DNA of 48,584 nt from positions 1 to 48,584 of the forward strand of contig CANMWZ010000034.1 in the NCBI GenBank assembly GCA_947501605.1, read 5' to 3'. Made by a program: the position numbers and the translations under genes. Below, piece by piece: positions 1 through 48,584 of the stretch (positions within the stretch are counted from its first letter, which is position 1; each line of letters begins with the position of its first letter). The notes below the pieces were generated by a model. It was not told the origin of the DNA, did not search any database, and worked only from the letters and a program-made list of their open reading frames with translations. Origin of the DNA: Planctomycetota bacterium. Lineage in GTDB: Bacteria; Planctomycetota; UBA1135; UBA2386.

Positions 1-1
1 G

Positions 2-148
2 ATCGACCCGTTCCGCATCCGCGAAGACGTCGCCGAGTGGAACAAACACCGCAAGGTCGTGATCCACACGATCGCGATCGGCGGCAACCTCGAGATCCTC
101 GAGTGGATCGCGAAGGACTCCGGCGGCTCGCACCAGCACCTTCGCTGA
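2..148 (+). CDS. 3' end of a VWA-domain protein (partial, begins before the window)
   Basis: Frame 2 reads IDPFRIREDVAEWNKHRKVVIHTIAIGGNLEILEWIAKDSGGSHQHLR*, resembling the 'IHTIAIG...L..IA..SGG' end of von Willebrand A domains. Not in the ORF track. Confidence 0.7.
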   Translation: MDPFRIREDVAEWNKHRKVVIHTIAIGGNLEILEWIAKDSGGSHQHLR

Positions 149-261
149 ATGACGCAGGCGCGCGAAGTCGTCGGAACCTAGGCACTGCCATCGCCCGTCA
201 CACGCTGCGGCGTCAGAGGCACTGGATCGTCGCGCTCCGCGCGCGACCTCGGAGGCGGAGC

Positions 262-1755
262 ATGAGCACGACAGCGTTCGTTCGTTGGGTGATGGTCGCG
301 GGGTTCTCGGGCGGTCTCGCGGCGCAGGTCTTCGCGCCGCCAGTCGCATTCCCGGTCGCCGCGCCCACGAGCTTCGGGCCGATCATGGTCGGCGACGTCG
401 ATCTCGACGGCCACCTCGACGTTGTGGTCTCGGACGACGGCGCTCGGGCTCACACCTTCCTCGGAACGGGCACGGGCAGCTTCGCTCCTCCGCTCGTGTC
501 GACCGGGGCGGCTTCCTTGGTCGTGGACGCGCAGTTGCACGATCTCGACGGCGACGGGCGGCTCGATCTGTTGGTCGCGGGAGTCTTCCCGCAGCTTCGC
601 TGGCTCGCAGGCGACGGCTCGGGAACGTTCGTGCGCCGCGCCGAGCCTTCAGGGGTGGGATCGCGCGTCGCGGTGTTCGACCTCGATGGCGACGGGCGCC
701 CGGACCTCGTCGGCCGTTCGGGCAGTGCGCTCGCAGTCGCGCGCGGCAGCGACAACGGGTTCTTGCCCGCGACCCCGGTGCCGCTGCCGACCTCGGTGGT
801 GCCGCCGTTCTCGGTCTCGGGCATCCTGGTAGGCGACCTCGACGGCGACGCGAACGACGACTTGGTGATCTCGGGCTTCGGGCTGCCGATCGCGGTGTTC
901 GGCGACGGCCGCGGCGGCTTCGACCGGGGTGCAACGCTGCCGAACACGCTGTTCTTGCCGCGTGCGCTCACCGACGTGGACGGCGACGGCGACCTCGACG
1001 TGGTGTCGGAGTTCCCGTCTGCTCGCGCGCGCATCGGCTTCTTCGACGAGGTGGCTGGGTTCACGGTGGTGGAGCTTCCTGGCAGCCCGTCGACGGCCAT
1101 CACGATGGTGGCAGCGGTCGATCTCGACGGCGACGGCACCGAGGACGTGCTGACGATCGCCGGCAACGAGATCGTGGTGCTGAGGAGCGATGGAACGGGC
1201 GGCTACGCGGTCGCGGATCGCCACGTGGTCCCGGGGATCGAGACGCTGGCGGTGGGGGACTTCGACGAGGACGGGCGCGCCGACGTCGTCGCCGTGGGCA
1301 ACTCCGCGATGCACTACCTGCACAACGAACTGGGCACTCCACGCGGGCTCACCGCCTACGGGACGGGAACGGCAACGTGTCGCGGCACGATCGGGATGAC
1401 GGGCGATCGCACGCCGGTCATCGGGTCGTCGTCGTTCCGCGTGCTCTGCAGCAACGCGCCGGCGAACGCAGCGGGGCTGCTGCTGGTCGGCACGCGGCGG
1501 ACGGCTGGGATCGAGGTGCCGGGACTCCAACTCGTGCTGCACCTCGGGATCGCGTGGCCGCTCGCGGCGATGCACAGCGATGTCTCCGGCAGTGCGAGTG
1601 TGGCGTTGCCGCTGCCGCGCCAGCCGTGGCTCTCAGGCTTGTCCGTGCACGTGCAGTCGTTCTGGATGGCGGACGCGAGCAGTGGCGACACGTGCAGTCG
1701 CGCGGTGCTGGAGTTGGCTTCGTCGCGCGGGTTGTCGATCACCCTGCAGCGGTGA
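262..1755 (+). CDS. Secreted FG-GAP/VCBS repeat protein with C-terminal beta-rich domain
   Basis: About seven DxDGDGxxD calcium-blade repeats and a signal peptide ending LAAQ. Start moved to ATG 262, after GGAG. Confidence 0.85.
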   Translation: MSTTAFVRWVMVAGFSGGLAAQVFAPPVAFPVAAPTSFGPIMVGDVDLDGHLDVVVSDDGARAHTFLGTGTGSFAPPLVSTGAASLVVDAQLHDLDGDGRLDLLVAGVFPQLRWLAGDGSGTFVRRAEPSGVGSRVAVFDLDGDGRPDLVGRSGSALAVARGSDNGFLPATPVPLPTSVVPPFSVSGILVGDLDGDANDDLVISGFGLPIAVFGDGRGGFDRGATLPNTLFLPRALTDVDGDGDLDVVSEFPSARARIGFFDEVAGFTVVELPGSPSTAITMVAAVDLDGDGTEDVLTIAGNEIVVLRSDGTGGYAVADRHVVPGIETLAVGDFDEDGRADVVAVGNSAMHYLHNELGTPRGLTAYGTGTATCRGTIGMTGDRTPVIGSSSFRVLCSNAPANAAGLLLVGTRRTAGIEVPGLQLVLHLGIAWPLAAMHSDVSGSASVALPLPRQPWLSGLSVHVQSFWMADASSGDTCSRAVLELASSRGLSITLQR

Positions 1756-1757
1756 AC

Positions 1758-2756
1758 TCACCCGTCCGGTAGGCCTTCGAGCCAGGCCAGCATCACATAC
1801 CCCTCCGCCGTGTGCTTCGGCCCCGGCAGGCGAGCGAGTCGCCGCGCGTTCGCCTGCAGCGAGCGCGCTTGGAAGAACTCGTAGAAGATCGACCCCGCGT
1901 CGCGTTCGCCGGCCCGCACCTCGGCGTCGAGTTCGATGCTGCTGCGATTCTCCTTCGCCATCTTGTCGACCAGTCGCTCGAGCTCCTCGTAGCTGCGGTC
2001 GAACAGGAACTCGCGGAACGCGCGCACTTCGTCGTCGCCGCGAGCGCGCGACATCAAGAGGTCGACGAACGCCGGGTCGCCGCCCTTGGTCATCAACTGG
2101 AACATCTCGCTGGTGCCGAGGAACGTCCCGCCAGCGACGCGGACCTGGCTGCGCGCTTCCCACGTCGCTTCGAGTACCGGGAAGAACTCGGCCACGCGCC
2201 AGGTCAGCCGATGCGCCCACAGTTGCGCCAACTGCCGCACCGCGCGCGCGCGCAGCCATTGCGGGCGTTCGCCGTCGGTCGCCAGTTCGGTGAGCAGCTC
2301 TTCGACGAGTTGCGCGTAGACGCACGCGCGCAGCAGCCGCGCCGAACGTTCGCGCAGCGACGGCATCGCAGGCGAACCTTGCAGCAAGGCGCACGAGTGC
2401 CAGCACAGGCGGAAGAAGTTGATCAGCGCGATGTTCATCGCGTGGCCGATCACCGCCTGCGTCGGCGCGCGCAGGCCGAAGCCGACCCGGTCCGTGTTCG
2501 ACAGTGCTTCTACCAACGTGTCGAGCCCGCGTCGGCGGTCGCCGAGTCGCTGTTCTTCGAGCGGCGACGGGTAGCGCGCGAGCACGGCGCCCAGCAGTTC
2601 AAGGTTCTCTCGCTGCGTCGCGATCGCGATCACCGTGTCGCTCGCGCGGTCGCCCAGCTGCGACAGCGCGTCCTGCAGGTCCTTGACCACCGCGAGCTCT
2701 GCGCCCTGCAACGGGCAACAAGAACCAGCTGGGCGATCGGGGACCGTCATGACCAC
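1758..2756 (-). CDS. Hypothetical alpha-helical protein
   Basis: 332-aa ORF with normal protein composition, downstream of and co-oriented with the methyltransferase. No family recognised. Confidence 0.7.
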   Translation of the reverse strand: MVMTVPDRPAGSCCPLQGAELAVVKDLQDALSQLGDRASDTVIAIATQRENLELLGAVLARYPSPLEEQRLGDRRRGLDTLVEALSNTDRVGFGLRAPTQAVIGHAMNIALINFFRLCWHSCALLQGSPAMPSLRERSARLLRACVYAQLVEELLTELATDGERPQWLRARAVRQLAQLWAHRLTWRVAEFFPVLEATWEARSQVRVAGGTFLGTSEMFQLMTKGGDPAFVDLLMSRARGDDEVRAFREFLFDRSYEELERLVDKMAKENRSSIELDAEVRAGERDAGSIFYEFFQARSLQANARRLARLPGPKHTAEGYVMLAWLEGLPDG

Positions 2757-2795
2757 ATCGTCGCGCAGAGCGCTGCGTTTGGCGAGACTTCGACC

Positions 2796-4130
2796 TCAGC
2801 CGACGAGGGCTGTGACTCCGAGTCCGCCGTGCCGCGTCGCGAATGCGAACTTCATCGGCCTGCCGGTGCGGCGACACAAACGAAGGTCGTGGGCCAGCAC
2901 GGCGAGGCGGGCGTTCTGCAGCTGGGCAATGCGATGACCGAGCGTCTGGTACAGCGGCGCTAGGTCCTGCACCATCCCGATGCGAACGCCGAACGGCGGG
3001 TTGGTCGCAACGAGAAGCGGTTGTGGCGCATTGTGTGGATCCTCGAGCCAGGGTGCTGCGGACACCGAGCAACAGTGCAGTTCGAGGGCGGCGAGCACGC
3101 CGGCGCGCTGTGCGTTGTGCGTCGCGGCTTCGATGGCGCCTGCATCGCGGTCGCTGGCGGCAATGCGGGTCCCCTCGATCCTCGTGCTCAAAGGCGGCGG
3201 CACGCTGGCGCACAACGTGGTCCAGGCGGCGTCATCGGCGATGACCAGTCCCTGCAACGGTGCGGACCGAAGTCGCCCGGGTGGCAACCCGGCAGCCATC
3301 ATCGCTGCTTCGATTGCGATCGTGCCCGAGCCGCAGAACGGATCGAGCAACGAGGAGCCCGGACCAAAGCCAGCGGCCTTGACCAGCGCGAAGGCTAGGT
3401 CCTCGCGCAGCGGCGCCTTGCTGCTTTCGAGTCGATAGCCGCGGCGGTGCAGCGGCGTGCTCGCGGTGTCGATCGAGATCGTGCACTGGTCGTCGACGAA
3501 GCGCACGGCGATGGCAACGGCCGACGGGCCGCCAGCAACGGTGGCTGCGAGGATTTGTACGGGCGTGGGCGGCGGTGGCGCGGCTGCGGCAATCGCGGCC
3601 GCGGCTGCGTCGGCCTCGGCCTTCACCTTCGCGGCTGCCACGTACTTGGGGAGCGGATTCTTGGCGTTGGGCCCACGACCGCGCTTGGCGGCGGCGCTCA
3701 GCGATCGCTGCTCACTCGTCTTTGGCTTTGGCGGGGCCAGCGGTTTCACTTTGCTGGCGACGTCGATGCCCATTGCTCCTGCGATCCCCTTGGCTACGCG
3801 CTCCTCGATCGCGCCGGTGTGATAGAGGCGGCTTTTCTTGGCCGTCGCGTGCACGGCGATGGGCACCGAGGGCTGCAGCCACTCGCGCCACTGCAGTGAG
3901 GCGACCTTGCGCTCGAGTTCGGCGAGATTGAGGCAGCGAAACGAAGCCGCACGCAGCAGCAGATGGCTGGCGGTGCCAAGGTGCAGGTGGGCGCGCAGCA
4001 GCAGGTCGCGCGAGCCGTAGAACTCGACGCCACCGGCGGCCGGTTCGGGCTCGGCGCCGAGAGCTTTGAGTTCATCGGCAAGGAGTGGCTCCAGCCCGGG
4101 CAGGCAGGCAGCAAAGAGATCAAGGTCCAT
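2796..4130 (-). CDS. THUMP-domain RNA m2G methyltransferase (RlmL-like)
   Basis: N-terminal FAACLPGLE..L..EL, LHRRGYR, APLRE, SAM-binding DPFCGSGT and catalytic TNPPFG motifs. Start moved to ATG 4130. Confidence 0.9.
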   Translation of the reverse strand: MDLDLFAACLPGLEPLLADELKALGAEPEPAAGGVEFYGSRDLLLRAHLHLGTASHLLLRAASFRCLNLAELERKVASLQWREWLQPSVPIAVHATAKKSRLYHTGAIEERVAKGIAGAMGIDVASKVKPLAPPKPKTSEQRSLSAAAKRGRGPNAKNPLPKYVAAAKVKAEADAAAAAIAAAAPPPPTPVQILAATVAGGPSAVAIAVRFVDDQCTISIDTASTPLHRRGYRLESSKAPLREDLAFALVKAAGFGPGSSLLDPFCGSGTIAIEAAMMAAGLPPGRLRSAPLQGLVIADDAAWTTLCASVPPPLSTRIEGTRIAASDRDAGAIEAATHNAQRAGVLAALELHCCSVSAAPWLEDPHNAPQPLLVATNPPFGVRIGMVQDLAPLYQTLGHRIAQLQNARLAVLAHDLRLCRRTGRPMKFAFATRHGGLGVTALVG

Positions 4131-4189
4131 CGAGGCGAGCACGGTAGCGCGTTCTTGTCGAAGGGACAGCATCCCGACATGCTGCGCCA

Positions 4190-6619
4190 ATGCGGAGCTG
4201 GACCCTCGCGGTGCTCGGTTCGATCATGGTCGCCTGCAGCGATCCTGCGGATTCGACGCCGCCGTCGCCGGCGGAGCAGGTGGCGGCCCTGGCTGCGGTC
4301 GAGCGCGGGCAGTGCGTTCGCTGTCACCCGGCGGCCACCGCGGACGCCCTGTTGCCGTCGGACCGGCCCAAGGTGCCGCTTCGCCAAGCCTCGGCGTTTC
4401 ACCACGGCGCCGCGCTGGCCATTTACTTGCGCGCGCACCACGGCGCCGACGACAGCGAGGCGATCGGAGCCTACCTAGGTGGCGCAACTCCTGCCGAACT
4501 GCAGCGCGCGACGATTGCCGCTGGCTCGATCGAGGCCGGCGTGCGGCTCTTTGGCGAACTCGCCTGCATCGCCTGCCACGAGCAGGGCGGCATCGATGGC
4601 TTGTCGCGGCGGACCGACCACGCGCATCTGTTCGCCTTCTTGCGCGAACCGGCCGCGCGCCGACCTGACCTCGTGCACGACTTCGCGCTCACTGCTGGCG
4701 AGGCCAGTGCGCTCGCAGCCTTCCTGCTGCGCGACCAACTGGAGGACCAAGGAGCCGCGCCCCAGCCCGGACTCAGCTACGAGTGCTTCGAGCTGAACGT
4801 GCGCGGCGCCGAGTTGCCCGAGCTCGGTGGATTGCAGCCGGCCGCCAAAGGTGTCACCGACCATGTCGACGTCGACGTGCGCACCCGCGACGATCAGTTC
4901 GCGCTGCGCTTCCAGGGCTTGCTGCTGGTGCCGCAGACCGGCGAATGGACGTTGACGGTGGGCAGTGACGACTCGTCGTGGCTGTGGGTCGACGACGTGC
5001 TGCTCATCGAAAACGCGCAGGTGTCGCCGCACCGTCGGCGCAGCGCCACCCTGCGCCTGGAGGCCGGGGCGCATCCGCTGCGGATCGTGTTCACCGAGCT
5101 CGGTGGTGGCGAGAGCCTCGAGTTCCTCTGGCGCGGACCTGGGGTGAAGGAAGAAGTCGTGCCGAAGGCGGCCCTGTCGCGCAACGCGATCGGTCTGCAG
5201 CCCAAGGTCGAGGCGGCGCTCGCGGTCGAGCCAGGCGTGCGCGAGCGCGGTGCGCGTGCGTTCGCGGCGCGCAGTTGCCTTGCCTGCCACGAGCTCGCTG
5301 GCGCTCCGGAGCTTGCACCTGCTGTGCGCAAGCCATGGCGGGAACTCGGCGATGGCGACTGCCAGCGCGTGGCGACAGGTCGAGCGGTGCTCGCGCAGGC
5401 GCGACGCGCGCTGCGGATCGAGCCGTCGCCGCAGGTCCTGTTGGCGGCGCAGCTCGCCGTAGACGGCTGCACCTCGTGTCACGTCCGCGACGGTCAAGGT
5501 GGACTCGCCGCCGAGGTGCGTTCGCGACTCGCAGAGATCGAGGATATTGGCGATGAAGGTCGCCTACCGCCCGAGTTGACCGGTGCTGGTCATCGCCTAC
5601 GGTCGTCCTGGCTCGCGGGCGTACTGACGGGCGAGCACCGCGTGCGCAGCTACATGCGCGCGCGCATGCCCCGCGTCGCCAGCGAACTCGCCGAGCGGTT
5701 GACCCGTGCCTTCGTCGTCGCCGATGCCGTGGCGGCGGACGATCAGGAGCCGGCGTTTGACGCCGCCATGGTGACGCGCGGCCAGCAGCTCGTCGGCATC
5801 GACGGGCGCAATTGCGCCACCTGCCATCCATTCGCCGGTCGTCGCGCCATCGGGCCGCAAGGCATGGACCTCGCACTCCAGCACCAGCGTCTCAAGCCGC
5901 AGTGGTTCGCCGACTGGCTGTTGCATGCGACGACCCTGCGTCCGGGCACGCGCATGCCGGCTTTCTGGTTTCGCGACGATGTGGCGGCCCGCGCCGATGT
6001 GGCGGCGATCCGCGCATGGTGCTCGCTCGGCGATGCGGCCCCGGTGCCAAAGGGCTACGCCAGCACGACGATCGGGCTCGAACTCGATCCGATCGAGCGA
6101 CCGATCCTGCACGGTGCCTTCCTGCAGGGTCTCTCGGCGCGCTGTGTTGCCGTCGGCACGCCGCTGCGCGGCCACTTTGCGTACGACCTCGAACACGCTC
6201 GCCTCGCGTGGCTGTGGCGCGGCCCGTTCCTCGACGCGAGCGGCACCTGGAGTGGGCGCGCTGGCATGTTGCTGAAGCCCTTGGCAGACGACCATGTCGA
6301 ACTCGAGCCGATGCCGATGGTGGACGTGGCCGGCGGCGCCGGTGCGGCCGAAGTTCGCAGCATCGGGCAGCGGCGCGACGCGGCGGGCTATCCGGTGTTC
6401 CGATTGGCGGTGGGCACGGCCGAGGTCGAGGACTTCGTGGTGCCAGAGCTGCAGGCGGGCGGGGTGCGCTTCGTGCGCACGATCACATGCGTGCGCGGCG
6501 AAGTGCGCGTGGAGGCGGCGGCGCGGAGTGGGCGCGTGACTGTGGCGATCGGGAGCGAGCCAGCGTCGGCTCGGGTGCTGAAGGCGGGGGAATCGATGGT
6601 GCTGCGCTACTCGTGGTGA
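4190..6619 (+). CDS. Lipoprotein multiheme c-type cytochrome with PA14 domain
   Basis: Lipobox MVAC. Five CxxCH motifs (CVRCH, CIACH, CLACH, CTSCH, CATCH). PA14 motif FALRFQG...GSDDSSWLWVDD. PGTRMP motif. Confidence 0.85.
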   Translation: MRSWTLAVLGSIMVACSDPADSTPPSPAEQVAALAAVERGQCVRCHPAATADALLPSDRPKVPLRQASAFHHGAALAIYLRAHHGADDSEAIGAYLGGATPAELQRATIAAGSIEAGVRLFGELACIACHEQGGIDGLSRRTDHAHLFAFLREPAARRPDLVHDFALTAGEASALAAFLLRDQLEDQGAAPQPGLSYECFELNVRGAELPELGGLQPAAKGVTDHVDVDVRTRDDQFALRFQGLLLVPQTGEWTLTVGSDDSSWLWVDDVLLIENAQVSPHRRRSATLRLEAGAHPLRIVFTELGGGESLEFLWRGPGVKEEVVPKAALSRNAIGLQPKVEAALAVEPGVRERGARAFAARSCLACHELAGAPELAPAVRKPWRELGDGDCQRVATGRAVLAQARRALRIEPSPQVLLAAQLAVDGCTSCHVRDGQGGLAAEVRSRLAEIEDIGDEGRLPPELTGAGHRLRSSWLAGVLTGEHRVRSYMRARMPRVASELAERLTRAFVVADAVAADDQEPAFDAAMVTRGQQLVGIDGRNCATCHPFAGRRAIGPQGMDLALQHQRLKPQWFADWLLHATTLRPGTRMPAFWFRDDVAARADVAAIRAWCSLGDAAPVPKGYASTTIGLELDPIERPILHGAFLQGLSARCVAVGTPLRGHFAYDLEHARLAWLWRGPFLDASGTWSGRAGMLLKPLADDHVELEPMPMVDVAGGAGAAEVRSIGQRRDAAGYPVFRLAVGTAEVEDFVVPELQAGGVRFVRTITCVRGEVRVEAAARSGRVTVAIGSEPASARVLKAGESMVLRYSW

Positions 6620-6876
6620 GATCTCCATGAAGCCTCGGCCAAGACCCGGGGCGGATCGAGCATCGAGGCCACCATGCGGATGGGCACTTCGTCTAGGCCT
6701 CGGTGAGCATCCTTAGTGCGTCTTTGCGCGTAGGCACCGTCCGCGGATTCGCCGCACCGCTGCGAGCTACCGTTCTGGACAGCGCCAGCACGGTGTTCTC
6801 GAGGCCGCGGACGAACAACGCGTCCTTCCGCCGCGGCAACGCACCGCTCATGATGAACTCTCTCCCCGAGCCATTC

Positions 6877-7461
6877 ATGACCCAGAAGATCGCCGTGATC
6901 CCAAGTTCCGGCAACGACCCCATCCGTGTGCTGCAGGAAGAGCACGTGCTGATGATCGAGGTCATCGACGCCATGGCAACCGAGTCGCGCCACTTGCTGA
7001 CCGGCATGCCCCTGCGCAAGGACTTCTGGGCGCGCACGGTCGAGTTCCTCGAGCACTTCCTGGACCGCCTGCATCACGAGAAGGAAGAGCAGTTGCTGTT
7101 CCCCATGCTCGAGCACCTCGGTTTCGGCCACGACCACGGGCCACTGCTGGCGCTCCGGAGCGAGCACCTCGAAGGGCGCCGAGAGGCGCGCGGCATCCTG
7201 TCGGCGCTCAACGCCCGCGACGGCGAACGCCTCGCGCACACGTGTCTGATGTTCTGCCGGCGCGAGCGCCAGCACATCGACCGCGAGGAGGTCCTGCTGC
7301 TGCCGCTGGCCCGCGAGTCACTGCAAGGGGAGGCGCTTTTGCAGTTGCGGGCTGCGTTCGATGCGCACCGCGACACTCTGGATCCGACCATCTACGCCCG
7401 CTGCATCGCCATCCGTAGCCACCTCGGCCGCGAACTCGGCGTCGAGACCTTCGCGAATTGA
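6877..7461 (+). CDS. Hemerythrin/HHE cation-binding domain protein
   Basis: L..EH, HHEKEEQLLFP, EH..GR and HIDREE..LLP motifs. Start set at ATG 6877. Confidence 0.88.
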   Translation: MTQKIAVIPSSGNDPIRVLQEEHVLMIEVIDAMATESRHLLTGMPLRKDFWARTVEFLEHFLDRLHHEKEEQLLFPMLEHLGFGHDHGPLLALRSEHLEGRREARGILSALNARDGERLAHTCLMFCRRERQHIDREEVLLLPLARESLQGEALLQLRAAFDAHRDTLDPTIYARCIAIRSHLGRELGVETFAN

Positions 7462-7534
7462 GTCCGGCGGTGCCGAGAGTCTGATCCCTGGCCCGCACGT
7501 CGCGAAGGCCGCTGCGCGCGACTACGCTGCGCCA

Positions 7535-9022
7535 GTGCTGACCCGATCTAGCCGCGCGGTGTCGATCTCCCTCCTGTGGGCGCTGTCGGCGCTGGCGCAG
7601 GAGCCTGCTTCGCCCGAGCCCGTGGCGGCTGTGCCCGACAGCCTCGACGGACGCTACGTCGAGATTGTGGACGTGAAGGTGCCCGACGGCATCGTCCTCG
7701 AGGTCGGCGGGATCGCCGAGCGCGACGGCGAGCTGTTCGTGTGCACCCGGCGCGGTGAGGTCTGGCGGGTGCAGGACCCGTATGCCGCGGCACCGAAGTT
7801 CCACTTGTGGGCCGAGGGTCTGCAGGAACCTCTGGGACTCCTCGACCACGACGGCTGGTTGTATTGCGCGCAGCGCGGCGAACTCTCGCGCCTGCGCGAT
7901 CGCGACGGTGACGGGCGCATGGATGACCTCGAGACCGTCGCCAGTGGGTTTCCGTTGTCAGGCAACTACCACGAGTACTGCTTTGGCCCAGCCCTGCGGC
8001 CCGACGGTTCGATGTGGCTCACGACCAACAAGCCGTTCGGCGACGAACCGTTTGGGCGGGCGCCCTTCCGCGGCTTTGCGCTCGCGGTGCAGAAGGATGG
8101 CACCTGGACCGCCGAATGCGCGGGGTTGCGGTCGCCAGCCGGTGTCGGCACGTCGCCAGAAGGCGAGGTGTTCTACACCGACAACCAGGGCGAATGGTGC
8201 GCGTCGAGCAAGTTCGCGGTGCTCGAACGCGGCGACTTTCACGGTCATCCGTGGGGCATCGATTCTTGCACCGACCCACGCAGCAAGGTCGAGCATCCCG
8301 GCGAGGTACCTAGCGGGCTGTCGATGCAGGAAGCCGCGCGCACGGTGAAGGGTTTCCGCCTGCCGGCCGTGTGGATCCCGTACGACGAACTCGGCCGTTC
8401 GCCGGCGGGGTTCGTGTGGGACGAGAAGGGCGAGTTCCCGCCGTATCGCGGCCAGGTCTTCTGCGGCGACCAATACAGCTCCGAGGTGTTCCGCATCTCG
8501 ATCGAGCGCGTGCAAGGCCGCTGGCAGGGCGCCTGCTATCCGTTCCGGCGCGGGCTCGACTGCGGGGTGTTGCGACTCGCGTGGGCCAAGCAAGGCGGCC
8601 TGTGGTGCGGACTCACCAATCGTGGCTGGGGCTCGCTCGGCAAGCGCGAGCAAGGCCTGCAGCGACTGTCGTGGCGGGGCGAGACGCCCTTTGACCTCTT
8701 GGAAGTGAAGGCAACCGGCGATGGTTTTTCGCTCACCTTCACCGCTCCGGTCGATCCGGCGTCGGCGACCGCAGCGGCAATCGCCATCAAGAGCTTCACC
8801 TACGACCACCACGAGTCCTACGGCTGCCCGCCGCGCGACGTGCGCCCGCACACGGTGACCGACGTCGCCGTCGACTCGGATTCGCCATTCTTGGTGCGCG
8901 TGTCGGTTGCAGACCTGAGCGACTGCCGCGTGTATGCAGTGGATGCGAGTGCCGTGAAGGCTCTGGACGGCACGCCGCTCTGGCACGGCAAGGCCTGGTA
9001 CACGCGCAACAGGGCACCCTGA
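7535..9022 (+). CDS. Secreted glucose/sorbosone-dehydrogenase-like beta-propeller protein (PVC 'large multifunctional' type)
   Basis: Signal peptide; GLQEPLGL, DRDGDGRMD, GNYHEY.FGP, GLRSPAG and YTDNQGEW motifs. GTG 7535 lies 6 nt after a TACGCT -10-like box. Confidence 0.8.
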   Translation: MLTRSSRAVSISLLWALSALAQEPASPEPVAAVPDSLDGRYVEIVDVKVPDGIVLEVGGIAERDGELFVCTRRGEVWRVQDPYAAAPKFHLWAEGLQEPLGLLDHDGWLYCAQRGELSRLRDRDGDGRMDDLETVASGFPLSGNYHEYCFGPALRPDGSMWLTTNKPFGDEPFGRAPFRGFALAVQKDGTWTAECAGLRSPAGVGTSPEGEVFYTDNQGEWCASSKFAVLERGDFHGHPWGIDSCTDPRSKVEHPGEVPSGLSMQEAARTVKGFRLPAVWIPYDELGRSPAGFVWDEKGEFPPYRGQVFCGDQYSSEVFRISIERVQGRWQGACYPFRRGLDCGVLRLAWAKQGGLWCGLTNRGWGSLGKREQGLQRLSWRGETPFDLLEVKATGDGFSLTFTAPVDPASATAAAIAIKSFTYDHHESYGCPPRDVRPHTVTDVAVDSDSPFLVRVSVADLSDCRVYAVDASAVKALDGTPLWHGKAWYTRNRAP

Positions 9023-9080
9023 ACGACTGCGGCGAAGCCCGGAGCCACTTGCTGCCGATACCAGCGCCTGACGCATCACC

Positions 9081-10079
9081 ATGACGGACCCGGTCACCAT
9101 CCGCGCCTATCGAAAGGGCGACGAGCAGCAGTTGCTGGCGGGCTACAACGCCGTGTTCGAGAAGCAGCGGTCGCTCGAACATTGGAACTGGCAGTTCCGC
9201 GACAACCCGGTCGGCGCCGTGCACATCGCCGTTGCTGAGCACGAGACGGCAGGCATTGTTGGCAGCTACACCAGCATGCCCGTGCGCGTGCAGATGGACG
9301 GCGAAGAACTCGTGGCTGCCCAAGGCCTCGACATGTGGGTGCTCCCCGACTTCCGCCGCCACGGCGCGCGTCCGGGCCTGTTCGTGCACATCGGCTGGAA
9401 GATGTACGAGATCTTCGGCGGCACAGGTCCTGGCCAAGCGCGGTTCCACTACGGCTGGCCGATCCCCAACTGGCGCATCGGCCAGAAGTACCTCCGCTAC
9501 GAGAACATTCGCGACTGGGACTTCCTGTTCCGCATCGTGCCGCCGGGTGGTTTGCCGAAGCGGCCGGTGTCGAACGAACTCGAAGTGCGTCGCGTGGCCC
9601 GCGTCGGCGCCGAGGTCGACGCGTTGTGGCAACGGCAGAAGAACGAAGTAGCCCTGTCGATCGTTCGCGACCAGCGCTACCTCAACTGGCGCTACGCCGA
9701 CTCGAAGGCAGCAAAGTACGAACTGCTCGAGTGCCGCGAACGCAGCAGCGGTGCGCTGCGCGGGGTCGCGGTGTGGACGCAGAGCGACTTCCTGTTCCCG
9801 CGAGCCGGGCAACTGGTCGACTGGCTGTGCCCTGCCGACGACGACGACGCGATGCACGCGCTGGTCGCCGAGGCCGAGGCGCTGACCAACGAACGCGGCT
9901 GCCCGGTCCTGGCGACGCTGTTCCCGCAGATGAACCCGCGCTTCCTGAAGTTCCAGGCGCTGGGGTTCCAGGTCTACGGCACGACCTACTTCCTGGTCGT
10001 CATTCCGTTCGACAGCCACGGCACGCTGTTCTATCGCGAGCAGTGGTACCACACGTCGGGGGACAGCGACCTGCTGTGA
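9081..10079 (+). CDS. GNAT family N-acetyltransferase
   Basis: IRAYRKGD..., W.WQFRDNP, D.WVLPDFRRHG acetyl-CoA-binding motif, YGWP and RDQRYLNWRY. Confidence 0.8.
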   Translation: MTDPVTIRAYRKGDEQQLLAGYNAVFEKQRSLEHWNWQFRDNPVGAVHIAVAEHETAGIVGSYTSMPVRVQMDGEELVAAQGLDMWVLPDFRRHGARPGLFVHIGWKMYEIFGGTGPGQARFHYGWPIPNWRIGQKYLRYENIRDWDFLFRIVPPGGLPKRPVSNELEVRRVARVGAEVDALWQRQKNEVALSIVRDQRYLNWRYADSKAAKYELLECRERSSGALRGVAVWTQSDFLFPRAGQLVDWLCPADDDDAMHALVAEAEALTNERGCPVLATLFPQMNPRFLKFQALGFQVYGTTYFLVVIPFDSHGTLFYREQWYHTSGDSDLL

Positions 10080-10115
10080 GTGGCTGTGGGTGGTGCGGCT
10101 CGCGGGGCTGGTCCC

Positions 10116-10781
10116 TCACTGCGCGGCCGGCGCGGACCTCATGGCAAGTTGTGCGCGCGCTTCCCGGCGGCCTGTCCACAGCAAGAACGCAGTCAGGAGG
10201 AAGACGCCTGTTGCAAAGGTGCCGAGCAACACCGATCCGAACCGCGGCCAACTGTAGGTCATGAAGTTGGCGATCTGCTTCTGTCCGAACACGACCGGCA
10301 TGAACGGTTCCATGCGCATCGGTGCCTTCGGGTCGAGGTTGTGGCCGAACTCCCACAGCATGAAGATGAATCGAGCCAGCGCGACCATCGTCACGTAGGC
10401 GGTGATCATCGACAGGTCGATCAGTGCACGGACGTTGCCGAGCGCCGCGCACCGCAGGGTGAGGAGCGCGATCGCTACCAAGCCGAACGGCATCCAATCG
10501 AGGTCGCGAAGCTCTTCGCGCGTGATGCGCGCCATGCCGATGTAGTGGTTCAGCGTGTTGATCTCGGCGAGGTCATGTCCGGCGTTGCCGGCCGTGAGTC
10601 GGGAGGCGTGGATGTCGAGCCAAAGTCCCTTCGGGTACTGCGGCGCCGTCATGCTGATGCGCCACAACGGGAACAAGAAGCTCGCCAGCAACGGCACGAC
10701 CAGCAGCACGAGCAGGAGTCGTGAACGACCGCGAAGAGGCATGTCGAGATAGTCCGGAAATGACGACGCGCGGTGGTTCAT
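10116..10781 (-). CDS. nosB: NosB-type membrane protein of clade II nos clusters
   Basis: PLWRISM.APQYPKGL, EINTLNHYIGM, FGHNLDPKAP and KQIANF...SWP signatures; about four TM helices. Confidence 0.85.
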   Translation of the reverse strand: MNHRASSFPDYLDMPLRGRSRLLLVLLVVPLLASFLFPLWRISMTAPQYPKGLWLDIHASRLTAGNAGHDLAEINTLNHYIGMARITREELRDLDWMPFGLVAIALLTLRCAALGNVRALIDLSMITAYVTMVALARFIFMLWEFGHNLDPKAPMRMEPFMPVVFGQKQIANFMTYSWPRFGSVLLGTFATGVFLLTAFLLWTGRREARAQLAMRSAPAAQ

Positions 10782-10810
10782 GGCAGTACTCGAGGCGGCG
10801 CAACGCTCGC

Positions 10811-11650
10811 TCAGACGAGGTCGCGGTTGCGGAAACGCGATAGGGCATGGAGCCAAGCGGTGGCGCCGAGCAGTAGGGGCCAGCAAGTCCCGAGCAGGAA
10901 CAGGCCCGTCGAGCCGATGCGGTTGGCGAGCCAGAACCCGACCGGCCCGAAGGTCGATAACTCAGGCTGTGCGGAAGCCAGAAGTGCGAGGCGTGCAGCT
11001 TGGACCGGGTTCGTTGCCGCCAGCGTGAAGACTGCAACGGGCGGCAGTCGCCACTGCAAGAGCAGGCCGACGAGTCCGAAGTCGAGGAACGCGACACTCG
11101 CGGCCCAGACCAGCACCGTGATCATCAGTGCCTTTGCTTGATTGCGAACGAATGTCGAGATCCAGAGGCCAGTGGCGACGAAGCAAGCGAGTAGCGATGT
11201 GCCGACGACCAGGGCGCGGAAAAGGAACTCCCACGGCACTCGCTGGTGGAAACAGGAGCTCCCGACGATCGCCATCAGGGGCATCGCCACGAGCAGCGGG
11301 ACGACGAGCGCGAGCAATCGCACGAGACTCGTGCCGCAGAACCACCCGGTCCGAGACACCGGATTGCTGAGCATCAGTTCGAGCGACCCGTCGTCGCGCG
11401 CCGAGTTCACGACCTGCGCGGTCGCGACCAATGCGAGCAGCGGCAGCAGGAAGATCAGTGCGTGGCTCAGCGACATCAAGGCGCGGCCCATCCCGGTGAA
11501 TCCGAGCACGGACGACTCTCGCAGTCCGACCAGGACGAACGCGGCGGCCAGCAGCGTGTGCACGAACAGGCAGGACAGCAGCCAGCGCGAGCGGCGCACC
11601 TCGGCGAAGTCGAGGCGCGCGACGATGGCGACCTGGGATCGGAGGCTCAT
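10811..11650 (-). CDS. nosY: NosY ABC transporter permease (Cu/CuZ maturation)
   Basis: About six TM segments; LPLLALV...DGSLELMLSNPVSR and NPVQAARL motifs; nos context; start overlaps the nosL stop. Confidence 0.88.
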   Translation of the reverse strand: MSLRSQVAIVARLDFAEVRRSRWLLSCLFVHTLLAAAFVLVGLRESSVLGFTGMGRALMSLSHALIFLLPLLALVATAQVVNSARDDGSLELMLSNPVSRTGWFCGTSLVRLLALVVPLLVAMPLMAIVGSSCFHQRVPWEFLFRALVVGTSLLACFVATGLWISTFVRNQAKALMITVLVWAASVAFLDFGLVGLLLQWRLPPVAVFTLAATNPVQAARLALLASAQPELSTFGPVGFWLANRIGSTGLFLLGTCWPLLLGATAWLHALSRFRNRDLV

Positions 11651-12105
11651 CGTCGCACGCCTTCGTTCCGTGGGTGGAGACAGCGGTCGCGCGCAGTTGC
11701 GAGATCGATCGCGCCAGCCGTTGCGCGCGGCACGGCACCGAGGCCGAAGCCCATCGGCGTCGCTTCGACCGCGACGAAGGCGACCTCGGCAGCCGAGATC
11801 CAGCCGTCTCCGCGCAGCTGGTGGAACCAAGTCGCGTGGACTTCACGGGGTTCGTCTGCCGCGAACTGGAACAGGCAGCCGGGGTCGTCGAACATCGCCA
11901 CGGTGCCGTCACGCAGCACCATCTGCGCAGCGAACGGCGGCTCGCCGAGGTGCATGCGGCAGTGAGCGCACGACGCCTTGTCCCACACGACTGGCACAGG
12001 ACTGTCGGGCAGGGTGACGCTGGCGAATCCGGCGAACGCGAGCGCGGTCGCGAGGATTGCGGCAATGCAGGCGAACAGGACGCGGTGCAGTCGGTGGGGG
12101 TTCAT
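11647..12105 (-). CDS. nosL: NosL copper chaperone
   Basis: CAHCRM, FDDPGCL and TPMGFG motifs; N-terminal membrane anchor. Confidence 0.88.
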   Translation of the reverse strand: MNPHRLHRVLFACIAAILATALAFAGFASVTLPDSPVPVVWDKASCAHCRMHLGEPPFAAQMVLRDGTVAMFDDPGCLFQFAADEPREVHATWFHQLRGDGWISAAEVAFVAVEATPMGFGLGAVPRATAGAIDLATARDRCLHPRNEGVRR

Positions 12106-12142
12106 CTCCGTGCTCCTGGGATGGTATTCGAGGTGTCGAAGC

Positions 12143-13021
12143 TCAACTCGCGACGGCGCGGACCTCGTTGCGTTCGAGGTCGCGGGCAAGCACGTCGACG
12201 ACGTCGCTGCCGAGTTCGCGGAAGGCTGCGGCAACGAGGTCTGCGCGGGAGTCCTGCGCGATTGCGCACTGCCACCAGCCGGTGCTGCCGAGGACGAAGC
12301 CGCGGGCTGTGAGCCAAGTCACTGCGCGTTCCCCGTAGGCCCGCAGTTCGACCACGGACTCCGTGTGCTCGGCGAGGTACAGACAGGATGCGCCCTGCCA
12401 GATCATGCGTCCGTCGGACAAGACCACGACGCGATCGACGTGCTGGCGGATCTCGTCGAGACGGTGCGAGCACAGCAGCACGGTCGGGCACTGTGGTAAC
12501 TCGTCGAGCACTCGGTAGAAGGCGGCGCGACTCTGTGGATCCATGCTTGCAGTCGGTTCGTCGAGGATCAGCAGGTCCGCATCGGTGGCGAGCGCCATTG
12601 CTGCCAGGACCTTCTGCCGCATGCCTCCGGACAACGCGCGGAACGGACGCCGTGCAATGCTCCTGAGGTCGAGTTCGAAGCGCTCGGCGACGGCGTCAAT
12701 GCGCCTGGTCTCGATGCCCCGCAGGTCGGCGACGGCATGGACCAAGTCGTGGACCGTGGCCCAGAGTCGAGGTGCGATCTGCGGTACGTAGGCGATCCTG
12801 CGCGCCAGCTCGTTGCGATGCGCTGCTGGGTCGAGCGTATCAAGGCGGATCGAGCCGTTGCCGGTGAGCATTCCCATCAGCAGGCGAACGAGAGTCGACT
12901 TGCCGGAGCCATTGGGACCGACCAAGGCGGTGCGGCTGCCGCTGGCGAGGACGAGGTCGATCCCGACGAGAGCATCGACCTTGGCGAAGCGCTTGCCGAC
13001 CCCGTGGAGTTCAACGCGCAT
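12143..13021 (-). CDS. nosF: NosF ABC transporter ATPase
   Basis: Walker A GPNGSGKS, signature LSGGMRQK, Walker B LILDEPT; lies between nosD and nosL/nosY. Confidence 0.9.
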   Translation of the reverse strand: MRVELHGVGKRFAKVDALVGIDLVLASGSRTALVGPNGSGKSTLVRLLMGMLTGNGSIRLDTLDPAAHRNELARRIAYVPQIAPRLWATVHDLVHAVADLRGIETRRIDAVAERFELDLRSIARRPFRALSGGMRQKVLAAMALATDADLLILDEPTASMDPQSRAAFYRVLDELPQCPTVLLCSHRLDEIRQHVDRVVVLSDGRMIWQGASCLYLAEHTESVVELRAYGERAVTWLTARGFVLGSTGWWQCAIAQDSRADLVAAAFRELGSDVVDVLARDLERNEVRAVAS

Positions 13022-14330
13022 GGTCAGGTTCCTGGTGCAGTGGCCGCGGGACGAAGCGCGGTTCCGGTTCGTAGAGAAGTGGCTGTTCGTCGCGCAACAG
13101 CAGGCGCGGAGCGAATAGCGGCAGCAGGTGGCCCATCAGGTCGACTGCATGCATCGCCGGGGCGCCGTGGAGGAGAGCGAGGTCGGGGTAGCGACCTTCC
13201 AGCTGGCTCGAGAGGCGGCGGTGCTCGAACGGCACGTCACCGACGCCGTCGTCGTTGAGGTCGTAGCCCTGATAGGTGTCGTAGTAGTTGCCTCTGAAGT
13301 CGCAGCCGAGAGCATCGCCGTCGCCACCGACCCCGATGAGAGCGCTGTTGTCGGCGAACAGGTTGGCGCGGAACTCGTTGCGGTTCGACTTCGCGTGCAG
13401 CAGCACGGCGGTGTCACAGAGGCGGAAGACGTTGTGGTGGAACCAGTCCCGGTGGGCGGGATCGAGGGGCGAGGTGTCGAGATAGACGCCGATCGTGTCC
13501 TGCACGAACCAGTTGTCCTCGACTCGTAGATTGCCTGACTCCTTGACGCCGAGGCCGATCCCGGCTGATCCAGCGGCGCGCGCGAGCAGGTTGCGTCGCA
13601 TCAGCAGGTCGTGGCTGTACATCACGAACACCCCGACGACGTCGTCGACGAAGGCGTTGTCCTCGCAGATGTTGTCGTGGCTGAACATGAAGTGCGTTCC
13701 GTAACGGCAGCGTTCGATGGTGTTGCTGATCACGCGATTTCGCGACGAGTACCAGACGACCACGTCGCGATGGTCGCGTACCACGTTGCCGCGCACGGTC
13801 GAGTCGTCGGTCTCCCACAGGCGAATGCCGTCGCCGCGCATTCCCATGGCCTCGTCTCCAGTCCCGAGGATCACGTTGTCGCGCACGACGACCCGCTTCG
13901 ATTGGTGCACCAGGACACCGAAGAGTGAGCGTTCGATGGTGATCTCGGCGACCTCGATGTCGCAGCCTGATACACGCACGGCGCTGTCCTGCAGGTCCAG
14001 GCGCGGGCCGCTGTTCCTGATGGTGAAGCCGGTGATCTTGCTGCCGTCGCCGCAGAGGTCGACCACGGTGCCGAGGCCGTTCCCGTCGATCACGGCCTCC
14101 ACCGGTCCCTGCAGCGTGACCGCACCTTCGATGCGAACCGGGCCGCGGTGTACGCCGGGCAGCAGGGTGAGAACGTCGCCGTCCACGGCGGCGTCGATGC
14201 GGGGCTGCAGTGGATCGCCGGGCGCGATCGCGACACCGCCGATCGGCAGCGCGCGTGGCGCGACCGGCGGCGGTGTCGCGTCGACGCACGCAGCAGCGAG
14301 CAGCAACAGAGTGTGGACGGGACGGTGCAT
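13011..14330 (-). CDS. nosD: NosD periplasmic beta-helix maturation protein
   Basis: RGDGIRLW, RYGTHFMFS, GVFVMYS and GNYYD.YQGYDLNDDGVGDVPF motifs; possible lipobox AAAC. Start moved to ATG 14330. Confidence 0.93.
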   Translation of the reverse strand: MHRPVHTLLLLAAACVDATPPPVAPRALPIGGVAIAPGDPLQPRIDAAVDGDVLTLLPGVHRGPVRIEGAVTLQGPVEAVIDGNGLGTVVDLCGDGSKITGFTIRNSGPRLDLQDSAVRVSGCDIEVAEITIERSLFGVLVHQSKRVVVRDNVILGTGDEAMGMRGDGIRLWETDDSTVRGNVVRDHRDVVVWYSSRNRVISNTIERCRYGTHFMFSHDNICEDNAFVDDVVGVFVMYSHDLLMRRNLLARAAGSAGIGLGVKESGNLRVEDNWFVQDTIGVYLDTSPLDPAHRDWFHHNVFRLCDTAVLLHAKSNRNEFRANLFADNSALIGVGGDGDALGCDFRGNYYDTYQGYDLNDDGVGDVPFEHRRLSSQLEGRYPDLALLHGAPAMHAVDLMGHLLPLFAPRLLLRDEQPLLYEPEPRFVPRPLHQEPDHAR

Positions 14331-14356
14331 GGCGTGCCTCGTGGTGCGCTCGGGGG

Positions 14357-16315
14357 TCAGCGCGGTTCGACGAGCAGGTAGCCCGCCATCTCGAGGTGCA
14401 GCGCCGAGCAGAACTCGGTGCAGTAGAACGGGTAGACGCCGGCTCTCTTGGCCGTGAACACGACGTTGCTGTGCTTGCCAGGTTCGAGGCTCAGGTTGAT
14501 GTTGTGCGAACCGATCGCGAGGCCGTGGGTCGCGTCGTGCGCCTGCTCGACGTTGGTCACGTGGAGGTGGACGACGTCGCCTTCCTTGACGCGCACGATG
14601 TCGGGTGTGAAGTGGCTGCGCACCGTGGTCATCCATACGTGCACCCCGTCGTCTTTACGTTCGATCCGCTCCTTGCCGGCGGTGACTGCGTCTTTGTCGA
14701 CTCCCTCGTGGAACGGGTTCGTGCCGATCGGTGAGTACACTTCGATGGGCTTCAACTTGTCCGCCTTGATCATCTGCGCGTAGTGCGGCTCGCCGAGCGG
14801 GATAGGCATGTCATAGAGACGCGTCATCTTTTGGCCGCCGATGTCGACGAGTTGGAAGTTCTGTGGCAGCAGCGGGCCGACCGGTGCGAAGCGATCGAGC
14901 GCCCACTTGTTCATCGCGATCAGGTACTTGCCGTCAGGGCTGACCGTGTCGCCCTCGGCCGCGCACAAGTGACCGATGTTGAAATGCGTGTCGATCTTGT
15001 CGATGAGCTTGAGATCCTTCAGCGACCACTTCGCGACCACCGATTCGATGAAGACCGAGGTGTAGGCGTTGCCTTGACCATCGAATTGCGTGTGGAGCGG
15101 ACCGAGTCCGATTTCGCACTGGCCGCGGATCGACTCCTTGAAGTCGAGAATCGGGATCCCGTAGGGGTCGCGGCCGATGAACTTCTTCTGCTCTGCGAGC
15201 GCGCGGATCTTCGCGATGCTGAAGACGGTGCAGTGCGTGTCGAGTTTGCCGCCGACGACGATGTCCTCGCCGTCCGGCGTGATGTCGACGCCATGGGGGC
15301 TCTTGGGCTCAGGCACCAGGTAGAGAAGACCCTCGTCGATCGCGGTCTGCATGCGGATGACGCGCATCTTCGCGATGGTCTCGGTCTTGCCCGCCTTGGC
15401 GACTTGCTCTGCCTTGCGCCAGTTGATGCAGTGCAAGTAGTCCATGTCGTTCTGCGTGGAGCCTGACTCGAGCGATGGCTTGCCCTCGAGAATCCCACCC
15501 CACGCGCGCTCGGTGTTGATCGAGTTGCAGAAGACCCAACCGTCGCTGCCCTTCTTGCCGGCATCGGCGAGGTCCTGCATGTAGGGCGGCAGTTCGATCG
15601 CGAACGACTGGTCCTCGACGATGCGGCCCTTCTCTTTGTCGAACTTCCAGAAGATCATCGCACCGCGGTACTCGGTGTCGAACTGCTCGAGCGGAGCGAA
15701 CCGACCGCCGAGCGGCGCCGGGTACTGCGACGTCTCGATGACGTAGTCCGTGTCCGGGGTGACGAATGCGGCCCCGTGTTCCGATTGCAGCAACTCGCTG
15801 GCGACGATCTGCTTGGTCATGAAGTCGCGCAGGTCGATCACCGCCATGCGCGGATTGGCCTTGTCCCCGATGAACAGGTAGCGACCGTCGTAGTCGCCAC
15901 CGCTCTCGCTGAGGGCCGGATGATGGGTGTCCGCCCAGGTGAGCGTGGTGCCGGCGCGGTCGCCGGCCTTCAGCACGTCGCCGCTCTCGTCGCCATATCC
16001 GTAGCCCTGCCAGGGCTCGGGTGTGAACACGGCGATGTACTTCAGGATGCGCATGCTCGGCACCCCGATCACGATGATGTTGCCGCCGTGGCCACCCGAC
16101 GCGAAGGTGTAGTAGTCGTCGTGACGCCCGGTGGGCATGTAGGTCTGCACTGCGGCCTGGACGTCGGCCTCGGACAGGTTGCGTTCTGCGACGATCGAGC
16201 GCACGTCGCTGCCGAGTGCGGACGGCGCAGCGCTGCTCCCGGGATCGCCGCAGGAGGCAGCAACTGCGACGGTCGCGACGCAGAGCCAAGGCAGGGAACG
16301 AGAACGAGTGGTCAT
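14357..16315 (-). CDS. nosZ: Nitrous-oxide reductase, clade II (Sec/lipoprotein signal, no Tat motif)
   Basis: All seven CuZ His present (DTHH, SEHG, SPHG, GPLH, NIGH, EPH). CuA site ATHG...CTEFCSALHLEM. Clade II features SGGHGG, GVPSMRILKYIAVFTPEPWQGYG and GPLLPQNFQL. Signal ends in AASC. Confidence 0.97.
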   Translation of the reverse strand: MTTRSRSLPWLCVATVAVAASCGDPGSSAAPSALGSDVRSIVAERNLSEADVQAAVQTYMPTGRHDDYYTFASGGHGGNIIVIGVPSMRILKYIAVFTPEPWQGYGYGDESGDVLKAGDRAGTTLTWADTHHPALSESGGDYDGRYLFIGDKANPRMAVIDLRDFMTKQIVASELLQSEHGAAFVTPDTDYVIETSQYPAPLGGRFAPLEQFDTEYRGAMIFWKFDKEKGRIVEDQSFAIELPPYMQDLADAGKKGSDGWVFCNSINTERAWGGILEGKPSLESGSTQNDMDYLHCINWRKAEQVAKAGKTETIAKMRVIRMQTAIDEGLLYLVPEPKSPHGVDITPDGEDIVVGGKLDTHCTVFSIAKIRALAEQKKFIGRDPYGIPILDFKESIRGQCEIGLGPLHTQFDGQGNAYTSVFIESVVAKWSLKDLKLIDKIDTHFNIGHLCAAEGDTVSPDGKYLIAMNKWALDRFAPVGPLLPQNFQLVDIGGQKMTRLYDMPIPLGEPHYAQMIKADKLKPIEVYSPIGTNPFHEGVDKDAVTAGKERIERKDDGVHVWMTTVRSHFTPDIVRVKEGDVVHLHVTNVEQAHDATHGLAIGSHNINLSLEPGKHSNVVFTAKRAGVYPFYCTEFCSALHLEMAGYLLVEPR

Positions 16316-16349
16316 GGGGCGGGTCTCCGGTTCAGGGTGGTGGAAGCGC

Positions 16350-16766
16350 CTAGCGCGCCGCGAATCCGCGGACGATCGCAACCAGGTGCTGCAGTAATTC
16401 GGTCTTGCCCTTCAGCTGCGGTTGCGCAGGCATCTGCGCGCTCTTGCCGACGGCGCCGCCGCCGAAGAGCACGGTCTTTTGGATCTGTTCATCCGTGACG
16501 GACGCTTGCCATGCAGGGTCGGAGAAGCTGCGTGGGCGCGGGTCGCACGCGGCAGCGCCGGGGCCGTCGCCGTGACCGGTGGTTCCGTGGCAGGTCACAC
16601 AGAGAGACTGGAAGGCCTCGTTGGCCTCCTTGCGCGCGGCCGGGATCCCGAACTGGCGTCCGGAACGTGAGCTTTCGCTGCTTTTGCCGCAGGAAGTGGC
16701 GAGCGCAGTCAAAGCAAGGAGCACGAGCGTGGTCGTGGAGAACAGGGTGCGGTTCGTAGGGATCAT
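16350..16766 (-). CDS. Monoheme c-type cytochrome lipoprotein (probable NosZ electron donor)
   Basis: Lipobox ATSC; CVTCHG..G.GDGP, P.PRSF and distal Met in SAQMP. Start moved to ATG 16766. Confidence 0.88.
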   Translation of the reverse strand: MIPTNRTLFSTTTLVLLALTALATSCGKSSESSRSGRQFGIPAARKEANEAFQSLCVTCHGTTGHGDGPGAAACDPRPRSFSDPAWQASVTDEQIQKTVLFGGGAVGKSAQMPAQPQLKGKTELLQHLVAIVRGFAAR

Positions 16767-16804
16767 GGTGTGTTCGGACGGTCTTGGACCGTGGGGGCGG
16801 GTGG

Positions 16805-17485
16805 TCAGCGCGCGAGCACGCGCGGGAACAGCACGTGGTTCTCGAGGTGGATGTGTTGCATCACGTCCCGCTCCAGTTGTTCGAGCCCCAGATAGAGGGC
16901 GCGCCATGTCGCGCAGGCCGAAGGCGGCGGCACGTAGTCGTGAGCAAGTCGGCGAAGGGCCTCGAGGTTCGCGCCGTGATCCTGGTGCTCGTGCTCCATG
17001 ACTTGGATCGGGCCGGATGCGTGGCCGCCGTGGCCTGCCCGGAGCATCGGGAACAGGACCTGCTCTTCCTTCTGCATGTGCCGTTCGAGTTCGTCGGCGC
17101 AGAACTCGAGATGAGCGGCGAGGCCGTTCGGGCGGTCGGCGCGGTCTGCATGCACGGCCTCGACCTTCCTCGCCATGGCGATGAGCCGCGGCAGTTCTGT
17201 CCGGTGCGCGTCGTGGTAGTGGCTGAGCAGATGGTCGATCAGCTCGCCCACCGGGCGCTCGTCCCACCGGATGCCATCCTCGGTGGGATTTAGCTCGCGG
17301 TGCAGTTCTGCGAGGAGTGCTTCGGGAGCCAGGTTTCGGGTCGCGCAGGCCTGCCGCAGCGTCTGGTGCCCTCGGCAGCAAAAGTCGAGGCCGTGGCGTT
17401 GGAACACGCGCGCTGCGCCGGCGAACCTCGTGGCGATTGCCGCCAAGGTCTCCTGCGGCTCGATCGGAATGGCGGGTTCGTTCAT
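16805..17485 (-). CDS. ytfE: Di-iron YtfE/Ric/DnrN/NorA-family protein
   Basis: ScdA_N motif GLDFCCRG plus hemerythrin-like motifs HYH..HR.ELPRL, HMQKEEQVLFP and HIHLENHVLFP. Confidence 0.93.
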   Translation of the reverse strand: MNEPAIPIEPQETLAAIATRFAGAARVFQRHGLDFCCRGHQTLRQACATRNLAPEALLAELHRELNPTEDGIRWDERPVGELIDHLLSHYHDAHRTELPRLIAMARKVEAVHADRADRPNGLAAHLEFCADELERHMQKEEQVLFPMLRAGHGGHASGPIQVMEHEHQDHGANLEALRRLAHDYVPPPSACATWRALYLGLEQLERDVMQHIHLENHVLFPRVLAR

Positions 17486-17496
17486 GCCCTGCAGTA

Positions 17497-17510
17497 GCAC
17501 GGGCCGTGCC
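17497..17510 (-). promoter_or_regulatory. sigma54 (-24/-12) promoter of the ytfE-nos operon
   Basis: Minus strand reads cGGCACGGCCCGTGCt, i.e. GG-N10-GC matching TGGCAC-N5-TTGC. It sits next to a GAFTGA-containing activator gene. Confidence 0.85.
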
Positions 17511-17549
17511 GCTTGTTTGGTCCTATGAAAGAAGGACTTGGGAGCGTCC

Positions 17550-17610
17550 GTTGTCGAGTCGACAACAGCATTGCGCTGCGAATCCGACAACACGTTGTGA
17601 CCATGGCAAC
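17550..17610. promoter_or_regulatory. Three NorR-type enhancer boxes (GT-N7-AC core)
   Basis: Site 1, 17550-17566 GTTGTCGAGTCGACAAC (perfect palindrome). Site 2, 17575-17591 GCTGCGAATCCGACAAC. Site 3, 17594-17610 GTTGTGACCATGGCAAC. Sites 2 and 3 each have one core mismatch. Confidence 0.8.
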
Positions 17611-19165
17611 ACGAAGCGAGTTCGAACTGCTCCTGCGGATTGCCCAGGACATCACCTCCGCTTTGCCCAAGCAGAGTCAGGAACAGCGACTGGTCGAAGC
17701 CGTGCACGCAGCGATCCCGCAGAGCGACGCGGTAGCGCTACTGCGCCTTCATGGCGACGAACTCGTCCCCATCGCGGTTCATGGACTCGGTCCGGAACTG
17801 CTCGGTCAGCGCTTCCGCCGTGCTGAGCATCCGCGGCTCGACGCGATCTGCGGCAGTGAGGGGCCCCTGCGCTTTCCGGCCGATTGCACGCTGCCGGATC
17901 CGTTCGATGGCTTCGTGACCGGACCTAGCTCACTCACGGGCACGGTGCACAGCTGCCTTGGTTGTCCCTTGCGCATCGAGGGGCGTCTTGTCGGTGTGCT
18001 GACGCTCGATGCGATCGAACCTCGCGCGCTCGATCGCTTGGACTCCGTCTTCGTCGATGTGATTGCTGCCTGGACCGCAGCAGCACTGCGCACCGGCGAT
18101 CTCCTGGCGGCGCTGGAGCGGCAGTCGCAGATCAAAGGGCAGATCGCGCGGGAACTCGTCCGCGATGCGTTGGTGCAGCAGGGCGGGCTCCTGGTCGGAC
18201 CGAGTGAGGCGATGATCCGCCTTCGCAGTGAGATCGACCAGGTCGCGAGCGCTGACTTCCCCGTGCTCGTGACCGGTGAGACCGGGACCGGAAAGGAACT
18301 GGTCGTGCGCACGCTACACGCGCAATCGCAGCGCAAAGACCAACCGTTGATCCAGGTCAACTGCGCGGCGTTGCCTGAGTCGGTTGCCGAAAGCGAGTTG
18401 TTCGGGCACACGAAGGGCGCGTTCACGGGCGCGACCTCTGTTCGGCTCGGCAAGTTCCAGGCGGCGGATGGTGCGAGCCTGTTCCTCGACGAGATCGGGG
18501 AGCTGCCCCTGCATCTACAGCCCAAGCTGCTGCGTGTGCTCCAGACCGGCGAAGTGCAGAGCATCGGCAGTGACTCGCTGCGTCGGGTCGACGTTCGCGT
18601 GTTTGCTGCAACCAACCGCGATCTCGAGGCCGAAGTGCGAGCCGGGCGCTTCCGGGCTGACCTGCTCTACCGGCTCGACGTCTGTCGACTGCGGTTGCCG
18701 CCGTTACGCGCGCGGCTCGACGATGTCCTGCCGCTCGCCGGGCACGCCTGCGACCGCATCCGCCGTCAGCTCGGCACCGGACGCGTGCGCTTGCGCGCGT
18801 GCGCTCAGAGCCGGCTGCTGGCATACGAATGGCCTGGCAACGTGCGCGAATTGGAGAACGTCTTGGCGCGCGCCGTGCTGCGGGCATCTGCGCGACGTGA
18901 GCCAGGAGGCCAAGTCGAGATCAGCGCCGAAGACCTCGGGATCGAGCCGAGCCGGACGGAACCAATGCCCCACGAGGCGAAGTTCGCGGCAGTGCGGACG
19001 GCCGCGGTGCCGGTGCCGCTGCGCACCAGCGTGCTCGACTACGAGCGGACACTGGTCCAGAGCGCGCTGTGCGAGTGCGATGGCAATTGGGCGCAAGCGG
19101 CAGCTCGACTCGGCATGCACCGCAGCAACTTGCACCACTTGGCGAAGCGACTCGGCCTGCGCTGA
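17603..19165 (+). CDS. norR: NO-responsive sigma54-dependent activator NorR (GAF-AAA+-HTH)
   Basis: GAF domain with the non-heme Fe ligand motifs HPRL, LPDPFDG, SCLGCPL and LTLDA. GETGTGKE, ESELFGHTKGAFTGA and WPGNVRELEN. HTH NWAQAAARLGMHRSNLHHLAKRLGL. Confidence 0.93.
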   Translation: MATRSEFELLLRIAQDITSALPKQSQEQRLVEAVHAAIPQSDAVALLRLHGDELVPIAVHGLGPELLGQRFRRAEHPRLDAICGSEGPLRFPADCTLPDPFDGFVTGPSSLTGTVHSCLGCPLRIEGRLVGVLTLDAIEPRALDRLDSVFVDVIAAWTAAALRTGDLLAALERQSQIKGQIARELVRDALVQQGGLLVGPSEAMIRLRSEIDQVASADFPVLVTGETGTGKELVVRTLHAQSQRKDQPLIQVNCAALPESVAESELFGHTKGAFTGATSVRLGKFQAADGASLFLDEIGELPLHLQPKLLRVLQTGEVQSIGSDSLRRVDVRVFAATNRDLEAEVRAGRFRADLLYRLDVCRLRLPPLRARLDDVLPLAGHACDRIRRQLGTGRVRLRACAQSRLLAYEWPGNVRELENVLARAVLRASARREPGGQVEISAEDLGIEPSRTEPMPHEAKFAAVRTAAVPVPLRTSVLDYERTLVQSALCECDGNWAQAAARLGMHRSNLHHLAKRLGLR

Positions 19166-19259
19166 CCCGCAGCGCGCCCCTTCCCGTTTTTCGGCGCGAC
19201 CTCGGCGCCACGGCATGGTGAACTGCCGGGCCTCTCTTCCTCTTGCCCTCAGAGGTCCC

Positions 19260-20459
19260 ATGAGTCACGGTCGGTTGTTCCTCGCCAGTTGCCTCTCCCT
19301 CGCAACCTGCGGCGTCCTGTTCGGTATCCGCAGCAGCTGTGTCGACGCCCTGGTGGCCCATTTCCAGAGCAACCACGCGGTGGTGGGCGATGTGCTCAGC
19401 ATGGGCTTCTACGGGATGGGAATGATCATCCTGGTGTCCTCGCCACTGTGTGACTTCCTCGGCATGCGTCGCCTGTTGTGGTTGGCGTTCTTGATGCACG
19501 TGGCGGGCATCGTCGGGTTCCTGTTCGCGCCGGGTAGCGCCACCGACGCGACGTTGTTCTGGGCCAAGGCGGCGATGTTCTGCGTCGGGCTCGCGCATGG
19601 CCTCGTCGAAGGCGTCATCAACCCGTTGATCGCTACGGTCTATTCCGACAACAAGACCGGCAAGCTCAACATCCTGCATGCGTGGTGGCCGGGCGGCATC
19701 GTGATCGGCGGCCTGTTCGCCTACTTCGCGGCGCAGCAAGGGCTCAGTTGGCAGTTGCAGTGGAGTGCGGGCCTCGTGCCGGCAGTGCTCTACGGGGTGG
19801 CGATGGCGGGCGTCGAGTTCCCGAAGACCGAGCGCGTGGCGTCCGGCGTGTCGGCCAGCGCCATGGTCACGGCGACGCTCCATCCGCTGTTCCTCGTGTT
19901 CGTGGCACTGATGGCGGTCACGGGTGCGACCGAACTCGGAACCGGGCAATGGCTCGACTCGGTGCTGAAGCAGACCGCCAAGTTCAGCGGCATCCTGCTC
20001 TTGGTCTACGGCTCGGTGTTGATGTTCGTCATGCGGTTCTTCGCCGGGCCGATCGCGCACAAGATCTCGTCGATTGGTCTGCTGACCGTGTCGGCGGCGA
20101 TCGCGACCGTCGGGCTCTACCTGCTGTCGATCACCGATTCGCCGGCACTCGGCTTCGCGGCGGCGACCGTGTTCTACGTCGGCGTCTGCTACTTCTGGCC
20201 GACCATGCTCGCGGTCGTCTCCGAACGCTTCCCACGAACTGGCGCGCTGGGCATGGGCCTGATGGGCGCCGCCGGCATCAATGGCTCGGCCTACTTCATC
20301 GGTTGGATGGGTGGCGTCTATGAGCGCGAGGGCGCTGAACGAGCCTTCGGGACCGTGACCTTGCTGCCGCTGGGTTGCTTCGCGGTCTTCGCGCTGATTT
20401 GGCTGTGGATGCGCGCGCGCGGCGGCCACGGGGCGAACGGAGTCGGCGCCGCTCGTTGA
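19260..20459 (+). CDS. MFS transporter
   Basis: About 12 hydrophobic segments; G.VEGVINPLIATVY, LNILHAWWPGGIVIGG and YFWPTML motifs. Start at ATG 19260, after GAGG. Confidence 0.9.
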   Translation: MSHGRLFLASCLSLATCGVLFGIRSSCVDALVAHFQSNHAVVGDVLSMGFYGMGMIILVSSPLCDFLGMRRLLWLAFLMHVAGIVGFLFAPGSATDATLFWAKAAMFCVGLAHGLVEGVINPLIATVYSDNKTGKLNILHAWWPGGIVIGGLFAYFAAQQGLSWQLQWSAGLVPAVLYGVAMAGVEFPKTERVASGVSASAMVTATLHPLFLVFVALMAVTGATELGTGQWLDSVLKQTAKFSGILLLVYGSVLMFVMRFFAGPIAHKISSIGLLTVSAAIATVGLYLLSITDSPALGFAAATVFYVGVCYFWPTMLAVVSERFPRTGALGMGLMGAAGINGSAYFIGWMGGVYEREGAERAFGTVTLLPLGCFAVFALIWLWMRARGGHGANGVGAAR

Positions 20460-20694
20460 GCGGCGTCTTCTGCAGTTGGCCGCCACCGGTAGCAGTCGGC
20501 CTCGGTGCTCGTCACGCCGGGGGTGGCTTCCGGGTTCGTGCTCCCTGACGCCAACTGTGCGTGCCGCGCGCGTCGCGGTCGCGGCGTCGTTGGCTCACAG
20601 CCGGAGGGCGCCCATCCAGGCCCTGTCTTTGCGGCGCCGCGCGCACGACGCCGCGCAGTTGTCGACCGCGCACGCGAACTTCGGCCTCACCCCA

Positions 20695-21357
20695 TTAGCG
20701 GTTGCTGCCCGGGTGCTCGCAGCTCTTGCCGCCGCTGCACCAGCGGCCGCGGCATTTGTGACGCAGTTGGCGGCGCCAACGGTTGCCGAGCGGCACGCTC
20801 CTGCCGGCGGCCTTCGGCTCGAACTTCGCTTGTTCCTGTTTGCGCGCAGAGTCGGCCGCGTGCATCGCGGCCAGCACGGATGCCGGCGGTCGGCGCAGGA
20901 TCACCACGTCGCGCGCGCGGACAGCGATCACGCGATTCTCATCGCCGATGCCGAGGTTCGTGTCCTCGAGTTGCCCGAACGGACCGACGATGGCTTCGGC
21001 GATGTCATAGAGCCAGACCATGCCGAGCAACTTGCGGTGGTCGTCGAGGACCAGCAAGCGCTGTGTGCGATGTTCGCGCATGAGGCTCAGCGCCTGCTCT
21101 GCCGACGCATCGAGTAGTACGGTGGCGACGTCGCGCTGCATCACGTCGCGGACCGACGTGGTCGCGGGGTCGAGCCCCTTGCCCACGACTTCGAGAGCGA
21201 AGTCGCGCGCCGTGACGAGGCCGAGCAGTCGACCGTGGTCGTCAAGCACCGGGGCGCAGTCGATGCCGGCCTGGTGCATGCGCGCAGCAATCGTGGCGAC
21301 CGGATCGTCGAGTTGTGCCGTGGTGGCGATGAGGCGCAGGTGGCGAGCGACAGTCAT
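20695..21357 (-). CDS. CBS-pair domain protein with Cys/His-rich tail
   Basis: Two CBS repeats (PVLDDHGRLLGLVTARD; LLVLDDHRKLLGMV). This is the real 3' part of the 951-aa ORF in the track. Confidence 0.85.
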   Translation of the reverse strand: MTVARHLRLIATTAQLDDPVATIAARMHQAGIDCAPVLDDHGRLLGLVTARDFALEVVGKGLDPATTSVRDVMQRDVATVLLDASAEQALSLMREHRTQRLLVLDDHRKLLGMVWLYDIAEAIVGPFGQLEDTNLGIGDENRVIAVRARDVVILRRPPASVLAAMHAADSARKQEQAKFEPKAAGRSVPLGNRWRRQLRHKCRGRWCSGGKSCEHPGSNR

Positions 21358-21555
21358 GGGGATGTGTCCGCTGGGGTCGGAGAGTCCACGGTGTAGTCCG
21401 ACCCGACCGAGCCGCCTCCTAGCTGGGGTGCTTAGTTGCGCGGGATCTGTGGCCACATCCTGGCCACGCGGGTGCGGCGGCCGCCCGGGTCGTCGATGCG
21501 GCGTGGCGAACTGCGAGCGAGACATCCGTGTCTGCCGGTTCCTATAGTCGCAGCG

Positions 21556-23625
21556 ATGTCGTTGCGGCCAGCGCCCGTCTTGCTGTTCTTGTGGTCGCTG
21601 GTGCTCGCGTTCGCGTGGTTCTGGCCAGCGCTGGTGCACGGGTTTCGCAGCGACGACTTCTTCGCCAGCTACTACTGGGACGCGGATCGTGGTGCCAACT
21701 GGAGCCGCGCGTTCGGCGAGTTCGTACGACCGTGGTTCGGGGTGCGCGACCTGTATCGGCCCATCGTCAGCCTGTCGTTGGCCGCCAACTTCGAACTCGG
21801 TTCGAGTGCTCTCGGGTTCCACGTGGTCAACACCCTGCTCCTCGCGATCACGGCGTTCGCGGCGGCGATGGTCGCGATGCGATTGGTGCCCCTTCGGCGC
21901 GGCTTCGCGGCCGCAATTGCGGCAGCCGTTGTGGTGGTGCATCCAGCGAGCGTCGAGACCACAGCTTGGATCTCGGCCCGGACAGCCGGGCTCGAGGTCT
22001 GCTTTGCCACACTCGCGGCGTGGGCTTTTGTGCGCCGGATGCAAGGAGCCGGCACGATGCTGCCGGTGTTGCTTGCGGGCGCTTGTGCCCTGCTGAGCAA
22101 GGAAGGTGCAGTGATGCTGCCGCTGCTTCTGGTTGCGCTCGACGTCGCAGAATCGCCACGGCGGCCGTGGCGCGAACGGTGGCGCCTGCATGCCGCCGTG
22201 ATCGGCATGGTCGTCGTTTACTTCGTTTGGCGGCGTTGGTTGCTCGGTGTGGTTGGCACTGCCGAGGCAGGGCACTCGATGCTCGATCGGGTTGCGGTGA
22301 CGGCGGTGCGCGCCGTCACTTGGGTGGCGCCGTCCGATCCTGACCAACATGTGCACTGGCTCTCGGTGCTCAGTCTGCTCGTCTTGCTGGCGGCCGCGGC
22401 CATGTCGACGCGTGCTCGCTCGGCATGGCTGCTCGCGTGCGGTGCGGCCTTGCTGTTGCCGTCGAGCCAGCTGCGCGAAGCGATCGGCCTGATGTCTGGG
22501 CGGCTCGTGTTCTCCAGCGTGCCGCTGCTCAGCGTGGTCGTGGCGTGCTGTGCGGCGGATGCCGTCGGACGCAGACCTGCGAAGTGGATCGCATGGCTCG
22601 CGCTCGGAGCGCTGCTCGGATCCCTCGGGGTTGCTGGGCGCGCGTGGCTGCAGCGCTACGGTGAGGAGGACGCACTGCTCAGCGACGTGCGTCGTGAGCT
22701 TGCAATTGCCGCGGCTGGCGGCGAGCCCGGGCGCCCGATCGGATGTTCGATGCTGCCAGGGCTGCCGTTGCTGCAGACCCATGTGTGGGGCTTGCTCGGT
22801 GTTCGACCGTTCGCCGAGCGCGACCTTGGGCTCGCGACGCTCGCGGGAATGCTGCAACTGGATCCCGACTGCCCTGGCCTGTTCGGCGATGCCGCGATTG
22901 CTCATGCACTTGCCGAGCTGGGCGGCGGCGTGGTGACGTGGAACCCGGACGCTCGCACGTTCGTGCCCGTGCGACGGCCCGAGCGGTTGCGCGTCGAACT
23001 CGTGCACGACGCCATCGACGCAGGCGTGTTTGCTGCGCCCGCCGTCTTGCCCGCGACTGCCTTTGCGGCCATCGAAGTAACTGCGGTGGCTCCCGTAGGC
23101 AGCATCCGGTTGCGATTGCGCGATGATGTGGAAGGCGCGTGGGCCTTTGGCGCGATCGAGCAGACCTTGGCGCCACCGCAGCGGACCGCGACGTTCGATG
23201 TGACCCACGCTCTCGCGGTGCAGTTGTTCGCGGCGAACGGCGCGCCGTTCCGCGGTTTCGTCATCGAGTGCGACGGCGCGCCTGCGCCCGCTGGGACGGT
23301 CGTCGTGGCGCATGCGACGTTGCCGACCGAGCCCTTGCGCGCGCCGTTTGTCGGCCGCGAGGTCGCAGTGGCAGAACTGGTCAAGGCACTGCAGCCACCA
23401 CGGCAAGACCTGCCGTTGCGGCTCTACCTGATGACACCACTGCGCACGATGGGACTCGACGCAGTGGTCGGCAGCGCATTCAGGGTGCCCTCGGTCGAAC
23501 AGGACCGGCTGCGGCTGTCGGCGGCCATGGTCGATGGTTGCGCTGCGCACTGGTACTGGCAGACCCCGCCTGGCTACTCAGGTAGTCCGTGGCGCAGTGG
23601 CCTCGACTGGTGCCGTCTGCGCTGA
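21556..23625 (+). CDS. Polytopic membrane protein, probable GT-C fold glycosyltransferase
   Basis: F.SDDF, YRPIVSLS, FHVVN..L, HP..VE...WISAR and ALLSKE.A motifs, as in PMT/TMTC-like GT-C proteins. Confidence 0.7.
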   Translation: MSLRPAPVLLFLWSLVLAFAWFWPALVHGFRSDDFFASYYWDADRGANWSRAFGEFVRPWFGVRDLYRPIVSLSLAANFELGSSALGFHVVNTLLLAITAFAAAMVAMRLVPLRRGFAAAIAAAVVVVHPASVETTAWISARTAGLEVCFATLAAWAFVRRMQGAGTMLPVLLAGACALLSKEGAVMLPLLLVALDVAESPRRPWRERWRLHAAVIGMVVVYFVWRRWLLGVVGTAEAGHSMLDRVAVTAVRAVTWVAPSDPDQHVHWLSVLSLLVLLAAAAMSTRARSAWLLACGAALLLPSSQLREAIGLMSGRLVFSSVPLLSVVVACCAADAVGRRPAKWIAWLALGALLGSLGVAGRAWLQRYGEEDALLSDVRRELAIAAAGGEPGRPIGCSMLPGLPLLQTHVWGLLGVRPFAERDLGLATLAGMLQLDPDCPGLFGDAAIAHALAELGGGVVTWNPDARTFVPVRRPERLRVELVHDAIDAGVFAAPAVLPATAFAAIEVTAVAPVGSIRLRLRDDVEGAWAFGAIEQTLAPPQRTATFDVTHALAVQLFAANGAPFRGFVIECDGAPAPAGTVVVAHATLPTEPLRAPFVGREVAVAELVKALQPPRQDLPLRLYLMTPLRTMGLDAVVGSAFRVPSVEQDRLRLSAAMVDGCAAHWYWQTPPGYSGSPWRSGLDWCRLR

Positions 23626-23663
23626 TGGCGTCCAAGCGGACGGGTTGCAATCCGATGCTCGGA

Positions 23664-25064
23664 TCACCCGCGCAAGGAACGCACCGCCTGCATCAGCCCG
23701 TCCACGGACGGCTCCTTGTGTCGCACCTTGCCGCGCGCTTGCCCGACCGCTTGTTCGTGCGAATCGAGTCGGCGCCAGTCTTGCCACGTGACGTAGTCGA
23801 CCTTGCGTTGTTGCAGCACCGCGGCGAGGTCTTGGCCGGAGGCAGGGAGCGTGCGATCCTGGCGGAGGTCTTGCAGCATGCACAGAACGGTGGCCTTGCT
23901 GTCTGGGCTGTTGGTGCCGACGAGGCCGGTCGGACCGCGTTTGGCCCATCCGACGACGTAGTGCCCGATGCGCGCCTCACCAGAAGCGGCCGACAAGACC
24001 CGGCCGTCGACGTTGGCGACGATGCCCTTGTTGTCGTCGAAGGCGAGGCCTTGCAGTGGCACGCCGCGATAGCCGATCGCCTTGAATACGAGCTCGACTT
24101 CGATCGTGCTGTAGCGATCGATGGCGCGCGGACGCGGCGTGCCGTCGCGATCTGGTTCGAGCACGGCGTGTTGCACGCGCACTGCGCGGACGCGGCCGTC
24201 GTGTCCTTCGAATGCGACCGGCGCGACGAGGAAGCGGCAGTGGAGTTGCTTCAGTTTGCCCGTCGTGCCGTGCGCCGCGCGTTCGGCCAGGAACTTGACG
24301 TTGCGCTGCGCACTTCGGGCCTGCGACTCGAGCCAATTGCGGCTGTAGTCGTCCAGCGCTGCGTCCTGCTCTGCGACTGCGACATCGACATCGTCGAGTT
24401 CGGCGATCTCTTCGATCTCCTTTGGCGAGAACGCGGCCTGCGCGGGTCCGCGTCGGCCGAGCAGCACCAGTTCGCGAACTGTGCTCTGCCGCAAGGCTGC
24501 AATCGCGTGGTCGGCAATGTCGGTCGTCGCCAGTGCTGTCACCGGTGCCAGCAGGATGCGCGAGCAGTCCATCGCAACGTTGCCGTTGCCGACGATGGCG
24601 ACGCGGCGGGCGGTCTCGAGGTTGAAGGCGCGGTCGCGGTAGTCCGGGTGGCCGTTGTACCAACCGACGAACTCGGTAGCCGAGTGCACGCCAGCAAGTT
24701 CTTCGCCAGGGATCGACAGGCGATTGTCGCTCTCGCAACCGATCGCCCACACGATCATGTGGTAGCTGCGTTCGAGGTCGGCGATCGCGAGGTCGCGGCC
24801 GATTCGGACGTTGCCGAAGAAGCGGAAACGCGGATCCTCCGCCGTCTTTTCGTAGACCTTGCTGACGGACTTGATCTTCTGGTGGTCGGGGGCAACGCCG
24901 CCGCGCACGAGGCCAAAGGGCGTTGGCAGTCGATCGAACACGTCGATCCTCACGTCCAGGCCCTCGGCTTTGAGGAGGGCCTCTGCGGCGTAGAACGCCG
25001 ACGGACCGGAGCCGACCGTGCAGACGCGAAGTGGAGCCTCACTGGTGCCGGGGCGCTGACTCAT
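23664..25064 (-). CDS. Ferredoxin/flavodoxin-NADP+ reductase, adrenodoxin-reductase (FprA) type
   Basis: VGSGPSAFY, PFGLVRGGVAPDH, FVGWYNGHPD, GNGNVAMD, GRRGPAQAAF and GWAKRGPTG motifs. Start moved to ATG 25064. Confidence 0.93.
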   Translation of the reverse strand: MSQRPGTSEAPLRVCTVGSGPSAFYAAEALLKAEGLDVRIDVFDRLPTPFGLVRGGVAPDHQKIKSVSKVYEKTAEDPRFRFFGNVRIGRDLAIADLERSYHMIVWAIGCESDNRLSIPGEELAGVHSATEFVGWYNGHPDYRDRAFNLETARRVAIVGNGNVAMDCSRILLAPVTALATTDIADHAIAALRQSTVRELVLLGRRGPAQAAFSPKEIEEIAELDDVDVAVAEQDAALDDYSRNWLESQARSAQRNVKFLAERAAHGTTGKLKQLHCRFLVAPVAFEGHDGRVRAVRVQHAVLEPDRDGTPRPRAIDRYSTIEVELVFKAIGYRGVPLQGLAFDDNKGIVANVDGRVLSAASGEARIGHYVVGWAKRGPTGLVGTNSPDSKATVLCMLQDLRQDRTLPASGQDLAAVLQQRKVDYVTWQDWRRLDSHEQAVGQARGKVRHKEPSVDGLMQAVRSLRG

Positions 25065-25334
25065 GCTGGCGGAGGATACCGCGTGCCCGGCGAGCGACCA
25101 CGACGCGTCACGCCGTCCGGGGCGATTCGTCGGCAGGCCGCAGCCAGGGGCGCGCTGTCGAGGTCGCGAAGGCCGCGGCTTCTGGGCGTTGCGCCGCGCG
25201 TCCCGAGCGCTGATCGCGCAGTGACGGGCCAACCGGTAGTGGCGCGAGCATCGCAGCCAACGCGTGCCTCTGCCGGCCGAGGCCCTCGGCGATCCAGTGT
25301 CAGCCCATCGTTGCGCCGCACGCACGACTTCGTC

Positions 25335-25994
25335 ATGGTGCCTGCCGTGACGCGCTTTCTGCTTCTGGACACCGACGAGCAACTCGCGGACTTTGGCGCC
25401 GCGTTTCCGACCGCCGTCGCCGACGCCCGCGGACGTGGGTTCGGGACCAAGGACCACGCGGCTAGGCTCGTGCTACCGTTCTTGCTGCGGCCGCCGCATG
25501 CGCACGAGCCCATCGAGACCTACCGTTCGCGCCTGTCGCTGCAGTTTCGCAGCTACTGCATCGTGCTCCTGCAGGCCGGCGCGATGGCAATGGGATGGTG
25601 GGACGAAGGGCTCTTGGTGCGGCACAAGGCGCAGAAGCGCTACGTGGTCCGCGGCAACGGCAGGGCCCAAACGACGCACCTTCGCACCCGCGGCAAGTCG
25701 CGCTACGGTTCGCGGTTGCGGTTGCAGAACTGGCTGCTGCTACTCGCCGACGTGAACGGCCGACTGGTCGAGTGGCAGGAGGAACTCGGGGAGCCAGAAC
25801 AGGTGTTCCTCGCCGCGGGGCCGCGTGCGACTGCCGCACTGTGGGCGCAGGACCCGCCGCCGCCGTTTCGGCGCGAGGACGCGCGTCTACGGCGCATTCC
25901 GGCGCACGTTCACGTGCCCGACCACGAGGAGTTACTTCGGGTCCAACGCTGGCTCACGACGGGTCAGCTTGCGTTGCCGGCGCTGCCAGGCTGA
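25335..25994 (+). CDS. Bacterial Vms1/ANKZF1-like release-factor-fold protein (VLRF1)
   Basis: LLQAG.MAMG...HKAQKRYVVRGNGRAQ...GKSRYGSRLR matches the VLRF1 pattern HK.F.RY..R...G..Q......S.GS.LR. Start is ATG 25335 or GTG 25347. Confidence 0.75.
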   Translation: MVPAVTRFLLLDTDEQLADFGAAFPTAVADARGRGFGTKDHAARLVLPFLLRPPHAHEPIETYRSRLSLQFRSYCIVLLQAGAMAMGWWDEGLLVRHKAQKRYVVRGNGRAQTTHLRTRGKSRYGSRLRLQNWLLLLADVNGRLVEWQEELGEPEQVFLAAGPRATAALWAQDPPPPFRREDARLRRIPAHVHVPDHEELLRVQRWLTTGQLALPALPG

Positions 25995-26028
25995 AGCAGA
26001 CCGGCGCTGCCAGCGGGGGCCGCGCGGA

Positions 26029-27381
26029 TCACTTCACGCGCTTGATGATGTGCCAGCCATACGGGGAGGCAGTGGCGTCCCAGGGTGCCACGCCAATCTC
26101 GCCAACCTTCAGTCGGAAGCCGACGTCCCCGAAGCCCTTCACCATGCTGGCGCGCCCTTGCTTGGTCATCGGGTACTCACCGCCGCCGGCGTCATTGCTA
26201 TGTGCCTTCATGAGCGCCGCGAAGTCCTCGCCACTGAGCGCGCGGGCCCAGACCTTCGCCGCCAGGACCTTGGCCTCGTCCTTGGTGCGCGTCACGCCGC
26301 TGATGCGCGGCGCTCCCTGAAATGCGATCAGCACGTGCTGCACGGTGATGTTGGTGTCAGCCAGCTCGGGCTGCTGCATCAACGCCGCGATATCGCTGTC
26401 CATGTCGCGTTTGCCGTCGGTGTTCCCGAGCGGGTCCGGGTTGACGCGAGCGCTGGCGCTGCCGCCGTCCGGCTCGGCGCCGCCGGCTACCTTGCCGCCC
26501 TTCGATGGCTCGGCACCCTCGTTGGAGCCACCCATGGCCTTGCCCTTGGCTCTAGCGATTGTCGACGGGGCTGCGGGGGTGCTCGAGAGGTCGAGTTCGC
26601 GGATCCAGAGGTTGCGGAAGCGGACCGGGTTGCCGTGATCCTGAAGGCGGATCGGGCCTTTGGATTCGTGGGCCTTGTAGCTCGGCAGCGAACGGTGTGC
26701 GGTGGCTCCCCACAACGGGCGGTCGAGATGAGCCAATACGCCGTTGTGGAACAGCGTCACCCGCGCGGGTGTGAGGAGGCCACCTTCGGGGCCGAACGTC
26801 GGCGCGCGAAAGACGATGTCGTAGGTCTGCCACTCACCAGGCTTGCGGCAGGCGTTGACCAGTGGCGGTTGCTGGCCGTAAAGCGAGCCGGCCTGGCCGT
26901 CGGCGTAGGTGACGTTGCCGTAGGAGTCGAGGATCTGGACTTCGTAGCGCTCGAAGAAGAACACGCCACTGTTGCCGCGGCCTTGCGACTCGCCCTGAAC
27001 TTCGACGGGAGACGCCCATTCGACGTGCAGTTGGCAGTCGCCGAACTCGCGGACGGTGCGGAGGTCTCCCGTGCCGTTGATGGTCATGCAGCCGTCGGCA
27101 ACGCTCCATTTGGCGTCGCCGTCGTTGCTCTTCCAATGCTGCAAGTCCGTGCCGTCGAACAGCACGAGTGCGTCCTTGGGCGCTGGCACGGGCCCGCTTG
27201 CGGGGCCGGGCTCGGCGACCGCAGGATGCGGACGCGCGGAGTCGTGCACGCGCCACTTGCCATCGGGCAACATCGGCGTGTCGGTGTAGCCTGGGGACTG
27301 CGCTGCCTTCGAATCCTGGGCGAGCGCCGTGGCGGTGAAGAGGGACGTGAGTACGACGGCGGAGAGCAGCGTTCGACGCAT
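26029..27381 (-). CDS. Secreted DUF1080 (3-keto-glycoside hydrolase-like) domain fused to a parvulin (PpiC) PPIase domain
   Basis: LFDGTDL..W, FGDCQLHVEW, GNSGVF..YEVQILDS and LQDHGNPVRFRN.W, then a linker, then VQHVLI...F..L...HSND...MVKGF....F.LKVGE...SPYGWHIIKR. Confidence 0.85.
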   Translation of the reverse strand: MRRTLLSAVVLTSLFTATALAQDSKAAQSPGYTDTPMLPDGKWRVHDSARPHPAVAEPGPASGPVPAPKDALVLFDGTDLQHWKSNDGDAKWSVADGCMTINGTGDLRTVREFGDCQLHVEWASPVEVQGESQGRGNSGVFFFERYEVQILDSYGNVTYADGQAGSLYGQQPPLVNACRKPGEWQTYDIVFRAPTFGPEGGLLTPARVTLFHNGVLAHLDRPLWGATAHRSLPSYKAHESKGPIRLQDHGNPVRFRNLWIRELDLSSTPAAPSTIARAKGKAMGGSNEGAEPSKGGKVAGGAEPDGGSASARVNPDPLGNTDGKRDMDSDIAALMQQPELADTNITVQHVLIAFQGAPRISGVTRTKDEAKVLAAKVWARALSGEDFAALMKAHSNDAGGGEYPMTKQGRASMVKGFGDVGFRLKVGEIGVAPWDATASPYGWHIIKRVK

Positions 27382-27556
27382 TCGCGACAGGCTACTAGAA
27401 GAGGTTTCTCAATGCGCCAGCGGCTGCGGTTGGCCCCGACTACCGCGGCGTGCGGCGCCGATTCGCCGCGGCAGCTCGAGATCCCGCGGCGAGTCTGCTC
27501 CGTCCCCCGCGGCCACCACGGCTCGGCCATGCACGCAGGCCAGCTGAGCGGCAGGC

Positions 27557-28129
27557 TTACGCCTCGGGCGGACTGCCAACGCGGGAGCCGGCGTCGCTTC
27601 GGTCGGCCTCTCCACCGTCGGTATGAAAGCGGGTTCGCGCCCGCCGCGAGATGACGGCGAGGTAGCGGCGAAAGTCGCGCGGCTCCATCCCGCAGGTGCG
27701 CGCTGCTTCGCGCGTGGTCCGGCACGAGAGGGCCGCGTCGAGCGCTTCACGCTGGCGCGGGGTCAGCGTCGATCGCAATGCGCAGCGGAGCCGTTCGCCA
27801 GTGAAACGACGTCGGCGGGGGCCAGGATCGGCGACCTCTTCCTCGGACAGGAGCGGCAGCGTGCGAGACCAGCCGCCGCGCAGGATTTGGCAAGCGATGC
27901 GGCGGGCGACGGTGCGGATCCAGGCCTCGGGCCGCTCCGGGATCCGCCCGGCAATGACGGCCAGCTGGAATCGGTGCATCGCCAGTTCGCCGGCTTCCTC
28001 CGCGACCAGTCGGTTGTTGGCGACGCCGCGGGCGGCGCGGCAAGCGAGCCGGAGTACGGCGAGGGGATCGTGGGTGAGGTCCTGAAGGTGCATGGGTAGG
28101 TCCGTGGCGAGGAGGTGAGGATTCGGCAT
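27557..28129 (-). CDS. Divergent ECF sigma-70-like protein
   Basis: Region-2-like AEEA...PEAWIRTVARRIA..ILR and region-4-like LTPRQREAL.....TTREAARTCGM. Start is 28129 or 28093. Confidence 0.6.
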   Translation of the reverse strand: MPNPHLLATDLPMHLQDLTHDPLAVLRLACRAARGVANNRLVAEEAGELAMHRFQLAVIAGRIPERPEAWIRTVARRIACQILRGGWSRTLPLLSEEEVADPGPRRRRFTGERLRCALRSTLTPRQREALDAALSCRTTREAARTCGMEPRDFRRYLAVISRRARTRFHTDGGEADRSDAGSRVGSPPEA

Positions 28130-28275
28130 GAAAAATGACGATACGTCAAGTTTGGTGACGTGGAACTTTGCCGCGAGTGCAGAAAACTGGCGGGGGCTGG
28201 CGGTGCCGCCTTCGCCAAAGAACTTTCCCCACCCTGGGCAACCTGGCGCCCACTGCTCTCTAGAATGCGCCACTC

Positions 28276-28755
28276 ATGGTCGAGCCTGAGTCCAATCCCT
28301 CGCGGCCGCTGGCAAGAATCTTGTCCACCCGGCTGCGCGAGCTGCGCGCGCGGCAAGGACTGACCCAGGAACAGGTCGCGCAAGCGCTGCAGGTGCACGA
28401 GTCGGCCGTATCGCGGTGGGAGAACGGCTCCCGATTTCCGACGGGCGAGGACCTTCTCGGTCTCAGTCAGTTGTTCCGCGTGAGCATCGACACGCTGTTT
28501 GGCAAGTCTGAGCAGTGTGCGCCCGCAGGCGCCGTGCTGCTGGACCAAGCGCTGCTCGATCGACTCGAACGGGCTGCCGATACGGCCGAGTTTGATCGTG
28601 CCATCGCCGAGAACCACGGCCAGGCGCTCTGGCTACCGGTGCCCGAAGGTTCCGTGCTGCTGCCGATCGCCGAGGCGATGCGGCGCGCCCACCACGTCGC
28701 CGACCGGCACCGGGACAGCAAGTTCGTCGATCGCCTGTTCCGACCGCGCCGCTGA
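28276..28755 (+). CDS. XRE-family HTH transcriptional regulator
   Basis: RLRELRARQGLTQEQVAQALQVHESAVSRWENGSRFP...LSQLFRVSIDTLFG. Confidence 0.92.
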   Translation: MVEPESNPSRPLARILSTRLRELRARQGLTQEQVAQALQVHESAVSRWENGSRFPTGEDLLGLSQLFRVSIDTLFGKSEQCAPAGAVLLDQALLDRLERAADTAEFDRAIAENHGQALWLPVPEGSVLLPIAEAMRRAHHVADRHRDSKFVDRLFRPRR

Positions 28756-28842
28756 CCACCGTGGCGAGCTGGGCTCGCTGCATCTGGGGCTTCCTGGTTC
28801 GGGCTGCCCGAGCGAGAATCGCCACGCCTCGCGCCTCGCCCC

Positions 28843-30153
28843 ATGCACCCACCTTCGCTCCTCTGCGCCCTTTCGCTGATCGGCGCCATCGCCGCGCAGG
28901 CACCGCAACTCACTCCCGAAGTCCTGGGGCGACCGACCGTAGGGTGCGTCGCTGCTGTGGGCTCGTCGTCGCAAGCGCGCCTCTTTGGTGGGCAGGCGTG
29001 GGTTGGCGGCGTCGTGCCATTCACGCTGCATCCCACGGTGTCGCCGGCGATGGCGGTGAGCCTGCAGTCGGCGATGCTGGAGATCACCACGCGTACCCGC
29101 GTCCGCTTCGTGCTGCGCACGACCGAGCCCGACTACGTGCTGGTCCGCGACGCCACGATCAACTCGTCGCCAATCGGCAGGCAAGGCGGCCTGCAGGTGC
29201 TCTACCTCGCGAACTGGAACGCGACCTTCGAGGTGGTCCACGCGCTGATGCACGTGCTCGGCTTCTGGCATGAACATCAGCGCCCCGATCGCGACACGTT
29301 TGTGCAGATTCAGGCGGCGAACGTCGATCCTGCGCGCGCGGTCGAGTTCGCGGTGGTGCCCTTGGGCTCGACCTACAACCTGCCCTACGACTTCGGTTCG
29401 GTGATGCACTTTGGTGCGACCGAGGCTTCGAGCAACGGCTCGCCGACGATGATCGTCTTGCCGCCCAATCAGTCGCAGCAGGCGTCGATCGGGCAACGGC
29501 TGCAGCTGAGTCCAGGTGACGTCGAGGTGTTGCGTCGGACCTATGGATCGCTGGTGCCGCCGCTGATTGTTTCTGCGACCCCGAGTTCTGTCACGAGCTA
29601 TCGAGCGTCGGCGATCACGCTGACCGGCGAGCGCTTCGATGAGGCTTCGCGCGTGCTGTTCCGCGGCGCGGCCGCAAGCTACCAAGTGCTGTCGCCAACA
29701 CAGCTGCGGGTGACGTTGCCGCTGCTGCCAGCAATCGGTCCGGCACCGATCTCGGTCGAGAGCGGCGCGGGCCTCAGTCAACCGGTTGTCGTTCAGGTGA
29801 CCGGTCTCGATCCGCCCCAACTCGAAGGACCGCCGGTCCTCAACTCACAGTTCTCGATCCCGTTCCGTGTCTACTCGAGCAATGGGCGGCAGATCCTCTT
29901 GCTCGCGGCGTTCAACAACTCGCCGAGTATCGCGAGCGGCATCGTCTCGCTCGGGATCGGCAACAACTTCAGCGCCTACGGCGAAGTGGCCACCGGGATC
30001 GCGGACGCGAGCGGCCAGTGGCTCACCAACCTCACCGGACCGTCCGGATTGCCATCGGGGACCTCGATCTGGTTGCAGGCCGTGAGCTTCGACCTCGCCA
30101 ACTTCACGCTGCCCTTGGCGGTTACCAACGTGCTGCCAGTCCGCGCGTTCTGA
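28843..30153 (+). CDS. Secreted astacin (M12A)-like domain + IPT/TIG domain protein, catalytic Glu replaced
   Basis: S.IGRQGG.Q.L.L, HALMHVLGFWHEHQRPDRD, YDFGSVMHF and IGQR..LS.GD motifs; IPT-like ITLTGERF...V.F. Confidence 0.85.
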   Translation: MHPPSLLCALSLIGAIAAQAPQLTPEVLGRPTVGCVAAVGSSSQARLFGGQAWVGGVVPFTLHPTVSPAMAVSLQSAMLEITTRTRVRFVLRTTEPDYVLVRDATINSSPIGRQGGLQVLYLANWNATFEVVHALMHVLGFWHEHQRPDRDTFVQIQAANVDPARAVEFAVVPLGSTYNLPYDFGSVMHFGATEASSNGSPTMIVLPPNQSQQASIGQRLQLSPGDVEVLRRTYGSLVPPLIVSATPSSVTSYRASAITLTGERFDEASRVLFRGAAASYQVLSPTQLRVTLPLLPAIGPAPISVESGAGLSQPVVVQVTGLDPPQLEGPPVLNSQFSIPFRVYSSNGRQILLLAAFNNSPSIASGIVSLGIGNNFSAYGEVATGIADASGQWLTNLTGPSGLPSGTSIWLQAVSFDLANFTLPLAVTNVLPVRAF

Positions 30154-30204
30154 CGAGGACTGGCGTTCGGGACGCGCCGGCAATCGCGGCGCCTCACCTC
30201 GTCC

Positions 30205-31215
30205 TCACTTGCCGGTGGCAGGTTTCGCCGGCTCGCTCTTCGCGGGCAGGGCCGTCTTCGCCGCCTCGGTCTTCGCGGCGTCGTCCGCGCGCATGACCTC
30301 GGTCGAGAGTTTCATCTCGATCGACATTTCGCCGACCATCTCGTTCTCGGTCAGCAGCGTCATGCTCGAGGTCGACTTCAGGCTCATCGCAAAGCCGTCC
30401 TTGCGCGAGATGATGGCAACGCCCGAGACCTTGCCGTTCTCGACCGTGGCGTCGGCCATCGGGCCGCGCCCGCCGCCTTCCTTCTTTGCCACCGAGCCGC
30501 TGTAGCTGATCTCGGCCGCGTCAGCGTCGGCCTTCACCAGCGTCAGTTTCAGCGACTGCTCCGTCGTGATGCCGGTGCCCGCCTCGATCTTGGTCTCCCA
30601 CGTCGCGCCGGGCGCAACAGCTGCGGTCGGCAAGTGGCCAATGGCGCCGCGGACGAGGTTCTGCAGAGAGCGTTCGCTCATGGCGCTGTTCAAGAACTGG
30701 CCGGCCATGCCGAGCTTCTTCTCCGCAGCCTTCCGCGCTTCGTCGAAGCCGGCAGTGCCGTGGATCGTGCCGTCGGCACCGACCGTGGCCGTGAACTGTT
30801 TGCCCGCAATCTCCTTGAGGCCGGCGGTCATCGTCGCGCCGCTCGGCATGCCCATGCCGCCCATTGCGCCGTCGTCGCCCTCGCCCTCGCTTTCGGTCTC
30901 CTTGCTCGCCGAGTCGAAGGCGATGGTGCCCGCCATCGGGACATCGATCGAGCCATTCACGCGATCAATCGTGACGGTGAAGGTGCGCTTGCCGTCCTCC
31001 GCGACTTTGGTGACCTCGACCGTGTAGTGGTGGGTCAGCTCCTGGTTGGCTTCCATCTGCTGGCCACCGGCGTCGATGTTCTGCGCCTGCTTCGCGCGCT
31101 GCACGAATGCGACCTTGCCGGTCGTTGGGCTCTGGAGCTGGATTGCGTCCTGGGCCGCGAGCGGGGCGAGCAGCAGGAAGCAGGGGAAGAACGACGATGC
31201 GTGGTTCGGAATCAT
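30205..31215 (-). CDS. Secreted protein, DUF6263-like
   Basis: Signal peptide ending LAAQ; beta-rich; FDS and P..AV.PG.TW motifs. Start moved to ATG 31215. Confidence 0.6.
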   Translation of the reverse strand: MIPNHASSFFPCFLLLAPLAAQDAIQLQSPTTGKVAFVQRAKQAQNIDAGGQQMEANQELTHHYTVEVTKVAEDGKRTFTVTIDRVNGSIDVPMAGTIAFDSASKETESEGEGDDGAMGGMGMPSGATMTAGLKEIAGKQFTATVGADGTIHGTAGFDEARKAAEKKLGMAGQFLNSAMSERSLQNLVRGAIGHLPTAAVAPGATWETKIEAGTGITTEQSLKLTLVKADADAAEISYSGSVAKKEGGGRGPMADATVENGKVSGVAIISRKDGFAMSLKSTSSMTLLTENEMVGEMSIEMKLSTEVMRADDAAKTEAAKTALPAKSEPAKPATGK

Positions 31216-31363
31216 GAGAGTGGGCGTTGTTCTAGCCGCCGGGTCGGGGCAATGCTCGGGTTGTGGCGTCGCGCAGGGGTGGGCTGGAAGGCGCGCCACG
31301 TGGACGGTTGTCGGCGCAACCTGTCGGGCGGCTGTGGCGGGGCATGGCGCCGCCATGCAGCCG

Positions 31364-32050
31364 TCACTCGTCGAAGCGGAATCCGAGACCCCGCAGGGTT
31401 TGCAGATGCGTCGGCTCGGACGGCGCCCGTTCGAACAGCTTGCGCAGCCGGAGCACGATGTTGTCGAGCGTGCGTACCGTCAGTGGCGCGGTGCTGCCGA
31501 ACAGGTGCTCGACAACGATCTTGCGGCTGACGACGGTGCCGGCGTGGGCCGCCAGCAGTTTGAGCAGCCGGGCTTCGGTGGTGGTCAGCTCAACCTCTTC
31601 GCCAGCAAAGGTCTTGGCGCGCATGGTGCGGAAGTCGATTCGGTTGCCACCAAAGCTCAGGGTGTCGGTACCAGGGCTCGGCGCGCGCGTCCGGCGCAAC
31701 AGCGCATCAACCCGGAGCAGCAACTCACGCAGGTTGAACGGCTTCGTGAGGTAGTCGTCGGCCTCGAGTTCGAGGCCCTTGATGCGGTCCCGATCCGCGC
31801 TGCGAGCGCTGAGGATCAGGACTGGGGTGGTGTCGCCCCGCTTGCGCAATCGGTGCAGCACCGTGAAGCCGTCGCAGCCTGGCAGCATCACGTCGAGGAG
31901 CAGCAGGTCGATCCCACCCTTCTCCATGCGTAGCAGAGCGTCGGGGCCGGTGCGCACGAGTTCGGCGTGGTAGGACTCGAGCTGCAGGTTGTCGACCAGC
32001 ATCTCGCCAAGCAGAGGCTCGTCCTCGGCCACCAGGATCCAGCGGGTCAC
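31364..32050 (-). CDS. OmpR/PhoB-family response regulator
   Basis: ILVAEDE, LLLLDVMLP, ADDYLTKPF; winged-helix RTLDNIVLRLRK...GLGFRF. Confidence 0.95.
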   Translation of the reverse strand: MTRWILVAEDEPLLGEMLVDNLQLESYHAELVRTGPDALLRMEKGGIDLLLLDVMLPGCDGFTVLHRLRKRGDTTPVLILSARSADRDRIKGLELEADDYLTKPFNLRELLLRVDALLRRTRAPSPGTDTLSFGGNRIDFRTMRAKTFAGEEVELTTTEARLLKLLAAHAGTVVSRKIVVEHLFGSTAPLTVRTLDNIVLRLRKLFERAPSEPTHLQTLRGLGFRFDE

Positions 32051-33075
32051 GCGAGGCCTCGGGTTGGTGCGGCGGCCTCTGGCTGGCTCGGCGTCGGCGG
32101 CCCGCGACGAGGCAGTCTGACGAGCAGCTCACTCCCGCATCCCGCGCCATCGCTGCGAGCATCCACCGCGCCACCGTGCGCGCGCACGAGTTCTCGGACC
32201 AGGAACAGACCGAGCCCTGTGCCGCCGGTGCCCGAATCGCGGCCGCGCCAGAACGGCACGAAGGCGTTGGCCAGCGTGTCGGTGTCCATGCCGAGCCCTT
32301 GGTCTTTCACACGGAGCAGCGCGGCGGCAGGTTCGGTGCTGAGGTCGACGCGTACGGTGCCGCCTCGGGGCGAGTACTTGACGGCGTTGTCGAGCAGGTT
32401 GTGCAGCACGAGCTGCATAGCCTCGGGATCGCGCGTGACACCGATCGGCGGGAGCGTGCCGACGAAGATCTGCACGCCAGCGGCTTCGGCGCGTGGTTGC
32501 AGCAGGTGGATCGCCCGTCGCACATCGTCGGCGAAATCCCCATCGATGCGTGCACCTCGGCGCGGCGTGCGGCCGCGGAGTCCGGCGGCGGTCAGCAAGT
32601 TGGTCAGCCCGTTCTCGAGCCGGTTGGCTTCGAGCAGGCCTGACTGCAGGTACCGCGCGCGTTTCTCGAGCGGCAGTCGGTCGTCGCGCAACGACTCCAG
32701 CAACAGCTGAATCGTCGCCAGCGGGGTCTTCAGCTCGTGCGTCGCGCCAGCAAGGAATCGATCGTGGTCGGCGCGCAGTCGTGCTTCTCGACGCAGCAGC
32801 GCCACGACCGTCGCGCCGCCGAGTGCGAGCACGACGGTGAACACGAGTCCTTCGCTCAAGAACATGCGCCGCCGAGCCGCTGCCAGTTCTGGCAGCTTCT
32901 TGGCATCGGTTGCACCCAGCGCGCGCGCGGCGCCGTCGACATCGCCGTTCGCCAGAAACTGCCCGGCGGTCTGCAACTCCGCTGCCTGGGTCACTTGAAA
33001 CCATGTCCACCAACCGACCAAGGCCAAGTTGGCGGCGAGCAGGCAGGAGGTGAGGGGCGGTCCGAAACGGGTCAA
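32047..33075 (-). CDS. Membrane sensor histidine kinase
   Basis: Two TM helices; THELKTPL, NLLDNAVKYS, DQGLG and GTGLGL boxes; overlaps the response regulator start. Confidence 0.95.
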   Translation of the reverse strand: MTRFGPPLTSCLLAANLALVGWWTWFQVTQAAELQTAGQFLANGDVDGAARALGATDAKKLPELAAARRRMFLSEGLVFTVVLALGGATVVALLRREARLRADHDRFLAGATHELKTPLATIQLLLESLRDDRLPLEKRARYLQSGLLEANRLENGLTNLLTAAGLRGRTPRRGARIDGDFADDVRRAIHLLQPRAEAAGVQIFVGTLPPIGVTRDPEAMQLVLHNLLDNAVKYSPRGGTVRVDLSTEPAAALLRVKDQGLGMDTDTLANAFVPFWRGRDSGTGGTGLGLFLVRELVRAHGGAVDARSDGAGCGSELLVRLPRRGPPTPSQPEAAAPTRGLA

Positions 33076-33077
33076 CG

Positions 33078-34193
33078 TCAGTTCACTTCGAGCCGGGCAG
33101 CGTAGCCGAACGGTTCGACCCTGTCAGCGAACGTGGCGTTCGCGTCGGCGCCGTGCGAGACACTGTAGACCCCGATCGACGGCGGCGTGAAGGAGCCGAG
33201 CGTGATGGCGCGCGCATCACTCAGCACGAGGTCGAAGGGGTTGGCGCCGGGGACGATCGCGACCAACTGCTCATAGATCGTGACACCGCTGAAGGCGGAG
33301 TTGGCCGGCACGGAGATAGCGCCCATCTGCTGGTTCGGTGCAATCGCACCCGCCGCGTCCGTGAACATCACGAAGCTGAGGTCGAGATCGGTGTAGAGGT
33401 TGCAGCCCGTTGCGGGCAGGTTCCACGGCAGCGCTCCGAACTGGCTCGTGGTGTTGCTGCCGCTGAGGATGGCGAGCGCCAGCGTGCTGGCGCCGAGGTT
33501 CTGGCCCGAGACGAAATGCGCCGCGCCCGGGGCGTGCGTTCCGGTCGTGGTCATCGTTGCGGTCGGGCCGCCGTTGGTGACGCTGCAACCCTGCCCGAAA
33601 CTCGTGGCGGTGCCGTTCACAGCGCCGCCCGTGCCGGTGAAACCGTCGACGATGGCGTGCGAGAAGCCGAAGTTGGCGATGTTGTTGCCTTCCATCTGCA
33701 CATCGACGACCAGCCAGCCGCCAACAGGGATCACGATGTTGGCTGGAGCACTGAACGGGATCCGCATGGAGTTGGCCGGCGCGGCCCACGGGTGCGGGAA
33801 GGCCGAGCCCGGATCCGGCATGTAGCTGAACGCGCTGTCGAACACGGGGACCAATGGCTGCGATAGGTTGGAGCCAAAGGACGCACTGGGTTGGCCGACA
33901 GCGGTGGCGCCGACGCCCACGCGGAGGCGCTGTACCGTGAACGGGCCGGGCGCTCCAACCTGGGGGATCGGACCGTCGTAGCGCAGCGACAGGGCGCTGG
34001 CGGTGAAGGAGCTGCTGCCGGTTTCCGCGGCGCTGAAGAACATCTGCACGCGGCTGTTCGTCTGCATGAACGGCCGCAGGTTGTAGCTCGGCAGCTCGAC
34101 CGTGTTTGGCGACAGCGATGCCGGCAGGTAGAGGAAGTTCTGGGCGCAGGCGAGATTGGCCAGCAGCAAGACGGCGGTGAGAGAGCGTTGCAT
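33078..34193 (-). CDS. Secreted beta-rich hypothetical protein
   Basis: Signal peptide MQRSLTAVLLLANLACAQ after GGAG; ends 2 nt before the kinase start, so probably co-transcribed. Confidence 0.75.
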   Translation of the reverse strand: MQRSLTAVLLLANLACAQNFLYLPASLSPNTVELPSYNLRPFMQTNSRVQMFFSAAETGSSSFTASALSLRYDGPIPQVGAPGPFTVQRLRVGVGATAVGQPSASFGSNLSQPLVPVFDSAFSYMPDPGSAFPHPWAAPANSMRIPFSAPANIVIPVGGWLVVDVQMEGNNIANFGFSHAIVDGFTGTGGAVNGTATSFGQGCSVTNGGPTATMTTTGTHAPGAAHFVSGQNLGASTLALAILSGSNTTSQFGALPWNLPATGCNLYTDLDLSFVMFTDAAGAIAPNQQMGAISVPANSAFSGVTIYEQLVAIVPGANPFDLVLSDARAITLGSFTPPSIGVYSVSHGADANATFADRVEPFGYAARLEVN

Positions 34194-34285
34194 CGAAGGA
34201 TCTCCGGAGTGTGAGCCGACCTCTCTACGCCAGCGCTCGGCGCCCAATGTCACCGCGCGGTCATGCGCTGCTAAGCTGTCGTGGA

Positions 34286-36556
34286 GTGCGTCATCCCAAC
34301 GTCATCCTGGCCGTGTTGTGCGTCGTTGCCGTTTGTCGCAGCCAGCAAGGCCCGACCGAGCGCATCGTCGCGACCTTCGCGCAGCGATGCATCGAGTGCC
34401 ACGATTCGGCGGCGAAGAAGGGCGGAATCGACTTCGAGACCCTGCCGCATGGGCCGAAGGTCGAGTGGCTCACAGCACTGCGTCGAGCGCTAGACCAGGT
34501 TCATGCTGGCGTGATGCCGCCCCGAGAAGCCGAACTGCTCACCAGCACCGAGCGGGTGCAGTTGCTCGCTGACGGTGCTGCAGTGCTCGCCGCCGAGGTG
34601 CCGCAGCTCGTTCCTTTGCCTCTGCGCGTCACGGTGCGACGGCTGTCGAGGGTCGAGTGGGAGTATGCGGTCTTCGATCTGTTTGGCGTGGTGACTGCGC
34701 GCGCGGATCAGTTCCCTGCCAATGACCTCGGCTACGGCTTCGACAACATCGGTGACGCGTTGTCATTCTCGACGTTGCATCTGGAGTCCTATCTCGCGGC
34801 GGCAGCCGATGTCGCAGGGCAAGTGTTCCATGGCGAAGACCCGGAGTCGCCGGCGCGGCAGCAAGTCGAAGCCGAGCGCATGGAAGCAGTCGATGGTGCG
34901 GCCTTCGATTCGTCGGGCGACGTCGCCAACTTGTATGCCAACGCGACGATTGCGACCGAAGTCGAACTGCCGCGCGACGGCAACTACCGCATTGCGGTGT
35001 TCGCGGGCGCGACCCAGGCGGGCGATGAGCCGGCGCGCATGACCGTGGCGATCGATGGGCGCGAGCTGTGCGCGATCGAGGTGCGGCAGCGAGAGCCAAG
35101 GGTCGAGACCGTGACGATCCCGATCGGGCGCGGTCGCCATCGAATCGCGATCGCCTTCGTCAACGACTTCTGGGATCCCCAGCACCCCGATCCACAACTC
35201 CGCGATCGGAATCTGATGGTGGACTGGATCGCGGTCGAAGGGCCACTGGACCTTCGGCCGCGTCCAACTCAGCAGGACTGGCTCGCGCCGCACGAGCACT
35301 CTGACTGGTCGGTGCTGGCGCGGGTGATCGCGTCGCGGGTGTATCGACACGAAGCTTCGCCGCAGCAGGCAAAGCTGTTGGTTGACGTGGCCGTGCGCGC
35401 CACCAAGAACGGGGCACCGCGCGACGAGGCGTCACGTCAGCTCTTGACGGCTGCGTTGCTCTCGCCGCGATTCCTGTTCCGCATCGAGCCGAAGTCCAAG
35501 GTCGGCAGAGGCACGGCATTGACGATCGAGCCGGTGCCTGCTCCGGAGCTGGCCGTACGCCTGTCGTTCTTGCTGTGGAGCAGCGTGCCCGACGACGAAC
35601 TTGCTGCCCTGGGACGCAGCGGCAAGCTGCAAGAGCCCTTGACCCTGAAACGCCAGCTCGAGCGCATGCTGCGCGATCCGCGGGCGGCGCGTTTGAGCCA
35701 GAACTTCGCGTCCCAGTGGCTCGAATTGCGGGCCCTCGACGTGCGGACGCCGGACCCGTCGCTCTTCCCGGCCTTTACCGACACGTTGCGAGCCTCGATG
35801 CGGCGCGAGACCGAGTTGCTGTTTCAAGCCGTGCTTGCGGAGGGACTCGACGTGCGGACTCTGTTGGACAGCGACTTCACCTACCTCGACGCCGCCTTGG
35901 CGCACTTCTACGGCTTCGACGGCGCCTTCGGCGACGAGTTCGTGCGCGTGAAGCTCGAAGGGAATGCGCGGCGCCGCCGCGGCCTCCTCGGCCACGCGAG
36001 CTTCCTTTTGGTCACCTCGAACCCGACGCGCACATCGCCAGTCAAGCGCGGTAAGTGGGTGCTCGAGAATCTCCTCGATCAGGCGCCGCCGCCGCCGCCA
36101 CCGGGCAATGCGATCTTTGCCAGTGAGTCCTCGGTGCGCGCGCCGCGCGTTCTACGCGAGCAGCTCGCGGCGCATCGCGCGCGCGAGGCCTGCGCGAGTT
36201 GCCATGCGCGGATGGACGCATTTGGGCTCGCGCTCGAGCGCTTCGATGCGATCGGGCAGTTCCGCGATCAGGTCGACGGCGATCCGATCGATGCCTCGGC
36301 GACGCTGCCTGATGGCACGCAATTGGACGGCGAAGCAGCGCTCCGAGCCTTGCTGGTCGACAACCCGGCGTTTCCGCGCACGATGTTGCGCAAGCTGTTC
36401 GTCTATGGCGTCGGCCGCGAGGCGACCGCCAGCGAACGATTGGCGCTCGACCTTGCAGTCGACCAAAAGGCGGCGCTCGGTGTCGTGACGATTGCCGACT
36501 TGCTGGCGATCCTCGTGGCGACGCCGGCGTTCACGCATCGCGAGGTCCTTCGATGA
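34286..36556 (+). CDS. Planctomycete DUF1592/1588/1587/1585 protein with cytochrome c motifs and a CBM-like insert
   Basis: CIECH, RRLSRVEWE, GFDNIG, IAFVND...DRNL.VDWI, L.SPRFLFR, NFASQWL, RTSPVKRGKWVL and CASCH motifs. Confidence 0.88.
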   Translation: MRHPNVILAVLCVVAVCRSQQGPTERIVATFAQRCIECHDSAAKKGGIDFETLPHGPKVEWLTALRRALDQVHAGVMPPREAELLTSTERVQLLADGAAVLAAEVPQLVPLPLRVTVRRLSRVEWEYAVFDLFGVVTARADQFPANDLGYGFDNIGDALSFSTLHLESYLAAAADVAGQVFHGEDPESPARQQVEAERMEAVDGAAFDSSGDVANLYANATIATEVELPRDGNYRIAVFAGATQAGDEPARMTVAIDGRELCAIEVRQREPRVETVTIPIGRGRHRIAIAFVNDFWDPQHPDPQLRDRNLMVDWIAVEGPLDLRPRPTQQDWLAPHEHSDWSVLARVIASRVYRHEASPQQAKLLVDVAVRATKNGAPRDEASRQLLTAALLSPRFLFRIEPKSKVGRGTALTIEPVPAPELAVRLSFLLWSSVPDDELAALGRSGKLQEPLTLKRQLERMLRDPRAARLSQNFASQWLELRALDVRTPDPSLFPAFTDTLRASMRRETELLFQAVLAEGLDVRTLLDSDFTYLDAALAHFYGFDGAFGDEFVRVKLEGNARRRRGLLGHASFLLVTSNPTRTSPVKRGKWVLENLLDQAPPPPPPGNAIFASESSVRAPRVLREQLAAHRAREACASCHARMDAFGLALERFDAIGQFRDQVDGDPIDASATLPDGTQLDGEAALRALLVDNPAFPRTMLRKLFVYGVGREATASERLALDLAVDQKAALGVVTIADLLAILVATPAFTHREVLR

Positions 36557-37875
36557 CGGCTGCCTTTCAAAACCGATCGCTCGACCGACGCACGTTCCTG
36601 CGCGGGACCGCTACTGCCATTGCCGTGCCCTGGCTCGACGCGATGGCCAAGGCGGTGTCGTCGCCCCCGATGTCGCCGCGTCGTGCTCTGTTCGTGTACT
36701 TGCCGAGCGGCGTGAAGCTCGACGAGTGGACGCCAGCAGCAGGCAAGACCCCGAGGCTGCCGTACTTGCTGGAGCCGCTCGAGCCCGTTCGATCGCGGGT
36801 CACTATCATCTCTGGCCTTGCCCTTGACGGTGGCCGTGCGCATGGCGATGGCCCCGGCGACCACGCCCGTGAAGCGGCGTCGTTCTTGACCTGTGCGCAC
36901 CCGCGGAAAACGGGTGGCGCCGACGTCCATGTCGGCGTGTCCGTGGACCAAGTGCTTGCCAAGGCGATCGGCGAGGCCACGCGCTTTGCGTCGCTCGAGT
37001 TGGGCACCGAGCGCGGCGTCGCGGCGGGCATTTGCGACTCTGGCTATTCGTGTGCCTACAGCAACAACATCAGTTGGCGCACAAAGCAGACGCCGGTTGC
37101 CAAGGAGACCGAGCCGCGCGCGGTGTTTGCCCGACTGTTCGGGGATCCCGAGAGTGCGATGGACCAGTCGGCGCAGCAACGTCAACGAGCCCGCACCGGG
37201 AGTGTGCTCGATGCAGTGCGCGGCGACGCCGAGAGCCTCGCGCGCGAACTCGGTGGTCGGGACCGGCAGAAGCTCGACGAGTACCTCGACAGCGTTCGCG
37301 AGCTGGAACGTCGCATCGAGCAAGAAGCGAAGCAGGTCGTCGATGTCCCTGACGTGTCGGCTGGCCTACTCGAAGGCAGCGGGGATTTCGCGCATCGACT
37401 CGACGCGATGTACGAGTTGCTCTCGCTGGCGCTCGCCACCGACCAGACGCGCGTGGCGTCACTGATGCTCGGCAACGCTGGCAGCAATCGTAGTTATCGA
37501 TTCCTCGGCGTGCCGGAAGGGCATCACGATCTCAGCCACCACGGCGGCGACGCGCACAAGCTTGCCGGCGTGCGCGCGATCGTCAGGTTCCACATCGAGC
37601 GGTTTGCTGCGTTCTTGCAGCAGTTGGAGGCCAGGGAAGTGAGCGGTGCGCGCTTGTTGGAGCGAACCATGGTGGTGTTCGGCAGTGGTCTCAGCGACGG
37701 CGATCGCCACAACCACGAAGATCTGCCGGTGCTGCTCTGCGGCGGCCATCGCGGTGACCGGCATCTGCAACTTCAGCAGGAGACGCCGATGGCGAATCTC
37801 TACGTCAGCGTGTTGCGCGCGAGTGGGGTCAAGGTCGACGAGTTTGCTGACAGCACGGGCGCGCTCGACGTCTGA
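36553..37875 (+). CDS. DUF1552 domain protein (Tat signal)
   Basis: RRTFLRG...PWLDAM, GPGDHAR, SVDQ, CDSGYSCAY..NISW and HHDLSHH motifs; 4-nt overlap with the upstream gene. Confidence 0.9.
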   Translation: MTAAFQNRSLDRRTFLRGTATAIAVPWLDAMAKAVSSPPMSPRRALFVYLPSGVKLDEWTPAAGKTPRLPYLLEPLEPVRSRVTIISGLALDGGRAHGDGPGDHAREAASFLTCAHPRKTGGADVHVGVSVDQVLAKAIGEATRFASLELGTERGVAAGICDSGYSCAYSNNISWRTKQTPVAKETEPRAVFARLFGDPESAMDQSAQQRQRARTGSVLDAVRGDAESLARELGGRDRQKLDEYLDSVRELERRIEQEAKQVVDVPDVSAGLLEGSGDFAHRLDAMYELLSLALATDQTRVASLMLGNAGSNRSYRFLGVPEGHHDLSHHGGDAHKLAGVRAIVRFHIERFAAFLQQLEAREVSGARLLERTMVVFGSGLSDGDRHNHEDLPVLLCGGHRGDRHLQLQQETPMANLYVSVLRASGVKVDEFADSTGALDV

Positions 37876-37886
37876 TGCGCAGACTT

Positions 37887-39740
<1,854 letters not shown>

Positions 39741-39954
39741 GAAGCCGAGTCTATTGCCCTCGACCGACTTCGGCTGCGGGCATTCCAACTCGTTGCGGCC
39801 GAGGTTCGCGCGATGTTCAGGTCCATGCCTTGGCTAGCAGGGATCTCGCCATGGGGCGATCGCAGTCGCTGGCGCTTTGGCAAACCACTTCTAGGCTCAC
39901 GTGGATCCAGAACACGCCAACGTCGATCGTCGATGGCGCGTAGAGGCACTTCGC

Positions 39955-41091
39955 ATGACTGATTCGACTCGCCGTTCCTTTCTCTCGGGGGTCGCCGCTG
40001 CTGCGGCGGCACCACTCGCCGCTCATTCCCTCGCTGCCGGAGTTGATAGGCAGCGCGCCATTCCAGCGCCCAAGCCCCTGAGCTTGCTCGTGCTCGGAGG
40101 CACCGGGTTCCTCGGGCCGCATTTCGTGCAGAGTGCGCTGGCGCGAGGCCACACGGTCGCGCTCTTCCATCGCGGCAAGACCAACGGCGAGCTGTTTCCA
40201 GAACTCGAACACCTGAAGGGCGACCGTGAGAGCGGAGATCTCGAAGCCCTGAAGGGGCGGACCTTCGACGCGATCATCGACAACTCTGGCTACGTGCCGG
40301 CGCACGTCGAAGCGACGGCCAAGCTCTTCGCGGCGACGGCACAGCAGTATCTGTTTGTCAGCACCGTGTCCGTCTACGAGGAGCCAGAAAGTGGGCCCAA
40401 CTCCTTCGACGAAAACGCGGCGGTTGGCAAGGTCACCGACGAGCAGGTTGTCGCCGTGCGCACGATTCGCGAATCGATGCCGCATTACGGGGCACTCAAG
40501 GCGCGATGCGAAGCCGCAGCCGAAGCGGCGATGCCAGGCAAGGTGGCCAACGTGCGGCCTGGCCTGATCGTCGGTCCGCGCGACACCAGTGATCGGTTCA
40601 CTTGGTGGCCAGTACGAGCTGATCGCGGCGGCGAGATGCTCGCCCCGGGCGACCGCGATGCCGAGGTGCAGATGATCGATGTTCGGGACCTCGCTGATTG
40701 GATGGTTCACATTCTCGAGAAGCGCCTCTGTGGCGTGTTCAACGCGGTCGGCTACTCCGGCCCGGTGACCATGGAGCAGGTGCTGCAGGGGTGTCGCAAC
40801 GCGACCAGTACTCCGGGTTCGCTGACGTGGGTGGACGAGGAGTTCCTGCTCGAACAGCAAGTCGGTCCATGGATGGAGATGCCGCTGTGGATCCCACGGG
40901 ATGCACGGCGCCGTTACGAGAACGAGCGTGCGATTCAGAACGGTCTCACGTTTCGCCCTCTGGCCGACACGATTCGCGACACGCTCGCATGGGCCAAGAC
41001 CGAACGCGGCGACCGTCCGTTCCAACGCACCGGGCTCAAACCTGAGCGCGAGCAAGAAGTGCTGCTGGCGTGGAAGAGCAAGGCCAAGTGA
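39955..41091 (+). CDS. NAD-dependent epimerase/dehydratase family (extended SDR) with Tat-like signal
   Basis: TRRSFL signal; LVLGGTGFLG, YGALKARCE and RPGLIVGP.D motifs. Confidence 0.88.
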   Translation: MTDSTRRSFLSGVAAAAAAPLAAHSLAAGVDRQRAIPAPKPLSLLVLGGTGFLGPHFVQSALARGHTVALFHRGKTNGELFPELEHLKGDRESGDLEALKGRTFDAIIDNSGYVPAHVEATAKLFAATAQQYLFVSTVSVYEEPESGPNSFDENAAVGKVTDEQVVAVRTIRESMPHYGALKARCEAAAEAAMPGKVANVRPGLIVGPRDTSDRFTWWPVRADRGGEMLAPGDRDAEVQMIDVRDLADWMVHILEKRLCGVFNAVGYSGPVTMEQVLQGCRNATSTPGSLTWVDEEFLLEQQVGPWMEMPLWIPRDARRRYENERAIQNGLTFRPLADTIRDTLAWAKTERGDRPFQRTGLKPEREQEVLLAWKSKAK

Positions 41092-43136
41092 ACGCGCGCA
41101 CGGGACTCGCGCGCGGAGTCGCCGCTCTGTTGCTGCTGCTGGCGAGCGTATCGCTGCGGGCGCAAGGCGAACTCGGTCTCGGCCGGATGTGGACCTTCCA
41201 CGAGCCGCCGACGCAATGGTTGCAGAGCACCTATGACTTCACGCCGGACCCGAGGTGGTTCGACGCTGTGCGGCTCGCAACCCTGCGATTCGGCGCCGGG
41301 TGTTCCGCGTCATTCGTGTCGTCGCAGGGCCTGATCCTGACCAATCACCACTGCGTCAGCAGCGCGCTTGCTCGTCATGGGGGCGCTGGCGATCTCGTGC
41401 GCGACGGCTTCGTTGCGACCAGCTACGCCGACGAGCTCCGCCTACCGGAGCTGGCGGTCGAGCAACTCGTCGCGATGTGCGACATCACCGAGCGCATGGA
41501 AGCCGGGATCGCAGCGACTGACGATCCGGCGACCGCGGCCAAGAAGCGGAGCGCCAACGAGGAGCGCGTCCTTGCCGCCGCCGCTGCCGCCGCGCCGTTG
41601 CTGCGGGCGGAGGTAGTGTCGCTGTTCCACGGCGCGCAATGGCAGCTCTACCAGTACCGGGTGTTCGACGATGTGCGGCTGGTCATGGCGCCGCATCTGC
41701 AGATCGCGCATTTCGGCGGTGACCCCGACAACTTCGTCTACCCACGCCACAGCATCGACTTTGCCTTCTGCCGCGCTTGGGAGGGTGACGCGCCGGTAGA
41801 CACCAAGGGCACGCACTTTGAATGGAGTGACGGTCCGAGCGAGGGGCAACTCGTGTTCTTGGCCGGCAATCCCGGTCGCACGCAGCGCCTCCTCGGCAGC
41901 AAGCAGCTCGAGTACCTACGCGACGTGCGCTACCCGCGGGTGCGTGAGCAAATCGATCACCGCCTTGCGATACTGCGCGCCGCGATCGACGGGGAGCCTG
42001 AGCGAGAACAGAAGCTTCGCTCGGCATTGCTCAGCTACGAGAACGGCCAGAAGCTCTATCGCGGTGAACACGGCGCGCTCCAGGATCCGGCGTTCATGGC
42101 GAGCAAGGTGGCCGGCGAACAGAAGCTGCAGGCCCGACTCGCCGCCGATCCAGCGCTGGCTCTGCGCTTTGGCGGTCTGTTTGCCAGCATCGCCGAGATT
42201 GCCGCAGCGCGTCGCTCGAGCGAAGGCCGCTTGCACTTCCATTCCGCCGGCGGGTGGCTACCGCTGCAACGTGCGCTCGCGCTAGTAGCCATGGCGCATG
42301 GCGGCGATGCGCGCCCGCTGGAGTCCGTGAAGAAGTCGCGCGCGAGCGATGATTCCGATCTGCAGCGCGCCTTCTTCGTCGACCATCTCGAACGTGCTCG
42401 GGCCTGGTTGCCACAAGGCGATCCGTATCTCGCAGTCGTGCTCGACGGCGAGGCGCCCGATGCCGTGGCGGAGCGCTTGCGTGCGACCTTGCTCGGGGAT
42501 GCGCTGCAGTTCGCGGCCGTCGAAGCATCTGGGCGCGATGCGATCCAGAACCATGAGGATCTGCTGCTGCGGCTCGCGCGGCCGCTGTGGCCGATCGTCG
42601 CGGCGGCGCGCCGGGAGGCCGAGGACCTCGAAGTGCGCGAACGCGCCGTGATGGCACAGTTCGGGCAGGCGGTGTTCGCGGTCTACGGTCACGCCGTCAG
42701 CCCCGACGCATCGATGACCCTGCGCCTGTCGGACGGTCTCGTACGCGGCTACGGCTACAACGGCACCATCGCTCCTTGGCGCACGCTGATGCAAGGACTG
42801 TTCGCGCGCAGCAACGAGTTCGATGGGCGGCCGCCCTTTGACTTGCCGGCGGCGTGGACTGAGGCGATGCCGCGCCTCGATCCGCTGACGCCTGTCGACT
42901 TCGTGTGCACCTGTGATTCGACCGGAGGCAACTCAGGGAGTCCGGTCATCGACGTGCAGCGCCGCCTCGTCGGTCTTCTGTTCGACGGGAACATCGAGTC
43001 TCTCGGCAACGAGTTCTTGTTCCGCGACCACTCGGAACGAAGCGTTTGCGTGCATCCGCGCGCCATCCTGGAAGCCCTGAAGCACGTCTACGCTGCCGAT
43101 ACGTTGGTGCGCGAACTGCAAGCGCCCCGGCGCTGA
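41088..43136 (+). CDS. S46 family dipeptidyl peptidase (DPP7-like)
   Basis: GCSASFVS..GLILTNHHC, FGGDPDNF..PRH..DF and TGGNSGSPV; FDGN points to the DPP7-type Gly S1 residue. GTG start overlaps the upstream stop. Confidence 0.92.
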   Translation: MNARTGLARGVAALLLLLASVSLRAQGELGLGRMWTFHEPPTQWLQSTYDFTPDPRWFDAVRLATLRFGAGCSASFVSSQGLILTNHHCVSSALARHGGAGDLVRDGFVATSYADELRLPELAVEQLVAMCDITERMEAGIAATDDPATAAKKRSANEERVLAAAAAAAPLLRAEVVSLFHGAQWQLYQYRVFDDVRLVMAPHLQIAHFGGDPDNFVYPRHSIDFAFCRAWEGDAPVDTKGTHFEWSDGPSEGQLVFLAGNPGRTQRLLGSKQLEYLRDVRYPRVREQIDHRLAILRAAIDGEPEREQKLRSALLSYENGQKLYRGEHGALQDPAFMASKVAGEQKLQARLAADPALALRFGGLFASIAEIAAARRSSEGRLHFHSAGGWLPLQRALALVAMAHGGDARPLESVKKSRASDDSDLQRAFFVDHLERARAWLPQGDPYLAVVLDGEAPDAVAERLRATLLGDALQFAAVEASGRDAIQNHEDLLLRLARPLWPIVAAARREAEDLEVRERAVMAQFGQAVFAVYGHAVSPDASMTLRLSDGLVRGYGYNGTIAPWRTLMQGLFARSNEFDGRPPFDLPAAWTEAMPRLDPLTPVDFVCTCDSTGGNSGSPVIDVQRRLVGLLFDGNIESLGNEFLFRDHSERSVCVHPRAILEALKHVYAADTLVRELQAPRR

Positions 43137-43158
43137 CGGCAGCGAGCCCGTAGCCCGG

Positions 43159-44337
43159 CTACGAAAGGCGAGTGCGTTCGCGCAGCCAGAAGCCCGACAA
43201 CGACACCAGCAGGATGCTCGCGAATCCGAGGAGGCGCCAGCGCGGATCGCGCGTGCTCTCCTGACCCAGATCCTGCAAGGCGGCCTCGAGAACGGGATTG
43301 GCCCCGAGTGCCCCGCGCGTGCGCTCGCGCGTGTCGGCGGCAGCGAGCGGCCACAGTTCGCGAACCGCGGTTGTCGCCATCGCTGTCGCGAGCGGCATCG
43401 TGGCATCCGCCGCGGTGACGATCCGCGGCAACTCGCCAGCGGCCTGCAGGCGCACGAGCGCGTCCATGGCGCACAGTCGAATCGACTCATCGCCGTGGAG
43501 CATCGCCCGCAGGGCTGGCAGCGAGTTGCCACCGCTCCGCTGCATTTGGCGAACTGCTTCGAGCCGGTCGCCGTCGCGTCCGACGAAGGCGCGTAGTTGC
43601 CATTCGCGAAGCGCGTTGGTTGCTTGCATTCCGGCCTCGCGCGCGAGCGCCTGCCAGAGCAAGAACGCGGGCACCATCAACCCACCGGCGCTGCGCCCGT
43701 TGACGTGCAGGCGTCGCGCGTCGTGCCTTGCCGTGACGACTGCATCCCCGCACAGCAATGCGCCCGCAGTCAGTTGCTGCATCGAAGCGTCATCAGCCAC
43801 CGCGGCGCCCGCCAAGTTGCCGACCAGTGCGGCGACGTCGATGGTGCGTGGTGCGCCATCGAGATCGACATGTAGAACTGCCAGCAGTGCGCGAACGCGC
43901 GCAGGAACTCTAGTGCCTTCCACGACCCACGATTCGGAGCCGTCGTCAAGGCAGTCGAATCCAAGAGTGCACCCGTCGAGAGTTGCTTCGCCCGCGGCGA
44001 TGCAGCCAGGCGGCAGCGCCACACCGTCGGTAAAGCGCAAGCTGCCGGCTCCGACGTGCACCGTGAAGGGCTGCGAGCTATCGCGTTCGCGCGGCCATTC
44101 GCGGCGATGGGTCAGAACCTCGTCGCGCAGCCATGCCACCGCCGGCGTCGCGCTGCGGTCTCGTTGCGCTGCAAAGGCGATACTGACCACGGGCTGCGGC
44201 GTGGCCATCGCGGGCGCAGTCGGGCTCGGCGCTGCCTGCGCCGGAACGGTGCACGCCGCCGCTGCCACGAACGCCACTGCCATTCCGCAGCGGGTCCGCG
44301 AGCGATGCAGAACAGTCGTGCGGCGGAGTCTCACCAC
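43159..44337 (-). CDS. Hypothetical exported protein with HEAT-like repeats and C-terminal TM anchor
   Basis: Signal-like N-terminus, LPALRAML...RLCAMDALVRL repeat and C-terminal hydrophobic helix. Start may be 44283. Confidence 0.6.
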   Translation of the reverse strand: MVRLRRTTVLHRSRTRCGMAVAFVAAAACTVPAQAAPSPTAPAMATPQPVVSIAFAAQRDRSATPAVAWLRDEVLTHRREWPRERDSSQPFTVHVGAGSLRFTDGVALPPGCIAAGEATLDGCTLGFDCLDDGSESWVVEGTRVPARVRALLAVLHVDLDGAPRTIDVAALVGNLAGAAVADDASMQQLTAGALLCGDAVVTARHDARRLHVNGRSAGGLMVPAFLLWQALAREAGMQATNALREWQLRAFVGRDGDRLEAVRQMQRSGGNSLPALRAMLHGDESIRLCAMDALVRLQAAGELPRIVTAADATMPLATAMATTAVRELWPLAAADTRERTRGALGANPVLEAALQDLGQESTRDPRWRLLGFASILLVSLSGFWLRERTRLS

Positions 44338-44345
44338 TCTGGTCC

Positions 44346-45602
44346 TCAGTAGCGCGAGCTGCGCTCGTCACCGGCGGCCACGTGGTCGGCTGGGTTGCCA
44401 TCCATCCGCGGCGCTGTGCGCCAACCAGCGCGTGCCGGTTGTGGCCGAGGTGCGGGCGACGAAGGTGCGAGCATGGCGAGCGCTTCCGCTGCCGCGGACG
44501 CGTGCTTGGTGCGACGGCGTGCGATCACGATCATGACCAGACCGAGCGCCACGACTGCGCATGCACCACCGGCCGAGAGTTTGGTCTCCGGGCCCATCCT
44601 GTTCCATTGCCGCTCGACCATGCGGCCGATCGCGAGCGCGTTGGCCTTCGCCCTTTCGGCGAGGTCGCTCTCGGTTGCCGTGTCGGTGCCCCGCGCCTGT
44701 TGCAGCGAGAGACGGATCAGCGGTTCGAGTTCGGCGCTCTCGACGCCGAGTCGGGCCTCCAGTGCGTTGGTCGTCGCCGGGTCGCGCAGTTCTCCAAGAC
44801 GTTGGATGGCGTAGCGACGCAACAGTGGATCCGCGTGGTCGAGCACGGCAAGGAGCGCGGTGGCCTCGTCCCTCGGTGCCAGCCTGGGCGACAGTCCTTG
44901 GAACAAGAAGGCCAAGGCAATGCCGGTCTCCGGGGCGACAAAGCGCACCGAGGTGGCAGCGGTGAGCAGGTCGTTCTTGGCCCCGAGATCGTGGAGGGCG
45001 ACGAGAGCTGCGGCGATATCAGAGGGTGCGCTTTCGGAGCGTGCCTTGCCGCGCTTCTCCAGCATGGCGAGCAGGGGCTGCGTCGCGACCGCGGCGCCGC
45101 GCCGAGCGAGCGCCTGAACTGCGAGACTGCGAACGGCGACTGCGTCGTCATCGGTGGCGCGTGAGATCGCGTCGGTGGTCGACGGCACCCCGAGCCGGTC
45201 CAAGGCCGAGAGCGCTTGCAGGCGAAGTCCGGCGTTGCCGTGCGTTACCAGCAGTTGACCGATTGCCGTCGCCGCCTCGGTTGCGTTCCATTCGCCGAGT
45301 TGCCACACCGCGCGCGCTGCGATGGCTGCGTCACTGTGACGGATGAGCGGCAACACCGCTGCGATATTGACCTCGGACTTGCCGTCCTTCTCGACGCGAC
45401 GGAGGGTCGCACCGGCCTCAGTGGAGCTCGGTTCTTCTGGCGATGGGTCACCCTGGCCTTGAGGCGCTACTGGTTCCCTCGATGGTTGCGGCTGCACTTC
45501 GCCGCTCGGTACCGCTGGGAGTGTTGGTGCCGGTGGTGTGACGGAGTTCTGCGGCTCCTGGAGGCAGGTCGCGGTAAGGGCAGCAAAGATCCAGTGCAGC
45601 AT
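44346..45602 (-). CDS. HEAT/PBS-lyase repeat exported protein with C-terminal TM
   Basis: Repeats such as RAVWQLG, RLQALSAL, RSLAVQAL and RRYAIQRLG. Start at ATG 45602, after GGAG. Confidence 0.8.
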   Translation of the reverse strand: MLHWIFAALTATCLQEPQNSVTPPAPTLPAVPSGEVQPQPSREPVAPQGQGDPSPEEPSSTEAGATLRRVEKDGKSEVNIAAVLPLIRHSDAAIAARAVWQLGEWNATEAATAIGQLLVTHGNAGLRLQALSALDRLGVPSTTDAISRATDDDAVAVRSLAVQALARRGAAVATQPLLAMLEKRGKARSESAPSDIAAALVALHDLGAKNDLLTAATSVRFVAPETGIALAFLFQGLSPRLAPRDEATALLAVLDHADPLLRRYAIQRLGELRDPATTNALEARLGVESAELEPLIRLSLQQARGTDTATESDLAERAKANALAIGRMVERQWNRMGPETKLSAGGACAVVALGLVMIVIARRRTKHASAAAEALAMLAPSSPAPRPQPARAGWRTAPRMDGNPADHVAAGDERSSRY

Positions 45603-45810
45603 CGGTGTCGTCTCCAGGTCGCAGAACTGGCCTTTGATCGACCATCCAAGACGACTGGCTGCACAGGAACGCGCGGCGGCGCATTTGCGTGGCGAACTGC
45701 GGCACTCACCGACTTCGTGGTCAAGCGCTGCGGCAGTACGCCGATCTTGCAGCGGGTACCTGTACGTGAGTGCGGCCGCGCGGGGCGACAGTTGGCGCGT
45801 GAGTAGAAGG

Positions 45811-47217
45811 ATGGCGAGCAGACAAGCGACTAGCAGCCGAGGACGCACCGCCGCGCGGTGGCAGCGCTTCGTCGCCCATGCCATCGCCAACTCGATGGTG
45901 TTCGCAGCCGTCGCTTTGGCTGCGTTCCTCGGCGGACTCAACCTCGATCTCGCGGCAATGGTCGGCGCGCTTCCGGTCCTGATGGCGCTGTTGCTACCAC
46001 CCGTCAGAGCGCGGGAGCCGTTGGGCCAGAGCGGCGCCGCCAACGCCGAACTCCGTCGCGGCGACACCGCTCGCATTCTGGCCCTCGAGTTGGCGGTCGA
46101 CCGGCTGCGGTCGGTGCTGGAGTCGTTGCGAGAAGGCGTGTTCGTGGTCGACGGCGGGGGCGAACTTGTGCTGGCCAATCCGGCTGCACGCACGGCGCTG
46201 CGCCAGCCGAACGCGGATGGCATCGGTGCGATCCTCTGGGATGTCCTCGTACCCGAACTGGCCGCCGCCGCGCGCCTCGCATTCGGGAGTCTGGCGCAAG
46301 ACGAGGAGGGCATCGATCAACCAGTTCGGCACTCGTCGATCGCGTCCGGGAAGCGCGTGTTCGACCTCACGGCAGTGCGCGTGCGTTCGCGCGAGTCGGG
46401 GCACGACTTTGGCACCGTCTTTCTGCTCGTCGATGTGACGCGGAGCCATGAACTTTCGCACTTGAAGGACCGCTTTCTTTCCGGCATCAGCCACGAGTTG
46501 CGCACGCCGCTGACGAACATCTGCGCCTACGCCGAGATCCTGCGCGGACTGATGCCCGGCGAGTCGGCGGAGTGGCCCGAGTTCGTTCGCATCGTCCACG
46601 ATGAATCGATGCAGCTCAGTCGGCTCGTCGACGCCGTGTTCGACTACGCGCAACTCGAGAGCGGGGAGACGGAGTTCGTCCTTGCGGATGTCGATGCGGC
46701 AGCGCTGGTCCAGCAGGCTTGCGCTGCGGCCAGCGACCGCGCGATGTCGGCGACCATCGAGCTCACCTGCCAGCTCGTGGATCAACCGATCTTCGTGTCG
46801 GTCGACGCCAACCGGCTTGCGTACGTGTTTGCGCAGTTGCTCGACAACGCGCTGAAGTTCACACCACGGGGTGGGCGAGTGCGCATGCTCGTCGAAAGCC
46901 GACATGGCAGCTTCTGTCTGCGCGTCGATGACAGCGGACCGGGAGTCGAGCCGGATCAGCGCGACGAGGTGTTCGAGAAGTTCAGTCAGTCGCGCTTCCA
47001 CCTCACCGACAAGCCTGCGGGTGCCGGCATCGGCCTCGCTACCTGCCGGGCGATCGTGGAACGACTCAGCGGTACCATCCACTGCGATCGCTCCCCGTTT
47101 AGCGGCGCATCGTTCGTGGTGGTGCTGCCCGCAGTGGTCGTGGCTCGCAGCGCGCAGACGACAGTCAGGGAGCTCGAAGTTGAGCCGATCGAGGCGCCTC
47201 AGGAAGCTGCGGAGTGA
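45811..47217 (+). CDS. PAS-domain sensor histidine kinase
   Basis: Two TM helices; PAS (VLESLREGVFVVD...ANPAA); SHELRTPL, QLLDNALKFT, DSGPG and GAGIGL boxes. Start is 45811 or 45895. Confidence 0.92.
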   Translation: MASRQATSSRGRTAARWQRFVAHAIANSMVFAAVALAAFLGGLNLDLAAMVGALPVLMALLLPPVRAREPLGQSGAANAELRRGDTARILALELAVDRLRSVLESLREGVFVVDGGGELVLANPAARTALRQPNADGIGAILWDVLVPELAAAARLAFGSLAQDEEGIDQPVRHSSIASGKRVFDLTAVRVRSRESGHDFGTVFLLVDVTRSHELSHLKDRFLSGISHELRTPLTNICAYAEILRGLMPGESAEWPEFVRIVHDESMQLSRLVDAVFDYAQLESGETEFVLADVDAAALVQQACAAASDRAMSATIELTCQLVDQPIFVSVDANRLAYVFAQLLDNALKFTPRGGRVRMLVESRHGSFCLRVDDSGPGVEPDQRDEVFEKFSQSRFHLTDKPAGAGIGLATCRAIVERLSGTIHCDRSPFSGASFVVVLPAVVVARSAQTTVRELEVEPIEAPQEAAE

Positions 47218-47268
47218 GCACTTGAACCCGATGCGGGCGATGGCTAGGCTTCGCCGCCCCGTTCGGAC

Positions 47269-47344
47269 GGGCCGTTAACTCAGTTGGTAGAGTGCGATCG
47301 TCACAAGGTCGAAGTCGCAGGTTCGACTCCTGCACGGCCCACCA
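47269..47344 (+). tRNA. tRNA-Val(CAC)
   Basis: 76-nt cloverleaf: acceptor GGGCCGT/ACGGCCC, D arm ACTC/GAGT, anticodon arm CGATC-GTCACAA-GGTCG, T arm GCAGG-TTCGACT-CCTGC, encoded CCA. TAGGCT -10-like box at 47245. Confidence 0.95.
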
Positions 47345-48584
47345 TTTTAAGTAGAGACCGAGCACGCAGTTGCGTGAACCTGCCCTGATCGAGGGCAGCG
47401 CGGAGTCCAGGTCGAACCGGTGCATGTGCACCGGAATCCATCATGGAGGTTCCGCATGTCACGCAAGAAGAGCATCCCGCAGCTCCTGACGCGGCCGAGT
47501 CCAGCCACCGGCCGCCCTCTCGCCTACGCCCGGTTTGACCGGCGCGTGGTCTCCTTCGGACCCGTCGGGCCAGAGGCCGACAGGCTGTTCCAACGGGCCC
47601 TCGCCGAGTGGTTGGCGAACGGCCAACGGCTCCCGGAAGTCGACGACGAACTGCCGACCGTGGCCGACGTCATCGCCGCCTTCCTCGAGCATGCCGAGAA
47701 GGAGCATCGGCCCGTCGAACTCTCCAAGTTCCGCCGCGCGTTCCTGCCGGTGCTGAATAGGTTCCGGGCCCTGCCGGCATCCTCGTTCGATGTCTCTTGC
47801 CTCGAGATCGTGCAGCGACACCTCGCGCATGATCTCCACGAGCGCGTGGTCACGCGGCGGCAGAAGCGCCGGAAGGCCGATCCCGACCAGCCGACCTCGA
47901 GATCGAGCACCCACCGTCTGTCGCGCGCGACGATCCGTTCGCGGATCAACGCGGTGAGGAAGTGCTGGCGATGGGCGGAGCAGCGGCGAATGGTGCCGCC
48001 CGGCAGTTGGGACCACCTGCGGACGCTGGAGCATGTGAAGCCCGGACGGACTCCGGCCAAGGAGTCGAAGATGGTCGACCCCGTGCCGTGGAGTCAGGTC
48101 GAAGCGGTCCTGCCGCACTTGACCAGCCCGATCCGCACTTGCGTGCTCCTGCAGTGGTGGTCGGGGATGCGTCCATCCGAGGCGCTGACCATGACCGGGC
48201 GCCAGATCCAGCGCACTGGCACCGTGTGGCTCTACCGGCCCGTGCAGCACAAGGGCGTCTGGCGTGGCCGCGACCGCATCGTGCGACTCGGGCCGAAGGC
48301 GCAAGCGATCCTCGAGCCGGTGCTCAAGCTCGACCCGGATGCTGCCGTGATCTCGCCGCTCGACGCCTACCTCGAGGTTCGAGCCCGGAAGCGGGAGCGG
48401 CGCCGGACCAAGGTGCAGCCGAGCCAGATGGCGCGCGACGAGAAGAACGCGCAGAAGGAGCCGCCGGTGGGCCAGTTCTACGACGTGAACAGCTACCGGA
48501 CGGCCATCCATCGCGCGTGCGACCTGGCAGCGGTCCCGCGGTGGTCGCCGCATCGGCTACGCCACGCGTGCGCGGCCCGCCTCT
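47345..48584. mobile_element. Left end of a putative integrative element or prophage inserted at tRNA-Val
   Basis: Integrase begins 111 nt after the tRNA 3' end. The second att copy is not visible in the window. Confidence 0.65.
47456..48584 (+). CDS. Tyrosine recombinase/integrase (partial, runs off the window)
   Basis: Open frame from ATG 47456 after GGAGG: MSRKKSIP...TIRSRINAVRKCWRWA...SGMRPSEA...HKG...WSPHRLRHACA. Catalytic R, K and HxLRH are present. Absent from the ORF track because there is no stop in the window. Confidence 0.93.
   Translation, partial: MSRKKSIPQLLTRPSPATGRPLAYARFDRRVVSFGPVGPEADRLFQRALAEWLANGQRLPEVDDELPTVADVIAAFLEHAEKEHRPVELSKFRRAFLPVLNRFRALPASSFDVSCLEIVQRHLAHDLHERVVTRRQKRRKADPDQPTSRSSTHRLSRATIRSRINAVRKCWRWAEQRRMVPPGSWDHLRTLEHVKPGRTPAKESKMVDPVPWSQVEAVLPHLTSPIRTCVLLQWWSGMRPSEALTMTGRQIQRTGTVWLYRPVQHKGVWRGRDRIVRLGPKAQAILEPVLKLDPDAAVISPLDAYLEVRARKRERRRTKVQPSQMARDEKNAQKEPPVGQFYDVNSYRTAIHRACDLAAVPRWSPHRLRHACAARL

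Follow-up and report, generated by a model that had tools for sequence, protein, structure and literature searches.

The analyzed window, a stretch of 48,584 nucleotides from a Planctomycetota bacterium, carries a norR gene and, divergent from it on the minus strand, the genes ytfE-cytc-nosZ-nosD-nosF-nosL-nosY-nosB in this order (cf. Table 1). The regulator is a member of the NorR family, as the initial annotation, which had proposed placing it by a tree, supposed: its score against the NCBIfam NorR model exceeded the curated cut-off of 476 bits, while the second-best family, NifA (313.7 bits), stayed below its own cut-off. The protein contains the domains PF01590 and PF00158, with GAFTGA at residues 272-277, and its gene starts at the ATG at 17603, not with the longer TTG ORF at 17513. 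The YtfE protein also scored over the cut-off of TIGR03652, comprises ScdA_N and hemerythrin domains, and keeps 8/8 checked residues of its E. coli counterpart (C30, C31, H84, H129, E133, H160, H204, and E208), i.e. the Cys pair and the six iron ligands (PMC9052748). The cytochrome is a probable electron donor to NosZ, and its gene immediately precedes nosZ in most related clusters. NosZ itself has an N-terminus without RR and scored 391.9 with the TAT model, below the cut-off of that model; CuA and histidine motifs were present. The features expected of a clade II (Sec) NosZ cluster were found, with nosB recognized by position only. The membrane protein that we presumptively call NosB is conserved in related nos clusters, where its homologues are annotated only as hypothetical.

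Table 1. Features of the norR-nos locus (positions in the window; scores in bits refer to the named family models)
Feature	Position	Strand	Basis
norR, NO-sensing sigma54 activator (GAF - AAA+ - HTH), 520 aa	17603..19165	+	NCBIfam NF003451, 624.5 bits
NorR box 1, overlaps norR start codon	17595..17609	.	profile 10.7; one mismatch in GT-N7-AC core
NorR box 2	17576..17590	.	profile 9.9; one core mismatch
NorR box 3, near-perfect palindrome	17551..17565	.	profile 19.0
sigma54 -24/-12 promoter (predicted)	17496..17512	-	score 16.5
ytfE/norA (RIC), di-iron protein, 226 aa	16805..17485	-	NF008221, 268 bits (cut-off 254)
cytc, mono-heme c-type cytochrome, lipoprotein-like N-terminus	16350..16766	-	PF13442/PF00034; one CxxCH
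nosZ, Sec-type (clade II) N2O reductase	14357..16315	-	TIGR04246, 835.7 bits (cut-off 625)
nosD	13011..14330	-	TIGR04247, 345.6 bits (cut-off 300)
nosF, ABC ATPase	12143..13021	-	PF00005; position
nosL, copper chaperone	11647..12105	-	PF05573, 22.8 bits (just below cut-off 24); position conserved
nosY, ABC permease	10811..11650	-	PF12679; position
nosB-like membrane protein of clade II clusters	10116..10781	-	position; no family match

The start codons of norR (ATG 17603) and ytfE (ATG 17485) lie 117 nt apart, and the three NorR-type boxes and the sigma54 promoter already suspected between them were recovered with profiles trained on 16 and 15 other loci, respectively. The sigma54 site, with GG at 17510-17509 and GC at 17498-17497 of the minus strand, was the sole one scoring at least 14 among 97,136 window positions, and box 3 was the top single site both in the window and in the 4.65-Mb assembly. 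The hallmark of a NorR-dependent promoter, a tandem array of three GT-N7-AC sites followed by a -24/-12 element, was found here by profile; the exact core occurs in 1/3 boxes of the window and in 3/3 boxes of G018, a genome from another genus. At the E. coli NorR promoter all three sites are required (PMC2831303), and the core mismatches in two of the window boxes count against NorR control here. When trained without E. coli or the window, the profiles picked three top-scoring sites and a sigma54 site upstream of E. coli norV, where the boxes are spaced 21/24, versus 19/25 in the window. Probably, box 1 also mediates autorepression of norR, whose start codon it covers. Eleven nucleotides separate the sigma54 -12 C from the ytfE ATG, which thus coincides with the predicted +1, and the ytfE transcript is probably leaderless. 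The genome encodes two rpoN genes. Since the boxes and the sigma54 site together reached a composite score of 39.6 and the next-best independent candidate, out of 960 sigma54-like sites in the genome, scored 19.9, the ytfE-nos promoter looks like the only target of this NorR.

The genes behind this promoter are tightly packed, as had been described: successive gaps from ytfE to nosB amount to 38, 34, 26, -11, 37, -4, and 29 nt, i.e. 38 nt at most with two overlaps. Two contrary signs named by the initial annotation, a terminator after ytfE and a NO-independent promoter of nosZ, did not turn up: no terminator-like site was found in any intergenic gap of ytfE-nosB, and motif scans before cytc yielded neither a Rrf2 operator nor a FNR box nor a second sigma54 site, while the single sigma70-like site in 9.5 kb is at chance level in a scan that covers planctomycete sigma70 promoters poorly. 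These results bear on an alternative that we consider unlikely, namely that NorR and sigma54 drive ytfE only, the nos genes being transcribed independently of NO from a promoter located towards the 3' end of ytfE or between ytfE and cytc (38 nt), and that ytfE and nos are neighbors merely because nitrogen-oxide genes cluster. In its favor, NorR of Ralstonia solanacearum controls norA alone (PMC9045102), nos of P. stutzeri is split into several transcription units (PMC5582078), and the ytfE-cytc gap holds a 6-bp hairpin. We rejected this hairpin as a terminator, however, since it has no U-tract and is not conserved in G018 or in G002, a sister species.

With regard to NO sensing, the claim that the GAF iron ligands are intact was confirmed for six residues: E. 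coli R75, D96, D99, H111, C113, and D131 correspond to R78, D99, D102, H116, C118, and D136 of the window protein, D96 and D131 being further residues of the non-heme iron site. Among the 132 NorRs compared, R75, D96, H111, C113, and D131 were invariant, and D99 was kept in 129; E. coli Y98 is replaced by F101, a substitution shared by 53/132 sequences. PMC2941729 assigns R75, Y98, D99, H111, and C113 to the iron site of E. coli NorR and reports that R81 is needed for GAF repression, the R81A variant being constitutive. In the window protein R81 is replaced by G84, and in the five nos-linked NorRs checked the equivalent residue is G, V, A, K, or D. One might thus suppose that the operon is driven by NorR and sigma54 but that the activator is leaky or responds to a different input (low O2, iron, or redox state), so that nos is not truly gated by NO. 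This seems very improbable in view of the conserved iron site, and an arginine occurs at position 81 in only 26/132 NorRs, this position being equally variable in those with ordinary targets. The loss of R81 was therefore discarded as a mark of nos-linked NorRs; the residue does not appear to be a family-wide feature, and its absence counts only weakly against GAF-gated repression. A search of the PDB returned no solved NorR GAF structure, the matches being AAA+ domains.

The lack of NO reductase, nir, nosR, and FNR-type genes reported for the window extends, within the reach of our searches, to the whole assembly (91% complete). In it we found no nir, nor, hmp, hcp, or norV gene, no nirK/nirS match over cut-off (TIGR02376, PF02239), neither qNor nor cNorB, and no Crp/FNR protein over cut-off, NsrR, or orthologous Rrf2, while nosR was represented by a weak partial match elsewhere in the genome; the control gene glnB was likewise not found in this 91%-complete assembly. 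A genome without a FNR-type O2 sensor needs some other anoxia input, a point in favor of the leaky or retuned activator considered above. Judging from its gene content, the organism would be a non-denitrifying N2O reducer, having nosZ without detected nirK/nirS, and because respiratory enzymes that produce or reduce NO are missing from the genome, the cue would be largely external or derived from nitrite.

We then consider how common the arrangement is. Across 339 genomes of the order (samples of 151-241 were taken in five other groups), norR faced ytfE-cytc-nos in 2/90 norR loci, plus a decayed and inverted copy in the sister species, so that the survey proposed by the initial annotation showed the layout to be rare, not common. 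A NO reductase was the target in 46/90 loci, the commonest form of the module being norR<>ytfE-qNor, i.e. norA-norB (29/90), and in 27/90 none of the queried genes lay behind ytfE. In G018 the layout, boxes, and promoter are conserved at 69% (NorR), 56% (YtfE), and 79% (NosZ) identity. Most relatives carry the same nos cassette behind a candidate Rrf2 operator, their Rrf2 bearing a Cys3His, Fe-S-type motif, and two carry it behind a FNR-type box. In G002, the norR-ytfE unit has decayed and norR is inverted. Its nos genes nevertheless remain under purifying selection, so that nos expression in this lineage does not require NorR, and a 3' remnant of ytfE is still recognizable before cytc; both points favor NorR acting on ytfE only. 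Nonetheless, this remnant decays at all codon positions (0.59/0.66/0.59), and the inverted norR 5' region may serve as a substitute promoter. Similarly, the nos cluster of G287 has retained its Rrf2-type operator, with a norR module adjoining it tail to tail, which again is compatible with NorR acting on ytfE only. A further locus, in G236, was counted as possible only: cytc is preceded by a sigma54 site (14.2) and norR lies 0.8 kb upstream, but the boxes, situated at the start of norR, are 2.3 kb off and lack an adjacent promoter.

As to the origin of the arrangement, the initial annotation had seen a norR<>norA-norB module in which the nos cluster replaced norB. The resemblance to that module stands, whereas a literal replacement of norB is not supported, because the closest NorRs (L032 and L165) have ytfE without norB behind it; in the window itself cytc-nosZ, and not norB, directly follows ytfE. 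The trees fit a history in which a norR<>ytfE unit joined a pre-existing cytc-nos cassette whose neighbors use a Rrf2-type operator. The NosZ tree (5/49 loci with partial or split NosZ excluded) groups the window with G002 and G018 with a support of only 0.77; the NorR tree comprised 132 sequences, 10/142 loci without a full-length NorR match having been excluded.

The wiring is not unique, because norR faces nos in separate lineages. In a metagenomic locus, L197, norR faces cytc'-nosZ(clade II)-nosB-nosD-nosF-nosY; the sigma54 site scores 16.3, two boxes score 11.4 and 6.7, and a third GT-N7-AC was read by eye. In L329 (G402, from the Myxococcota sample) it directly faces a clade I nosZ-nosR-nosD-nosF cluster, where the three boxes score 13.0, 14.1, and 7.1 and the sigma54 site scores 11.1. 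Neither has ytfE in between, which argues against NorR acting on ytfE only. The NorRs of the window, L197, and L329 lie on separate branches of the NorR tree, and in the NosZ tree L197 and the window are widely separated; unrelated bacteria thus seem to have reached NorR-to-nos wiring separately. A paired search in Myxococcota found NorR and a nosZ match in 9/201 genomes, none on one contig, but its nosZ counts under-report clade I, as it missed the G402 gene that was seen from the norR flanks. With the same query and no positive control in those sets, no NorR GAF was found in 151 Gemmatimonadota or 151 Acidobacteriota genomes. A contig scan for full-length NorR, swamped by generic AAA+ activators, gave 3/80 loci with full-length NorR, none next to nos.

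Parts of 13500-18500 were also present in eight RNA runs of four studies, four of them, all from one freshwater-sediment study, at a share of 0.77-0.90. These libraries were available as contigs only, which cannot show strand or a single transcript. In runs X1 and X3, contigs extend over all 30 bins, flanks included, and one X3 contig spans the divergent promoter, as DNA carry-over would likewise produce. Runs X2 and X5 are deeper over nosZ, although runs are expected to cover the gene they were found with.

Taken together, these data led us to propose, with a probability of roughly 0.7, that a promoter swap has made N2O respiration NO-inducible via NorR and sigma54, with ytfE-nosB as one unit. 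NorR dimers would occupy the three boxes; binding of NO to the non-heme iron of the GAF domain would release the AAA+ ring and open the sigma54 promoter. Transcription would start at or beside the ytfE ATG and yield one unit of about 7.4 kb (ytfE, cytc, nosZ, nosD, nosF, nosL, nosY, and nosB). NO from neighbors, chemodenitrification, or nitrite would signal, by proxy, anoxic conditions in which N2O is available, and N2O respiration would be switched on together with a di-iron NO-handling protein. In evolutionary terms, a norR<>ytfE unit may have supplied the promoter to a cytc-nos cassette that is under a Rrf2-type operator in relatives.

A rather improbable variant holds that NO induction is real but serves repair, i.e. 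NosZ and its maturation proteins are re-made together with YtfE after NO has damaged metal centers. YtfE, a proposed iron-center repair or NO-sequestering protein (PMC9052748), is indeed encoded first in the operon, and the Fe-S-type motif of the relatives' Rrf2 points to redox or NO stress. In L329 and L197, on the other hand, NorR faces nos in a unit that lacks ytfE. Furthermore, sigma54 promoters are essentially off in the absence of their activator, so that in the absence of a second promoter NO would be required for any nos expression. The repair variant concerns purpose and is compatible with NorR-nos wiring. A doubtful extension is that nitrite and NO operate the locus as a self-amplifying switch for scavenging N2O and that NO eavesdropping recurs among N2O sinks. 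E. coli YtfE is a NO-generating nitrite reductase (PMC9052748); if YtfE, the first product of the NorR promoter, turned traces of nitrite into cytoplasmic NO in a cell that has no further nitrite or NO reductase, NorR would be re-activated, and through this positive feedback a non-denitrifier could eavesdrop on the denitrification of its neighbors and commit to N2O respiration. That NorR-to-nos wiring would have evolved at least three times, with both nosZ clades and in two phyla, suggests a recurring strategy.

NosZ is the main biological N2O sink, and many clade II carriers are themselves unable to make NO or N2O. As to what cues nosZ expression in such carriers, the locus suggests a testable answer for one lineage: a control region of 117 nt and a single, well-understood regulator family, both amenable to assays in E. 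coli. A natural comparison is also available within the order, where the same nos cassette stands behind NorR/sigma54, behind a candidate Rrf2 operator, behind a FNR-type box, or behind a different GAF activator. If the proposed wiring holds, N2O consumption would depend on NO or nitrite from others, not on N2O or anoxia alone, which would bear on enrichment, modeling, and bioaugmentation; because the wiring is rare, its global weight is probably small.

The initial annotation knew of no description of this wiring. In the literature searched, we likewise found no description of NorR control of nos; NO as a nos cue, on the other hand, is known via DNR/NNR. In Pseudomonas and Paracoccus (DNR/DnrD/NNR) and Bradyrhizobium (FixK2), NO or low O2 turns on nos (PMC5582078), but these regulators are Crp/FNR-family proteins acting on sigma70-type promoters in complete clade I denitrifiers, whereas the window combines a GAF-iron enhancer-binding protein with sigma54 in a clade II non-denitrifier. 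Control of nos by NsrR was predicted for Photobacterium profundum (Rodionov et al. 2005), likewise a nitrosative-stress sensor over nos in one lineage, though a Rrf2 repressor, unlike NorR. In Halomonas denitrification islands norR lies physically near nos (PMC8014003), and for Methylophaga NorR was loosely named among the sensors by which cnorB and nosZ might be regulated (PMC5710167); the accessible parts of both reports describe no divergent norR-nos pair, boxes, or sigma54 nos promoter, and both organisms have NO reductases. The closest parallel in layout is norR<>norA-norB of Cupriavidus necator (Ralstonia eutropha), which shares the divergent norR, three boxes, sigma54 promoter, and YtfE/NorA as first gene (PMC1274295, PMC2831303); the window differs in that a cytochrome c and full clade II nos follow ytfE and that its genome yielded no NO reductase. 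E. coli norR<>norVW shares the regulator family (242 identities over 499 aligned residues), iron-site residues, three sites, and a first box at the norR start, while in the window R81 is not kept, the last box lies 53 nt from the sigma54 site (67 nt in E. coli), and the target is N2O respiration, not flavorubredoxin. NorR normally controls detoxification genes, the targets given in the accessible text of Rodionov et al. 2005 being norVW, norAB, hmp, hcp, dnrN, and nnrS, with nos not among them. As compared with this regulon, the first gene, ytfE/dnrN, fits, whereas the seven genes behind it belong to N2O respiration and lie outside it. Here, N2O-destroying genes appear to have been placed under NorR, and this NorR/sigma54 route to nos looks new, while the NO cue itself is already known.

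Gene coordinates and family scores (see the table) and intergenic gaps of 38, 34, 26, -11, 37, -4, and 29 nt, in order from ytfE to nosB, confirmed the layout proposed in the initial annotation, that is, norR divergent from ytfE-cytc-nosZ-nosD-nosF-nosL-nosY-nosB (cytc, the cytochrome c gene before nosZ). NosL, with a Pfam score slightly below the cut-off, was named from its conserved position, as was the product of the last gene, which we take to be NosB and which gave no family match in the domain and profile searches. The host is a planctomycete, as close homologues of the window's NorR that bear a name are for the most part from Planctomycetota and four genomes of its order recur, with the same contig coordinates, in a phylum sample centered on a Pirellulaceae genome. 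In the region 4190-9022, genes for a multiheme/PA14 cytochrome c protein, a hemerythrin (6703-7461; the second in the window), and a DUF7133 protein converge with the nos operon, a GNAT gene lying between. In G002, the sister species, synteny seems to extend to the GNAT, DUF7133-like, and hemerythrin-like genes.

Features of the NorR-nos locus in the window and of its relic in the sister species
Feature	Position	Strand	Remarks
norR	17603-19165	+	NorR family score 624.5 (curated cut-off 476)
NorR box	17595		profile score 10.7
NorR box	17576		profile score 9.9
NorR box	17551		profile score 19.0
ytfE	17485-16805	-	268 (cut-off 254); divergent from norR
mono-heme cytochrome c	16766-16350	-	3' of ytfE
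nosZ, Sec-type	16315-14357	-	835.7 (cut-off 625)
nosD	after nosZ	-	345.6 (cut-off 300)
nosF, nosL, nosY, nosB	after nosD, in this order, ending at 10116	-	
G002 relic	L040 7676-8250		5' end of norR, inverted and decayed, boxes included, joined to ytfE 3' remnant

Alignment with E. coli NorR revealed that R75, D96, D99, H111, C113, and D131 are conserved (D96 and D131 being, on our assumption, iron-site positions) and GAFTGA is intact, with Y98 replaced by F and R81 by G. According to the accessible text of PMC2941729, the iron center of the E. coli protein requires R75, Y98, D99, H111, and C113, and repression requires R81. Among 132 full-length NorRs, five of the iron-site positions are invariant and D99 is conserved in 129, while F occupies the Y98 position in 53 and R the R81 position in only 26; since both of these positions vary, the two departures are ordinary within the family.

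Two profiles, one for boxes (GT-N7-AC type) built from 16 other norR intergenic regions and one for sigma54 sites built from 15 other loci, were used to analyze the promoter; the window, G018 (another genus of the order), and E. coli were left out of both. The top three box scores of the E. coli norR-norV region formed a tandem (spacing 21/24) followed by a sigma54 site, in agreement with the three-site architecture in the available part of PMC2831303. The boxes in the window are spaced 19/25, and its sigma54 site (16.5) is the sole one scoring at least 14 among 97,136 positions. Across the genome, box scores summed ahead of sigma54-like sites reached 39.6 at this promoter versus 19.9 for the best independent rival (960 sites). 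Two of the window boxes each deviate by one base from the exact GT-N7-AC core, which counts against reading this as a NorR promoter. The predicted +1 coincides with the ytfE ATG. Of the 128 ytfE loci in which a sigma54 site is accompanied by an in-frame ATG, 16 (window 17485-17497, L031, L037, L150, L168, L169, L365, L367, L388, L390, L392, L397, L401, and others) have this ATG 10-15 nt (mostly 11-13) behind the -12 C and only six have it at 16-30 nt, which points to a planctomycete class of leaderless sigma54 transcripts.

In E. coli, NO binding at the GAF iron lifts repression, and the NorR hexamer on three boxes opens the sigma54 promoter. In the window, NO at the GAF iron would likewise lift repression, and a hexamer on the three boxes would open the promoter of a single transcript, postulated because of the gene spacing and the lack of other signals, for YtfE, an electron donor, and NosZ with its maturation proteins. 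A terminator scan of 9.5 kb revealed no terminator-like site in the intergenic gaps of the operon; its two sites (4.5 expected) lie within nosB and, on the opposite strand, at the promoter.

Alternatively, NorR and sigma54 might drive ytfE only, with nos having its own NO-independent promoter. This is supported mainly by G002 (same genus, 65% complete), in which nos survived the loss of NorR. Its flanking genes are the same and its nos genes are intact (NosZ 87% identical to the window's; codon positions 0.89/0.93/0.67). Ahead of cytc, all that is left is the 3' remnant of ytfE (E 9e-8) and, in inverted orientation, a 5' piece of norR that retains its boxes (70% nucleotide identity); in both, first and second codon positions have decayed. 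These remnants indicate that the NorR layout is older than the split of the two species and that nos outlived it. The case cuts both ways, as the inversion turns the old norR promoter region towards nos and could give constitutive expression. We consider control of ytfE by NorR and sigma54 very probable, and that of nos probable (about 0.7).

Commonness of the architecture, which by the initial annotation would have spoken against the reading, was not seen: in the order it is rare. Among 339 genomes, a NorR GAF match was present in 86, a nosZ match in 46, and both in 17. Inspection of all 90 norR places for a divergent target revealed ytfE-cytc-nos in two, the window's genome and G018, which belong to different genera. 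The other targets were ytfE-qNor (29), ytfE not followed by any queried gene (27, some ending at contig edges), ytfE-ferredoxin (8), ytfE-norCB (8), norC(B) (7), qNor (2), hmp (1), a lone cytochrome c (1), and unassigned (5). Beyond the order, nos was the target in 0/18 other planctomycete loci, 0/12 in Burkholderiales, and 1/20 in Myxococcota. In 80 metagenomic ytfE loci, many of them short, qNor came next in 24 and cytc-nosZ in none, and one (L197) had norR facing a nos cluster. The ferredoxin behind ytfE in eight loci (L037, 5458-5796; L038, L150, L167, L169, L175, L351, L395) is of Fer4 + DUF3470 type; since the part of PMC9052748 available describes the YtfE reductant as unknown and probably a ferredoxin, it is a direct candidate for that role.

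In L197, the genes across from norR are those of an unrelated cytochrome c with a membrane anchor, clade II nosZ (57% identical to the window's), nosB, nosD, nosF, and nosY; boxes and a sigma54 site (16.3) are present, and ytfE, behind norR, has a sigma54 site of its own. In L329 (G402, Myxococcota sample), norR directly faces a TAT-type clade I nosZ (898, cut-off 625), which precedes a NosR-like gene, nosD, and nosF; the three boxes (13.0, 14.1, 7.1; spacing 20/24) are followed after 45 nt by a sigma54 site. Both NorRs lie on branches other than that of the window NorR, and this repeated origin, once with nos directly behind the promoter, speaks for selection rather than accident in bringing nos under NorR control. 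The L197 NorR is sister to that of L373 (G172), where norR faces a homologue of the same cytochrome c with no nosZ behind, probably a relic of an L197-type layout.

The cytc-nosZDFLYB cassette is a conserved feature of the family. Opposite most copies lies a gene for a fasciclin lipoprotein, for an Rrf2 protein (Cys-x5/6-Cys-x5-Cys-x2-His motif), or for each of them, and in these copies cytc is preceded by the palindrome ATGGA-N8-TCCAT. In leave-one-out scoring, 15/17 training loci reached at least 10, as did one outside locus with rrf2; the window and G018 gave 7.7 at most. Because the training loci were picked by eye and four fasciclin/rrf2 loci outside the set scored low, the palindrome is only a candidate Rrf2-type operator of clade II nos. 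The candidate regulon (palindrome upstream of cytc in L041-L045 and L136-L151) often has a second copy before the divergent fasciclin and rrf2 genes. In two genomes, the cassette has an FNR-type box at about -105. In another (G021; L053 6070-8830), the gene facing hemerythrin-cytc-nos encodes a GAF-sigma54 activator that lacks the NorR iron ligands; nos is likewise flanked by hemerythrin genes in L049, L054, and L163. In L054 (8556-10470, G027), nosZ is split over two overlapping frames by a frameshift or sequencing error. In L153 (G236), cytc is preceded by a sigma54 site, and norR lies 0.8 kb further upstream in the same orientation; the three boxes of this norR are 2.3 kb away from the cytc promoter, and rpoN and nosB converge.

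A FastTree tree of 44 NosZ sequences united the window, G002, and G018 (0.77) and placed this group next to its sister, the Rrf2-type set, inside a 0.997 clade. In a tree of the activator, as proposed initially, the NorRs of this NosZ group cluster at 1.0 and adjoin NorRs that serve ytfE alone. The joining of two pre-existing units, norR-ytfE and cytc-nos, fits best, its direction being inferred.

A search of the rest of the window's assembly (91% complete) for nir and nor genes, also suggested initially, gave no nirK, nirS, globin, flavodiiron, or Crp/FNR match above the cut-off, and qNor, hcp, and narK were not found. The NrfA family gave one marginal match (a 50-residue piece). The two PF00115 proteins are, by their scores, O2 reductases, because they reach 370-480 bits versus 165-215 for relatives' NO reductases and match cNorB at 23% at most. 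With E. coli NarG, NapA, NirB, and Hmp as queries, matches were no more than partial or of low identity (22-28%); NarH yielded one of 80 residues, and NrfA, Hcp, Fnr, NsrR, and NorV none. True absence is only likely, since of two control queries one (FklB) gave a match and the other (GlnB) none. The assembly carries two rpoN genes. A Crp/FNR-family HTH above the cut-off occurs in 14/14 control genomes; its lack here, with that of GlnB, reflects either unusual losses or assembly gaps. In G018, too, no qNor was found, and NirK/NirS only as short partial matches.

The window's YtfE conserves 8/8 checked residues. As E. coli YtfE reduces nitrite to NO (PMC9052748, accessible part), a nitrite-fed positive feedback through YtfE-made NO is conceivable by analogy, though unlikely. 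In searches of the open full-text literature, no paper came up that assigns a sigma54 promoter or NorR boxes to nos, nor is this done in the available portions of PMC8014003, PMC5710167, PMC11409646, and PMC9045102; the site tables of PMC1274295 could bear on this. The arrangement is real, intact, rare, and made of known parts. In the accessible text of PMC1274295, which treats NorR targets, nos is under DNR/NnrR, with NsrR control predicted in Photobacterium profundum, and in that of PMC5582078, NO induces nos via DNR/DnrD/NNR; next to these systems, the window locus would be a new form of NO control over N2O reduction, reached more than once.
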